Below are positions 1 through 53,767 of a DNA stretch of 53,767 nt, one piece after another. The translations under genes were made by a program, and so were the position numbers. Numbering within the stretch: the first letter of the stretch is position 1; every line of letters starts with the position of its first letter. Below the pieces are notes generated by a model that saw only the letters and a list, made by a program, of their open reading frames with translations, was not told the origin of the DNA and did not search any database. Origin of the DNA: Methanomicrobiales archaeon (GTDB lineage Archaea > Halobacteriota > Methanomicrobia > Methanomicrobiales > Methanomicrobiaceae); NCBI GenBank assembly GCA_013415665.1, contig JAAEEQ010000001.1, forward strand, positions 1 to 53,767, written 5' to 3'.

Positions 1-254
1 AGGTTGGCATTGCTCCGCACGTCCTCGAAGAACGCATCCCGATTTCTGTCGGATCGGCAGGCGGCAAGGGCAACGCCGTACCCTCCCGCGGCACCCAGGG
101 CGGGAGCCCCGCGGATTTCGAGCCGGACGATAGCCTCTGCAAGGCGTGCAACCGAGCTGCAGGAACTGACAATAAAACGTGCGGGCAGCTCCGTCTGGTC
201 GATATAGCGGATCGATGCCGTTTCGGCATCCCAGCAAATCGTCGCGGTATCCAT
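1..254 (-). CDS. MtnA / eIF-2B alpha-beta-delta family isomerase (methylthioribose-1-P or ribose-1,5-bisphosphate isomerase type), N-terminal part; gene runs off the left edge
   Basis: Not in the ORF track because there is no stop in the window. Reverse-strand reading from the ATG at 254 gives MDTATICWDAETASIRYIDQTELPARFIVSSCSSVARLAEAIVRLEIRGAPALGAAGGYGVALAA. The IRGAPAxG...AxxYG block is the conserved N-terminus of this family. Confidence 0.7.
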   Translation of the reverse strand, partial: MDTATICWDAETASIRYIDQTELPARFIVSSCSSVARLAEAIVRLEIRGAPALGAAGGYGVALAACRSDRNRDAFFEDVRSNAN

Positions 255-259
255 GGCCG

Positions 260-1540
260 TCACGCAGCACGGATGGCATCGGTAAAGGCACGCATCGCTG
301 CAGCTTCTGCCTGCATTACCGAGTCGGGAATGTCTTTTGGGGATGCCGCGGTGCCTGCCACATAGATGCCCGGCCTGATGGTGGTGACGGGAGCGACCTT
401 GGGATCGGGGGAGGAGAAAAATCCTGTTTCGTCATACGGGATGCCCAGGCGTGCAGCAAGCTCTTCAGCGCCGTTCGCAGGCTGCAGCCCCACCGAAAGC
501 ACCACGAGATCAGGATGGAGGTATTCCACCGCGCCGGTTTCGGTATTCTCGATCTGCATCTCCATGCCGTCAGCCGTTTCGTGAATTTCTCCGGGAAGCC
601 CACGCAGGAACCGGATGCCCAGCGTCTCTGCCCGGTTGTAGTACTCCTCGTAGCCTTTGCCGTACGCACGAATGTCCATGTAACAGATGGTCACATCGAT
701 GTCCGGGTTTTTTTCCTTGATCAGGATGGCATTCTTGATGGCGTACATGCAGCAGACGCAGGAGCAGTAGGGCCTGCCCTGTGCGACGTCGCGGGACCCG
801 ACGCACTGGATAAAGACAAGGCTCTTCGGCGGGGCACCGTCGGAAAGACGCCGGAGGGTTCCTCCGGTGGGTCCGCTCGCATTGATCATCCGTTCCAGCT
901 CCATGCTCGAGATGACGTCGGGGATTTTTAAGTAGGCGTACTGCGGTTTGCCGCAGGCATTGAAGGTCTCGTACCCCGTCGTAATGACAATGCTGGCAAC
1001 AGTGAGCGTAAACTCCTGTTCCCGGTCCTCGTCGTCATGCAGGATGGCGTCACGGTCGCAGACCTCGTAGCAGAGCCCGCAGTCGATGCAGTGTTCGCGG
1101 TCGCGGATGACGACATTGGGGACGATCTGGGCGTGCGGTTTATAGATGGCCTTCCGGACACCGATGCCGGCATCGAAACGGTTGTACACCTCGACCGGAC
1201 AGATCTCCTCGCAGTCGCCGCAGCCGTTGCACCGCTCTTCGTCGATATAGCGGGGGTGGTGAACCAGCCGGATGGAGAAATTCCCTACCTCGCCTTCGAT
1301 GCCCACAACTTCCGTGCAGGTATGCATCCTGATGAGGGGATGCCGTTCGACATCGACCATTTTGGGGCTTAAAATACACATCGAACAGTCGTTCGTCGGG
1401 AAGGTCTTGTCAAGCATGGCCATATGGCCGCCGATCGTCGGTTCCCGCTCGATGAGGTGAACCTGCACCCCGTGGTTTGCAATGTCGAGTGCTGCCTGAA
1501 TGCCCGCGACACCCGCCCCAATCACCGCCACTTCGCTCAA
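260..1540 (-). CDS. HdrA-like FAD/FeS oxidoreductase (short heterodisulfide reductase subunit A family protein)
   Basis: 426 aa. Has an FAD fold (VIGAGVAGIQAALDIA), an HdrA-type PTNDCSMCILSPKM motif and two ferredoxin-type clusters (CNGCGDCEEICP, CIDCGLCYEVCD). Shorter than the canonical HdrA as I recall it. Confidence 0.8.
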   Translation of the reverse strand: MSEVAVIGAGVAGIQAALDIANHGVQVHLIEREPTIGGHMAMLDKTFPTNDCSMCILSPKMVDVERHPLIRMHTCTEVVGIEGEVGNFSIRLVHHPRYIDEERCNGCGDCEEICPVEVYNRFDAGIGVRKAIYKPHAQIVPNVVIRDREHCIDCGLCYEVCDRDAILHDDEDREQEFTLTVASIVITTGYETFNACGKPQYAYLKIPDVISSMELERMINASGPTGGTLRRLSDGAPPKSLVFIQCVGSRDVAQGRPYCSCVCCMYAIKNAILIKEKNPDIDVTICYMDIRAYGKGYEEYYNRAETLGIRFLRGLPGEIHETADGMEMQIENTETGAVEYLHPDLVVLSVGLQPANGAEELAARLGIPYDETGFFSSPDPKVAPVTTIRPGIYVAGTAASPKDIPDSVMQAEAAAMRAFTDAIRAA

Positions 1541-2025
1541 AGCCGGTACCTCTCTGCAAGTTTACGGTACTCCCGTGCATTTTTCACAATGCCCTCAACC
1601 TGCTCAGCGGTGAGGGTGCGGACCACTTTTCCGGGCACGCCGAGCACCAGCGAACGGGGCGGGACCTGTGACCCTTCGGTCACCACCGCACCGGCTCCGA
1701 CAATGGATTCCGTGCCGATGTCTGCGCCGTTCATGACGATCGAGCCCATGCCGACCAGCACGCGGTCGGCAATAGTGCAGCCGTGGAGGATGGCGCCATG
1801 CCCGACCGACACCTGCGTGCCGAGGCGGACAGGATGGCCGGCGGATGTATGAACGACGGCATTATCCTGGATGTTTGTTTCATTACCCACAGAAATGGTA
1901 TCTTTGTCAGCCCGGACGACCGCACCGAACCATATGCTCACACCATCGCCGATGGTAACGTCGCCGATCACTGTTGCGTTCGCTGCGCAGAAAAGAGCCT
2001 GATCGGAGGGTGTACCAGTACTCAT
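1537..2025 (-). CDS. gamma-class carbonic anhydrase / YrdA-PaaY family hexapeptide-repeat protein
   Basis: 162 aa with left-handed beta-helix hexapeptide periodicity and a GHGAILHGC block. Its stop overlaps the start of the downstream hdrA-like gene by 4 nt. Confidence 0.8.
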   Translation of the reverse strand: MSTGTPSDQALFCAANATVIGDVTIGDGVSIWFGAVVRADKDTISVGNETNIQDNAVVHTSAGHPVRLGTQVSVGHGAILHGCTIADRVLVGMGSIVMNGADIGTESIVGAGAVVTEGSQVPPRSLVLGVPGKVVRTLTAEQVEGIVKNAREYRKLAERYRL

Positions 2026-2055
2026 ATTAGTATAGGAGTTTAATCACTCACATCA

Positions 2056-2514
2056 ATGAAAGTTATGGTGGGGGGAACGTTCGATCCCCTGCATGACGGG
2101 CATAAAAAACTGCTCGGGCGTTCATTTGAACTTGCCGGTCCCGGCGGCCTGGTGATCATCGGCCTGACCACGGATACGTTCGCCGGCAGAAAAACCCACC
2201 CGGTCCGTCCGTACCGTGACAGGAAGCGCGATCTCGAGGAGTATCTCGCTTCATCGGATAGTGCCGCCGACTGGTATATCGAGCCGTTAGCGGACCGGTT
2301 CGGTTCGGCGCTCGAGGCGGACTTCGACGCGCTGGTCGTCAGCGAGGAGACGTTGCCGATCGGTGTTGAAATCAACCGGTTACGAAGGGAAAAAAACAAA
2401 AAGAAGGTTGATATTCACCAGATAACCTGCGTCCTTGCCGAGGACGGGCGCTGGATATCGAGCACCCGGATACACCGCGGGGAAATCGACGCTCACGGCC
2501 ACCTGATGCGCTGA
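2056..2514 (+). CDS. coaD: archaeal-type phosphopantetheine adenylyltransferase
   Basis: 152 aa. MKVMVGGTFDPLHDGHKKLL carries the nucleotidyltransferase HxGH signature, and the C-terminus has ISSTRI. Confidence 0.75.
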   Translation: MKVMVGGTFDPLHDGHKKLLGRSFELAGPGGLVIIGLTTDTFAGRKTHPVRPYRDRKRDLEEYLASSDSAADWYIEPLADRFGSALEADFDALVVSEETLPIGVEINRLRREKNKKKVDIHQITCVLAEDGRWISSTRIHRGEIDAHGHLMR

Positions 2515-2523
2515 AACGGATTT

Positions 2524-2985
2524 TCAGATGATATGGCTGGTGATATCCTTCGTAATGACCGTATCGCAGTACAGGCAGTGGAGCCCTGCTGCCGTCACTT
2601 CAAAACTGCTCTCAATCGGTTCGCTGGTATTGGAAATGCAGCCGGGATTGGGGCAGCGGACGACACCCCGCAGGATGCCTGAGATTTCCACGCCCTTTTT
2701 CTCCGTCACCAGGTAATTCCTGATGATATTGATGGTCGCACGGGGCGCGATGAGGGCGATCCTGTTGACTTCTTCCTTGACCAGCTCGCGTTTTTCGATT
2801 TTCACGATGTCCTTCTTTCCCATGTGCTTGCTTGCCACATTGGTTGCGATGGAGAGGCATTCTTCCGTCGTTCCGGTGATGCCGAGAATCCTGAGCACAT
2901 TGAGCGCTTCTCCCGCGGTGATGTGATCGATCACCGTGCCGTCCCTGATGGGGCTCACGAGGAGGCCGGGAGGCGTCTGCTTCAT
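2524..2985 (-). CDS. pyrI: aspartate carbamoyltransferase regulatory subunit
   Basis: 153 aa. C-terminal zinc domain CPNPGC...CLYC. Overlaps pyrB by 4 nt. Confidence 0.9.
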   Translation of the reverse strand: MKQTPPGLLVSPIRDGTVIDHITAGEALNVLRILGITGTTEECLSIATNVASKHMGKKDIVKIEKRELVKEEVNRIALIAPRATINIIRNYLVTEKKGVEISGILRGVVRCPNPGCISNTSEPIESSFEVTAAGLHCLYCDTVITKDITSHII

Positions 2986-3881
2986 TGCCCCATCACCTCC
3001 TGCAGCATCGCCATCCTGACGGGGACGCCGTTTTTTGCCTGTTCGAAGTACCGGGCATAGGGCAGGTCATCCACCCGGGGGTCAATCTCTCCCGCCCGGG
3101 GCAGCGGATGGAGTATGATCAGCGAGTTTTTCACCCCCGTCAGGATTTCCGGGGTGATCCGGTAACTCTGGGCGACATTCAGGAATGATGCTGAATCAGG
3201 GAACCGTTCGCGCTGCATGCGCGTCACGTAGAGCACATCGAGCGACGGGAGAATGTCGCTCACATCCTCGTAGGCGATGACCTCCATTCCCCGCTCCTTC
3301 AGTTCGCCAAGCAGATGTTCCGGCAGTTCGAGGCCGCTCGGCGCAATGGTATGGAGGGTGACGTCGTAATGCGAGAGGGCGTAAGCAAGGGAGTGTGCCG
3401 TTCTCCCGTACCGGAGGTCACCGAGGAGGCCCACGTCGATCGCATCGAGCGGCATGGACTGGCGGATGGTGTAGAGATCCAGCAGGGTCTGTGACGGGTG
3501 CTGTCCTGCGCCGTCTCCGGCATTAATGACCGGGACGGTCGCGAACTCGCTGGCAAGGCGTGCGGCCCCCTCCCGCGGGTGCCGGAGTACAATCGCGTCG
3601 ACATACCCCGATACCACCCGGACGGTATCGGCGAGGGTTTCCCCTTTGATGATGGAGCTCCCTTCCACGCTGTCGACGCAGATGGATGCGCCGCCCAGCC
3701 GGGCGAGGGCTGAGGCAAATGACATGCGGGTGCGGGTGCTCGGCTCAAAAAAGAGAAGAGCGACCAGTTTTCCCTCAAGGCTTCGTTCGTAAACCCCCTG
3801 TGTATCGATCTCCTCCGCCCGTGCAAGCAGATTGTCGATATCTTCCCGTTCAAAGTCCTTGATCGATATGATATGGTACAT
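2982..3881 (-). CDS. pyrB: aspartate carbamoyltransferase catalytic subunit
   Basis: 299 aa with FFEPSTRTRMSF, GQHPSQ and HPLPR motifs. Confidence 0.95.
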   Translation of the reverse strand: MYHIISIKDFEREDIDNLLARAEEIDTQGVYERSLEGKLVALLFFEPSTRTRMSFASALARLGGASICVDSVEGSSIIKGETLADTVRVVSGYVDAIVLRHPREGAARLASEFATVPVINAGDGAGQHPSQTLLDLYTIRQSMPLDAIDVGLLGDLRYGRTAHSLAYALSHYDVTLHTIAPSGLELPEHLLGELKERGMEVIAYEDVSDILPSLDVLYVTRMQRERFPDSASFLNVAQSYRITPEILTGVKNSLIILHPLPRAGEIDPRVDDLPYARYFEQAKNGVPVRMAMLQEVMGQ

Positions 3882-4060
3882 GCGGATCTCTCACAGATAG
3901 GTGTGAACGTATCATACAAATCCGCTTCGAACCGGCGGGTGCAAACCCCCGCCTCTCCTGCGGACGACACCTCTGGCAGAGGATTTGCGAGTGGCCGATA
4001 ATAGATGTATGCCTCCCGTCCGCGGTCCCGGGTCGGAAAAAACGGTAAAAAGGTATGGTG

Positions 4061-5644
4061 TTATGCCGGGACATCGCCGGATTTCCCGGCAATGCGTTCC
4101 CAGAGCAGCACGCCTGCTAGTGCGACAAACGAGAGCGGGAGTGCGATTACCAGCGGGTCAACGACCTGCCACGGCATCCCGAGCACCGCATCGGCTCCGA
4201 ACAGCAGGCCTGAAAGGCCGAGCGGCTTGGATTCTGCAAGGTGCACAAAGGCGGTCCAGATGAACCAGACAGCGGCACCGACGACCAGGCTGATGATCGC
4301 TGCACGCGTCGAAGGGCGTGTGCTGTACAGGGCATGGATGTATGCCGGCAGGAAGGCGGAGGCGCACAGCCCCATGAACATGACCGTTGCGCGGGCGATT
4401 ATGCTTCCCGGGAGGCCGTATGCCACGATCACGCTCGCAATAATCATCACGACCGTCCCTATCTGGGTCACCCGCATTGAACAGCGCTCCTGGCGAATGA
4501 CCGTCCACAGGTCGTACCCGACAGCGGTTCCCATGGTGTGGAAGAGCGAGCTCAACGTGGACATCGCCGCCGCGAGGAGGGCGAGCATGAAGATAATCAC
4601 GAAGAGATCGGGCATCGAGGCATTGATGTAGGCGGGAATAATCGAGTCGATGTTTCCTCCGGCCGCCGTCAGGGCAAGCTGCCCCTGCGTCTTGATGAAA
4701 TAGACGTTCGTCAGCGCCCCCACGGTGAACGCCACGCCGGTCATCATCAGGATGAACGGCCCGCCAACGGCTACGGCGCGGTGAATGGCTTTTGTATTCG
4801 CCACCGTCATGAACCGGACGATCAGCTGCGGCTGGGCGAGTACGCCGATGCCGACGCCAAGCACGATCGAGGTTATCAGGGTCAGCCAGATCGGCGAGGC
4901 GAATGCGGGCATGGACGCCCACCCCGTGTGCCCGCCGGCGGCGAGTGAGGCGGGGATCTGATCGCTGAGGGCCTGAAGTGCCGTATGTGCTTCCACAACG
5001 CCGCCGAGGTGAATATAGGTGAGCAGGAGCAGGAGTGTCATGCCGACGAGCATGATGCCTCCCTGCAGCGCGTCGGTGTACATCACTGCAATCAGGCCGC
5101 CCAGGATGACATAGGCGGCAACGATTGCCGCAAAGCCGATGAGCGCGCTGTCATAGGGGACGTTGAGCGTTGTTTCGATGAAACGCGCACCCCCGATCAG
5201 GATTGCAGCGGTATAGAGCGGCATGCCGATGATGATGATGACACTGCTCGCCGACTGGATGAAACGCGAGCTATACTGTTTCCCCATAAGGTCCGGGAAG
5301 GTCACGGCGCCAAGCCGGTGGCCGATCTCCCGGGTCTTTTTTCCGAAGATCACGAACGCGAGCAGAATCCCGATGCCGACATTCAGCACGGTAAGCCAGA
5401 TGACGCCCATCCCGAGATACGCGGCGTACCCGCCGAACCCGACGATTGCCGAGGTGCTGATAAAGGTTGCCCCGTAGGAGAGGGCAAGCACTACGGGATG
5501 GATCTTTCTTCCGGCAACAAGGTAATCATCGTGCTCCTTTGTTTTTTTGTACCCGATGTAGCCGAGGCCGATGACCATCAGGAGGTATACTGCGGTGACG
5601 GCAACGAGGGTGAGCGGATCAACTGCCATGGTCTTCTCCGCCAT
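4061..5644 (-). CDS. sodium:solute symporter (SSS) family transporter
   Basis: 527 aa polytopic membrane protein with SSS-family-like sequence. Preceded by a small accessory ORF. Confidence 0.8.
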   Translation of the reverse strand: MAEKTMAVDPLTLVAVTAVYLLMVIGLGYIGYKKTKEHDDYLVAGRKIHPVVLALSYGATFISTSAIVGFGGYAAYLGMGVIWLTVLNVGIGILLAFVIFGKKTREIGHRLGAVTFPDLMGKQYSSRFIQSASSVIIIIGMPLYTAAILIGGARFIETTLNVPYDSALIGFAAIVAAYVILGGLIAVMYTDALQGGIMLVGMTLLLLLTYIHLGGVVEAHTALQALSDQIPASLAAGGHTGWASMPAFASPIWLTLITSIVLGVGIGVLAQPQLIVRFMTVANTKAIHRAVAVGGPFILMMTGVAFTVGALTNVYFIKTQGQLALTAAGGNIDSIIPAYINASMPDLFVIIFMLALLAAAMSTLSSLFHTMGTAVGYDLWTVIRQERCSMRVTQIGTVVMIIASVIVAYGLPGSIIARATVMFMGLCASAFLPAYIHALYSTRPSTRAAIISLVVGAAVWFIWTAFVHLAESKPLGLSGLLFGADAVLGMPWQVVDPLVIALPLSFVALAGVLLWERIAGKSGDVPA

Positions 5645-5741
5645 TATGCCAGTTCACGTAGCCGTACACGATGCACGCGAGTGCGAATCCGATTGCGAGC
5701 AGATATCCGATCACGATTTGAATGTCAGTAATCCCAAACAT
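5619..5741 (-). CDS. symporter small accessory membrane protein (40 aa)
   Basis: Below the ORF-track size cutoff. Reverse reading from the ATG at 5741 gives MFGITDIQIVIGYLLAIGFALACIVYGYVNWHNGGEDHGS, with a TGA stop at 5619-5621. It has one TM helix and ends in a YG.VNW..G-type motif, as in the small proteins that precede SSS transporters. Overlaps the symporter start by 26 nt. Confidence 0.6.
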   Translation of the reverse strand: MFGITDIQIVIGYLLAIGFALACIVYGYVNWHNGGEDHGS

Positions 5742-5782
5742 GAGAAAACACCTCGCGGTATTCAGTTTTTTGACCATTCCAC

Positions 5783-5808
5783 GGGAACAGGTTGTACAAC
5801 CGGTTCCC
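5783..5808. promoter_or_regulatory. 26-nt near-perfect palindrome (candidate operator) just downstream of a TATA-like box for the symporter operon
   Basis: GGGAACAGGTTGTACAACCGGTTCCC has 13-nt arms with one mismatch. It lies 42-67 nt upstream of the small-ORF ATG. The reverse strand has TTTAGATA at 5809-5816 immediately upstream. Confidence 0.4.
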
Positions 5809-5965
5809 TATCTAAAGAAAAAGGCAAAAACGACAGAGTTGTCCACAAAAATACAGCAGTGCTGCCTGTGTGTCATGGACATCTGAATACCAATATACCC
5901 ATCGCCGTTCCGGCTATTTAAATCTATTGACCCGATATGCGGCGCTGCGGCGCAAAATCAGTCCC

Positions 5966-6691
5966 TCAGGTGCGTGCAATGGTAATATAGCCGGTGTGGC
6001 AGACACGGGTCGACGGGCGGGTGCCGCGGTTGGTGCGCGTGAGTTCGCGTTCGATCAGCTCATGGGTGTGCACTTCCCGGAAAAGCTCTCCGGCGGCATC
6101 CATCACCGCAAACGTCTGTTCAAGAAACGGCGTATAGGTGGCAAGGTAGCCGCCGGGCGACAGGAGCGCGTACGCGGCTTCAATGTGGCTCCGTTCGATA
6201 TGGAGGTCGAGATGGACGATATCGAATCTCCCTTCCGCCTCCCGCATGTCACCGGCAACGGCCCTGACATTGTCGAGCTTTGCCTCGCCGATATTCTTCT
6301 CTGCCTGCCGGGCAAATTCCTCGCGGATTTCGAAGGTCGTCACGCTTCCCGCAACACCGCCAAAAAAAATCGCAGCGATGCCGCTCCCCGTTCCGGCGTC
6401 CAGCACGTTATCGCGATGGTTCATGCCGGTCAGGCCGATGACCATCCCGATATCTTTCGGCAGCATCGGCGCCCCGCTGCGTCGGGCGTGGGTGAAGAAA
6501 TCGGGTGCACGCGGCAGCCTGACGGAGAAGCATTTCCCGAGATGCGAGGGGATTTCGTCGCCGGGCTCCATTCCCACGAGAAGATCGAGATCAACGATGC
6601 CGCGATCCGTCGAGAGTTTCCCCCCTCCGGCCCGCACATAGAATTCCCGGTCGTCCTGCAGGAGGATGACGCGATCGTTGCTTTCGATCAT
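5966..6691 (-). CDS. trmI: tRNA (adenine-N1)-methyltransferase, TrmI/Gcd14 family
   Basis: 241 aa. SAM motif VLDAGTGSGIAAIF and TrmI-like N-terminal domain. Confidence 0.8.
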   Translation of the reverse strand: MIESNDRVILLQDDREFYVRAGGGKLSTDRGIVDLDLLVGMEPGDEIPSHLGKCFSVRLPRAPDFFTHARRSGAPMLPKDIGMVIGLTGMNHRDNVLDAGTGSGIAAIFFGGVAGSVTTFEIREEFARQAEKNIGEAKLDNVRAVAGDMREAEGRFDIVHLDLHIERSHIEAAYALLSPGGYLATYTPFLEQTFAVMDAAGELFREVHTHELIERELTRTNRGTRPSTRVCHTGYITIART

Positions 6692-7026
6692 GCACCGGTG
6701 AGCTTGAGGATCGCATCCGCGATATCGCCCGCAGCCTCTTTGAGTGCCGATTCTGCGGATTCGCGGGAAACGCCGGCCTGTTCCATGACCAGCGCGATGT
6801 CTTCTTCGGGGATAACGATCTCTGCCGGTTCAAACCGCGGTTCGCCGTTGAGCTGGTACGTCGTGACTCCCTGCATCGTCGTCGCGATTACTTCGGCGGG
6901 CTCAAACACGTACCTGCCCTGCGCCGTGTAGACGATCACCCGCTCGACATTCTCAATCGTATCCATTTTCATGCCGAGCTGTTTCATCATCTGCTTCATC
7001 TTCTTCGGGTTCATGCCAGGAATCAT
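6688..7026 (-). CDS. nac: nascent polypeptide-associated complex protein
   Basis: 112 aa. N-terminus MNPKKMKQMMKQLGM, NAC beta-barrel region and a C-terminal UBA-like tail. Confidence 0.9.
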   Translation of the reverse strand: MIPGMNPKKMKQMMKQLGMKMDTIENVERVIVYTAQGRYVFEPAEVIATTMQGVTTYQLNGEPRFEPAEIVIPEEDIALVMEQAGVSRESAESALKEAAGDIADAILKLTGA

Positions 7027-7027
7027 C

Positions 7028-7501
7028 TCAGGTCCTCCCTTTTCGTATTTGTACTGCTACTCCGTAATTAAATGCCAGCATTTCCCTGCCGGAAAGGAGC
7101 GCCGTGCCGGTTGCGCAGAGGGCATCGCCGGAAACCACCAGCACCTCTTCTCCGACCCTGATTTCGGGATCGGCGGCTGTTACGTGTTTCGCCATCGCGT
7201 TTTTGCCGGCGGCGACGAACCCGGCGACCTCGTCGGCAATCGTCACGCGGTACCGCGGCGGAGGGACTGCCTGCATCAGCCGCTCCGCCCCGTCGATGCT
7301 CAGGGTCAGCCGGCCGTCACCTGCCCGGAGCGTGGCGAGACGGTTTCCGCCGAGGAGGATGTACCGTATCCGCCCGGTGCTGGAAAACCGGAACTCCACG
7401 TTTTCCGGAAACAAACGCTCTCCTATGCCCTCTCCGAACTGAAAATCGGCAATCGTCCTGGCCCGTTTAAGCGGATTGTTCTCGTAATACTCTGTTGACA
7501 C
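7028..7501 (-). CDS. PUA-domain RNA-binding protein
   Basis: C-terminal PUA-like region (GEEVLVVSGDALCATGTALLSGREM) and LKRARTIADFQFG near the N-terminus. I place the start at the GTG at 7501. The track's 7642 start would run deep into the upstream DHH gene, and an ATG at 7558 is an alternative. Confidence 0.65.
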   Translation of the reverse strand: MSTEYYENNPLKRARTIADFQFGEGIGERLFPENVEFRFSSTGRIRYILLGGNRLATLRAGDGRLTLSIDGAERLMQAVPPPRYRVTIADEVAGFVAAGKNAMAKHVTAADPEIRVGEEVLVVSGDALCATGTALLSGREMLAFNYGVAVQIRKGRT

Positions 7502-8843
7502 GGTCAGCAAACTCCTGTTCTGCAACTTTGGGTATGTACGCCCCTGCCGCAATGGCATGCCCTCCCCCTGCCCCTCCGACTTCGGCAGAGGCGATCTGGA
7601 GCGCGTGCTGCAGATCGATGCCACGGGACACCATCCGTTCATTGGTCCGCATCGAAACCTTGACCAGTTCGGGATCGTCGGGCAGATAGCAGAGGATCAT
7701 GATGGGTTTTCTCCAGTTCAGTTTCGACAGGGAAATGCCCGCTCCGATGCCGACGATCGTGTCGGGAAACCGGTCGCCGACATGCAGGTACTGCAGGTGC
7801 GAAAGCTCCGTGACACCTTTATCGGCAATGAACTGTACCAGCTCGCGAATAATGCTCCGGTGGTGCCGCAGCATCTGCTCCGCATCGCGGTATGCGCTGC
7901 CGCGATCGCCGCGGCAGACAGCCGATCCGATACGCGGCTGGGCCCATCTTCCGCATGCGTTGAGCAGGGTTGCGTATTCGGATGCATTCCGGAGCGGGGT
8001 CTGCTCCGCCTCATCCGGGAAATAGTAGGTCTCGGCAAAGAGCCGGTCGACGCTCTGGCCGTGGGCGATCAGCTGCTGTGCGATCCCGCTGATGACGGCG
8101 CGCCGCTCATCGATGCTGAATTCTTCCCAGACCCGCCAGCGCCCGGCATGTTCGCGAAGAGGGATGTCGAGGTTTTCAAGAAACGAACGCGCATATTGGG
8201 CATTATTGCTGATGCGGGGGATATACGGGTCATCGCAGTAACTTAAGCAGACATGGACGGGGCGGGTCGACAGGCCGTAGCAGTTGAGATCGCGCTCGAC
8301 ATGCCGGATTGTTCCCTCACGCACGCCGTCGGAGACGATATCGCGTGCAGGCCCGACAAGCCCGCAGTGTTCCCGTGCCATCATGTCACCCACGTTGCCG
8401 ATGACCCCGAGCGGGGCAAGGCGCACATTGGTGTCGTCGAGACAGGTGGCGACAAAATATGCGATCCCCGCGGCGCTCAGTTTCGTATGCCCGTGATCAA
8501 GGCCGTTGACCTGCTGGTACGCGATTCCGGCAGGCTGGGCGACGTGGTGGTCGATGATGACTGCATCGCGTTCGTAAAGGCCGTGCTCTTCGAGAAGGTT
8601 CTGCTGGCCCGCCCCGAGATCGACGAAGACTTTCAGGGTATCGTCGATCGGTACATGGCGCATGGTCAGCGGTTCGAGCTGGCGCACGAAGACTGATGTG
8701 ACGGGAATTCCTTCCTGTGCGATGGCCTGGGCCAGGATCGCCTCGCTGGCAATACCGTCGGCATCGATATGCGAGACAACGGTCACCGCCTCGGCGTCAC
8801 GGATGCGTCCGGCTACGGCATCGATATCGGCAGAAAATCCCAT
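7467..8843 (-). CDS. DHH/DHHA1 phosphoesterase (archaeal RecJ/GAN-like)
   Basis: Motifs VVSHIDADGIAS, IIDHHV and GGGHAIAAGA. Start taken at the internal Met (MGFSADIDAV), because the longer track ORF adds a basic low-complexity leader. Confidence 0.75.
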   Translation of the reverse strand: MGFSADIDAVAGRIRDAEAVTVVSHIDADGIASEAILAQAIAQEGIPVTSVFVRQLEPLTMRHVPIDDTLKVFVDLGAGQQNLLEEHGLYERDAVIIDHHVAQPAGIAYQQVNGLDHGHTKLSAAGIAYFVATCLDDTNVRLAPLGVIGNVGDMMAREHCGLVGPARDIVSDGVREGTIRHVERDLNCYGLSTRPVHVCLSYCDDPYIPRISNNAQYARSFLENLDIPLREHAGRWRVWEEFSIDERRAVISGIAQQLIAHGQSVDRLFAETYYFPDEAEQTPLRNASEYATLLNACGRWAQPRIGSAVCRGDRGSAYRDAEQMLRHHRSIIRELVQFIADKGVTELSHLQYLHVGDRFPDTIVGIGAGISLSKLNWRKPIMILCYLPDDPELVKVSMRTNERMVSRGIDLQHALQIASAEVGGAGGGHAIAAGAYIPKVAEQEFADRVNRVLREQSA

Positions 8844-8958
8844 TGTTTCAGTACCTGTGCGGGGAAACCCGATAAAGACTGCTCTCCCCCGGAAATTGCG
8901 GCTAATCGTAACCCTTCTAAGAATGGAGCGCATCAGTATCCTGTGAGAGTCTTGAGGC

Positions 8959-10380
8959 ATGGAGCAGAGGTTTCTATCCGAGTTTTGTGAGCGGGGCCTG
9001 GTCAGTTCCGAACGCATGGCCGCAATCGATGCAAATGCCCGTTCGCATGGCGTTACCGGCCTTCAGCTGATGGAAAGCGCAGGGCGGGCGCTCGCGGAGC
9101 GCGTGCAGGCGTACGGCCCGGGCACTGTTCTGATTCTTTGCGGGAAAGGCAACAACGGCGGCGACGGGTGTGTTGCGGCACGCTACCTGCAGGACGTCGC
9201 GGACGTGACGGTCCTGTATCCCGCCGAGGGGATGAAAACGCAGGATGCGGCTGCAAATCTCGCAGCCCTGTCCGGTTGTGCCGTCAGGACCGTACCTATC
9301 CGGTGTGCGGGTGACGTTGGCCGGGCTGCCCCCCTGTTTGCCCGGGCCGACGTGATTCTGGATGCGCTCCTCGGAACCGGTGCCGCAGGATCACTGCGGG
9401 AACCGCTGCGGGAGTGCATCGATTATGCCAACGGGAGCCCGGCGAAAATTATTGCCGCGGACATGCCGACGCCGGGGTTGCGTGCCGATTGCATCGTTGC
9501 ATTCCACCGGCCGAAGGTGCCGGGTTCGGAGATCGCCGCCATCGGGATCCCCCTCGCGGCGGAATGTTATGCGGGGCCGGGGGATCTCCTCCTTCTGCCG
9601 GCCAAGGATGCCGCCGCCCACAAGGGGGACGGCGGGGAGGTGCTCGTCATCGGCGGAGGGCCCTACCAGGGAGCCCCGTATCTTGCCGGCCTTGCCGCCC
9701 TCCGCGCCGGTGCTGACATCGTCCGGGTGGCGACGCCGGCCCCCCTCCCCTACCCCGATCTCATCACCGAAGTGTTTTCGGGGGATCATTTCGGTCCCGA
9801 ACATGCCGAAAGGCTGGAAGAGCTGGCCCGGCGTGCAGACGTTGTCGTCTGCGGCCCCGGCCTCGGGAAAAAAAGCGGCATGGTTGCGGCGTCGGTAGGC
9901 CTCTCGGCACGCCGTGCCGTCTTCGATGCCGATGCGCTCTCGTCTCCGCCGGTGCGTGCCCGCGACACGATCGTAACGCCGCATGCGGGGGAGTTTGAAA
10001 GGATGTTCGGCACCGCCCTCCCGGCAGATCTTACAGAACGGGCCCGTTTGATCAGGTCCCGGGCCGAAGGGATGACTCTGCTGGTCAAGGGCCGGGTCGA
10101 TATCATCTCCGACGGGGCGCGCGTCCGGTTCAATGCAACCGGGGCGCCGGCAATGACGGCCGGCGGCACCGGGGATGTGCTGGCAGGTATTGCGGGAGCG
10201 CTGTTCTACCGGCTTCCCGCCTTCGAGGCTGCCGTTGCTGCCGCGTACGTCAATGGCCTGGCCGGCATGGAGGTTGCCGCAGAAAAAGGGGACGGACTTG
10301 CGGCAAGCGATCTTCTTGATAGGATACCCGCCAAACTCTTGAGAAAGGAGAGAACTGATGGTAGAATTCACGCATATTGA
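8959..10380 (+). CDS. nnr: bifunctional NAD(P)H-hydrate epimerase / ADP-dependent dehydratase
   Basis: 473 aa. YjeF_N part (LCGKGNNGGDG) plus a C-terminal carbohydrate-kinase part (GGTGDVLAG). Confidence 0.85.
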   Translation: MEQRFLSEFCERGLVSSERMAAIDANARSHGVTGLQLMESAGRALAERVQAYGPGTVLILCGKGNNGGDGCVAARYLQDVADVTVLYPAEGMKTQDAAANLAALSGCAVRTVPIRCAGDVGRAAPLFARADVILDALLGTGAAGSLREPLRECIDYANGSPAKIIAADMPTPGLRADCIVAFHRPKVPGSEIAAIGIPLAAECYAGPGDLLLLPAKDAAAHKGDGGEVLVIGGGPYQGAPYLAGLAALRAGADIVRVATPAPLPYPDLITEVFSGDHFGPEHAERLEELARRADVVVCGPGLGKKSGMVAASVGLSARRAVFDADALSSPPVRARDTIVTPHAGEFERMFGTALPADLTERARLIRSRAEGMTLLVKGRVDIISDGARVRFNATGAPAMTAGGTGDVLAGIAGALFYRLPAFEAAVAAAYVNGLAGMEVAAEKGDGLAASDLLDRIPAKLLRKERTDGRIHAY

Positions 10381-10831
10381 AGGCGATCGGGTCCGCATGG
10401 TCGACGTGACCGAAAAAAGCGATGTTTCCCGGAAAGCCACGGCAGAAGGCAGGATATTCCTGCGATCCGAGACCCTCGCGGCGATCCGCAGCGGAAGCGT
10501 CGTGAAAGGGAACGTGCTTGCAACCGCCCGCGTTGCCGCCATTCAGGCGGTCAAGGAGACCTCCCGGCTCATCCCGATGTGCCACCCCCTTCCCGTCGGC
10601 GGGGTGTCCGTGGATTTCAGGGAAGAGCCGGGCTGCATCGTGGCCACGGTGTCGGTCCGGACCTATGGCAGGACCGGTGTCGAGATGGAAGCGCTGACCG
10701 GGGTGAGCGTCGGCCTCCTGACCGTCTGGGATATGGTGAAATCGGCGGAAAAGGATGCGGAAGGCCAGTATCCGGAGACGCGGATCGAAGGGATTCGCGT
10801 GACCGAAAAACGCAAAGGCCCCGGGGCGTGA
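10358..10831 (+). CDS. moaC: cyclic pyranopterin monophosphate synthase accessory protein
   Basis: 157 aa with MVDVT.K, IPMCHPL and EMEALT blocks. Overlaps the nnr end by 23 nt. Confidence 0.9.
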   Translation: MVEFTHIEGDRVRMVDVTEKSDVSRKATAEGRIFLRSETLAAIRSGSVVKGNVLATARVAAIQAVKETSRLIPMCHPLPVGGVSVDFREEPGCIVATVSVRTYGRTGVEMEALTGVSVGLLTVWDMVKSAEKDAEGQYPETRIEGIRVTEKRKGPGA

Positions 10832-10891
10832 GTAGTGCGGGGGCTGCGGGAAGAGAGATTTTAATAGTATTCCGGGTGACATATACAGAAC

Positions 10892-10910
10892 CGCGGGATG
10901 CAGTCCCGCG
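10892..10910 (+). promoter_or_regulatory. 7-bp stem / 5-nt loop hairpin in the presumed L15e leader
   Basis: CGCGGGA TGCAG TCCCGCG, downstream of a TTTTAATA box at 10859-10866 and about 55 nt upstream of the L15e ATG. Function unknown. Confidence 0.25.
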
Positions 10911-10965
10911 ACAAAGGAATGTGGCGCTGCGAAAAAGCCGCGCTGAACCTTTCAGGTGATTGAAA

Positions 10966-11556
10966 ATGGTAAAATCAATGTATGCCTACGTTCGCGAGGC
11001 ATGGAAAAAACCCGAATCCTCGGATCTCAAGACGCTTCTCTGGCAGCGCATGCAGAACTGGCGCCGTGAGGGCAGCGTCGTGCGTATCGACCGCCCCACC
11101 CGTATCGACCGTGCACGATCGCTCGGCTACCGTGCAAAGCAGGGCATCATCGTCGCCCGTGTCAGCGTACGCCGTGGCGGACGCAGGGTGTCGCGGTATG
11201 TCCGGGGCCGCCGGACCAACCGTATGGGCATGCGCCGCCTGACGGGCGGGAAGAGCATTCAGCGGATTGCCGAGGAGCGTGCCTCGAGAAAATTCGTCAA
11301 CATGGAAGTGCTCAACTCATACTGGGTCGGGCAGGACGGGCGCCAGAAGTGGTATGAAGTCATCCTGGTGGATCCGTCCCACCCGGCGATTAAGAATGAT
11401 GCGCACCTTTCATGGGTTGCCGATCCCGTGCACCGCGGACGTGCCGAGCGCGGCCGGACAGCGGCGGGCATGCGTGGTCGCGGTATGCGCAAGCGCGGCG
11501 AAGGGACGGAGCACACCCGCCCCAGCATCCGGTCCAACATGAACCGGGGTAAATAA
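10966..11556 (+). CDS. rpl15e: 50S ribosomal protein L15e
   Basis: [16 protein letters not shown]... is a typical L15e N-terminus. The track ORF starts 6 nt earlier at a TTG. Confidence 0.95.
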
Positions 11557-11583
11557 ATATCCCTTTTTTTATAGAGGCAGAGG

Positions 11584-12225
11584 ATGAACTTCGCCGATGC
11601 CTGCATGCATCCGTATCCGCATGGCGACTCTTCTGTCCGCAGGCTTGCGCACGAAGCAGCGGCACGCGGCTATGACGGTATCGTCTGCGTCGGCATTTCG
11701 CCCCCTCCCGATACTCCTGTTCGTGTCATTCCTGCTGCGGTTGTGGCGGGAAAAACGTTCAAGGACATTTCAGTGCAGGTACGGCGCGAGTCACGCAGCG
11801 CCGATCTCATCCTCGCCTGTGCGGGGGATGCCGGCCTGAACCGGGCACTCCTGTCCTACCGGGGCATACACATCCTGAAAGGAGTGCATGCCGCGCCACG
11901 CCGGGCCTTTGACCATATCTGTGCACGAAATGCAGCCGATTCTGAAATCGCCGTGGATATCAGTCTTCAGCCGCTGATCGGCAGTCGTGGCGCGGCACGG
12001 CAGAAGGTGCTGCAGTGCTATGCCGACATTCTCCGCCTCCAGCGCAGGTACGGCTTTCGGCTTGCCATATCCAGCGATGCCCGATCGGTGCTGGACCTCC
12101 GGCATGTCCGGGTCATCCCGCACCTCTGCGGATTGTTCGGCATGGAACCTGCGGAGACAACGGCCGCGCTCGGCACCGTCGGCCGTCTCCTGCATCCGGA
12201 TATGCCCGTCGAGGTGCTGGAATGA
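11584..12225 (+). CDS. rnp3: RNase P protein component 3 (Rpp30 homologue)
   Basis: 213 aa PHP/TIM-like protein in the conserved position between L15e and Pop5. ATGA overlap with the next gene. Confidence 0.75.
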   Translation: MNFADACMHPYPHGDSSVRRLAHEAAARGYDGIVCVGISPPPDTPVRVIPAAVVAGKTFKDISVQVRRESRSADLILACAGDAGLNRALLSYRGIHILKGVHAAPRRAFDHICARNAADSEIAVDISLQPLIGSRGAARQKVLQCYADILRLQRRYGFRLAISSDARSVLDLRHVRVIPHLCGLFGMEPAETTAALGTVGRLLHPDMPVEVLE

Positions 12226-12704
12226 AGCCGCGGCCCCCGACGCTCCGCGACCGGCGCAGGTACGTTCTCGCGGCATGTGCACCGGAATACCGGGAACCGG
12301 ATCCCAAAACCCTCTATTATACGGTGCTCGACGCGGCGACGGCACTCTACGGGGATGCGGCGACGGCTGCCATGCAGATATCGGTCATGGCCGGTGTCCG
12401 GGGGTATGCCATCCTGCGGTGCAGGCGGGGCGAGGAGTGGCGGATGATCACCGCCTGTGCGACGGTGACATCGCTCAACGGGTCCCGCATCGCCCTGCAT
12501 CCCGTCGCCGTCTCGGGCACGATGCATGCACTCCGCAGGAGAATACGGAGCATACCAGAGCCTTCGGATGGGGAAGAAGTGATGCTGGAGGGCGAACCCT
12601 ATTGCGTCAGGCAGTGCTCCGGTCAAAACATTGATTTAATTAAAAAAAGTATAAAAAATCAGAAAACACTGTATTTTACCCAGAAAGACAGGGAGGAGTT
12701 TTGA
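12222..12704 (+). CDS. rnp2: RNase P protein component 2 (Pop5 homologue) with an unusually long C-terminal tail
   Basis: Internal Met [16 protein letters not shown]... with a VSGT motif. The start is coupled to the rnp3 stop. The last ~35 codons run through AT-rich promoter-like DNA. Confidence 0.7.
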
Positions 12705-13429
12705 TGCAACCACAATATCAGATGGGATATGACCGGGCGATCACGGTGTTCAGCCCGGATGGCAGGCTCTATCAGGTGGAATATGCCCGTGAAGCGGTGA
12801 AGCGGGGGACGACTGCGGTTGGCATCAAATGCAGCGACGGTGTGGTGCTCATCGTTGACAAGCGGGTGAGTTCACGCCTGCTCGAACCCTCGTCGATTGA
12901 AAAGATCTTCAAGATTGACGATCATATCGGCGTTGCGTCCTCCGGGCTTGTCGGGGATGCCCGTTCCCTGGTGGATCGCGCCCGTGTGGAGTGTCAGATC
13001 AACCGCGTTTCCTATGATGAACGGATCGATGTCGAAACCCTCTCGAAGAAACTCTGCGACCACATGCAGACCTACACCCAGTTCGGCGGGGCGCGCCCGT
13101 ACGGCACCGCTCTCCTGATCGCCGGTGTCAGTGACGGAACGGCCCGTCTCTTCGAGACGGATCCGAGCGGCACCCTGCTCGAGTACAAGGCAACCGGTAT
13201 CGGCACCGGCCGTCCTGCGGTCATGAAAGTCTTTGAAGAGGACTATGACCCGGCGATGTCGTACAGCGAGGGCATCCTTCTCGGCTTAAAAGCGCTGCAT
13301 GCGGCGACCGAAGGGAAGTTCGATGTGAATACCGTTGAAATCGGCATTATCGAGATGAAGACGCATCTCTTCCGGAAGATGAGTCCGGAAGAGGTGAAAA
13401 CCTACGTCGATAAGATCGAACAGCAGTAG
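12704..13429 (+). CDS. psmA: proteasome subunit alpha
   Basis: [28 protein letters not shown] is the canonical alpha-subunit N-terminus. Confidence 0.97.
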
Positions 13430-13440
13430 GGGGAGCGCGG

Positions 13441-14136
13441 ATGATACCCCTTGATCAGGCGGTCGTCGCACGGCTCGAAAGTCACGGGGAGCGGTTCGAG
13501 ATACTGGTGGATCCCGACATGGCGGCGGATGCGCGGCATGATCCGTCCATAGGGATCGAAGATATCGTCGCCGCTCTTTTCGTCTTTGAGAATGCATCGC
13601 GTGCCGAAAAGGCATCGGACGAGTCGTTGAAGAAGGTATTCGGGACCGCCGATTTTGAAACGATAGCCCGCAAAATTATCCTGAAGGGAGAAATCCACCT
13701 GACCGCCGAACAGCGGCGCAGGATGATTGCGGATAAACGCCGGCAGGTGGTCACGTTCATCGCGCGCAATGCCATCAATCCGCAGAACAACCTCCCCCAC
13801 CCTCCCCAGCGCATCGAGCTTGCGATGGAGGAGGCAAAGGTGAACATCGATCCGTTCCGTCACCTCGACGAGCTGGTGAAGGACACGGTGAAGGCGCTCC
13901 GCCCTATCCTGCCGATAAAATTCGCCGAAACCCGCATCGCGGTCAAAGTGCCTGCCGATTATGCGCCACGCGCCTACGGGGAGATCCAGGCGGCAACAAC
14001 GGTCGAAAAGGAACAGTGGATGAACGACGGCTCCTGGATTTGTGTCGTGCGGATACCGGCAGGAATTCAGGAGGAATTCTATTCGCTGATCAACCGCCTC
14101 ACCAAAGGTGACGCGGAAGTGAAGATTCTGGATTAG
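13441..14136 (+). CDS. ribosome maturation protein SBDS/Sdo1
   Basis: 231 aa with an SBDS-like N-terminus (ARLESHGERFEILVDPD), in the conserved position after psmA. Confidence 0.9.
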   Translation: MIPLDQAVVARLESHGERFEILVDPDMAADARHDPSIGIEDIVAALFVFENASRAEKASDESLKKVFGTADFETIARKIILKGEIHLTAEQRRRMIADKRRQVVTFIARNAINPQNNLPHPPQRIELAMEEAKVNIDPFRHLDELVKDTVKALRPILPIKFAETRIAVKVPADYAPRAYGEIQAATTVEKEQWMNDGSWICVVRIPAGIQEEFYSLINRLTKGDAEVKILD

Positions 14137-14188
14137 AATTAAGAAGGCTGAGCAACAATCTATACAGACATATCAGGGGTAATCAATA

Positions 14189-14479
14189 ATGGCGAAAAAA
14201 GGAAAACTCAAAGCAAAAGGACGTGTGACAGGAAGTTCGGGCAGATTCGGTCCCCGTTACGGCCGTTTTATCAGAAAGCGGGTAACCGAGGTCGAAAAGG
14301 TCTCTCGTGCGCTGCACATCTGCCCCCGGTGCGAAACCCGGGCGGTATCCCGGCAGGGAACCGGCATCTGGGAGTGCCGGAAATGTTCATACAAGTTTGC
14401 AGGAGGCACCTACGTTCCGCAGACGCCGGTCCTGAAGGTTGCGCTCCGCACTATCGAACGTTCGCTCACCAAGGAGTGA
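14189..14479 (+). CDS. rpl37ae: 50S ribosomal protein L37Ae
   Basis: 96 aa. GRFGPRYG and a CxxC...CxxC zinc ribbon. Confidence 0.95.
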
Positions 14480-14480
14480 C

Positions 14481-14618
14481 GTGACGGTGTCCGGGTACAA
14501 GTGCGCACGGTGCAAGCAGAAGGTGGAGATCGACATCAATGTCCGTTGCCCCTATTGCGGCCACCGCATCCTTTTCAAAGAGCGTGGCGCCGGCATTAAG
14601 GATCTCAAGGCCCGATGA
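14481..14618 (+). CDS. rpoP: DNA-directed RNA polymerase subunit P (Rpo12)
   Basis: Below the track cutoff. A GTG 1 nt after the L37Ae stop gives [45 protein letters not shown] (45 aa) with a CxxC...CxxC zinc ribbon. The stop overlaps the next ATG (ATGA). Confidence 0.85.
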
Positions 14619-15013
14619 TCCTGGTTTCCACCTCACGAAAACCCCTTCCTGAAGTACGAACATTTTCAAAGGACCTTGCTTTCGCGCTTGGCGGGAGGTA
14701 TGCACCCCGCGGAAAAACGGGGATGTACGACATTACCGATGCGGAGGCAACCGTTCTTCTTGTCTCGAGGCAGGGAGGACGTTTCTGCATCGATGTCTAC
14801 GCGGGCGGCACCCATGCCTCAGGGATCGCGTTCAGTACCTTCCGGGTGGAGCAGCGGGAGGGGGTGCTTGCAAAAGGGCTCAGGACCGGAAACCAAACGG
14901 TTTATGAGTCTTTGCAGCGATACGTTGATATCATTCCGTCAGATGAGGGTGCCGCGACGCTTTCCTTCGACGGGGCGCAGAAACGACGGTATGTCCTTGA
15001 ATTAGAGGAATGA
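14615..15013 (+). CDS. Brix-domain (Imp4-like) ribosome biogenesis protein
   Basis: 132 aa. [21 protein letters not shown] is a typical archaeal Brix N-terminus, and the synteny is conserved. Confidence 0.8.
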
Positions 15014-15249
15014 AACACGTTGCCACGTTCCGGATCCGCGGTGCTGAAGTGCCGTGCATCTATCGCGCAATTCTCCCGGAAATCGGAGAGATGGGGCGAT
15101 CGCGGGTGGATATCGCCTGTGACGGCGAAGATGCACTCGTGCTTCGGGTAGCCGCTTCCGATATCCCGGCGTTGCGGGCTGCGATCAACTCGTGGCTGCG
15201 TCTCGTAAACGTCGCATATGAAATGCAGGAGCTAGTAAGGCATGAATAA
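15010..15249 (+). CDS. pcc1: KEOPS complex subunit Pcc1
   Basis: 79 aa. The size, position in the superoperon and the sequence pattern ending SWLRLV fit Pcc1. Confidence 0.7.
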   Translation: MKHVATFRIRGAEVPCIYRAILPEIGEMGRSRVDIACDGEDALVLRVAASDIPALRAAINSWLRLVNVAYEMQELVRHE

Positions 15250-15601
15250 TATACCACCGAAAGTGCAGAATCAGCTTGCGATGCTGCAGCAGCTGCAGCA
15301 GCAGTTGCAGACCATTGTCGGCCAGAAGGCGCAGTATGAGATTGCCGTGCGCGAGGCAAAGAAAGCCTCGGAGGAACTCAGGGATGTCGCCGAAAATGCG
15401 GAGATCTTTGTTTCCGTGGGCTCGGTCATGATGCAGCAGCCCAAAGAGAAGGTCGAAGCCCAGCTTACCGAGAAGACCGAGAGCCTTGAGCTTCGCATCA
15501 AGTCGCTTGAAAAACAGGAGAAGATGCTGCAGGGCAAATTCGAACAGCTGCAGGCTCAGATCAAAGCGGCACTGGAGGGAAAACCCCCGGTGGCCACCTG
15601 A
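15242..15601 (+). CDS. pfdB: prefoldin subunit beta
   Basis: 119 aa coiled coil (QNQLAMLQQLQQQLQ...) in the conserved position. Confidence 0.9.
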   Translation: MNNIPPKVQNQLAMLQQLQQQLQTIVGQKAQYEIAVREAKKASEELRDVAENAEIFVSVGSVMMQQPKEKVEAQLTEKTESLELRIKSLEKQEKMLQGKFEQLQAQIKAALEGKPPVAT

Positions 15602-15616
15602 TCGATTCTGTTCCTT

Positions 15617-17137
15617 TTATCTTTCCTTTTTTCCATTCACTCGTCTGACCAGGTTGAGCGCATTGATCATCGCTTCGACCGAAGCCAGAACGATATCGTC
15701 ACTCGAGGCGCTTGCATCGAATACACGGCCGTGTTCGTCCTCGATTGCGATTGTCACGTGCCCGAGGGCATCCGTTCCTCCTGAGATTGCGGCAACGGAA
15801 AATTCCTTCAGCTGTACCGGGATCGGCACGACGCCCAGAAGCGCCTTCATCGCGGCATCGACCGGCCCGTTGCCGACACTGGAGTAGACTGCCTCCCTGC
15901 CTTCGACCCGCATTTTGACGCTTGCCGTCGGGAGGACATGGTTTCCGGTGAGGATGGCGATGTCATCCAGTTCTATGGGTTTCTGGCCCGGTGTGCCGCC
16001 GATGATGTTTTCGGCGATTTCGTACAGGTCGTTGTCCGTTACCCGCTTGCCCTTGCTTGCGATGACCTTGATCCTTTTTACGATCTCGTCGATCTGCTGG
16101 TCATCCGGGGAGAAATGCACTTCCTCAAGCATCTGCTTGACGGCATGCCGCCCGACGTGCTTGCCGAGCGTCAGCCTCCTCCGGTGCCCGACCATCTCCG
16201 GGGTCATGATGCCGGGTTCGAAGGTGCTCGCATTTGCGATAACCCCGTGCGAGTGAATGCCGCTTTCGTGCGAAAAAGCATTGTCGCCGACGACCGGTTT
16301 GATGGGCGGGATGGCAATGCCGGAGAAGCGGGAAACCATCCGGGATGTTTCGACGAGGCGTTCGGTGGTAATGCCGGTGTCAAAGCCGAAGATCGACTCG
16401 AGCACCATGACGGTTTCGGCAATATCGGCATTGCCTGCCCGCTCGCCGATCCCGTTGACCGTCACCTGGACCTGGGATGCGCCTGCCTCGACTGCCGATG
16501 TCGTATTGCCCACCGCCAGGCCGAAGTCGTTGTGGCAGTGCACATCGATCCGGCAGTCCACGGCATCGCGGATCATCCTGATCAGGGCGGACATACGCGA
16601 CGGCGTTGAAACACCGACGGTGTCGGGGACATTGATGATGGTCGCCCCTGCCCCGACTGCGGTCCGGAAAACCTCAAGGAGGGCTTCCGGTTCGGTCCGG
16701 GTTGCGTCCATCGCGGAAAACATCACCTGATCGCAGCGTTCACGTGCATACCCGACGATGGAGGAGGTGATGGCGAGCACTTCTTCATGGCTTTTTTTGA
16801 TGGTATGCACTCGCTGGACTTCTGAAGTCGGTATGAAGACATGCACCATATCGACGCCGCAATCGATGCAGCGGTCGACATCTGCTGTCAGTGAACGCGC
16901 AAGTCCGCAGATGCTGGCATGCAGCCCGGCATCGGCGATGGTTTTAACGGTTTCAAATTCCGCGTCCGATGATGCCGGGAACCCGGCTTCGATGACGTGG
17001 ACGCCGATCTCTGAAAGCTGCGTTGCAATGGCAATCTTCTGATCCAGCGTGAATGACACGCCGGGCGTCTGTTCTCCATCCCGAAGGGTGGTGTCAAATA
17101 CGGTGACCGATCGCGGTACGTTACTGCGGTCGCCCAA
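15617..17137 (-). CDS. 2-isopropylmalate synthase / (R)-citramalate synthase family enzyme
   Basis: 506 aa. FDTTLRDGEQTPG, HCHNDFGLAV and a C-terminal LeuA-dimer regulatory domain. TTG start per the track. LeuA and CimA cannot be told apart by eye. Confidence 0.9.
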   Translation of the reverse strand: MGDRSNVPRSVTVFDTTLRDGEQTPGVSFTLDQKIAIATQLSEIGVHVIEAGFPASSDAEFETVKTIADAGLHASICGLARSLTADVDRCIDCGVDMVHVFIPTSEVQRVHTIKKSHEEVLAITSSIVGYARERCDQVMFSAMDATRTEPEALLEVFRTAVGAGATIINVPDTVGVSTPSRMSALIRMIRDAVDCRIDVHCHNDFGLAVGNTTSAVEAGASQVQVTVNGIGERAGNADIAETVMVLESIFGFDTGITTERLVETSRMVSRFSGIAIPPIKPVVGDNAFSHESGIHSHGVIANASTFEPGIMTPEMVGHRRRLTLGKHVGRHAVKQMLEEVHFSPDDQQIDEIVKRIKVIASKGKRVTDNDLYEIAENIIGGTPGQKPIELDDIAILTGNHVLPTASVKMRVEGREAVYSSVGNGPVDAAMKALLGVVPIPVQLKEFSVAAISGGTDALGHVTIAIEDEHGRVFDASASSDDIVLASVEAMINALNLVRRVNGKKER

Positions 17138-17216
17138 GAAAACGATCTGCCGCTTGGGCAGCGACTGTCCCTGCCTCGAATGTTTTGTGAGACATACCCG
17201 ATCTATACGTGGTCGG

Positions 17217-17226
17217 TTTATATAAA
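17217..17226. promoter_or_regulatory. palindromic TATA box candidate (TTTATATAAA), possibly for the divergent synthase gene
   Basis: Lies in the AT-rich 165-nt spacer between the synthase start (17137) and tRNA-Tyr. Coordinates are +/-1-2 nt because no track ORF anchors this spacer. Confidence 0.3.
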
Positions 17227-17265
17227 TCTCTGCTTTCCGCCGGGTATTGATGAAAAAACGGAATC

Positions 17266-17273
17266 TTTAATAG
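17266..17273 (+). promoter_or_regulatory. TATA box candidate (TTTAATAG) for the tRNA-Tyr/tRNA-Asp unit
   Basis: Centred about 34 nt upstream of the tRNA-Tyr 5' end, which is compatible with archaeal TATA-to-TSS spacing plus a short leader. Confidence 0.4.
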
Positions 17274-17302
17274 GTGTTCCTGCTAATATTGTAGAGCACT
17301 TA

Positions 17303-17409
17303 CCCGCCTTAACTCAGACTGGTAGAGTGCGCGGCTGTAGTATAGTGTGCCGGTGAACGGTAACTGCGCGGCTACCGCGATGTCCCCGGTTCGAATCCGG
17401 GAGGCGGGA
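17303..17409 (+). tRNA. tRNA-Tyr (GTA) with a 33-nt intron (17341-17373) at the canonical 37/38 position
   Basis: - Acceptor stem: CCCGCCT/AGGCGGG, with the archaeal/eukaryal Tyr identity pair C1-G72 and discriminator A.
- D arm: ACTC...GAGT.
- Anticodon stem: CGCGG/CCGCG, with loop CTGTAG[intron]A.
- T arm: CCCGG TTCGAAT CCGGG.
- Coordinates were anchored on the spurious track ORF 17283..17465. Confidence 0.85.
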
Positions 17410-17426
17410 TCCATAGTGTCATATAA

Positions 17427-17499
17427 GCCCAGGTAGTGTAGAGGCCTATCATGTCGGCCTGTCACGCCGACGACTCGGATTCGAATTCCGACCTGGGCG
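17427..17499 (+). tRNA. tRNA-Asp (GTC)
   Basis: Acceptor GCCCAGG/CCTGGGC, discriminator G, anticodon loop CTGTCAC, T loop TTCGAAT. 73 nt, 17 nt downstream of tRNA-Tyr. Confidence 0.9.
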
Positions 17500-17504
17500 T
17501 CTTG

Positions 17505-17520
17505 TTTTTTCTGGTTTTTT
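17505..17520 (+). terminator. oligo-T terminator (two T6 runs) after the tRNA pair
   Basis: GTTTTTTCTGGTTTTTT lies immediately 3' of tRNA-Asp. Archaeal RNAP terminates at oligo-T tracts. Confidence 0.6.
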
Positions 17521-17761
17521 GTTACGGATTGTTTTTATTCCGGGCGGTGCCATATCCGGCATGATGCGTGAACCATGCTGCCTCTTCCCCGTCCGGTCGG
17601 GCATCCCCGCAATCGGCCTGGGCCTGTTCCTCCTGCTGGCCTGTGCCGTGCCGTATTTTGTCGAGGGCTTGCCACCCCTGCCCCTGCCTGTTTTTGGGGT
17701 TTTTCTCTCCTTCGGGCTTTTATTGATCGCAGCCGGGCTGAAAAAGAACTGGCATCGATAA
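17519..17761 (+). CDS. hypothetical small membrane protein (2 TM)
   Basis: 80-aa track ORF with a TTG start (ATG at 17561 is an alternative) and two hydrophobic helices. No recognisable motif, and the coding status is uncertain. Confidence 0.3.
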   Translation: MLRIVFIPGGAISGMMREPCCLFPVRSGIPAIGLGLFLLLACAVPYFVEGLPPLPLPVFGVFLSFGLLLIAAGLKKNWHR

Positions 17762-17833
17762 AAACGAGGCTTTGCGGCGGGAAACGGTAATCTTAACCAT
17801 CATAAGAGACGAAGAAGAAGGAAGTGAACGGTT

Positions 17834-18244
17834 ATGGGCTTTGCCGAAGATGCACTCTATTCGTATATAGAACGCGCCCTGCGGCGTGCCTTTCCTCCGC
17901 GGGAAGGCTGGGAGATCCGGCGGCGCCCTTCCAGGAATGACCGTGTGCCCGATTATTTCATCCAGAAAAAGCGGTTCGGGCGTACCCACCGGATTCTTGT
18001 CGAAGTAGCACTGGCCACCAGAGTGGGGGCCGAACAGATCGACCACCTCAACCGGTATGCCGAAAAAATGGAAAAACTGCTGCTTCCCTGCGAAAAAAAG
18101 GCGCTCATCGTTCCTTCCGACGCCGACATCAGCGAGGTGCCCAACGAAATCGATGTCCTCTTCCTGGACGTGCTCAGGGTTGAAGGCGACGAGATCGTCT
18201 GGGTCAAAAAATTTGCCTATCCGCCTCCTCCGGAAGAGGAATGA
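17834..18244 (+). CDS. hypothetical protein, paralogue 1 of a tandem pair; possible PD-(D/E)xK (Hjc/Mrr-like) fold
   Basis: 136 aa. Shares MGF..D...YIER.L...(F/Y)P..EGW.I.R.P......DY.....RFG...R.LVEV ... (V/I)P..AD.S.VP....FL.VL.VE..I.W.(K/R)K with the gene at 18399. Confidence 0.6.
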   Translation: MGFAEDALYSYIERALRRAFPPREGWEIRRRPSRNDRVPDYFIQKKRFGRTHRILVEVALATRVGAEQIDHLNRYAEKMEKLLLPCEKKALIVPSDADISEVPNEIDVLFLDVLRVEGDEIVWVKKFAYPPPPEEE

Positions 18245-18398
18245 AAGACATTCCTTCGATTTTTACGTATTTCGTGATGTTTAAGGTCCTCTTTAACCAG
18301 CATGCCCGTGAGCCGGTTCGGATGGCGTTCGTTTCGCGGGCGTAAGTAATAAAACTTAAATTCAAAAAAAATGCATGTATCTTTCAGGTGAATGAATA

Positions 18399-18794
18399 AT
18401 GGGTTTTGTTAACGATTCCATGCACACGTATATCGAGCGTGACCTGAAGAAAAAATATCCCGCCTCCGAGGGGTGGAAGATTGAGCGGGATCCTGCATGG
18501 GATGGCGTAAAATTCGACTATCAGGTGTCGAAGCGGCGTTTTGGTGTTCATGCCCGGTATCTTGTGGAGGTCGTTATTGAGAAAACCATCACCGCATCGA
18601 TGGTCGGTACAATCAAAGGGAAAATCGAGGCAGTGAACGCGCAGGGCGTTTCATCGGACGGGGTCGTTCTCATTATTCCAACCGGAGCAGATGTATCCGC
18701 TGTTCCCGACGGAATGGAGACCATGTTCTTAAAAGTGCTCAAAGTAGAGGACAACGACATCCTCTGGTGGCGCAAGGCACACGCTGCCGAGTGA
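18399..18794 (+). CDS. hypothetical protein, paralogue 2 of the tandem pair
   Basis: 131 aa, colinear with 17834..18244 over its whole length. Looks more AT-rich by eye than the flanking genes. Confidence 0.6.
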   Translation: MGFVNDSMHTYIERDLKKKYPASEGWKIERDPAWDGVKFDYQVSKRRFGVHARYLVEVVIEKTITASMVGTIKGKIEAVNAQGVSSDGVVLIIPTGADVSAVPDGMETMFLKVLKVEDNDILWWRKAHAAE

Positions 18795-18809
18795 AGCTCC
18801 AGAAAACCC

Positions 18810-18831
18810 TTTTTCCTTCCCGGGGAAGGAA
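18810..18831 (+). terminator. T5 run plus 8-bp hairpin after paralogue 2
   Basis: TTTTT, then the hairpin TTCCTTCC CGG GGAAGGAA overlapping the end of the T run, beginning 16 nt after the stop. Confidence 0.4.
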
Positions 18832-18919
18832 TATTCATATTTATCTTCGTTGAATGCCGGGCAGGGCTGATGCCATCCGGTATCCTCATTCACAGGCAAC
18901 ATCATGAAAAGGTGCATCT

Positions 18920-19528
18920 ATGGCGGCGCCGGGGAAACATACGTTTGAACGGGAAGGCGTTCAGGGGCTCTGCGAGGCGGCAGGGTACGAGGACGAACGC
19001 GTAAGAAAACTTGCGGAGATCCTCATCGCGGGGTCCGATGGGGCGTATATTGTCGAAAACCTGATTCGGGCGCTCCGCTCCGGCGGAAAAGAAGAACGGA
19101 ACCGTGTCACCAGGTGCCTCGTCAGGATTGGAACGCCTGCGGTGTCCTCACTGGTGGCACTCCTGTCGGACGAGAACTGGGTTCTGCGGTACCGTGCGGC
19201 AGAGGCGCTCGGGGGCATCGGCGATGCCGCGGGTGTTCCGGCACTGGTTACCGCCCTTTCCGATCCCAAAGACCATGTGCGGTACATGGCGGCGAAGGGG
19301 CTGGTAGGTTTTGCGGACGCACGGGCTGAACACCAGCTCATCCGGCTTTTGGGTGATGAAAATCCGTATGTCCGGAGCATGGCGGGCAGGGCGCTTTCCG
19401 CGCTTGGAAGTGCGGAAGCCTGCGAGGCGATTTCACGGGCGAAATCGCAGGAAAAGGATGCTGACGTTGTTTCAGCGCTCGGGGCGTCCCTTCAGGCATG
19501 CGAGAGCCGCCTTAAGAAAGAACCCTGA
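18920..19528 (+). CDS. HEAT-repeat (PBS-lyase type) protein
   Basis: 202 aa with repeated LLxDxxxxVRxxAAxALGxIGxxxAVPAL units. Confidence 0.8.
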   Translation: MAAPGKHTFEREGVQGLCEAAGYEDERVRKLAEILIAGSDGAYIVENLIRALRSGGKEERNRVTRCLVRIGTPAVSSLVALLSDENWVLRYRAAEALGGIGDAAGVPALVTALSDPKDHVRYMAAKGLVGFADARAEHQLIRLLGDENPYVRSMAGRALSALGSAEACEAISRAKSQEKDADVVSALGASLQACESRLKKEP

Positions 19529-20222
19529 TGACAATAACCGTGATATTATCGCTCGCCCCTTCCCTGAGGCATTCGTCTATCAACGCGGCCACGGCTGATT
19601 CCGGGGAATACGCCGATACAATCGTCCTGATGCGACCGGGGCGAAGGGTGTCATGGAGCCCGTCGCTGGAAAGGACGACGGTTCCGCCCGCCCTCGCGTG
19701 CCGGTAGAGATCGGGGGTGATGCGGGGCGCCAGCCCGAGTGCCTGGACCAGGATGTTCCTTTGCGGGTGCATCCACGCCTCTTCGGGAAGGATCTGTCCG
19801 TTTTTTACCATCTGGTTCACAAGGGAGTGGTCATCCGTCTGCCATGTCCGGTTTTCGGAAAAAATCGTGGCCCTGCTGTCTCCGATGTTCCCGAAGACGC
19901 ATGCACCGTCCTCATCGACGAGCAGGGTGACCAGTGTTGTCCCGGCATTCAGGCGGTTCTCCTGATTGAAGGCATAAATCGCATCATTTGCGGCGGCAAA
20001 CGCCCGCGACGTGATGGCTTCCGCCGCCTCATCGATCCTGCTGCCCGCGACCGTTTCCCGGAACTGTTCAATTGCGTAGCCGCTTGCTCTATCGCCCGCT
20101 GCATGCCCGCCCATGCCATCCGCTACGGCGAATGCGGTAAAACGCCCGATTCTCCCGGCAAAATAGGCATCCTCGTTGCGTTTTCTTCGTCCCGGCACAC
20201 TGGCCGCATGAAAGGCAAGCAT
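19512..20222 (-). CDS. PP2C-family Ser/Thr protein phosphatase
   Basis: 236 aa with RKRNEDAY, AVADGMGGHAAG and SSDGLHD motifs. Confidence 0.85.
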   Translation of the reverse strand: MLAFHAASVPGRRKRNEDAYFAGRIGRFTAFAVADGMGGHAAGDRASGYAIEQFRETVAGSRIDEAAEAITSRAFAAANDAIYAFNQENRLNAGTTLVTLLVDEDGACVFGNIGDSRATIFSENRTWQTDDHSLVNQMVKNGQILPEEAWMHPQRNILVQALGLAPRITPDLYRHARAGGTVVLSSDGLHDTLRPGRIRTIVSAYSPESAVAALIDECLREGASDNITVIVIRVLS

Positions 20223-20255
20223 GGGAATCGCTCGTTCTCCGTGAATCCTTTGGCA

Positions 20256-21188
20256 TCATGGTGGAATAAACCCTCGGTGCAGGCCTTTTAAAACGGCATA
20301 GGAAACAATCCCGGCATATTCCTGCCGTGACAGCGGTCGGTGGAGTGCCGCATCGTAGCCGGGATCGAGGATCCTCCCGGCCGGCCGGTACTGGTCCATG
20401 ATGTTGACATAGCTGTCGACGGAGAGGTCCCTTGCAATAAAATCGATGACCTCCCTGCTCCGTGCCGCATCTCCCGGCAGCACCAGATGGCGGATCAGCA
20501 CGCCGCGCCGTGCAATGCCGTCTTTTCCGATCGACAGGTCGCCGACCTGCCGGTGCATCTCCCGAAGGGATGACTGCATGGCGGCAACGTAGCCGGGCGC
20601 ACCGGAAAGGGCCTGTGCCGGCTGATCCGCTCCGTATTTTGCATCCGGCATGTAAATATCCACGATCCCCTCGAGGAGCCGGATAACCTCCGGCCGGTCA
20701 TACCCGCCGGTATTGTACACCAGCGGTATGGCGAGGCCTTTCTGTGCGGCAAGGGTGGTTGCCTCGATGATCTGGGGGAGATAATGGGTGGGCGTGACCA
20801 GGTTGATGTTGTGGCATCCCTGCCGCTGGAGGTGCAGCATGAGGTGCGCCAGTTCCCGGCAGGTACGTTCTCCGCCTTCCCCGAGCTGGCTGATGGCATA
20901 GTTCTGGCAGTATGCGCACCGCATCGTGCAATGGGTAAAAAAGATCGTTCCGGAGCCTTTTCGCCCTGAAATCGGCGGCTCCTCTCCGAAGTGGGGGCCG
21001 GCACTTGCCACGGCGGGGCGTGCGCCGCCATGGCAGTACCCCCGCTCGCCCCCGCAGCGATCAACACCGCAGGTGCGCGGGCAGAGCTCGCAGGAAGTAA
21101 GCATTGTCGAAAGCTGCGCGATACGCTCGAACAGCTCCCCCGTTGCAAGGAGGTTACAGTATCCCGGCTGTTCCGAATTGTCCGCCAT
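20256..21188 (-). CDS. radical SAM protein, PflX-like (pyruvate formate-lyase activase-related)
   Basis: 310 aa. An N-terminal extra Cys cluster (CELCPRTCGVDRCGGERGYCH) followed by the CxxxCxxC radical SAM motif (CTMRCAYCQN). Confidence 0.8.
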   Translation of the reverse strand: MADNSEQPGYCNLLATGELFERIAQLSTMLTSCELCPRTCGVDRCGGERGYCHGGARPAVASAGPHFGEEPPISGRKGSGTIFFTHCTMRCAYCQNYAISQLGEGGERTCRELAHLMLHLQRQGCHNINLVTPTHYLPQIIEATTLAAQKGLAIPLVYNTGGYDRPEVIRLLEGIVDIYMPDAKYGADQPAQALSGAPGYVAAMQSSLREMHRQVGDLSIGKDGIARRGVLIRHLVLPGDAARSREVIDFIARDLSVDSYVNIMDQYRPAGRILDPGYDAALHRPLSRQEYAGIVSYAVLKGLHRGFIPP

Positions 21189-21252
21189 ATCCTGCCCGGC
21201 TTTCAGGGTCCATTACCCTCATCATGGTGCCACGCCAAGTACGTATCAGGAA

Positions 21253-21741
21253 ATGATTCGTCTTCACCGCCTCTGGGCATTGCTGTTTTTCCTGCTGCCC
21301 GTCAATGTCTACAGCATCGGCGGAGGGCTGGGTGCAGGAGTGCAGTTCCCGCTGTTTCGCGTCCAGGAGACGGTGTTGGGAACCAGCACGATTACGATCG
21401 TGCAGGATGTGCTCTATGTCGTCAACGGCATCGTGGCCGGCCGGACAGCCGTGTCGGTCATGCTCTGGATGGGCGCACTGGTGTTCTATGCTGCGGCCAC
21501 CGTCCTGCTGTTCCGGCGATGTCCGGCCTGTCTCCTGCGCTTCACATGGTGCCGGCCCGGCAGAGTGCTGGCTGCGGGGACCCTGCTGCTGCTCGGATCG
21601 ACGATGATGCAGTACGGCCCCACGTTCGCATCCGCGGGAGGATATGCCGTGCCCGTCGGATTGCCGCTCCTCTTCTACCTCGCGTTGCTCTTTGCTTCGG
21701 AAGGGGAGCAGGACTGCAAGATTGCACATCATGCTGTGTGA
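21253..21741 (+). CDS. hypothetical polytopic membrane protein
   Basis: Internal Met MIRLHRLWALLFFLL... followed by about 5 TM helices. The track's longer N-terminus overlaps the radical SAM gene on the other strand and is rejected. Confidence 0.5.
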   Translation: MIRLHRLWALLFFLLPVNVYSIGGGLGAGVQFPLFRVQETVLGTSTITIVQDVLYVVNGIVAGRTAVSVMLWMGALVFYAAATVLLFRRCPACLLRFTWCRPGRVLAAGTLLLLGSTMMQYGPTFASAGGYAVPVGLPLLFYLALLFASEGEQDCKIAHHAV

Positions 21742-22148
21742 ATGTCTTTTCCTTCCGGCAGTTTCCTGCAGACGATGTCCATGATGCCGTGGCTCACCGA
21801 GACCATGCTTTCGGAGCACTTCACCCTGCACGGGAGGTCGATTTTTAACGCTCCTTCTGCGAAACGGATGCAGACGGAATCTTCTTTGATCTCGGCATAC
21901 GGCTCGATGTCATCCTCGTCGGGAAGCTCGACGGTCACATAGAGGTGGTCTTTGCCTTCAACCGTTTCGTAATGAATGGCGCGATCGCCGGGATCGCCCA
22001 TCATGGAAAAGTGCGGTTCGCCGCCGGCACCGGTGATGATGGTGCAGCCGATGAACCGCGTGTTTTCATCACGTGACAGGTTGCTGAGGAGATCTTCAAG
22101 CACTTTTGCGAGATCCTTGAAGGCATCGTCGTATGGATTTTTTGCCAT
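21729..22148 (-). CDS. divergent Hsp20/alpha-crystallin-domain-like protein
   Basis: Start taken at MAKNPYDD. The core HLYVTVELPDEDDI...IKEDSVCIRF....KIDLPCRV....SVSHGIMDIVCRK follows the ACD beta-sandwich pattern. Starts 1 nt after the upstream regulator's stop. Confidence 0.5.
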   Translation of the reverse strand: MAKNPYDDAFKDLAKVLEDLLSNLSRDENTRFIGCTIITGAGGEPHFSMMGDPGDRAIHYETVEGKDHLYVTVELPDEDDIEPYAEIKEDSVCIRFAEGALKIDLPCRVKCSESMVSVSHGIMDIVCRKLPEGKDIHTA

Positions 22149-22149
22149 T

Positions 22150-22767
22150 TCACTCACAACACAATCGGTAACGGCCGTTTTTTTGTTCAACAATCCCTTC
22201 CTTGACGAGGTGCATGAGGGACTGAATGAGTTCGTCATCGGCTGCTCCGGTATGCTCCTTCATCTCATTGAGACTCAGGTCGTACCCGGAAAGGGCGATG
22301 ACCAGGTTCATCTCGGTATCGGTACGAAGAATGTCCCTGCCCTGCGTTGCCAGCTCCTCGATGGTCGCCTCGATGTCATCTTCCAGATGATCGAGTCGGC
22401 TGATTAAGCTTTCCCGTACTTCCATCATCCGGCGGAGCGACACGAGTGCCCCGGCAAACCGGTGATCGCGCCCGGATATGCCGCTCGTCGCTGCTCCCTG
22501 TTGCTGCAGCCGGATGACCACATGAAAGTCGCGCTGCAGATGATAGTATTTCCGTCTCCGCTCATCGCTCCGCGATATGAGGATATTTTCCCGTTCCATC
22601 AGCTGCAGGTGCTCGATGACGGCTTTCGGGCTGATCATCAGCCGCTCGGAGATCTCCGTCACAAAACAGGGTTTCTGCCGTAATAGTTGGATGATCCGCC
22701 TTCTGTTCCGGTTTCCCAGAATATCGAGAAGATGCGAGACCTCATCGCCCTCCAGCATATTCACCAA
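22150..22767 (-). CDS. ArsR/TrmB-like winged-helix transcriptional regulator with a central coiled coil
   Basis: 205 aa. N-terminal wHTH (NRRRIIQLLRQKPCFVTEISERLMISPKAVIEHLQLME), a helical linker and a second wHTH-like C-terminus. Confidence 0.7.
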   Translation of the reverse strand: MVNMLEGDEVSHLLDILGNRNRRRIIQLLRQKPCFVTEISERLMISPKAVIEHLQLMERENILISRSDERRRKYYHLQRDFHVVIRLQQQGAATSGISGRDHRFAGALVSLRRMMEVRESLISRLDHLEDDIEATIEELATQGRDILRTDTEMNLVIALSGYDLSLNEMKEHTGAADDELIQSLMHLVKEGIVEQKNGRYRLCCE

Positions 22768-22800
22768 TGGTTAGTGATAAAAATATAAAAAAATTTCTAT

Positions 22801-24267
22801 TTATTCGAAAAGGCGGTAATTCGGAGCCTCGTCCGTTATCAGGATGTTGTGAGGGTGGCTTTCGGAATATCCTGCGGATGTAATGCGGATGAACCGCCCG
22901 TTTTTCTTGAGATCAGGGACGGTTGCCGAACCGGTATAGCCCATCGCCGATTTCAGGCCGCCGATTAACTGGTAGATCACTTCGGCGACGTTCCCGACGT
23001 AGGGCGTGGCGCCCTCCACACCTTCCGGCACAAACTTCGTTTTCCCGATATCCTTTTTCTGGAAATAGCGGTCGCTCGACTGGCCGCCGCTCATCACGCC
23101 GAGCGATCCCATGCCGCGGTACTGCTTGTAGCGCCGCCCTTTGATGGCGATGACCCGCCCGGGCGATTCGTCCGTACCGGCAAAGAGGCTGCCCATCATG
23201 ACGCTGTCCGCTCCGGCTGCTATTGCCTTGGCAATGTCCCCGGAGAACCGGATGCCTCCGTCGGCAATGACCGGCACGTCGGCGGGGGCGGCAACTTCCG
23301 CGACATTGGCGATGGCGGTGATCTGCGGCACTCCCACGCCCGCAACAATGCGGGTCGTGCAGATGGACCCGGGCCCGATGCCGACTTTGATGCCGTCGAC
23401 ATCGGAGACGAGCGCTTCGGCCGCACGGGTCGTTGCGATATTGCCGGCAATGACATCTGCCTGGGCGCTGGCCTTGATCTCCTTGACCGCTCGTACCACG
23501 TTCATATTATGCCCATGCGCACAGTCCACAACCAGCGCATCGACACCGTTTTCGTCCAGCAGCATCGCGCGCGCGAAATCGAAGGGCCCGACCGCCGCGG
23601 CGACCCGGAGATTTCCGCCCGCGTCCCGGTTCGCATGGGGATACTGGTGCCGTTCGAGGATATCCTGCATCGTGATGATGCCGATAAGCCTTCCTCCTTC
23701 GTCCGTCACCGGCAGGCGTTCGACCTTGTTGGTGTACATCACCTCGAGCGCACGCTCCATGGTGATATTCTCGCTGACGGTAATGGGCTCCCGTGTCATC
23801 ACGGTCCGGATATTGTCGCCGCCGCGCCGGGAAACAATCCCGCGCAGGTCGCGCCTGCTGACGATGCCGATGACGACATCGTCCTGCATGACGGGAACGC
23901 CGCTGATGCCGTGTGCGTTCATCAGCCGGTCGACATCGGCCACTGTTGCCTCCGGATCGACGGTCAGCACGTCGCGTTCGATGATATCTTCCGCCTGTTT
24001 GACAAGCCTGACTTCCTCGACCTCACGCTCGGGGGTCATGTTCCGGTGAATGACGCCGATTCCGCCTTCGCGGGCCAGCGCGATTGCCATGTTCGATTCG
24101 GTCACCGTGTCCATCGCCGATGACACGAGAGGAATGTTGAGGGCGATGCGTTTGGTAAAGCGTGATGCAATGTTTGCTTCGCTGGGTTCGACAAATGACT
24201 CCGCCGGCTCGAGCAGCACGTCGTCGAACGTGAGCGCCGTCGGAATGGAGAGTTTTTCATAATACAT
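22801..24267 (-). CDS. guaB: IMP dehydrogenase
   Basis: 488 aa. Catalytic loop [11 protein letters not shown], a CBS pair insert and GSLFAGT. Confidence 0.95.
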
Positions 24268-24270
24268 ACG

Positions 24271-24957
24271 TCACCTGATTAGCTGCATTGCTTCTTCCAC
24301 CAGTTCCTTCACGACAACCGCGGAGCGGTCTCCGCCGCAGACCATCCCGCGCACACCGATGATATCAGGATCGATCCGTTTTAACGCTTCCAGATCCTCG
24401 AACCGAAGGGAACCGGCAAGGGCGGTCTTCAGTCCGAGGGCGCGGTTGGCGTCGGTGAAGGCTTGCAGATCCTCTTCGGAATAATAGTCAAAAAGGCTTT
24501 TTCCATCCTTGATCCCGGTGTCGATCATGGCGATGTCGGCACCCGCCTGTGCCGCGAGCGGGGCCATCTCTTCGGGGGAGATGGTATTCAATCGTGCATA
24601 ATCCGCATAGGCAGCAATAACAACGTATTTCTCGGGGAAATCCTCCTTCACCGCCCGGACAACACCGTTGATCAGATCATGCGCCTCGGCGGCACCGGAG
24701 AACTTCAGGCCGATTTTTATGTAATCAGCACCGGCCGTCGCGGCTCCGAGCGCGGCGAGCGCCGCACCTCCCGGAAGATAAGAAAAATCGCCGATTGCCG
24801 CACTGACGGGTTTGTGCGTAATACTTTTTATCTCCCTGATTACCCACGGGTAATTTGCCCCCAGCGATCCCTCTGAGGGCTTTTTTACATCGATTATATC
24901 AGCAGCAAGAGCATTTCGAGCTTCTTCCACACTACTTGGGCTGACCAACAATTCCAT
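24271..24957 (-). CDS. mfnB: (5-formylfuran-3-yl)methyl phosphate synthase (methanofuran biosynthesis)
   Basis: 228 aa. IIDVKKPSEGSLGANYPWVI, GADYIKIGL and DIIGVRG match my recollection of the MfnB (MJ1099/DUF556) family. Confidence 0.8.
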   Translation of the reverse strand: MELLVSPSSVEEARNALAADIIDVKKPSEGSLGANYPWVIREIKSITHKPVSAAIGDFSYLPGGAALAALGAATAGADYIKIGLKFSGAAEAHDLINGVVRAVKEDFPEKYVVIAAYADYARLNTISPEEMAPLAAQAGADIAMIDTGIKDGKSLFDYYSEEDLQAFTDANRALGLKTALAGSLRFEDLEALKRIDPDIIGVRGMVCGGDRSAVVVKELVEEAMQLIR

Positions 24958-25001
24958 ACTTATTTTTGATCATTTCCCCTAATAGTGGTTGCGTTAAAAC
25001 C

Positions 25002-25676
25002 ATGAAACTCATTCTTGCCATGGATCTGCTGGGCGGGCAGGTCGTGCACGGGGTAGGGGGAAACCGCCGGCAATATCGCCCTCTTGACTGGGGATGCGCC
25101 TCTGATACCGATCCGGTCCGTTTTTTGCTGGATGTCGCGCCGAGGTATGTCTATATCGCGGATCTGGATCGCATTACCGGCGCGGGCGACAATGACGAAG
25201 CGGTCCGTGCCTGTGCCGGGCATGTCGAGGCATGTTTCGTCGATCGCGGCTGCCGATCGCCGGACGAGATGCGCTCCGACGATCGCATCACCGAGGTTAT
25301 CGGTACGGAAACCGCCGGATCGGATCTCTCCCGCTACCCGGGGGGGATCTTAAGCATCGACTGCCGTGACGGGCGCGTCGTCCCGGAAGGCGGTGATCCG
25401 GTCCGGCTGCTCCGGAACGTTGCGGAGTATCCGTTTTCAGGCTTCATTCTCCTCAATATCAGTTCGGTCGGCACCCGGACGGGCGTTGTCGCTGCAGACG
25501 TCCTGGAGGGGCTGCGAAACGCCACCACAAAACCGCTATTTTACGGCGGGGGTGTTGCGTCGCTCTCCGATCTGCAGGCCCTCAGCGATGCGGGGATCGA
25601 CGGAGCCATTGTTGCGACCGCCGTTCATACGGGAGCAATCCCGCTTGCGATGGTGCGGAGGGGATTGTTCTGCTGA
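25002..25676 (+). CDS. HisA/HisF-related TIM-barrel protein of unknown function (hisAF_rel type)
   Basis: Start at MKLILAMDLLGGQVVHG. HisA-like beta1 (AMDL..G) and a C-terminal GGGV....D...L...G..GAIVATAVH phosphate-binding block. Divergent from mfnB. Confidence 0.7.
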   Translation: MKLILAMDLLGGQVVHGVGGNRRQYRPLDWGCASDTDPVRFLLDVAPRYVYIADLDRITGAGDNDEAVRACAGHVEACFVDRGCRSPDEMRSDDRITEVIGTETAGSDLSRYPGGILSIDCRDGRVVPEGGDPVRLLRNVAEYPFSGFILLNISSVGTRTGVVAADVLEGLRNATTKPLFYGGGVASLSDLQALSDAGIDGAIVATAVHTGAIPLAMVRRGLFC

Positions 25677-26278
25677 TTACGATCGAGGGGATAGACGGCA
25701 GCGGCAAATCATCGCTCATCACCGCACTGAAGCACTCCCTTTCCGATCTTGCACCGGTGTTTACCCGCGAACCGGGGGCAACATGGATCGGCGAACCGGT
25801 GCGCCGGGCTATAGCGGAGCGCGTCGATCCCGTTGCCGAGGCATTGCTTTTCGCTGCCGATCACGCCGCGCATCTTGCATCGGTGGTCCGCCCGGCACTC
25901 GAGGAGGGGAACATCGTTATCTCCGATCGGTTTACCGATTCCCGGTTTGCCTACCAGGCGGTCACGCTTCAGGGGATTCTCCCCGACCCGAAATCATGGC
26001 TCGCCGCCGTTCACGAAGGGTGGAGCATGCGTCCGGACAGGACATTTCTGCTCATCGTACCGGTCGAAGAGGCGGTGAGGCGCATCTCGGGCGGCATGCT
26101 GGAGCACTTCGAACGTGCCGATGTGCTCGAAAAAGTGCAGGCCGAATACCTGGCGCGTGTCGACAACGATCCGGGACGGTTCGTCCTCATCGACGCCATG
26201 AAGGAAAAAGAGGAAATCGCCGGCTTTGTCGCCGGTGAAATCAGGGCGCTTGCAATGTTACAATCACGCCGTCATTGA
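25670..26278 (+). CDS. tmk: thymidylate kinase (start codon unresolved)
   Basis: The P-loop [18 protein letters not shown] and the lid region are all in one frame. The first ATG/GTG/TTG in that frame is at 25757, downstream of the P-loop. The 5' limit given here is the first of two in-frame CTG codons, which overlap the upstream stop. Confidence 0.75.
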
Positions 26279-28832
26279 GCGTGAGCACATCGACCTGCTC
26301 TCCCTCGACCATATATGCATATTTTGGCGAAAATGCGTTCTCCGGCAGCGGCACCGCTGCGTCGCCGATGGTGATTGCGGCAGGGGGCGAGAGCAGATCC
26401 TGCTCTGAGAGCGATCTGATTGCATCCATGACCGCTTTTGCATCCTTCCGGAACGCCGGGCCGATGACCGACATGTTAAAATCGATATCGCTGATAACCC
26501 GCTCGAGCCGCGGTTTCTCCTGCCGCCAGTGTACCGTTGCATTCAGTGCCCTGCCGGCATCGCCGGCGTCATCGACGGGCGTTTCGGTGTAGATGGTCAC
26601 CGTTCCCATGGGCGCATTCAGTGCAAGTCCGCGGTCATGCTTGTACCGGCGAACCTCTGCGACGATTCCGACGAGGCGATTGCCGGCAAGGCGTGCCCCG
26701 CCATCGTCGAATGTAAAGCCGGTCCAGGGCTGGGCATGAATACTTCCGTTGCCGATATAGGCGAAGCATTCCTCGGCAAAGTGCGGTGCAATCGGGGCAA
26801 GCATCCGGCAGAGCGCATCGAGCGTGATCTTCAGCGCTTCGGTTGCACTTGTTCGCGACGGGTCATCGGCATACAGGCGTCCCTTGACCAGTTCGATATA
26901 GTCATCTGCGATGACATTCCACGCAAACTCCCGGATAGCCCTGAGTGCACGATCGAACTGGTACTGGTCCATCGCCTCGGTTACCTCTTTCACCGTGTCG
27001 GACAGCCGGCACAGGAGCCACCGATCGGCCAGTTCGGTGACGCGGGCGGCATCGCCCGTCTCGTCGGCAAGCTGGTTGAGGACGAACCGGGCGATGTTCC
27101 ACATCTTGGTCTGGAACCGGGATGCTGCAACCACATCGTTCCAGTTAAACATGATGTCCGATCCCGTCGTCGCACCGCCCGCGCTCCACTGCCGGAATGC
27201 ATCGGCACCGTACTTTTCGAGGATCTCCTCGGGCGCGATGATGTTGCCCCTGCTCTTGCTCATCTTGAACCCGTCGTCCCCGAGCACCATGCCGTTGATG
27301 AGGATTTCCGACCACGGATGGCTCCCGGTGAGGGCAAGGGAGCGGAGGATCGTGTAAAACGCCCACGTGCGGATGATATCGTGCCCCTGCGGCCGCAGCT
27401 GGGCGGGGAAGCAGTCCGGGACCTTCGATCCGTCCCAGCCGGTGACGTTGAGCACCGAGATCGAAGAATCCATCCACGTGTCAAGCACGTCTTCCTCGCC
27501 GGCAAACGAGTTCGATCCGCATGCCGGGCATGGTTTCGCCGGGCGTTCGCTGAGTGGATCGACGGGCAGGTCATTTTCCTCCGGCAGGATGATGGTCCCG
27601 CAGTCATTGCAGAACCATACCGGGATAGGGGTTGCGAAGATGCGCTGCCGGGAGATGCACCAGTCCCACTCCATCTGGGAAACCCAGTTCTCCAGCCGGA
27701 TGTACATATGCTCCGGGATCCACGACACGGTCTGTGCCGCCTTGATAATTGCGGGCGGGTCGATCCGGACGAACCACTGCCGTTCGGAGAGGATCTCGAT
27801 GGGTGTTTTGCACCGCCAGCAGGTGCCCACGCGCTGCTGCAGTTCCTCCTGCCGCCGCAGAATGCCCTCCCGGCTCATGTCTGCAAGGATGGCTTCCCGG
27901 CATTCCTTCACCCCGAGGCCCGCATACCTGCCGGCGATGCCGGTCATCTGCCCCTTCCGGTCGATGGCCTTGCGCAGATCGAGATTGTGCTGTTTCCACC
28001 AGTGCACGTCCTGCTTGTCGCCGAAGGTACAGATCATCACGGCACCGCTGCCGAACGACGGATCGACAGCCTCGTCGATGATGACCGGGACATCGTGCCC
28101 GAAAAGGGGAACAGTGAGCTTTTTGCCGGCGATGCCCCTGTACCGTTCGTCACCGGGGTGGACGGCGACGGCAACGCAGGCCGCCAGGAGTTCAGGGCGG
28201 GTGGTGGCAATCTCAACACCGTCGAAATCGAAGAAGTTAAGCGTCGTCGACCGATCCTCGTAGGCGACTTCCGCAAATGCGATGGCCGTTTCGCAGCGGG
28301 TGCAGAAATTGACCGGATGCTCGCTCTGGTAGATGTTGTCCGCCCGCAGCATCCGCAGAAATGAAAGCTGGGTTTTTTTGTAGTATTCCGGGAGCATCGT
28401 GATGTATTCATGGCTCCAGTCGATCGAAAAACCGCACTGCCGCATCGTCCGGCGCATTTTTTCGATATTGGCCAGGGTCAGCTCACGGCACATTTTTCGG
28501 AACTCATCCCGCGGCACATCGTTTTTGGTGATGCCGTGGATCTCCTCGACCTTCACCTCGGTGGGGAGGCCGTGGCAGTCCCACCCCTGCGGAAACATGA
28601 CATTATATCCCCGCATTCGCTTGTATCTCGCAATAAAATCGATATAACACCAGTTAAAGGCATTCCCTATGTGAAAATTACCCGTGGGATAGGGGGGCGG
28701 TGTATCGATGACGAATTGAGGTTTTGATGATGCCGGATCAAAATAATTGTCCTCATCTCTCCATGCCGCCTGCCACCGTGGTTCGACCGTGGCGAAATCG
28801 TAGTTTTTTGGAATATCCTGTGAGGGGGGCAT
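26241..28832 (-). CDS. valS: valine--tRNA ligase
   Basis: Start at [26 protein letters not shown] (HIGH-region variant), WCISRQR and KMSKS motifs. 863 aa is typical of archaeal ValRS. Confidence 0.9.
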
Positions 28833-28950
28833 TTCGCAAATGTTGTCTCTGGAATAAAATATAGTAATCGCATGCCCCCGCGGCGCTTTTGGGACCCTCC
28901 GGCGTGCCCGCTCGTGTCCGCGTAAAGGAGGGCAACCAGAATGCAATTAA

Positions 28951-30168
28951 ATGTTTATTGCCCACACTATAGATGAAATGCCGGATGACGTGGGGATAGG
29001 AGTTGCGATCGCGCTGACGGCAGCCGGGATCGTCGTCGCGCCATATATACAACCGCCGTGGGTTCTGACGATCCTTACGCTCCTTCTTTCCGGCGTTCTG
29101 TTCACTATTAAAAAAACGCGGTATATGGCAATCGCAATTGCCGCAATCGGCGTTCTCTACGGGCTCGCACTCCTCTCCCTGTTTGTTTTTGCGGCAACGC
29201 TCGCCATCGTCGTCGGAGGGGAGTTCGCTTTCCGGCAGGGGGAGGGTCCGCGTTCCTACCTGATGTACAGTATCGGCGCCGCAGTCGCGGGCCTCGGGGT
29301 GATGGGATACCTCGGGACGGGATCGCCGCTGGTCATCAGTATTGGGGTTCTGGTTGCCGCAATGCTGAAATCAGCCCTCGGCAACCGGGACGATTCGCTG
29401 ATGGTCTCCGGCCTCGGGGTTGCCATGACGATGTTCCTCTTCCATGAAATCGGGTTCCGCGTGGATACCCGGATGCTGCTGGCTGCCGTCGTCATCGCAC
29501 TCGCTTTCGGCTATTTTTCCTACCGGCTTCGGGCAGCGGATCTCTCCGGGCTGTTTTCGGGTGCCCTCGTGGGCATTATTCTCATCGTCTTTGCCGACGT
29601 ACGCTGGTTCTTCATCATGCTGACGTTTTTCATTCTCGGCTCGGCATGCACCCGGTTCCGGTACGAGCGCAAACGCCAGATGGGCGTGGCAGAATCGCAC
29701 GGTGGCGTCCGGGGATATTTCAATGTCTTTGCAAACGGGCTTGTCGCGGTCGCGGCGACCGTGCTTTTCGGCCTGACGCAGCATGAGATGTTTGTCGCCC
29801 TGTTCCTCGGCAGCGTGACATCCGCGGCTGCAGACACGGTTGCCAGCGAAATCGGTGTCGTCGGTACGACCCCGTACCTGATCACCACCTTCGAGCCGGT
29901 CGCGCACGGCACCAACGGCGGCGTCACGCTTATCGGCGAGGTGGCGGGGACCTGTGCAGCCGGCATTGTTGCGATCGGTGCCGCCCTTCTGGGCGTGGCG
30001 GATCCTGCAATGGCGCTTGTCTGCACCGGCGCGGGATTTGTCGGGACAAACGTGGACAGCATCGTCGGTGCGACGATCGAGAACCGCGGGATAATCGGCA
30101 ATGCCGGCACCAATCTTATCGCAACGCTGTGCGGCGGCCTTTTCGCACTCTTTTTCTTCATTGCCTGA
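28951..30168 (+). CDS. DUF92/TMEM19-family integral membrane protein with an N-terminal multi-TM extension
   Basis: 405 aa. The C-terminal half (GALVG...GSACTRFRY.RK...G.AE...GVRG..NV.ANG.....AAADT.ASEIG) matches the DUF92 pattern. Confidence 0.65.
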   Translation: MFIAHTIDEMPDDVGIGVAIALTAAGIVVAPYIQPPWVLTILTLLLSGVLFTIKKTRYMAIAIAAIGVLYGLALLSLFVFAATLAIVVGGEFAFRQGEGPRSYLMYSIGAAVAGLGVMGYLGTGSPLVISIGVLVAAMLKSALGNRDDSLMVSGLGVAMTMFLFHEIGFRVDTRMLLAAVVIALAFGYFSYRLRAADLSGLFSGALVGIILIVFADVRWFFIMLTFFILGSACTRFRYERKRQMGVAESHGGVRGYFNVFANGLVAVAATVLFGLTQHEMFVALFLGSVTSAAADTVASEIGVVGTTPYLITTFEPVAHGTNGGVTLIGEVAGTCAAGIVAIGAALLGVADPAMALVCTGAGFVGTNVDSIVGATIENRGIIGNAGTNLIATLCGGLFALFFFIA

Positions 30169-30183
30169 AAAAAGGGATCCAGC

Positions 30184-31017
30184 TCAATATTTGAACCAGC
30201 GCCCTTTTTCGTCGTATTCTCCCGCCGGGGCCGCAGGAATGGCGCGGGTGTGCGACAGGTAGAACACTGCTTTAAACGGATAGAGCAGTGCCGTGAAGAG
30301 CATGACGACAGCCCCGTATACCGCCGCTGCCATCAGAATGCCGTTTGTTCCGAGAAGGGCAGTAAGATCCATGGCACCGAGCGATTCGAGCTGGCTCTGG
30401 TCCATCGCCGTGAGCGGTTCGAGCTGGCCTGCAAGGGCAAACGCGAGCACGATCATGCCGGCAAAGCCGATGGCAACAAAAACGGCGAGGGCGGAGAGAA
30501 AAAATATGATGACCCTTGCAGGATTGGCAAAGACAAATTCGACGCTTCTGAGGAGCGATTCGAAGACTTTCCTGTCCTCCATAACCGCGGCGGTGTCGTA
30601 AAAAAACGTGAAAAAGAGAATGGGGATCATGACGCCTGCCGAGACAAAGGTGAGCGTCGCGATGTCGCCGGATATCCCTGCCAGTGTCAGGGGTATGAGC
30701 ACCAGAAACACGGTCAGGATGCCGGCGAGAAAGATGAGGATGCCGGGAAGCAGCACCTGGAAGTAGTGTGCGAATCCCTGCTGGATATAGGCGGAAATCC
30801 CCGTTTTGCCTCCGCGTATCACCCCATACCCGCCTGCAACAAAGAAGGGGAGAACCAGGATCTGGAGCAGCCAGATACGCTCGGCGTAGAACGGATCACC
30901 CCAGACGGAGAGGAGTATCTCCGCTGCTGCAAGGCTTCCCGCAGCGATACCGGTCAGCCAGAGAACCGGCATGGTTTTCAGAAGCCTGATGGCCTCTTTG
31001 AGCGAATGGAGTGCCAT
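30184..31017 (-). CDS. hypothetical polytopic membrane protein
   Basis: Start at the internal Met MALHSLKEAIRLL, followed by about 6 TM helices. The ATG lies 1 nt after the upstream gene's stop. Confidence 0.55.
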   Translation of the reverse strand: MALHSLKEAIRLLKTMPVLWLTGIAAGSLAAAEILLSVWGDPFYAERIWLLQILVLPFFVAGGYGVIRGGKTGISAYIQQGFAHYFQVLLPGILIFLAGILTVFLVLIPLTLAGISGDIATLTFVSAGVMIPILFFTFFYDTAAVMEDRKVFESLLRSVEFVFANPARVIIFFLSALAVFVAIGFAGMIVLAFALAGQLEPLTAMDQSQLESLGAMDLTALLGTNGILMAAAVYGAVVMLFTALLYPFKAVFYLSHTRAIPAAPAGEYDEKGRWFKY

Positions 31018-31018
31018 A

Positions 31019-31609
31019 TCAGCGATTCCGCGGCATCGCCACGATTTCACGAACCTGAAGTTCGAAGTACGATGCGGTGTGGGCAGGCCGGATGACGCAG
31101 ACACAGTCTGCGCCCGATGCGGTCCCCCCGACCGCGATGACTTCACGGTCGACCGTGACGGCACCGCTGTCGGCGGCGATCAATGTGCACTCCACCGCAA
31201 CCTTCAGTCCCACCGCCACGGTCCGGCGCAGGGCCTCTGCGATCGCTTCGGTACGGGAACCGCCGCCGACTTTCGGGGACCGGGAAAGTGCGCGTTCAAG
31301 GCCCGAAAGGACGTGGGTGCCCGTGACGATTGTCACGCCCTGTTGGCGGAGATGATCGGCGGTCTCGGCAGAAAATTCCCACACGCCGGGCTTGGAAAAA
31401 CCGACGACATGCGTAACGACGACGAGACGGATGCCGGCATCTTTGACGGCATTATAAAAGTGAAAAGCCGTCTCGCCGCTGGTGCTCGCAACGATAATGG
31501 TGTCGATTCCCAGTTCGCGGGCGCGTTCGACGGCGATGCGGCTCGCATCTCCGGTATTTTCCGGCCCGGGCCTGTCAAAAAAATAGGTCGGTTTTACGGT
31601 GAAGCTCAT
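31019..31609 (-). CDS. pyruvate kinase C-terminal (alpha/beta) domain-like protein
   Basis: MSFTVKPTYFFDRPGPENT..., IIVASTSGETA and GGTASGAD follow the stand-alone PK_C-like pattern seen in archaea. An ATG at 31636 is an alternative start. Confidence 0.6.
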   Translation of the reverse strand: MSFTVKPTYFFDRPGPENTGDASRIAVERARELGIDTIIVASTSGETAFHFYNAVKDAGIRLVVVTHVVGFSKPGVWEFSAETADHLRQQGVTIVTGTHVLSGLERALSRSPKVGGGSRTEAIAEALRRTVAVGLKVAVECTLIAADSGAVTVDREVIAVGGTASGADCVCVIRPAHTASYFELQVREIVAMPRNR

Positions 31610-31725
31610 GATAACATTTTTGTACCTTCCTTTCATTTAACTGTTTTACCAATGTCTGGACCGGTTTTACTCCGGTCTCCGGCACCGGCAGGCGCTCCTG
31701 CCGGATTGAGGAGGAGAACGACGGT

Positions 31726-32895
31726 ATGATAACTCTTGCACTTGCGGGTAAACCGAATTGCGGAAAATCCACTTTTTTTACGGCAGCGACCATGGCCCAT
31801 GCCGAAATTGCGAATTATCCCTTCACCACGATCGATGCGAACCACGGCGTTGCATACGTGCGTGCCGACTGCCCGTGCCGGCAACTCGGCGTGGTGTGCG
31901 GCCAGTGCAACGACGGAATCCGGTTCATTCCCATCGGTCTTATCGATGTCGCGGGGCTGGTTCCCGATGCGCACAAGGGACGCGGCCTCGGGAACCAGTT
32001 TCTGGACCATCTGCGGCAGGCCGATGCCATTCTTCACATCATTGACGCAAGCGGTGCCACCGATGCCGAAGGGAATCCTGTCGAGGCGGGCTCCCACAAT
32101 CCAGCGGATGATATCGGCTTCATCAGCCGCGAGATGACCATGTGGGCATGGGGGATTCTGGAGAAACACTGGCCGAAAATTCACCGTTCGGGGCAGCAGA
32201 AGACCTTTTCCATCCCCGATGCCATTGCGGATGTCTACGCGGGGCTCGGGATCACCTACGAACAGGTGCGTTCCGCGGAAGACGAAGCCGGGATCAGTCT
32301 GCGCAGCGCCGGAGAGGAAGACCTGATAGCCTTCTGTGAACTGCTCATCAAACATAGCAAGCCGATGGTTATCGTTGCGAACAAAGCGGACAGTATGCCT
32401 CCATCGATTGCCGATGCGCTTTCACGCGAACCGGTGCGGTTTGCAAGTGCCGCAGGGGAACTGGCTCTCCGAAAAGCCGCTGAGGGCGGATTCATCACCT
32501 ATCGTGCAGGGGATGGGGATTTTGCGGTAGCACAGGGCATAAAGCTTTCCGAGGCACAGAAACACGGCCTTGAAAGGATCCGGCAGTTCATGGCAGCAAA
32601 CGGAGGGACCGGGGTTGTACAGGCCATCAATTCGGCGGTGTTCGATCTCCTCGATATGATTGTCGTCTATCCCGTCGAGGACGAAAACAGGTACTGCGAC
32701 GGGCAGGGGCGGGTGCTGCCGGACGCGTTTCTCATGAAGCGGGGGTCGACGCCGCATGATCTCGCATACCGGATCCACTCCGATATCGGTGACGGATTCC
32801 TGTACGCGATCGATGCAAAAACGAAGATGCGGATCAAGGAGACGCATGAGCTTGCCAACGGGGACATCATCAAGATCGTGTCGACGCGCAGATGA
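31726..32895 (+). CDS. OBG/YchF-type GTPase with C-terminal TGS domain
   Basis: 389 aa. G1 GKPNCGKST, G2 YPFTT, G3 DVAGLV and a C-terminal TGS-like GDIIKIVS. Confidence 0.85.
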   Translation: MITLALAGKPNCGKSTFFTAATMAHAEIANYPFTTIDANHGVAYVRADCPCRQLGVVCGQCNDGIRFIPIGLIDVAGLVPDAHKGRGLGNQFLDHLRQADAILHIIDASGATDAEGNPVEAGSHNPADDIGFISREMTMWAWGILEKHWPKIHRSGQQKTFSIPDAIADVYAGLGITYEQVRSAEDEAGISLRSAGEEDLIAFCELLIKHSKPMVIVANKADSMPPSIADALSREPVRFASAAGELALRKAAEGGFITYRAGDGDFAVAQGIKLSEAQKHGLERIRQFMAANGGTGVVQAINSAVFDLLDMIVVYPVEDENRYCDGQGRVLPDAFLMKRGSTPHDLAYRIHSDIGDGFLYAIDAKTKMRIKETHELANGDIIKIVSTRR

Positions 32896-32943
32896 AGAAA
32901 AAGGGCAATGTTTTTATAATGAAAGGGTAAGTACTGGTTTACC

Positions 32944-33264
32944 ATGGCTGGCGAGGTCTATCAGGCGCAGGTTATCCGGAATTTTTTCGAAACAATCACC
33001 GGACCTGACCGGAACCTGACCCGTATCTACATGTGTGTTGTCAGCCTCGCCAAACTGCGCATGGAATCGCCGGAAAAACTCTCGTTCCTTGTCGATCAGT
33101 TGAAGAAAAGCAAGCAGAAGCGCGAACTGTCCATTGATATCCTGGATTATGTCGCCGATGCGGCTCTCGATCTCGACATGCATACGGTCCAGACAGCATT
33201 CGGGGTTACCGAAATCCATGAAGCATCGGGTGATTTCGGGTCCATCAGCCTTGATTCGCTCTGA
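32944..33264 (+). CDS. hypothetical protein (106 aa)
   Basis: Codon usage resembles that of neighbouring genes. Chosen over the overlapping antisense 141-aa ORF. No motif recognised. Confidence 0.45.
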   Translation: MAGEVYQAQVIRNFFETITGPDRNLTRIYMCVVSLAKLRMESPEKLSFLVDQLKKSKQKRELSIDILDYVADAALDLDMHTVQTAFGVTEIHEASGDFGSISLDSL

Positions 33265-33350
33265 TGCCGGCGATCCTTCCTGTTCAAATTCCCCGGCACA
33301 GGTTTTTTTTGGCTCCCCTTCGCCCGGGGAAGCCCGCATGCATGGCCGCT

Positions 33351-33851
33351 TCAGGCTTTGACATTCTTTTCCGATTCCGGCCGGTAGGTATCGATGATAA
33401 TGATGATTCCCTCCTCCTGTTCGGCGAGGGCTTCGCGGTCGGGCGGTGAAGCCCGGTATGCAGCAGCATAGAGCAGGAGCAGGGCCATGTCGAGCTGGTA
33501 TGCGGGTTCGTAGCCGGCAGAATCCCGCGTACGCGGGAGAACCAGGAACGGTTCAGCGCTGCTGTCGAAGGAATAGCTGTCAGGTACCGTCGGACTCGAC
33601 ATGCGACGCGCTGTTGCGGATGCGAGAACGATCCGCAACGCCGCGCGGATGATCTCGTGAAGGTCTCCGTTCCCTGTTTCGGGAAGAAGGCGGGTGCATA
33701 GCCGTATGACATGTTCCCAGAGGCCGAATTTATAGGCAAGAAAAACCTGTGCGATTTCATGGGCGTCATCCGCATCGAGGGTATCGGCGAGCGGGCCCAT
33801 TCTCCCGATGTATGCATCGAGCATCTCTTTTGTTTCCATACGCATCATCAC
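33351..33851 (-). CDS. hypothetical acidic alpha-helical protein (166 aa), third gene of a coupled triplet
   Basis: ATGA overlap with the upstream gene. No motif recognised. Confidence 0.55.
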   Translation of the reverse strand: MMMRMETKEMLDAYIGRMGPLADTLDADDAHEIAQVFLAYKFGLWEHVIRLCTRLLPETGNGDLHEIIRAALRIVLASATARRMSSPTVPDSYSFDSSAEPFLVLPRTRDSAGYEPAYQLDMALLLLYAAAYRASPPDREALAEQEEGIIIIIDTYRPESEKNVKA

Positions 33852-34237
33852 TCAGCCGGAGCCGGCTTGAAGCGGTGTTCGAGCCGGTAGGAAAGTGCGG
33901 TAATGGTTGCCGCATAGAGGATTTTGAGGGTCAGGTTATTGGGAAAATCACTGAAAGGATTGAAGATGATGAGCGCGTAAAGCGGCGTGAGCAGCGATAC
34001 GAGATCCTTTTGGGGGCGCTGGTAGGAGATCAGGGCGAGCAGCACGGATCCTGCAACGCAGCCCCAGACGCCTGTATCGGTCCAGAGGAGATCGGGGGAG
34101 ACGAGCCCTGCACTGGCAAGGATGACGTGAAGGGCGATGCCCCCGAATGCGATGATCGGAACACCCGGCCATGCGGTGGCAGGCAGTCTGGCAAGAAGTT
34201 GTTCGTCTGGCATGATTCGTTCCTTTCCTCTCTTCAT
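33848..34237 (-). CDS. hypothetical small membrane protein (about 3 TM), second gene of the triplet
   Basis: 129 aa (an ATG at 34213 is an alternative start). TAATG overlap with the upstream gene. Confidence 0.55.
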   Translation of the reverse strand: MKRGKERIMPDEQLLARLPATAWPGVPIIAFGGIALHVILASAGLVSPDLLWTDTGVWGCVAGSVLLALISYQRPQKDLVSLLTPLYALIIFNPFSDFPNNLTLKILYAATITALSYRLEHRFKPAPAE

Positions 34238-35583
34238 TATTTGTCCTGCCCGTACTTATCAGCTGTCGCTTTTCTCTCCGGTATGGCATACCCGGACAGT
34301 CCTGGGATGGTGCCGGTAATCGCAACCTCACTGCCGGCACATACTGCGGCTGCAGCGGCAAGTTTTTCGAGCATCGGGGGTACTTTTTCGAGGGTTCCAT
34401 CGCAAAACGCCTCGATTTCCCGCATGGTTTCCTCGTCGTGGCTGTGGTTCGCCTGGAGGCCGGCCTGTTTCTTTTCCAGAAGGGCAAGCGTCCGGAGCAG
34501 GTCCGAGTCCTCGATCTCCAGTTTCCGGAGTGAAAGCACCTGTACAGCGGCGCCGTAACGGGTGCAGATGTCACGAATGGTCGCGGCCAGCACCTCGGTG
34601 TCGGCAAAAAGGTGTTTTTCCTGTTTGTTTTTCAGTACGATATCCCCGGTGCCGATCAGCCGCATCAGGTCGGGCATGATGACCGAGATGCCTTCCGCGA
34701 GGGTGACGGGATCGTGGTGGGGCGGATGGTCAAGCAGATCCCTGACATGCCGGATAGAACGGATCAGCTGGTCATTGCGTTCCCCTTCGGCAGCATGCTC
34801 CGCCTTTCTCAGGACATTGGCAGATGCGGCAACGGTCCGGGAGTATTCATGACCAATCGCGGATTTTTCCCGTGTCAGCCCCTCAATCGCGTCACGTGCG
34901 GCATTAAGGGAATTGATCTCATCATGGGCCCTGATTTTTGCGATTTCGGCTGTGACGGCCCGTATCCGCTCCTCATCGCGCGGAATGTGCGACCAGATAT
35001 CTTCCCAGCGGTTCTTCGCCGTACGGTACTCCCCGGCGAGGTGCAGAAGATCGGTATAGCGGTTCCGCATGGTTTCAAGCGCCGCAAGCTCTTTTTCCGC
35101 CGCCTCAATGTGTCCCGTCATCGTATTGATGCCGGTACCGACGATGCGGATTTCGCTTTTCAGTTCCTGCATGATGCCGGGGTAGCAGTTCATAAGATAT
35201 TTCCCCTGCCCCTTCATCGCCCGGATCATTGCCTTGAGGGCATCCGCCGCTTCCGGATAGAGGCTGATCGGATCGTTCGACCAGTGGCGGGAAACGGCCA
35301 GCTCCATCGAGCGGACGAATGCCGGGACGGCGGTTTCCACGGCACGCAGGAGTTTCGGGTGGCCCTGCTCTTCAGGCGGGGTGTTTGCGAGCGATGCGAC
35401 CAGCGATGCTATCTCGTTGAATGCATCGAGGATCGCCTGCTGCGAGGATGCCGTCCGCTCCCGGAGCTCGTTTTTCACCGCAATCTCCCGGTCCTCGATC
35501 CAGCGGGGCACATCGGAAAATGCGATCCCGATTGGCCCCTCCTCTTCTTTTTTCCCAAAAATACGTTCGAAAAGGCCTGTCAT
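34237..35583 (-). CDS. hypothetical 448-aa all-helical / coiled-coil protein, first gene of the triplet
   Basis: Composition rich in E/K/R/A/L/I with heptad-like stretches. N-terminus MTGLFERIFGKKEEE. The antisense 390-aa ORF is R/G/P/H/C-rich and is rejected. Confidence 0.65.
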   Translation of the reverse strand: MTGLFERIFGKKEEEGPIGIAFSDVPRWIEDREIAVKNELRERTASSQQAILDAFNEIASLVASLANTPPEEQGHPKLLRAVETAVPAFVRSMELAVSRHWSNDPISLYPEAADALKAMIRAMKGQGKYLMNCYPGIMQELKSEIRIVGTGINTMTGHIEAAEKELAALETMRNRYTDLLHLAGEYRTAKNRWEDIWSHIPRDEERIRAVTAEIAKIRAHDEINSLNAARDAIEGLTREKSAIGHEYSRTVAASANVLRKAEHAAEGERNDQLIRSIRHVRDLLDHPPHHDPVTLAEGISVIMPDLMRLIGTGDIVLKNKQEKHLFADTEVLAATIRDICTRYGAAVQVLSLRKLEIEDSDLLRTLALLEKKQAGLQANHSHDEETMREIEAFCDGTLEKVPPMLEKLAAAAAVCAGSEVAITGTIPGLSGYAIPERKATADKYGQDK

Positions 35584-35617
35584 TGCTCTTCACCTGCCGC
35601 CGGCACGCATCTCCCGG

Positions 35618-36896
<1,279 letters not shown>

Positions 36897-36944
36897 GCTG
36901 GATAACTACAATATAAAAGGGCGTCCATTATTAAGAGTATCGTC

Positions 36945-37268
36945 ATGCCGTCCACGTATCTGCTGTATGTTGCCTGTTTCGGGGCGCTCGTCGTTTTTTT
37001 CCTCTGGCTCCGGGACGCACGGATTTTTTTCCGGACCGGCACCGCCGGGTACCGCCGCGCTGCGTATCGCGGCGTCGTCTATGGTGCGGTTGTCCTCGCC
37101 GGCATCCTTGTGGGCTGGTACGGCAATGAATACGTGGCAATAGGGCTCGTGCTTCTCGCCCTCTACCTGCAGGGCCGTGATGAACGCGAGAAGGTGTGGA
37201 CCGATGAACCCGCCTTCGAACGCTTTTTCGGGCATGTCCGGCGGAGCAATGATAAAGCCCGAAAATAG
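36945..37268 (+). CDS. hypothetical small membrane protein (3 TM)
   Basis: 107 aa with hydrophobic helices. No motif recognised. Confidence 0.4.
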   Translation: MPSTYLLYVACFGALVVFFLWLRDARIFFRTGTAGYRRAAYRGVVYGAVVLAGILVGWYGNEYVAIGLVLLALYLQGRDEREKVWTDEPAFERFFGHVRRSNDKARK

Positions 37269-37276
37269 ACATAATA

Positions 37277-38521
37277 ATGGAGAATTGCATGCTGCAGAAA
37301 CCACGGGGGACCCGGGATTTTTTACCCGCGGAAATGGAACAGCGCAGGGCGGTTGAGCGGACCATGCGGGAAACGGCGGCCCGCTGGGGGTACGGCGAAG
37401 TCTGCACGCCTACCTTCGAAGAGATCGAGCTCTTCACCCTCCGTTCGGGTGAAGGGATCATCCAGGAGATGTATGCTTTTGAGGACAAAGGCGGGAGGAT
37501 GCTTTCGCTTCGCCCGGAGATCACCGCCTCCGTTCTGCGCATGTACGTCAATGAAGGGCGGATGCTCCCCAAACCGGTGCGATGGTGCTATTATGCGGAC
37601 TGTTTCCGCTATGAGCGCCCCCAGAAAGGGCGCTACCGCCAGTTCTGGCAGTTCGGCGTCGAACTGATCGGGGCGGACACGGCTGCTGCCGATGCCGAGG
37701 TGATCATGGTGGCATCCGATATCCTCGCCGGCTCGGGGGTCACCTTCGACCTGCACGTCGGCCACCTCGCGCCGATGAAGCACCTTCTCTCCGGGCTTGA
37801 AAACGGTATTCAGCGGCGCATGATGGCTTACCTGGATAAACGCGACTTTGAAGGGCTCCGCGTCTTCTGTGAAACCGCCGGTGCCGCCGGGCGGTATGAT
37901 GCGCTGGTCGCACTCCCGGAATGCCGCACCGTCGAGGAACTGCGGGACCTCTGCGGGAACCTGCCGGAGCTATCCCGCATCGAGGATGTTGTGGGCATTC
38001 TGGATGCGGAAGGGCTTACGTATACGCCCGATTTCGGCATTGCACGGGGACTGGATTACTACACCGGCATGGTGTTCGAGGCGTTTGCAGAGAATCTCGG
38101 TGCTGAAAACCAGATCTGCGGGGGAGGCGCCTACCGCCTTGCCTATCTCTTCGGCGGCGAGGATGTGCCGTCCTGCGGCTTTGCGATAGGATTCGACCGG
38201 GTGCTGGTGTCGCTCGGCGAGGTGGCCGGTTCGCGACCTGTGGTGACTTCCGTGCTCTACACTCCCGCGGCACGGCAGCAGGCGTTTGCCGTCGCCCGGC
38301 AGTTCCGTGCGGCGGATCTGCGCGCGGAGATGAACCTCATCGACCGGGGGATTGGCGCTCAGATGAAACACGCGGCGAAAACAGCGGATTTTGCCATCGT
38401 GCTCGGTGAACGCGAATGCCAGACGGGAACCGTGACGCTCCGGAACCTCCACTCGGGCGAACAGCGGGAGTGCACGGTTGATGACGCCATTGCCGGGGTG
38501 AAGGCATTTGGTTCATGCTGA
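37277..38521 (+). CDS. hisS: histidine--tRNA ligase
   Basis: 414 aa. [10 protein letters not shown], class II motifs ([20 protein letters not shown]-like GGGAYR) and a C-terminal anticodon-binding domain. An ATG at 37289 is an alternative start. Confidence 0.95.
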
Positions 38522-40319
38522 GGACCTGGCAAAACAGCAGCGCAGCATCAGCGTCGCGGAATTTTTTGAAAAGAACAAACATCTTCTTGGTTTTGATTCG
38601 CCGACCCGCGGCGTGGTTACCACGGTCAAAGAGGCGGTTGACAATGCGCTCGATGCATGCGAAGAGGCGCAGGTGCTTCCCGATCTCTTTGTGGGCATCC
38701 GGAAAATCGACCGTGATATCTACCGGATCACGGTGGAAGACAACGGGCCGGGCATCATGCCCGAACAGGTGCCGTATGTCTTCGGAAAACTCCTCTACGG
38801 GTCGCGTTTTCACCAGATCAAACAGAGCAGGGGCCAGCAGGGCATCGGCATCAGCGCGGCGGTCCTGTATGCGCAGCTGACGACGGGCGTTCCCGCCCGC
38901 GTGATTTCACGCACCGGGTCGCGTGCGCCGGCACACCGGTTCGAACTGATGATCCGGACCGAAACAAATGAGCCGGATGTTGTGCTTCACGAGGAGATCC
39001 CGTGGGACCGGATTCACGGGACCCGGGTGGAGATAGAATTCAAGAGCACGCTTGCGGCAAAAAAACGCCTCCTCGACTACCTCCGGTACACCGCCGTCGT
39101 CAATCCCCATGCGCGGATCCGGGCGGAGATCGATGGCGAGGAGTACCTCTTCGAGCGGGTGGTCAATGACGTGCCTGCCTGCCCGAAGGCCATCGCGCCG
39201 CACCCTCACGGCATCGAATTCGGCATGCTGAAACGGATGGCCGGGACGAGTGACCAGACGCTCGAGCAGTTTCTCGTGGAGCAGTTCTCCCGCGTGGGGA
39301 AAAAAACCGCCGAGGAGATCGTCAGGGGTATCGGTGCGGACGGCAACATGCCTGCCGCATCGCTCTCCGCCGAACAGCTGAAATCGCTCCTTGAAATGAT
39401 GCAGGCGACCCCTATTCCCCCCCCTCCGGCATCGCAGTGCCTCTCCCCTATCGGCGAGGAACTCATCCGGCAGGGGCTTGACAAGGAATTCCAGCTTGAT
39501 TTTGTGAGGGCGCGGACCCGCAGCAGCAGGGTGTTTGCCGGCCATCCTTTTGTTGTCGAGGCTGCGCTCGGGTACGGGGGAAAACTGCCTTCTGACGGCG
39601 CCGCCCAGATCCTGCGGTTTGCCAACCGTGTTCCGCTCCTGTACCAGCAGGGGGCGTGTGCGATTACCGCCGCGGTCGCGGGCGTGAACTGGAAATCCTA
39701 CAATCTCTCCCAGCAGGGCCTCCCGGCAGGGCCCGTGCTCATTCTGGTGCATGTGGCATCCACGAACGTCCCGTTCACGAGCGAAAGCAAGGACGCGATC
39801 GCAGCGATTCCTGAAATAGAACGCGAGATCGTTCTTGCGCTGCAGGATCTCGGAAGGGAGCTCAAGACGTTCCTCAACCGCCGGGACAAAAACCGCCAGC
39901 AGGAGGACCGTGCACGGGCAATCTGTTCGATCATCCCCGATATCGCCGCGAAGGTGAGCGAGATCACCGAACGTCCGGCCATCGACACGGCTCCCATCGA
40001 GGGACGGATCATGCGGCGGCTGGTCATGAAAAAACGCACGATGGACGGGATGGTGGAGGTTTCGGTGCACAACTACACCAGCGGCACCGTCGACCTGACG
40101 ATCTACAACCTCTCGCCGGACCGTGCCGGGGATGCCGACCCGGCCCCGTTTTTTGTCGATGCGGTCGGCGATGAGTACAATAAGATATGGAAGTGCACTC
40201 TGCCGCCGGATGGCGCATGGCGTGTCCGGTACCACGGGCGGGGCGGGGGCACTTTTGATCTGCGTGGCATTGACAAACCTGAACAGGTAGTGGTGGTGGA
40301 TTGTGACATCGATGCGTGA
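38508..40319 (+). CDS. top6B: DNA topoisomerase VI subunit B
   Basis: 603 aa. [16 protein letters not shown] and the GHKL Bergerat motifs EAVDNALDA and DNGPGI. TTG start per the track. Confidence 0.95.
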
Positions 40320-41394
40320 CCATGATGCAAAAACGGAAGAAAGGCTCGTTGATATCGCCCGGATCTGGTACGACCAGATGGGGGAGGGTGCGCTGCCCTC
40401 GATCACGCTCCCCACCCGCACCAAGCAGAACATCGCCTATGACGATGATTCCGGCGTGTGGAAGTACGGGGACCGGGCGAGCACGCGAATCGCCACGTCC
40501 GCGAAAAGCGCTCTGCACCTCTTGAAGATGGCATTTGTCATCGGGTTTCTCAAGCAGCAGCTCCGGGAGAACCGTTCGTCGACGTTGAGGGAGATGTATT
40601 ATATTTCGGAAGGCTGGAAGAAGGCGAAATTCTCCGCGCAGGACGAGAGCAACCTGTTGATCGAGGATCTCGAGATTCTCACGGATCTGCAGCGCGAGGC
40701 TTTCCACCTGCGCCCTGAGGAGGACGGCGCATCGATTTACGGCCCCCTGCGGCTCAAGGAACAGACCCGGAGAGGCGAGCGCGTTATCCATTGTCAGGAG
40801 GACGTAGGGGAGGCAGGCTACCCCATTCCGAACAATGTCGACACCATCGAATTTCTCGACCACGATGCAAAGTTCGTCATCGCAATAGAAACCGGCGGTA
40901 TGTACGCCCGCCTGATGGAGAACGGGTTCGACGAGGAGTACGGGGCGGTTCTCGTGCACCTCAAGGGGCAGCCCGCACGGTCGACCCGCCGGGTGCTGCG
41001 GCGCCTGAGCACCGAGATGAACCTGCCCGTCGTGGTCTTTACCGATGGTGACCCGTGGTCCTACCGCATTTTCGCCAGTGTGGCATACGGCTCCATCAAA
41101 AGCGCCCACATGTCCGACATCCTGGCAACGCCCGGGGCGCAGTTCATCGGGGTGCAGCCCTCCGATATCGGGGAATACAACCTCCCCTCCGATGCGCTGA
41201 CCGAGGGCGACATCGCCGCACTGAAGGCAGAACTGACCGATCCGCGCTTCGATACCGCCTACTGGAAGCAGCAGATCAACCTGCAGCTCACCATGAAGCT
41301 CAAGTCGGAACAGCAGGCCTTCGCGAGCCGGGGCCTTGACTTCGTTACCCGCGATTATCTCCCCGCACGGCTTTCCGAGATGGGGATCATCTGA
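40303..41394 (+). CDS. top6A: DNA topoisomerase VI subunit A (Spo11 homologue)
   Basis: 363 aa. Winged-helix region with the catalytic Tyr (REMYY), and Toprim ([17 protein letters not shown]). An ATG at 40312 is an alternative start. Confidence 0.95.
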
Positions 41395-41400
41395 CGGCGA

Positions 41401-42327
41401 TCACCGCCGTTTTTCCTCAGCGGCAAGCATATCCTGCAGGGTCCGGGCAAGGGAGATCGACGGCTGCCAGCCGGTCACCTCGCGAATCCTGCTGATGTCC
41501 GCCACCTGCCCGGGGATCATCTCGCGGACCTGCTCCGATGCAAAGGGGATGTTCCTGCCGCGGATTTCCCCGATGCAGGCCAGGATCTCCCGCACCGATG
41601 CGCTTTTCCCCGATGCCACGTTGAATGCCCTGCCCGCGCAGGCGCTGCCGAACGAGGGGTGGGTGGCGATGCTCCAGAAGGCCGCGACGGCATCGCGCAC
41701 ATCGATGAAATCACGCCGGGAATCCATACTGTAAAGGTGCAGCCGGTCAACCGCGCCATGTTCCAGTTCGACGGTCTGGCGGATGACGGAGCCGAGTGCG
41801 AAGGCGGACGGCTGGCCCGGCCCGCAGAGGTTAAAGGGTCGCGCAACGGCGATCTGCAGGCCGTAGCGTGCGGCCGCGGCATGCGCAATGAGTTCTTCTG
41901 CCGCTTTGGCAGCACCATAGTCGCTGACCGGTGCATACGGCGCCGTTTCCGGTATAGGGCTGCCCCCGGCATACCCGTACACCGCCGCGGAGCTCACGAG
42001 CACGATCCGGGCACTGTCGGCCCCGGCGCGGGCGGCATCGAGGAGGTTGCCGGCGGCAAGGGCATTGTCGCAAAACAGCTCATCGCGGGTCCCGGAGGTT
42101 CTTCCGGCAAGGTGCAGGATGCAGTCGGGATTTGACGCCCGGATCAGTTCACGGGTTTCGCGGCTGTTGCCGAGGTCCGCGCGGATTGCCGTTCCTGAAA
42201 AAGCGGCCGGAAGCGCTGCGGTGCGGTACTGGGCGAAAAGCCGGGTGCCGGGATGGCCGTGCTCCGCGAGGAATCCGAGCAGGTTCCTGCCGGCGAATCC
42301 CGAGGCACCCGTAATAAGGACGTTCAT
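41401..42327 (-). CDS. NAD-dependent epimerase/dehydratase family protein (NDP-4-keto-6-deoxyhexose reductase-like)
   Basis: 308 aa. GASGFAG Rossmann motif and the YxxxK catalytic motif (YGAAK). Confidence 0.8.
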   Translation of the reverse strand: MNVLITGASGFAGRNLLGFLAEHGHPGTRLFAQYRTAALPAAFSGTAIRADLGNSRETRELIRASNPDCILHLAGRTSGTRDELFCDNALAAGNLLDAARAGADSARIVLVSSAAVYGYAGGSPIPETAPYAPVSDYGAAKAAEELIAHAAAARYGLQIAVARPFNLCGPGQPSAFALGSVIRQTVELEHGAVDRLHLYSMDSRRDFIDVRDAVAAFWSIATHPSFGSACAGRAFNVASGKSASVREILACIGEIRGRNIPFASEQVREMIPGQVADISRIREVTGWQPSISLARTLQDMLAAEEKRR

Positions 42328-42942
42328 ACGAGGAACCTGTCCCGGTAGGTCTCGAACTCCTCTATCGAGCGTTCGTAATCGTCGGGACGCCCGATATCGA
42401 GCCAGTAGCCGTCGTAGGGATAGCTGAACACGCCCTCTCCCGCATCGATCAGGGCATACATCAGGTCATCGAACCCGAATGCGCGTCCCTCCGGCACATA
42501 CTCCAGGATACCGCGATCGAAGACGTACACGCCCATGCTCACGCTGAAATGGTACACCGGCTTTTCACGGAATGCCCGGATCCTGTTTTCGGCATCGTAT
42601 TCGAGCACGCCGAAGTCGATCGGCACGTCCCTCCGGTAGGTCGCAACGGTAGCGAGCGCGCCGGACTGCCGGTGAACCGCCATGAGGTCGCGGTAATCGA
42701 TATCGGTGAGGATGTCGCCGTTCATGACGAGAAATCCTGCCCGGTGAATCGAGGTACGCGCGGATGATCTCGTGCAGATAGCCTGTGCTTATGACGATGT
42801 CGTCAAAGCCGCACCGGTTGAGCTGGCGGAGAATTACTTCGAGTATCGGGTAATCGCCGATGGGCATGAGCGGTTTTGGCAGAACGGTGGTATAGGGTTT
42901 GAGCCTTCTGCCCCGGCCTCCGGCAAGGATAATCGCCTGCAT
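42324..42942 (-). pseudogene. sugar-phosphate nucleotidyltransferase, internally deleted and frameshifted
   Basis: The N-terminal 64 aa (MQAIILAGGRGRRLKPYTTVLPKPLMPIGDYPILEVILRQLNRCGFDDIVISTGYLHEIIRAYL) are in one frame (track ORF 42565..43008). The C-terminal part (FLVMNGDILTDIDYRDL...EKP...GYWLDIG) is in another frame (track ORF 42324..42725). The roughly 35-40 residues that normally carry the PLGTAG-type motif between these blocks are absent. Confidence 0.75.
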
Positions 42943-42952
42943 TTGGTTTACC

Positions 42953-43939
42953 TCAGACAGTGTACAGCCCCGGCTTGTACCGGGCAAGGTGGTCGCGCAT
43001 CCATGCAATCGTGCGGTCGATTCCCTCTTCGAGAGAATACGAGGGCGTCCAGCCGATGCACTCCCTCGCTTTTCTGTTGTCGCAGATCAGGGTCATCACT
43101 TCGCTCTTTTCCGGCCTGATGCGCTGCTGATCGGCAACGATCGCTGCATCGGGATTGACGCGCCGGATAATCAGATCGGCCAGCTCCCCGATGGTCACCC
43201 CCCGCCCGCTGCCCGCGTTGACGGTCTCGCCGACTGCCCCGGGCGCCGCGGCAATCTTTACAAATGCCGAGACGGTGTCGGCAACATAGGTGAGGTCGCG
43301 AACGGGATCGAGCGATCCGAGCCTGACGGTGTCGGAGGTGAGCGCCTGCGTGATGATCGTCGGGATGACGGCGCGGGTTGACTGGCGGGGGCCGAAGGTG
43401 TTGAAGGGCCGGAGGGTGGCGACCGGAACGCCGAAGGATCGGAAGAACGATTCGGCGATTTTGTCTGCCCCGATCTTGGTTGCCGAGTAGGGGGACTGCC
43501 CCTGCAGCGGGTGCTTCTCGTCAATCGGCGTGTATTGCGCCGTGCCGTAGACTTCACTGGTCGAGGTGTGCACGACGCGGGAAACCCCGGACTCGCGAGC
43601 CGCCTGCAGGACGTTTAAGGTGCCGGTGATGTTGGTGGCAACATACGACGCGGGCGCATGGTACGAATAGGGAATGCCGATGAGGGCTGCGAGGTGAAAG
43701 ACCACGTCCGTATCCTTCATGCAGGCGCGGACAGCTCCGCCGTCCGCAATATCCCCGGCAAACACCTCAATGGGGCTTTCGCCGCCGGCAATGCTCTCCA
43801 GCATTCCCCAGTCGTTGCGCGAATTGTAATGCACAAAGGCCGTGACATCGGCTCCTTCTGTGACAAGGCGCTCGACGAGGTGGCTGCCGATGAATCCCCC
43901 GGCACCCGTGACCAGCACCTTCTTTCCGTTCCAGTTCAT
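42953..43939 (-). CDS. NDP-hexosamine/hexose 4,6-dehydratase, LegB-like extended SDR
   Basis: 328 aa. GAGGFIGSH, HYNSRNDWGMLE, GQSPYSATKIGADKIAESFFRSFGVPVATLRPFNTFGPRQSTRAVIPTIITQAL. From memory this closely resembles Campylobacter LegB-type dehydratases. Confidence 0.75.
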   Translation of the reverse strand: MNWNGKKVLVTGAGGFIGSHLVERLVTEGADVTAFVHYNSRNDWGMLESIAGGESPIEVFAGDIADGGAVRACMKDTDVVFHLAALIGIPYSYHAPASYVATNITGTLNVLQAARESGVSRVVHTSTSEVYGTAQYTPIDEKHPLQGQSPYSATKIGADKIAESFFRSFGVPVATLRPFNTFGPRQSTRAVIPTIITQALTSDTVRLGSLDPVRDLTYVADTVSAFVKIAAAPGAVGETVNAGSGRGVTIGELADLIIRRVNPDAAIVADQQRIRPEKSEVMTLICDNRKARECIGWTPSYSLEEGIDRTIAWMRDHLARYKPGLYTV

Positions 43940-45021
43940 GCGCTATTTCCCCTGTACTGTTTGATGAGGGCTGAATAATCGTTTTCTGCGGTGTTCATGA
44001 GTGTTTCCCAGTCCCCGGACTCCTCAACCTTCGTTCGTGCCCGCTCGCCGAATGCTTTGCGTCTTTCTTCGTCGCGAGCGAGCATTAACATTTTTTCCGC
44101 GACATCGCCGGGATTTCCCGGTTCGATCAGCAGGCCGTTGCCGCCGTCCTCGATCCACTCGGGAATGCCGCCGACGGCGGTGGCAATGCAGGGAAGCCCC
44201 GCCGCCATCGCTTCGAGCAGAGAGACGGGCGTGCCGTCCGACCGTGCGGTGGTGATGAAGATGTCCGCCGCGTGCAGGTCGCGTGGCACGTCGGCATAGT
44301 CGCCCCACGGCAGAAAAGAGACCGCATGCGCTATGCCAAGCGTTTGCACGCGATCGCGGACCGCCTCTTTTTCGGGCCCCTCGCCTTTCAGGACGAGGGA
44401 GAGTGACGGTTCTTCGCGGTACGCCAGTGCAAATCCCTCGACAAGTGTTGTCATGTCATAGACCGGCAGAAACCCCCGGTTTGAAAACAGGACGATGCGT
44501 TCACGGTTTTCCGCCTTTTTCTGCGGGAAAAAAATCGAGGTATCGACGCCGAACGGGAGATGTTTCACCTTTTCCTCCGGGACCCCGAAATCCGCGACAA
44601 TCCTGTTCCTGATATCCCGGGAGACCGCATACACGAGATCGGCCCGTGCCAGTGCGAACCGGGTTGCCATCTTAAGAAGGACGCTCTGCGGCGGGAGCAC
44701 CAGCACGTCGTCCCCCCATGCCGAGATTACGGTCGGTGAAAATCCGAGAAAAGCAGCGTGAAAACCGAATTTCGTGATAAAATGCGCATGAACCAGATCC
44801 GGGCGGATATGCCGGACGAGCCGCATGATCCGGACATGCCGCGGCCAGAAGGCGGTATATAATCCCGGAAGCGACGTTGCCAGCACGTGCTCCGTCACCC
44901 CGGGGATGCTCCTGCCCATCGGTTCGTAGGTGATGAGGTGCACGTCGTGCCGCCCGGCGAAGTATGCACTCCAGCGCTGCGTATGGACGCTTCGCCCGTC
45001 GGCGATGATACAGAGCCTCAT
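43936..45021 (-). CDS. glycosyltransferase family 4 (GT-B, group 1)
   Basis: 361 aa. C-terminal E(x7)E-type region (SLLEAMAAGLPCIATAVGGIPEWIEDGGNGLL). Confidence 0.85.
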   Translation of the reverse strand: MRLCIIADGRSVHTQRWSAYFAGRHDVHLITYEPMGRSIPGVTEHVLATSLPGLYTAFWPRHVRIMRLVRHIRPDLVHAHFITKFGFHAAFLGFSPTVISAWGDDVLVLPPQSVLLKMATRFALARADLVYAVSRDIRNRIVADFGVPEEKVKHLPFGVDTSIFFPQKKAENRERIVLFSNRGFLPVYDMTTLVEGFALAYREEPSLSLVLKGEGPEKEAVRDRVQTLGIAHAVSFLPWGDYADVPRDLHAADIFITTARSDGTPVSLLEAMAAGLPCIATAVGGIPEWIEDGGNGLLIEPGNPGDVAEKMLMLARDEERRKAFGERARTKVEESGDWETLMNTAENDYSALIKQYRGNSA

Positions 45022-45216
45022 GAATCCGCCTCGTCCCGGTCCGGGGATGATGGTACGTGTTTCATCTCAAGGCTCATCTTTCTTCTGTTATCCTCATCGG
45101 CGGTGCCCGTTTTCGGGTTTTTCCCCGGCAGCAGCAGCGTTCCCGAACCGACGCCCCCGTTCGGCTGCCGCCCGATCAGAGGGCTCATAATGATCGAAAG
45201 AAAAACGTTCTGTGGA

Positions 45217-47052
45217 ATGTGCGGAATTACCGGGCAGTATGCGTTTGGGGGAGGCGAACCGGACGAAGATCTGGTCCGGCGGATGTCTTCCCTCCTTGCC
45301 CATCGCGGGCCCGACGGCGAAGGCTTCCTCCGCCGGGGATCCGTTGCGCTTGCCCATCGCCGCCTTTCGATCATCGACCTGAGCGATCAGGCGGGCCAGC
45401 CCATGAAAAACGAGGACGGGACGCTCGCGATCGTGTTCAACGGGGAGATCTATAATTACCGGGAACTGCGGGAGGAACTCACCGCCAGCGGCCACAACTT
45501 CCGGTCCGAAAGCGATACCGAGGTCATCATCCACGCGTTCGAGGAGTGGGGTTGTGAATGCCTGCAGCGGTTCAACGGCATGTGGGCATTTGCCCTCCAT
45601 AACGCCACGACCGGCGAACTCTTCTGCGCCCGCGACCGTTTCGGCATCAAGCCATTCTACTACGCGAACACGGGAGAATCGCTTTTTTTTGCGTCTGAGA
45701 TAAAGGCGCTCCTCGAGCATGACGGCATCGGTCGTGAGCCGAACGACCGGATGGTGATGACGTTTCTTGCCTGGGGTGTTATGGACCACACCCCGGAGAC
45801 GATGTTTAAAGGCGTTTTCCAGATTCCCCCGGGGCATTTCATGCTGGTCCGTCCCGGGGCCTGCCTTCCGCCGGAAGCATACTGGCACCTGCACATGGAG
45901 CCGGCGCCGGTATCCTCCCCGGGGGCGGACAGCGCCACCGTTGCACGCTGCCGCGATCTTCTTCTTGATGCGGTGCGGATCCGGCTTCGGAGCGACGTCC
46001 CGGTCGGGACCTGCCTGTCCGGCGGGATCGATTCGACAACGATCACGTCTGTCATCAACGGGCTTATCAGAACGGAATCGCCTGAAAGTGTCGGAGAGCG
46101 TCAGAATACGTTTTCCGCACGGTACGCCGGGGCAGCATGCGACGAGGGGATCTTTATGGACTGCGTTGTCGCCGAAACCGGCGTCTCCCCCCACTGGACG
46201 CAGCCCGACCCGGAACATCTTCTGCCCAGCATCGAACGGATGCTCTATCACCAGGACGAGCCGTTCGGATCGCTCTCGATATATGCGCAGTACGCGGTGA
46301 TGGAGCTTGCCGGCAGGTCCGTCAGGGTCGTCCTTGACGGGCAGGGGGCGGACGAGCAGCTCGGCGGGTATCTCGCGTATCTCGTCCCGTACATCCGGAG
46401 CCTGAAGCGGCACCCGCTCCGGGCTGTCGGGGAAGGGGGATGGGCACTCTACCGGCACTGGCGGTTCCTGCTTGCCGCCTGGCGCCAGCTGCGCATCCGT
46501 TCAGGGCGGCGCTCCCTGCTTTCGGGCGAGTACCCCGCAATCGACCGGTACGCGGGACCCCTCGATCAGGTGCTGGCGGCGGAGATAGCGAGCACGAACC
46601 TTCCCGCACTCCTGCACTACGAGGACCGGAACTCGATGGCGTTCTCCGTCGAGGCGCGGGTGCCGTTCCTTGACTGGCGGCTGGTCGAATTTTTCGCTTC
46701 GCTGCCGCTCGACCAGAAGATCCGGCACGGTGTGACGAAGTATATACTCAGGAAGGCTGTCAGGGGCGTGATCCCGGAGAAAGTCCGGTGCCGGATGGAC
46801 AAAATCGGGTTCGCGACACCCGAGGATGAGTGGATGCGCCGTGAACTGAGGGAGTTCATCGGCTCTGTCCTGTCGTCATCATCGTTCGGTTCGCGGCCGT
46901 ACTGGAACCCGGAGGCGGTGCGCCGCGGTTTTGAGGAGTATGCGGCGGGCAGGATGCCGTATTCCTTCGAAATCTGGCGGATCGTGTGCACCGAACTCTG
47001 GCTGCGGATGTTTTTTGACAACCGGGGAAACGCGGCTGGCCGGGTGCGCTGA
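45217..47052 (+). CDS. asparagine synthase (glutamine-hydrolysing) family amidotransferase
   Basis: Start set at MCGITG, because the Ntn glutaminase needs Cys2. PP-loop SGGIDS. 611 aa. The track's longer N-terminus overlaps the GT4 gene and is rejected. Confidence 0.85.
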   Translation: MCGITGQYAFGGGEPDEDLVRRMSSLLAHRGPDGEGFLRRGSVALAHRRLSIIDLSDQAGQPMKNEDGTLAIVFNGEIYNYRELREELTASGHNFRSESDTEVIIHAFEEWGCECLQRFNGMWAFALHNATTGELFCARDRFGIKPFYYANTGESLFFASEIKALLEHDGIGREPNDRMVMTFLAWGVMDHTPETMFKGVFQIPPGHFMLVRPGACLPPEAYWHLHMEPAPVSSPGADSATVARCRDLLLDAVRIRLRSDVPVGTCLSGGIDSTTITSVINGLIRTESPESVGERQNTFSARYAGAACDEGIFMDCVVAETGVSPHWTQPDPEHLLPSIERMLYHQDEPFGSLSIYAQYAVMELAGRSVRVVLDGQGADEQLGGYLAYLVPYIRSLKRHPLRAVGEGGWALYRHWRFLLAAWRQLRIRSGRRSLLSGEYPAIDRYAGPLDQVLAAEIASTNLPALLHYEDRNSMAFSVEARVPFLDWRLVEFFASLPLDQKIRHGVTKYILRKAVRGVIPEKVRCRMDKIGFATPEDEWMRRELREFIGSVLSSSSFGSRPYWNPEAVRRGFEEYAAGRMPYSFEIWRIVCTELWLRMFFDNRGNAAGRVR

Positions 47053-47090
47053 AAAAAGCACTAAGTTATCGAACCGCCAACAGAGTACGA

Positions 47091-47981
47091 ATGACCAAGG
47101 ACAGCCCCTCTCCCCCCCGGTGCATACTGTGCGGCGGCACGCGGTTTGTGCAGGTGCATGATCGTGTCCGCTACGGGACCGCAACGCAGCCGTACCAGTG
47201 CGCTGACTGCGGGCTCGTTGCACTCCGGCCCTTGCCGACGCCACAGGAGGAAGAGCATTTCTATGCGGGGGAGTACCGCTCCCTGTACGAGGATGCGGAT
47301 CCCGCGGGTGCGTTCGCCAGCAGCCTTCCCGAGGCGCAGGAACGAGCCGGGCGGTTCCTCGGCCTGCTGGATCCGGAGCATGACGTCCTTGAGATCGGCT
47401 GTTCCGCCGGGTATTTTCTGCATGCGATCCGCTCGCAGGTCGGATCCGTGACCGGGGTGGATCCCGACGTCAGGTGTGCGGAATACGCCCGGAACGCCGG
47501 CATGGAGGTGTACCCCTCCATTGACACGCTTGCTTCCCGTACGTTCGACAGGATTTTCATGTTCCACGTGCTCGAGCATATTCGCGATCCCGTCGGATTT
47601 CTGCGGCAGGTAAAAGGCCTGCTTGCGCCCGGGGGAAAACTCATCATCGAGGTCCCCAACGTCGAGGACGCACTGGTCTCGGTCTATCATGTGCCGGCTT
47701 ACCTCGATTTCTACTGGCAGCCGGCCCATTCCTACTATTTTTCGCACCGGACGCTTGCCCGGGTGCTGGCATGTGCGGGAATGCGGGGGGAGGTGTTCCC
47801 CCTCCAGCGCTACGATCTCTCCAACCATCTCTGCTGGATGCTTTCCGGAAAGCCCGGGGGGCAGGGGCATTTTAACGATCTCTTCACCCCGGAACTGAAT
47901 AATGCGTATGCCGATTGCCTGAAGCGCCGCTTCGTGTGCGATACCATATATACAATTGCAGAAATAGATAACAGGGGATAA
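47091..47981 (+). CDS. class I SAM-dependent methyltransferase with N-terminal zinc ribbon
   Basis: 296 aa. CILCGG...CADCG and SAM motif I (VLEIGCSAGYFL). Confidence 0.8.
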   Translation: MTKDSPSPPRCILCGGTRFVQVHDRVRYGTATQPYQCADCGLVALRPLPTPQEEEHFYAGEYRSLYEDADPAGAFASSLPEAQERAGRFLGLLDPEHDVLEIGCSAGYFLHAIRSQVGSVTGVDPDVRCAEYARNAGMEVYPSIDTLASRTFDRIFMFHVLEHIRDPVGFLRQVKGLLAPGGKLIIEVPNVEDALVSVYHVPAYLDFYWQPAHSYYFSHRTLARVLACAGMRGEVFPLQRYDLSNHLCWMLSGKPGGQGHFNDLFTPELNNAYADCLKRRFVCDTIYTIAEIDNRG

Positions 47982-47987
47982 TGCTGC

Positions 47988-48818
47988 ATGGAATCCGGAA
48001 ATTATGACAATCTAAACGAAATAGCAACCCGTCTCCGGCGTCATATCCTGGAAATGACTGCCCGGGCAGGATCGGGACATTACATGAGCTCGTTCAGCTG
48101 CGTGGAAATCCTTGCGGCGCTTTATTTTCAGGAGATGCAGGTCCGGCCCGACGATCCTGCATGGCCGGGGCGGGACCGCTTCGTGCTCGGCAAAGGCCAT
48201 GCCGCACCGGCGCTGTATGCCGTGCTGGCGGAGCGCGGCTATTTTCCCGTTCCCGAACTGATGACGCTCCGGCAGGTGGGAAGCCGGCTGCAGGGGCATC
48301 CGGTGAAAAGCTACGGCCTTCCCGGGCTTGATGCCTCCTCCGGATCGCTCGGGCAGGGCATCTCCACCGCCGTCGGCATCGCCCTTGCAGCGCAACTCGA
48401 CGGGGCGGACTGGCGTGTTTTTGTCCTGCTCGGGGACGGGGAGTGCCAGGAGGGGCAGGTCTGGGAAGCGGCGATGGCGGCGGCGCATTTCAAGTGCGAC
48501 AATCTGGTGGTCATCGTGGATTACAATGCGCTCCAGTCGACGGGGACACTCGACGAGATCATGTCACTGGGCGATCTGCGGGCAAAATGGGAAGCATTCG
48601 GGTGGAGCGTCACGGAGGCCCGGGGCCATGATTTCGGCTCGCTCCAGGATGCGTTGGCCGGAGCACGAGCCCGAAAAGGAATGCCCCACCTGATCCTCGC
48701 GCATACGATGAAAGGGCACGGTGTCCCGTTCATCGAGGGCAATCTCGAGTACCATTCAAAACCGCTCTCGGCCGACGAACTTGCGGGAGCACTGCATGCT
48801 CTGGAGGTGCGGCACTGA
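47988..48818 (+). CDS. transketolase, N-terminal (TPP pyrophosphate-binding) subunit
   Basis: 276 aa. GSGHYMSSFS, GKGHAAPALYA and GDGECQEG motifs of split transketolases. Confidence 0.85.
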   Translation: MESGNYDNLNEIATRLRRHILEMTARAGSGHYMSSFSCVEILAALYFQEMQVRPDDPAWPGRDRFVLGKGHAAPALYAVLAERGYFPVPELMTLRQVGSRLQGHPVKSYGLPGLDASSGSLGQGISTAVGIALAAQLDGADWRVFVLLGDGECQEGQVWEAAMAAAHFKCDNLVVIVDYNALQSTGTLDEIMSLGDLRAKWEAFGWSVTEARGHDFGSLQDALAGARARKGMPHLILAHTMKGHGVPFIEGNLEYHSKPLSADELAGALHALEVRH

Positions 48819-49768
48819 TGTACGACCTCAATGTCTGCTCGCACAACCGCGAGGCATACGGGCGTGCCCTCGTCGAACTCGGCAGCACCAATCCGGACGT
48901 GGTGGTTCTGGACGCCGACCTCTCCACATCGACAAAAACATCGATTTTTGCCGAGCGCTTTCCCGAGCGGTTCATCGACGTGGGGATCGCGGAACAGAAC
49001 CTTCTCGATATCGCAGCCGGCCTTGCCCTTTCCGGGAAAATCCCGTTCGTAAGCACGTTTTCGATCTTCGGCTGCGGGCGCGGATGGGAGCAGATACGAA
49101 ACACCATCGCGATGGACTCGATCAACGTCAATATCGTCTGCACCCATGCGGGGCTGAGCCTCGGCGGCGACGGCGCAACGCACCAGGCACTGGAGGATAT
49201 CGCCATCATGCGTGCGATTCCCAACATGCAGGTGATAGTGCCCGCCGATCCCGTCGAAACCCGGGCCGTGGTGCAGTACGCCGCAGCCTATCAGGGCCCC
49301 GTCTATATCCGCCTCTCCCGCAGGCGGTCGCCGCATCTCTTCGATGCCGCGGGGTACCGGTTCGATCCGAAGTCCTACCCCGTCCTCCGGGAGGGCGACG
49401 ACGTGACGATCCTCTCGACCGGCAACATGATCAGAAAAGCCCTGAAAGCTGCGGAATGCCTCGCTGAAGACGGCATCTCCGCGGGCGTGGTGAACGTCCA
49501 CACCATCAAGCCGCTCGCGCGGGATGCCATCTGTTCGATTGCGAAAAAAACGCCGGCAATCGTGACCCTCGAAGAGCACAACGTCATCGGCGGCCTCGGG
49601 AGTGCCGTTGCGGAATGCCTCGTCCAGGACTGCCCGGTCCCGATGAGGATCATCGGCGTCGAGGATCGCTTCGGCTGCTCGGGCAGGGTCGACGAGCTCT
49701 TCGAAAAATTCAACTTAACCCCGGCCCACGTCGCCGGGGTCGTGAAAAACCTGGTTCGGGAGAGGTGA
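48818..49768 (+). CDS. transketolase, C-terminal (pyrimidine-binding) subunit
   Basis: 316 aa. FIDVGIAEQN and GGDGATHQALEDIA. TGATG overlap with the N-terminal subunit. Confidence 0.85.
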   Translation: MYDLNVCSHNREAYGRALVELGSTNPDVVVLDADLSTSTKTSIFAERFPERFIDVGIAEQNLLDIAAGLALSGKIPFVSTFSIFGCGRGWEQIRNTIAMDSINVNIVCTHAGLSLGGDGATHQALEDIAIMRAIPNMQVIVPADPVETRAVVQYAAAYQGPVYIRLSRRRSPHLFDAAGYRFDPKSYPVLREGDDVTILSTGNMIRKALKAAECLAEDGISAGVVNVHTIKPLARDAICSIAKKTPAIVTLEEHNVIGGLGSAVAECLVQDCPVPMRIIGVEDRFGCSGRVDELFEKFNLTPAHVAGVVKNLVRER

Positions 49769-49773
49769 AGGAA

Positions 49774-50427
49774 ATGGAGATTTTTCTGGACACGGCTGAT
49801 ATTGATGAGATTCGGAAGTACGCGAGCGTGATCGACGGCGTCACCACCAACCCTTCGCTGGTTGCCGCACAGGGCGGCCGCTTTTCGTTTAATGACCTGA
49901 TCAACGAAATTGCCGCTGAAATCCCCGGGCCGATCAGCGTCGAGGCGGTGAGCCATACGGCAGACGAGATGGTCGAGGAAGGAAGGGCCCTTGCCGGGTT
50001 GTCCCCGAATATCGTGATCAAACTGCCGATGACGGAGGCGGGCCTCGCGGCAACGCGCCGGCTGCAGGCAGAGGGCATTCCCGTGAATGTCACCCTGATC
50101 TTCTCCGCGAACCAGGCATTTCTTGCAGCGAAGGCCGGCGCCTCCTACGCGAGCATCTTTGTCGGGCGCCTCGACGACATCGGCCATGACGGCATGCAGG
50201 TTGTGGAGGATGCCGTCACGGTCATGAAGAACTACGATTTCCCCACAAAGGTGCTAACGGCGAGCATCCGCCACCCGATGCACGTCCTCCGGGCCCTCAA
50301 AGCGGGATCGCAGGTTGCCACCATCCCCCCGAACGTGCTCGCGCAGCTCTACCGCCATCCGCTGTCGGACGCAGGGCTCGAAAAATTCCTTGCCGACTGG
50401 CAGCGCATGCAGGACGGGGGGCGATAA
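49774..50427 (+). CDS. transaldolase / fructose-6-phosphate aldolase family (short TalC/FSA type)
   Basis: Start at MEIFLDTADIDEI. Has VTTNPSL, a Schiff-base Lys context (IVIKLP) and SIFVGR. Confidence 0.85.
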   Translation: MEIFLDTADIDEIRKYASVIDGVTTNPSLVAAQGGRFSFNDLINEIAAEIPGPISVEAVSHTADEMVEEGRALAGLSPNIVIKLPMTEAGLAATRRLQAEGIPVNVTLIFSANQAFLAAKAGASYASIFVGRLDDIGHDGMQVVEDAVTVMKNYDFPTKVLTASIRHPMHVLRALKAGSQVATIPPNVLAQLYRHPLSDAGLEKFLADWQRMQDGGR

Positions 50428-50431
50428 GCCC

Positions 50432-51010
50432 ATGCGGGAGGGCATTACTTCCGCATTTCGGGAGCACCTTTCCGTTCTCGGCGCCGTCGCCGCTGATGAA
50501 CGGCTGGTCGATGCGATAGCGGCCGTTGCCGGCTGCATTGCCGGCTCGTTCGAGGGCGGCAACCGGGTCTACCTGTTCGGGTGCGGGGGCTCGGCGGCCG
50601 ACGCGCAGCATATTGCAGCCGAATTCGTCAACAAACTGAAAATGATGCGCAAAGGGCTGCCCGCTGCAGCACTCACCACCGACACATCCGTGCTGACGGC
50701 CATCGGCAATGATGTGTCGTTCGACCGTATCTTCTCCCGGCAGGTCGAATCGTTCGTATCGGCAGGCGATGTCGTTGTCGGGATCAGCACGAGCGGCACA
50801 TCCCCCTCCGTCGTCAACGGCCTGTCGGCTGCAAAGGAGCTTGGCGCAACAACGGTTCTGCTGACCGGCTCTGCCGTAACCGGCATTCCGGGTGTCACCG
50901 ACTATACCATTTCGGTGCCCTCGCGCGAAACACCGAGAGTTCAGGAAGCGCATATCGTGATAGCACACATCATCTGCGAACTGGTGGAGGAATCGCTCTT
51001 TGCACGATAA
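50432..51010 (+). CDS. SIS-domain phosphosugar isomerase, GmhA (sedoheptulose-7-P isomerase)/PtmF-like
   Basis: 192 aa. GCGGSAADAQHIAAEF, LTAIGNDVSFDRIFSRQV, GISTSGTSPSV and QEAHIVIAH follow the GmhA pattern. Confidence 0.75.
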   Translation: MREGITSAFREHLSVLGAVAADERLVDAIAAVAGCIAGSFEGGNRVYLFGCGGSAADAQHIAAEFVNKLKMMRKGLPAAALTTDTSVLTAIGNDVSFDRIFSRQVESFVSAGDVVVGISTSGTSPSVVNGLSAAKELGATTVLLTGSAVTGIPGVTDYTISVPSRETPRVQEAHIVIAHIICELVEESLFAR

Positions 51011-51491
51011 TACGGCGCAGGCCATCGCACGCATCCGCCTGCTGGTCTGCGATTTCGACGGGGTGCTCACCGACAACCGCGTGTACGTGGATCAGGACGG
51101 CAGGGAAATGGTGGCGTGCAACCGGAGCGACAGCCTCGGCATCGAACTCCTGCGCCGGGAGGCGGGTATCGAAACCGTCGTGATATCCAAGGAGAAGAAC
51201 GCCGTTGTGCAGGCGCGGTGCGATAAAATGCGGATTTCATGCTGCCACGGCATTGATGACAAGGTGCCGGTCCTCGAGACCCTGGCCCGCGAGCGGGGCA
51301 TCGCCCTGTCGGAGATCGCCTACATCGGCAACGATGTGAATGACCTCGAATGCATGCGGCGGTGCGGGCTCGGTGTCGCGGTTGCCGATGCGCACCGGCT
51401 GGTGCTCGACGAAGCGGACGTAATCCTGCGGAAAAACGGCGGATGCGGTGCCGTCCGGGAATTTATTGATATGCTTGTAGAGAGAAAGTAA
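51000..51491 (+). CDS. KdsC-type (C0) HAD phosphatase (ulosonate-phosphate phosphatase-like)
   Basis: 163 aa. DFDGVLTD (DxDxT), ISKEKN and GNDVNDL. Overlaps the SIS gene by 11 nt. Confidence 0.8.
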   Translation: MHDNTAQAIARIRLLVCDFDGVLTDNRVYVDQDGREMVACNRSDSLGIELLRREAGIETVVISKEKNAVVQARCDKMRISCCHGIDDKVPVLETLARERGIALSEIAYIGNDVNDLECMRRCGLGVAVADAHRLVLDEADVILRKNGGCGAVREFIDMLVERK

Positions 51492-51492
51492 G

Positions 51493-52335
51493 GTGAAGAA
51501 AATGGGTGTTTTTATCATTGCCGAGATCGGCATCAACCATAACGGGGATATCGGGATTGCAAAACGGTTAATCGACATGGCCGTCGCTGCCGGCTGCGAT
51601 GCGGTCAAATTCCAGAAGAGGACGATCGATGTCGTGTATACCCCGGAAACGCTCAGCGCACCCCGGGAGAGCCCGTGGGGGACGACCCAGCGCGAACAGA
51701 AGGAAGGGCTCGAGTTCGGCGAGGCCGGGTACGATGAAATCGACCGGTACTGCCGGGAAAAGGGAATCATCTGGTTTGCGTCGGCGTGGGACGAGGAAAG
51801 CCAGCGGTTCCTCGCAAAATACCATCTGCAGTATAACAAGGTTGCCTCGGCGATGCTCACCAATATCGCGTTCCTCGAGGTTGTCGCACGGGAACGGCGC
51901 CATACTTTCATCTCAACGGGCATGAGCTCGCTCGATGATATCGATCGCGCCGTTGCGGTTTTCGAAAAAGCCCAGTGCCCGTACTCCCTGCTTCACTGCG
52001 TCTCGACCTATCCTTCCGGGGATGCCGAGATCAATCTCGCGGTGATGGACACTCTTCGCGAGCGCTATGGCTGCGAAATCGGCTACAGCGGGCACGAGGC
52101 CGATATTCTGGCATCCATCGTCGCCGTATCGCGGGGTGCGGCGGTCATCGAGCGGCATATCACGCTCGATCGGACCATGTACGGCAGCGATCAGGCTGCT
52201 TCGCTGGAGGCCGGTGATCTTGAAGCGATGGTCAGCGCCATCCGCCGGATACCGGTTATCATGGGGGCCGGGGAAAAGACCGTCTCCGAACGGGAAGCGG
52301 CTGTTGCAAAAAAACTGCGGTATTTCACCGTGTAA
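51493..52335 (+). CDS. NeuB-family PEP-condensing ulosonic/nonulosonic acid synthase lacking the SAF domain
   Basis: IIAEIGINHNG, DAVKFQ, HCVSTYP, GYSGHE and ERHITLD. 280 aa from the GTG at 51493 (an ATG at 51502 is an alternative). The protein ends right after the TIM barrel. Confidence 0.8.
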   Translation: MKKMGVFIIAEIGINHNGDIGIAKRLIDMAVAAGCDAVKFQKRTIDVVYTPETLSAPRESPWGTTQREQKEGLEFGEAGYDEIDRYCREKGIIWFASAWDEESQRFLAKYHLQYNKVASAMLTNIAFLEVVARERRHTFISTGMSSLDDIDRAVAVFEKAQCPYSLLHCVSTYPSGDAEINLAVMDTLRERYGCEIGYSGHEADILASIVAVSRGAAVIERHITLDRTMYGSDQAASLEAGDLEAMVSAIRRIPVIMGAGEKTVSEREAAVAKKLRYFTV

Positions 52336-52341
52336 TGTGGG

Positions 52342-53328
52342 ATGGCAATGTCCGGCATCGAACGACAGGTATTCTTCAACGGGGCCTTTGTTCCCGAATC
52401 ACAGGCCCGCATCTCGATTTACGATTCCGCCCTGATGTTCGGGGATATGGTCTTTGAGATGACCCGGTCCTTTAACAAGGAGCAGTTCAAGCTGCGCGAG
52501 CATCTGGAACGGCTCTATGCCTCCATAAAATACGTCCACATCCCCATCGAGATGACGATCGACGAGATGGAAGAGAACGTCTACAAAACAATCGAGATCA
52601 ACGATCCGCTCTTCGCCGACGATGACGAGCACCGGGTGATGATCAACGTGTCCCGCGGCCTGCTCTCCATCTACCAGGACGTCGTCGGGGTAGAGAAAGG
52701 GACGAATGTCATTATCGCCGATTTTCCCCTCCGGTGGACGGTCTCGTCCATGGCGGAGTATTACGACACCGGGATCAATGCCGTCATTCCCTCCCAGCGG
52801 GCAATCCCTGCCTGGCTGCTCGAGCCCAAGGTGAAAAACAGGAGCAGGCTGCATTACCTCATGGCGAACATCGAGGTGTCGAACTACAGCGGGTCGAACA
52901 ACTGGGCGCTGCTGCTCGATCCGGACGGTTTCGTCGCCGAAGGCACCGGGGACAATTTCTTCATCGTCAAAGACGGGGCGCTGTACACGCCGGAGCCCCG
53001 CAATATCCTGCGGGGGATCAGCAGGCAGTACATCATCGAGGAGCTCGCCCCCGCACTCGGCATTCCCTGCCGTGAGCAAAACCTCGAACTCTATGACGTG
53101 ATGACGGCCGACGAGGCGTTCTTTACCGGAACCCCGTTCTGCATCATGCCGGCAACCCAGATCAACAGCACGGATATCGGCAGCGGATCCATGGGGGAGA
53201 TCACGCGAACGCTGCTTCGTCGGTGGGGTGAGAACGTTGGCGTGGATATCATTGCACAGATAAAGGCCTACGGCAAATCCCGGAAAGAGGATTACCGTGC
53301 CCCCTCGCCCTACTCCTTCAAAAAATAA
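52342..53328 (+). CDS. fold-type IV (class IV, BCAT / D-amino-acid aminotransferase-like) PLP aminotransferase
   Basis: 328 aa with class-IV pattern: FEMTRSF, a catalytic-Lys region (EPKVKNRSRL), EGTGDNFFIV, RGISR and FFTGT. Confidence 0.75.
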   Translation: MAMSGIERQVFFNGAFVPESQARISIYDSALMFGDMVFEMTRSFNKEQFKLREHLERLYASIKYVHIPIEMTIDEMEENVYKTIEINDPLFADDDEHRVMINVSRGLLSIYQDVVGVEKGTNVIIADFPLRWTVSSMAEYYDTGINAVIPSQRAIPAWLLEPKVKNRSRLHYLMANIEVSNYSGSNNWALLLDPDGFVAEGTGDNFFIVKDGALYTPEPRNILRGISRQYIIEELAPALGIPCREQNLELYDVMTADEAFFTGTPFCIMPATQINSTDIGSGSMGEITRTLLRRWGENVGVDIIAQIKAYGKSRKEDYRAPSPYSFKK

Positions 53329-53352
53329 CGGAATATCCTTTTTTTGCCCGCT

Positions 53353-53767
53353 CTACCAGCAGGTTCGTCCGCCGTCGATGATGACCGTGCTGCCGGTCAT
53401 GTAGGATGAGGCATCCGAGACCAGGAAGAGAACCGCCGCCTTATACTCCCCCTGCCGCGCCATCCTGCCGAGCGGGATTAATTCCGAGAGTTTATGCACG
53501 AATTCTTCCGGCTGGTCACGGTACACGCCGCCCGGGCAGAGCGCATTGGCGCGGACGCCCGCCGCCGCCCAGTAGGTGGCGCAGTATTTTGTCAGGCCGA
53601 TGAGCCCGTGCTTGATGACCGAATAGGTCACCGGCTTGACCGGTTGGCAGGATTCGGGAACACCTTCTTTACGGTAAATCCGCTGGTCCGGTGCAATAAT
53701 GCCGAGATCCGAGGAGATATTGAGGATAACACCGCGTGAACGCCCGGCCATGGCAGTGCCGAAGATC
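53353..53767 (-). CDS. short-chain dehydrogenase/reductase (SDR), C-terminal part; gene continues beyond the right edge
   Basis: NISS...YSVIKHGLIGLTK (YxxxK)...NALCPGG. The reading frame stays open upstream of the track's Met, to the window end. Confidence 0.8.
   Translation of the reverse strand, partial: IFGTAMAGRSRGVILNISSDLGIIAPDQRIYRKEGVPESCQPVKPVTYSVIKHGLIGLTKYCATYWAAAGVRANALCPGGVYRDQPEEFVHKLSELIPLGRMARQGEYKAAVLFLVSDASSYMTGSTVIIDGGRTCW

Follow-up and report, generated by a model that had tools for sequence, protein, structure and literature searches.

What does a methanogen make from a locus in which genes for pentose-phosphate enzymes are joined to a synthase module for an ulosonic acid? 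In the window (the whole stretch of DNA analysed, 53,767 nt, which is an entire contig of a Methanomicrobiales archaeon), nine closely packed open reading frames occupy positions 45217-53328 of the plus strand, and the cluster runs on beyond the contig end. From 5' to 3', their junctions are gaps of 38 and 6 nt, a 1-nt TGATG overlap, gaps of 5 and 4 nt, an 11-nt overlap, and gaps of 1 and 6 nt. An earlier reading of this DNA (the original prediction) had described the same array, junctions, and domain assignments; all of its coordinates were confirmed, and the assignments of all nine genes are supported by Pfam and NCBIfam profile matches. The sole long non-coding gap adjoining the array is a 195-nt divergent intergenic region (45022..45216), which lies between it and a GT4 glycosyltransferase gene and is presumed to be the promoter region. 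A promoter scan of this region gave nothing above shuffles; the scan was a bacterial one, not applicable to archaea. We infer that the nine genes are co-transcribed.

Our preferred answer, to which we would give about even chances, is that the cluster encodes the first part of a pathway for a glycan precursor, which would lead from a sugar phosphate to a CMP-activated, sialic-acid-like sugar acid via heptose-7-phosphate and phosphoenolpyruvate (PEP). The starting material would be provided by a split transketolase and a transaldolase. The N-terminal, ThDP-binding half of the transketolase (47988..48818; Transketolase_N, 2e-50) has a TGA that overlaps by 1 nt the ATG of the half containing the Pyr and C domains (48818..49768; Transket_pyr, 1.1e-48; Transketolase_C, 2.8e-31). 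Against NF004559, the two halves score 312 bits (model positions 14-281) and 281 bits (positions 319-625), for a sum of 593 vs a cutoff of 488. The nearest relatives of the C-terminal half all belong to methanogens or ANME archaea, followed by split transketolases of Firmicutes that are 55-58% identical and carry transketolase annotation. The next gene encodes a short-type transaldolase of 217 aa (49774..50427; TAL_FSA; TIGR00875, 277.8 vs a cutoff of 245.95), in whose translation a Glu is found in 'SVEAV' and a Phe in 'SIFVGR'. With 217-223 bits to transaldolases of known structure from Thermoplasma, Thermotoga, and Bacillus vs 125 bits to Escherichia coli FSA, it is nearer to the former. Transketolase and transaldolase are generally absent from archaea, and Methanospirillum hungatei has no transketolase (Kono et al., 2017; PMC5241800). 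Sedoheptulose-7-phosphate is reportedly not otherwise made by methanogens.

These genes are embedded in a conserved block. The order transketolase N half, transketolase C half, transaldolase, SIS-family isomerase, HAD phosphatase or radical SAM protein, and NeuB-family synthase recurs in six other methanogen/ANME loci (Methanoplanus, Methanoregula, Methanolobus, Ca. Methanoperedens, and two metagenomic contigs), with 49-67% protein identity and different flanking genes; the Methanolobus block adjoins AglB. For three of the six loci, transketolase was the point of entry and NeuB played no part in the choice; the adjacency is therefore not due to chance. The original prediction had linked pentose-phosphate genes to an ulosonic-acid synthase module; the link is upheld, with the block conserved across Methanomicrobiales and Methanosarcinales, and the transketolase and transaldolase genes of relatives lie inside the block rather than at unrelated loci (7/7 archaeal loci). 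The SIS gene is likewise present in every archaeal block. In Methanolobus and Methanoperedens, a radical SAM/SPASM gene stands at the phosphatase position, a substitution for which the proposed scheme offers no explanation.

Nor is the gene set confined to this organism: SIS, HAD, and NeuB form a module that is widespread in bacteria and archaea, with transketolase and transaldolase as a methanogen-specific addition. In 46 loci from GTDB representatives, the NeuB gene has 6 kb or more of sequence on either side; of these loci, 22 have a GmhA-like SIS gene within 8 kb of NeuB, 28 a KdsC-like HAD gene, and 21 CTP_transf_3, whereas transketolase is found in only two. An SIS gene this close is missing from roughly half of the bacterial loci. 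The NeuB tree has two main clades, and the association of NeuB with SIS and HAD is seen in both of them and spans Gram-positive, CPR, and archaeal lineages. Transketolase and transaldolase accompany SAF-less NeuB almost only in methanogens.

The GmhA-like sedoheptulose-7-phosphate isomerase (192 aa; 50432..51010; SIS_2 and GmhA-type matches) aligns with the solved GmhA of Burkholderia pseudomallei (2XBL) with an E-value of 5.7e-52, 48% identity, and five gap columns. All four zinc/catalytic residues (H64, E68, Q175, and H183) and the S-T-S-G-x-S motif are kept, and the same is true of 25 or more of the 27 SIS proteins linked to such clusters, which bears out the GmhA-like assignment at the level of the active site. 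The protein scores below the NCBIfam equivalog cutoffs, and its lack of CBS domains indicates a GmhA rather than a KdsD type. PtmF, which had been named as a further SIS comparison, is listed as a 326-aa oxidoreductase (PMC4481668) and is not a SIS protein.

Two unrelated pathways could nonetheless share one glycan island, with transketolase, transaldolase, and the GmhA-like protein leading to an NDP-heptose, and NeuB and HAD to a separate ulosonic acid. Glycan loci frequently combine pathways for several sugars, and on the minus strand of the window, divergent glycan genes (41401..45021; Pfam and NCBIfam matches) encode the GT4 glycosyltransferase (43936-45021), a LegB-like 4,6-dehydratase (42953-43939; TIGR04180, 452.6 vs a cutoff of 475), a nucleotidyltransferase (42324-43008), and an epimerase/reductase (41401-42327). 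These genes lie outside the conserved block and probably provide the glycan with a second sugar. An Azospirillum plasmid also carries this NeuB module beside a complete Leg cluster, as separate gene sets. However, none of the archaeal blocks examined contains a heptose kinase, a GmhB-type phosphatase, or a heptose nucleotidyltransferase (HddC/HldE type), which leaves NeuB as the one evident user of heptose-7-phosphate. Moreover, the SIS and HAD genes overlap in five loci (by 11 nt in the window and one other, by 8 nt in three), SIS adjoins NeuB/HAD across many unrelated phyla, and the window nucleotidyltransferase is split over two reading frames. We regard such a division into two pathways as distinctly unlikely.

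The condensing enzyme itself is a NeuB-family synthase of 280 aa (51493..52335; NeuB, 9.7e-72, full Pfam model); the database uses the ATG at 51502 (277 aa), not the GTG at 51493. Domain profile searches detected no SAF domain in it, and the SAF-less family is large, highly conserved, and spread over many bacterial and archaeal phyla. The protein scores below the NeuB_NnaB (263 vs 399.65) and PseI (182 vs 340.25) cutoffs, and so gives no sign of a firm grouping with the legionaminic or pseudaminic acid synthases. The residues aligned with E25, K53, Q55, K129, H215, E234, and H236 of Neisseria meningitidis NeuB are all conserved, and the catalytic and metal sites thus appear intact. An FQKR motif, present in 69 of 71 family members, and the PRESPWGTTQREQKEGLEF loop are common to the window protein and the Kdn-9-phosphate synthase of Prymnesium parvum, which is also SAF-less and 31% identical. 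The enzyme is of the SAF-less NeuB type, the one characterised relative of which uses a sugar phosphate, in line with the original prediction. Upstream, the KdsC-subfamily HAD phosphatase (163 aa; 51000..51491) passes the TIGR01670 subfamily cutoff (116.3 vs 106.95), as had been expected, and falls below the equivalog cutoffs for KdsC (129.5 vs 208) and KDN-9-P phosphatase (116.7 vs 180).

These similarities raise the question of whether the product is instead a C9 acid of the Kdn type, for which NeuB would condense PEP with mannose-6-phosphate, as do the enzymes of Bacteroides thetaiotaomicron and P. parvum. The GmhA-like protein would then convert fructose-6-phosphate to mannose-6-phosphate or be dispensable, and transketolase and transaldolase would be the organism's ordinary pentose-phosphate genes sited in the island. 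GmhA chemistry sets the manno configuration at C2, which the formation of mannose-6-phosphate also needs, and the HAD protein is 35% identical to the B. thetaiotaomicron Kdn-9-P phosphatase. The sole characterised SAF-less FQKR NeuB, that of P. parvum, yields a C9 product and is strictly specific for mannose-6-phosphate, with arabinose-5-phosphate being rejected (PMC6200933). One Bacteroidota locus (L005) has no SIS gene and a ManC-type gene nearby. We nevertheless consider a C9 product unlikely: the isomerase matches a true GmhA almost without gaps and keeps its active site, the synthase shares no more than 31% identity with the Kdn enzyme, the HAD protein misses the cutoff for KDN-9-P phosphatase, and transketolase and transaldolase would be left without a role in methanogens that already have fructose-6-phosphate, yet they are bound to the block in all seven archaeal loci.

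By stoichiometry, transketolase and transaldolase can yield erythrose-4-phosphate or xylulose-5-phosphate as well as sedoheptulose-7-phosphate, and erythrose-4-phosphate could equally be the product delivered. With such a tetrose or pentose phosphate as acceptor, NeuB would replace a DAHP or Kdo-8-P synthase and give a C7 or C8 acid, DAH- or Kdo-like, which would suit a phosphatase of the KdsC type. In Gastranaerophilales, NeuB-HAD pairs are located among housekeeping genes, which is also compatible with a shorter acceptor. We find this improbable, as erythrose-4-phosphate is already an aldose and would not call for a ketose-aldose isomerase, yet every archaeal block carries SIS, which is of the GmhA type, without the CBS domains of KdsD; in addition, the P. 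parvum homologue does not accept arabinose-5-phosphate. The opposite case, a longer acceptor, has a precedent in lincomycin biosynthesis, in which LmbR (a transaldolase) and LmbN (a GmhA-like isomerase) form octose-8-phosphate; NeuB would extend this to an eleven-carbon acid. This seems hardly credible here, since SIS is retained in bacterial loci without a dedicated transaldolase and the window transaldolase resembles ordinary short ones.

The remaining genes of the array would modify the sugar acid. The AsnB-like glutamine amidotransferase (611 aa; 45217..47052; Asn_synthase, 1.1e-76; GATase_7/6; TIGR01536, 449 vs a cutoff of 267), whose N-terminus reads Met-Cys-Gly, is probably a tailoring enzyme that forms an amide; such genes are sporadic, occurring in only four related loci. 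The second putative tailoring enzyme, a class I SAM methyltransferase of 296 aa (47091..47981; Methyltransf_23, 1.7e-22), bears a four-Cys ribbon at its N-terminus (CxxC...CxxC, read as CILC...CADC). Its homologues (28-52% identity) adjoin the transketolase N half or NeuB/CTP_transf_3 in six loci, and in another a methyltransferase domain is fused to CTP_transf_3. The class IV aminotransferase (328 aa; 52342..53328; Aminotran_4, 1.4e-46) falls under all BCAT and D-amino-acid transaminase cutoffs, and its probable role is to aminate the sugar acid at a position that has been oxidised; homologues with 64-76% identity occupy the same position in nine loci, and other loci have Aminotran_3 and Glyoxalase in its place. 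Beyond one run of six A and one of seven T lies a convergent PtmA-like SDR gene on the minus strand (53353..53767), cut by the contig end, which is 70% identical (tblastn) to the second SDR of the Methanoplanus cluster and appears to belong to the same pathway. That Methanoplanus SDR matches PRK09186 (173.5 bits) and FlagModPtmA (114.9 bits), both under cutoff. Downstream in relatives are AP_endonuc_2, two SDRs, CTP_transf_3, and a LIC12162-family transferase; locus L091 has the window's layout followed by the class IV aminotransferase and these genes in this order. Contrary to the original prediction, the route is thus not self-contained: no CMP-transferase gene lies within the window, and the pathway continues downstream in relatives.

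The sequence data establish which genes are present, their spacing and conserved order, the families to which they belong, and the preservation of catalytic residues; the substrates and products of the proposed route, the C10 product included, are all predicted. Transketolase and transaldolase would convert fructose-6-phosphate, glyceraldehyde-3-phosphate, and ribose-5-phosphate to sedoheptulose-7-phosphate, from which the GmhA-like isomerase would form D-glycero-D-manno-heptose-7-phosphate. Its condensation with PEP by the SAF-less NeuB would give a 3-deoxy-dec-2-ulosonate 10-phosphate (Kdn-9-P plus one CHOH unit), and the KdsC-type phosphatase would take off the terminal phosphate. A hydroxyl would then be oxidised by the PtmA-like SDR and partners and the position aminated by the aminotransferase; to finish the tailoring, the methyltransferase would methylate the sugar acid and the AsnB-like enzyme would amidate it. 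CMP activation (CTP_transf_3) and transfer (LIC12162 family) would be encoded past the contig end, as in relatives. If true, a ten-carbon acidic surface sugar would be made by an undescribed route, fed by enzymes that methanogens normally lack. No matching pathway was found in the literature; a 2026 preprint describes C10 ulosonic acids in a bacterium, with no genes assigned to them.

Among known systems, the CMP-Kdn pathway (B. thetaiotaomicron BT1713-BT1715; P. parvum) shares a NeuB-family synthase that is without SAF and takes a sugar phosphate and PEP as substrates, a KdsC-type HAD phosphatase, a CMP-transferase (here in relatives), and, in P. parvum, the FQKR motif and following loop. However, it comprises only synthase, phosphatase, and CMP-synthetase (PMC6200933), whereas the cluster, whose synthase shows only 31% identity and whose HAD misses the KDN-9-P phosphatase cutoff, adds the GmhA-like isomerase, transketolase/transaldolase (in methanogens), aminotransferase, SDRs, AP_endonuc_2, and methyltransferases, and its predicted acceptor is one carbon longer. 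The Kdo pathway (KdsD, KdsA, KdsC, and KdsB) has the same logic of ketose-phosphate isomerisation, PEP aldol condensation, terminal dephosphorylation by a KdsC-subfamily enzyme, and CMP activation, but with a KdsD (SIS plus CBS) isomerase and a synthase of the KdsA/DAHPS family. The animal Neu5Ac-9-phosphate route (NANS, NANP, and CMAS) likewise passes from phosphosugar and PEP via a HAD phosphatase to CMP activation, and NANS shows an FQK motif together with a loop containing WG-T; unlike the window synthase, NANS carries a C-terminal antifreeze-like (SAF) domain and uses ManNAc-6-P, the product of an epimerase/kinase for which the cluster has no gene. The NDP-heptose pathway (GmhA, HldE/HddA, GmhB, and HddC) begins with the same enzyme, but the conserved block has no kinase, GmhB, or heptose-1-P nucleotidyltransferase, and its neighbours are NeuB and a KdsC-like HAD. 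With the Leg and Pse pathways (LegB/C/H/G/I/F; PseB/C/H/G/I/F), the cluster shares NeuB-family PEP condensation, CMP activation, a PtmA-like SDR, and, for Leg, the nearby LegB-like dehydratase; LegC, LegH, and LegG genes were not found within the window, LegI and PseI have SAF domains and use non-phosphorylated diacetamido-trideoxyhexoses, the window synthase falls short of the PseI and NeuB cutoffs, and the Azospirillum plasmid holds both systems apart. Finally, Rif-Orf15 (AHBA) and LmbR/LmbN (lincomycin) are enzymes of central-metabolism type recruited to make an unusual aldose phosphate for extension, and their genes, like those of the window, are transketolase/transaldolase genes inside a specialised sugar pathway; they serve actinomycete antibiotics, whereas the window enzymes look ordinary and seem to furnish their host with a normal metabolite that it would otherwise lack.

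All nine plus-strand open reading frames at 45217-53328 are present, and the junctions agree with those of the original prediction: gaps of 38 nt and 6 nt, a 1-nt TGATG overlap, gaps of 5 nt and 4 nt, an 11-nt overlap, and gaps of 1 nt and 6 nt. On Pfam and NCBIfam evidence, the array encodes, in order, an AsnB-type amidotransferase whose product begins Met-Cys-Gly, a methyltransferase (Methyltransf_23, Pfam) whose N-terminus carries two CxxC pairs, a transketolase split into two halves (genes 3 and 4), a short transaldolase, a GmhA-like SIS protein, a KdsC-subfamily HAD protein, a 280-aa NeuB-family protein and a class IV aminotransferase. These genes are presumably co-transcribed; a promoter and terminator scan of the window was uninformative, the consensus patterns being bacterial and the host an archaeon. 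The window is the whole contig. Genes for HisRS and topoisomerase VI, which identify the host as archaeal, lie upstream, and the array is preceded by a divergent set comprising a GT4 gene, a LegB-like dehydratase, a frame-split nucleotidyltransferase and an epimerase. The dehydratase (42953-43939, minus strand) reaches 452.6 bits on TIGR04180, the model for LegB, a little below the cutoff of 475, and no LegC, LegH or LegG gene is found near it. The nucleotidyltransferase, of the sugar-1-phosphate type (42324-43008, minus strand), consists of two overlapping reading frames, an N-terminal part at 42565-43008 and a C-terminal part at 42324-42725 in a different frame, which points to a frameshift, a pseudogene or an error of assembly. 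The sole tRNA gene in the window is a tRNA-Asp (GTC) at 17427-17499 on the plus strand.

A convergent SDR gene lies 24 nt past the ninth gene and runs off the contig end; with 70% identity, its product matches the PtmA-like SDR that comes second in the Methanoplanus cluster. PtmF had been suggested as a counterpart of the SIS protein and was rejected, since it is listed as a 326-aa oxidoreductase (PMC4481668) and the likeness, to PtmA, belongs to this downstream SDR. No CMP-transferase gene (CTP_transf_3) was found in the window by tblastn, and the contig stops 439 nt after the ninth gene; the loci of six archaeal relatives (L001, L003, L087 and L090-L092) do contain one.

On NF004559, the transketolase halves match positions 14-281 (312.1 bits) and 319-625 (281.2 bits), together 593 bits against a cutoff of 488. 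The transaldolase exceeds the TIGR00875 cutoff (277.8 vs 245.95) and scores 217-223 bits against solved transaldolases, compared with 125 against Escherichia coli FSA; its translation has Glu and Phe at the discriminating positions, a pair that we take to mark transaldolases as opposed to fructose-6-phosphate aldolases. The SIS protein aligns with Burkholderia pseudomallei GmhA (2XBL) at 48% identity with five gap columns (E 5.7e-52). His64, Glu68, Gln175 and His183 (presumably the zinc and catalytic residues of the B. pseudomallei structure), together with the S-T-S-G-x-S motif (presumably phosphate-binding), are kept in this protein and in no fewer than 25 of the 27 SIS proteins linked to the clusters. 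It falls under the NCBIfam GmhA equivalog cutoffs (PRK13936, 165.7 vs 276; TIGR00441, 161 vs 209.45). Similarly, the HAD protein passes the KdsC/YrbI subfamily cutoff (TIGR01670, 116.3 vs 106.95) and lies under the equivalog cutoffs for KdsC (129.5 vs 208) and KDN-9-P phosphatase (116.7 vs 180), with 264 for the control enzyme from Bacteroides thetaiotaomicron; identity to this Kdn-9-P phosphatase is 35%.

The NeuB-family protein matches PF03102 over its full length (9.7e-72, model positions 1-241 of 241), that is, over the whole TIM barrel. In the alignment with 1XUU, it is identical at all the positions of Neisseria meningitidis E25, K53, Q55, K129, H215, E234 and H236, which we take to be the metal-binding histidines and the catalytic and PEP-binding residues. 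As a possible refutation, the original prediction had named clustering with legionaminic or pseudaminic acid synthases; the protein lies under the cutoffs of both equivalogs, at 263.1 against 399.65 on TIGR03569 (N-acetylneuraminate synthase/legionaminic type) and 182 against 340.25 on TIGR03586 (pseudaminic acid synthase). The match ends at model position 273 of 329, and the C-terminal SAF domain is absent. An exact-sequence lookup of the GTG-start, 280-aa form returned nothing because the database calls an ATG start, which gives 277 aa. The motif FQKR is present in 69 of 71 members of this SAF-less family and is missing from classical NeuB, PseI and SpsE and from 6NCS, the Leptospira short NeuB; human NANS likewise has an FQK motif, together with a loop that contains WG-T. 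Although 6NCS is the closest solved structure, it was rejected as a functional proxy, as it lacks FQKR and the adjoining loop and is uncharacterised.

The one characterised relative is the Kdn-9-P synthase of Prymnesium parvum, translated here from the supplement of PMC6200933, for which mannose-6-phosphate is the sole accepted substrate (PMC6200933). This 312-aa enzyme is SAF-less and, like the window NeuB, has KFQKR; the two are 31% identical, and the loop aligns as …YGDTYGAHREFLEF against …WGTTQREQKEGLEF, with a 3-residue gap. A homologue search from the P. parvum enzyme listed only close relatives (73-99% identical, mostly algal or unlabelled), and NCBIfam has no Kdn-9-P synthase model. 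A Kdn-type C9 product made from mannose-6-phosphate would agree with this relative; however, it would leave transketolase and transaldolase without a role and would require that a nearly canonical GmhA work on a hexose, and we consider it unlikely. Because the SIS, transaldolase and HAD evidence, the NeuB residues and the FQKR/loop signature combine in this sense, we argue from sequence that the window NeuB would use a terminally phosphorylated aldose.

Added alone to a metabolism, transketolase and transaldolase convert 2 fructose-6-phosphate + ribose-5-phosphate into 2 sedoheptulose-7-phosphate + glyceraldehyde-3-phosphate, with no dead-end by-product. The pair also allows ribose-5-phosphate + glyceraldehyde-3-phosphate to give 2 erythrose-4-phosphate, and stoichiometry alone therefore does not decide between the two outputs. 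Sedoheptulose-7-phosphate is favored because a ketose-aldose isomerase of the GmhA type, whose substrate it is, is ever-present, whereas erythrose-4-phosphate needs no isomerase. Shorter acceptors, leading to C7 or C8 products, would thus be compatible with the supply enzymes and leave the isomerase unexplained, which makes them improbable. Archaea generally lack transketolase and transaldolase and obtain pentoses via the ribulose monophosphate route, and in Methanospirillum hungatei transketolase, SBPase and ribulose-phosphate epimerase are all missing (Kono et al., 2017, PMC5241800).

The adjacency of these genes is not due to chance. The order transketolase N half, C half, transaldolase, SIS, HAD or radical SAM, NeuB is kept in Methanoplanus limicola (L001), Methanoregula (L003) and Methanolobus (L087, beside AglB), all found via NeuB. 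In a search from the transketolase C half, the closest relatives (59-89% identity) were all methanogen or ANME proteins, followed by split transketolases of Firmicutes at 55-58%; three contexts picked from that list with NeuB ignored, namely Ca. Methanoperedens (L090) and the metagenomic contigs L091 and L092, all show the same block. The six core genes have 49-67% protein identity to those of the window, and the flanking genes differ. L091 has the layout of the window, from methyltransferase to class IV aminotransferase, after which come genes for AP_endonuc_2, two SDRs, CTP_transf_3 and a transferase of the LIC12162 family (the L001 member of this family scores 716 bits on TIGR04331). Since these pathway genes run on beyond the last one of the window, the window covers the first half of a pathway that is longer.

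This block also bears on the idea that two independent pathways share one island. By Pfam, none of the seven archaeal blocks has a heptose-7-phosphate kinase, GmhB or heptose-1-phosphate nucleotidyltransferase, as an NDP-heptose pathway would have, and the SIS/HAD gene overlap is kept (11 nt in L001; 8 nt in L003, L091 and L092), both of which make two pathways quite unlikely.

Several features vary among these loci. A radical SAM/SPASM gene of 265-290 aa lies directly upstream of NeuB in L087 (9166-9963), L090 (10204-11001) and the Omnitrophota locus L089 (9069-9941); NCBIfam gave no informative match for these neighbors. In Methanolobus and Methanoperedens, this gene (265 aa) fills the place that the KdsC-like phosphatase has in Methanomicrobiales, a swap for which the scheme proposed below does not account. 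The aminotransferase is of class IV in the window and in L005, L007, L016, L021, L024, L035 and L091, and of class III, with a glyoxalase-fold protein, in L001, L003, L087, L090 and L092; the two sets occur together in none and may be alternative solutions to the same amination step. ArdC-N/MPTase-PolyVal, DUF6876 and MTH865 genes flank the clusters in L091 (3902-4813) and L092 (1980-3513), which hints that the archaeal cluster adjoins, or travels with, a mobile element. Genes for B12-binding radical SAM enzymes, which are usually C-methyltransferases, recur in L003 (2974-6117), L030 (5696-9523) and L088 (1-1365 and 4339-5907); a sugar backbone could also be extended by C-methylation.

More generally, the SAF-less NeuB is strongly conserved, archaeal and bacterial members being 65-69% identical. 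Among GTDB representatives, a scan gave at least 600 pattern matches; 592 of those listed encode a relative, and 80 loci from many phyla were kept from the matches listed. The module occurs in methanogens, ANME archaea, Nitrosopumilaceae, SAR11, Lachnospiraceae, Chloroflexi, Acidobacteria and many other lineages, and the cluster SIS is carried by Lachnospiraceae, Actinobacteria, Chloroflexi, Peregrinibacteria, Nitrosopumilaceae and methanogens, among others. A tblastn presence matrix set against the NeuB tree showed the same neighbors recurring in both main clades: GmhA-like SIS, KdsC-like HAD, CTP_transf_3, AP_endonuc_2 and PtmA-like SDR. Among the matches listed, 46 loci have at least 6 kb on either side of NeuB; within 8 kb of it, 22 of these encode a GmhA-like SIS, 28 a KdsC-like HAD (33 if any HAD is counted), 21 a CTP_transf_3 and 2 a transketolase. 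By a rough estimate, a usually single-copy gene would lie within 8 kb of any given gene by chance in less than 1% of cases. Transketolase and transaldolase are essentially a methanogen addition to the module; in one Phycisphaerae locus, a split transketolase of more divergent sequence occurs without transaldolase or SIS. An octose route of the LmbR/LmbN kind, which we take to be a precedent, is highly improbable, as the bacterial loci have no dedicated transaldolase.

Other variants were seen among the bacterial loci. In the Phycisphaerae locus L030 (9669-11081), one gene fuses CTP_transf_3 and Methyltransf_23, which connects the methyltransferase of the cluster with the CMP-sugar step. An acetolactate-synthase-like ThDP enzyme of about 600 aa, the second kind of ThDP enzyme tied to the module, is encoded in NeuB clusters of Lachnospiraceae and several other bacteria (L008, L013, L014, L017, L025, L047, L049, L063 and L067-L069), right after NeuB-HAD-SIS in most Lachnospiraceae loci. 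In Gastranaerophilales (Melainabacteria; L039, L042, L043, L046, L048, L055, L056, L059, L062, L066, L074 and L080), NeuB and HAD lie among housekeeping-type genes, with a sensor kinase, a conserved 265-aa protein and, in some loci, an aspartokinase as neighbors and no tailoring genes; here NeuB and HAD may serve another function, possibly a core one. Finally, L088 (10909-12015) and L093 (14862-15947) encode HAD proteins of 361-368 aa with an extra domain of about 200 aa ahead of the KdsC-like domain, which was scored in the L088 copy; the L093 protein has a weak nucleotidyltransferase likeness (NTP_transf_3, E 0.0025).

The cluster probably encodes a pathway to a CMP-ulosonic acid in which a sugar phosphate is the starting compound and transketolase and transaldolase supply the precursor. 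In the scheme that we propose from gene content and order, family membership and residue conservation, these two enzymes would form sedoheptulose-7-phosphate, GmhA would convert it into D-glycero-D-manno-heptose-7-phosphate, NeuB would condense this with PEP to 3-deoxy-dec-2-ulosonate 10-phosphate, and the KdsC-like phosphatase would take off the phosphate. The SDR (or, in some loci, the radical SAM enzyme) would then oxidise the product, and transamination would fall to the class IV enzyme in some loci and to the class III enzyme with the glyoxalase-fold protein in others. Methylation and amidation would come next, and after its activation with CMP the sugar acid would be transferred by the LIC12162-family enzyme. 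That the product is specifically a C10 acid has close to an even chance. Slightly more tentative is the broader proposal that SIS-HAD-NeuB is the missing genetic basis of C10 ulosonic acids, made from PEP and heptose-7-phosphate and forming a further class of sugar next to Kdo (C8) and the sialic-acid family (C9), and that methanogens gained transketolase and transaldolase solely to feed the module.

If the acceptor is heptose-7-phosphate, the module would be a biosynthetic route to ten-carbon sialic-acid-like sugars, for whose genetic basis the gene set is a concrete, testable candidate. There is a realistic chance that the pathway defines a new sugar class. Members of the family are found in lineages that are abundant in the environment and the gut (SAR11, ammonia-oxidising archaea, methanogens and Lachnospiraceae among them) and whose surface glycans are poorly known, and C10 sugars would shape surface charge and phage recognition. 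If the proposal is true, transketolase and transaldolase would be kept only as a private supply of glycan precursor in hosts otherwise lacking the non-oxidative pentose-phosphate pathway, a clear case of its kind.

The original prediction knew of no described pathway with this gene combination, and our literature search likewise found no report of a GmhA-NeuB pathway, a C10 ulosonate pathway or the gene set. The sole mention found of higher-carbon ulosonic acids concerns CMP-activated C10 alpha-keto acids in Magnetospirillum gryphiswaldense, to which no genes are assigned (SugarBase preprint, 2026); these acids carry two N-acetyl groups (SugarBase preprint, 2026) and may arise by a different route. 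The window cluster is not a Leg or Pse pathway: among its annotated genes, the legionaminic set is represented only by the LegB-like dehydratase, under its model cutoff, and the frame-split nucleotidyltransferase. On an Azospirillum thermophilum plasmid, the SAF-less NeuB module and a complete Leg cluster are transcribed away from each other, the SAF-less NeuB and LegB being the directly divergent genes; the Leg cluster is equipped with a cytidylyltransferase and a SAF-bearing NeuB of its own. In its logic, the window cluster agrees with the Kdo, Kdn and animal Neu5Ac-9-P routes; it differs from them in its GmhA entry, in a NeuB-family synthase in the place of KdsA, in its transketolase/transaldolase supply and in its large tailoring set.
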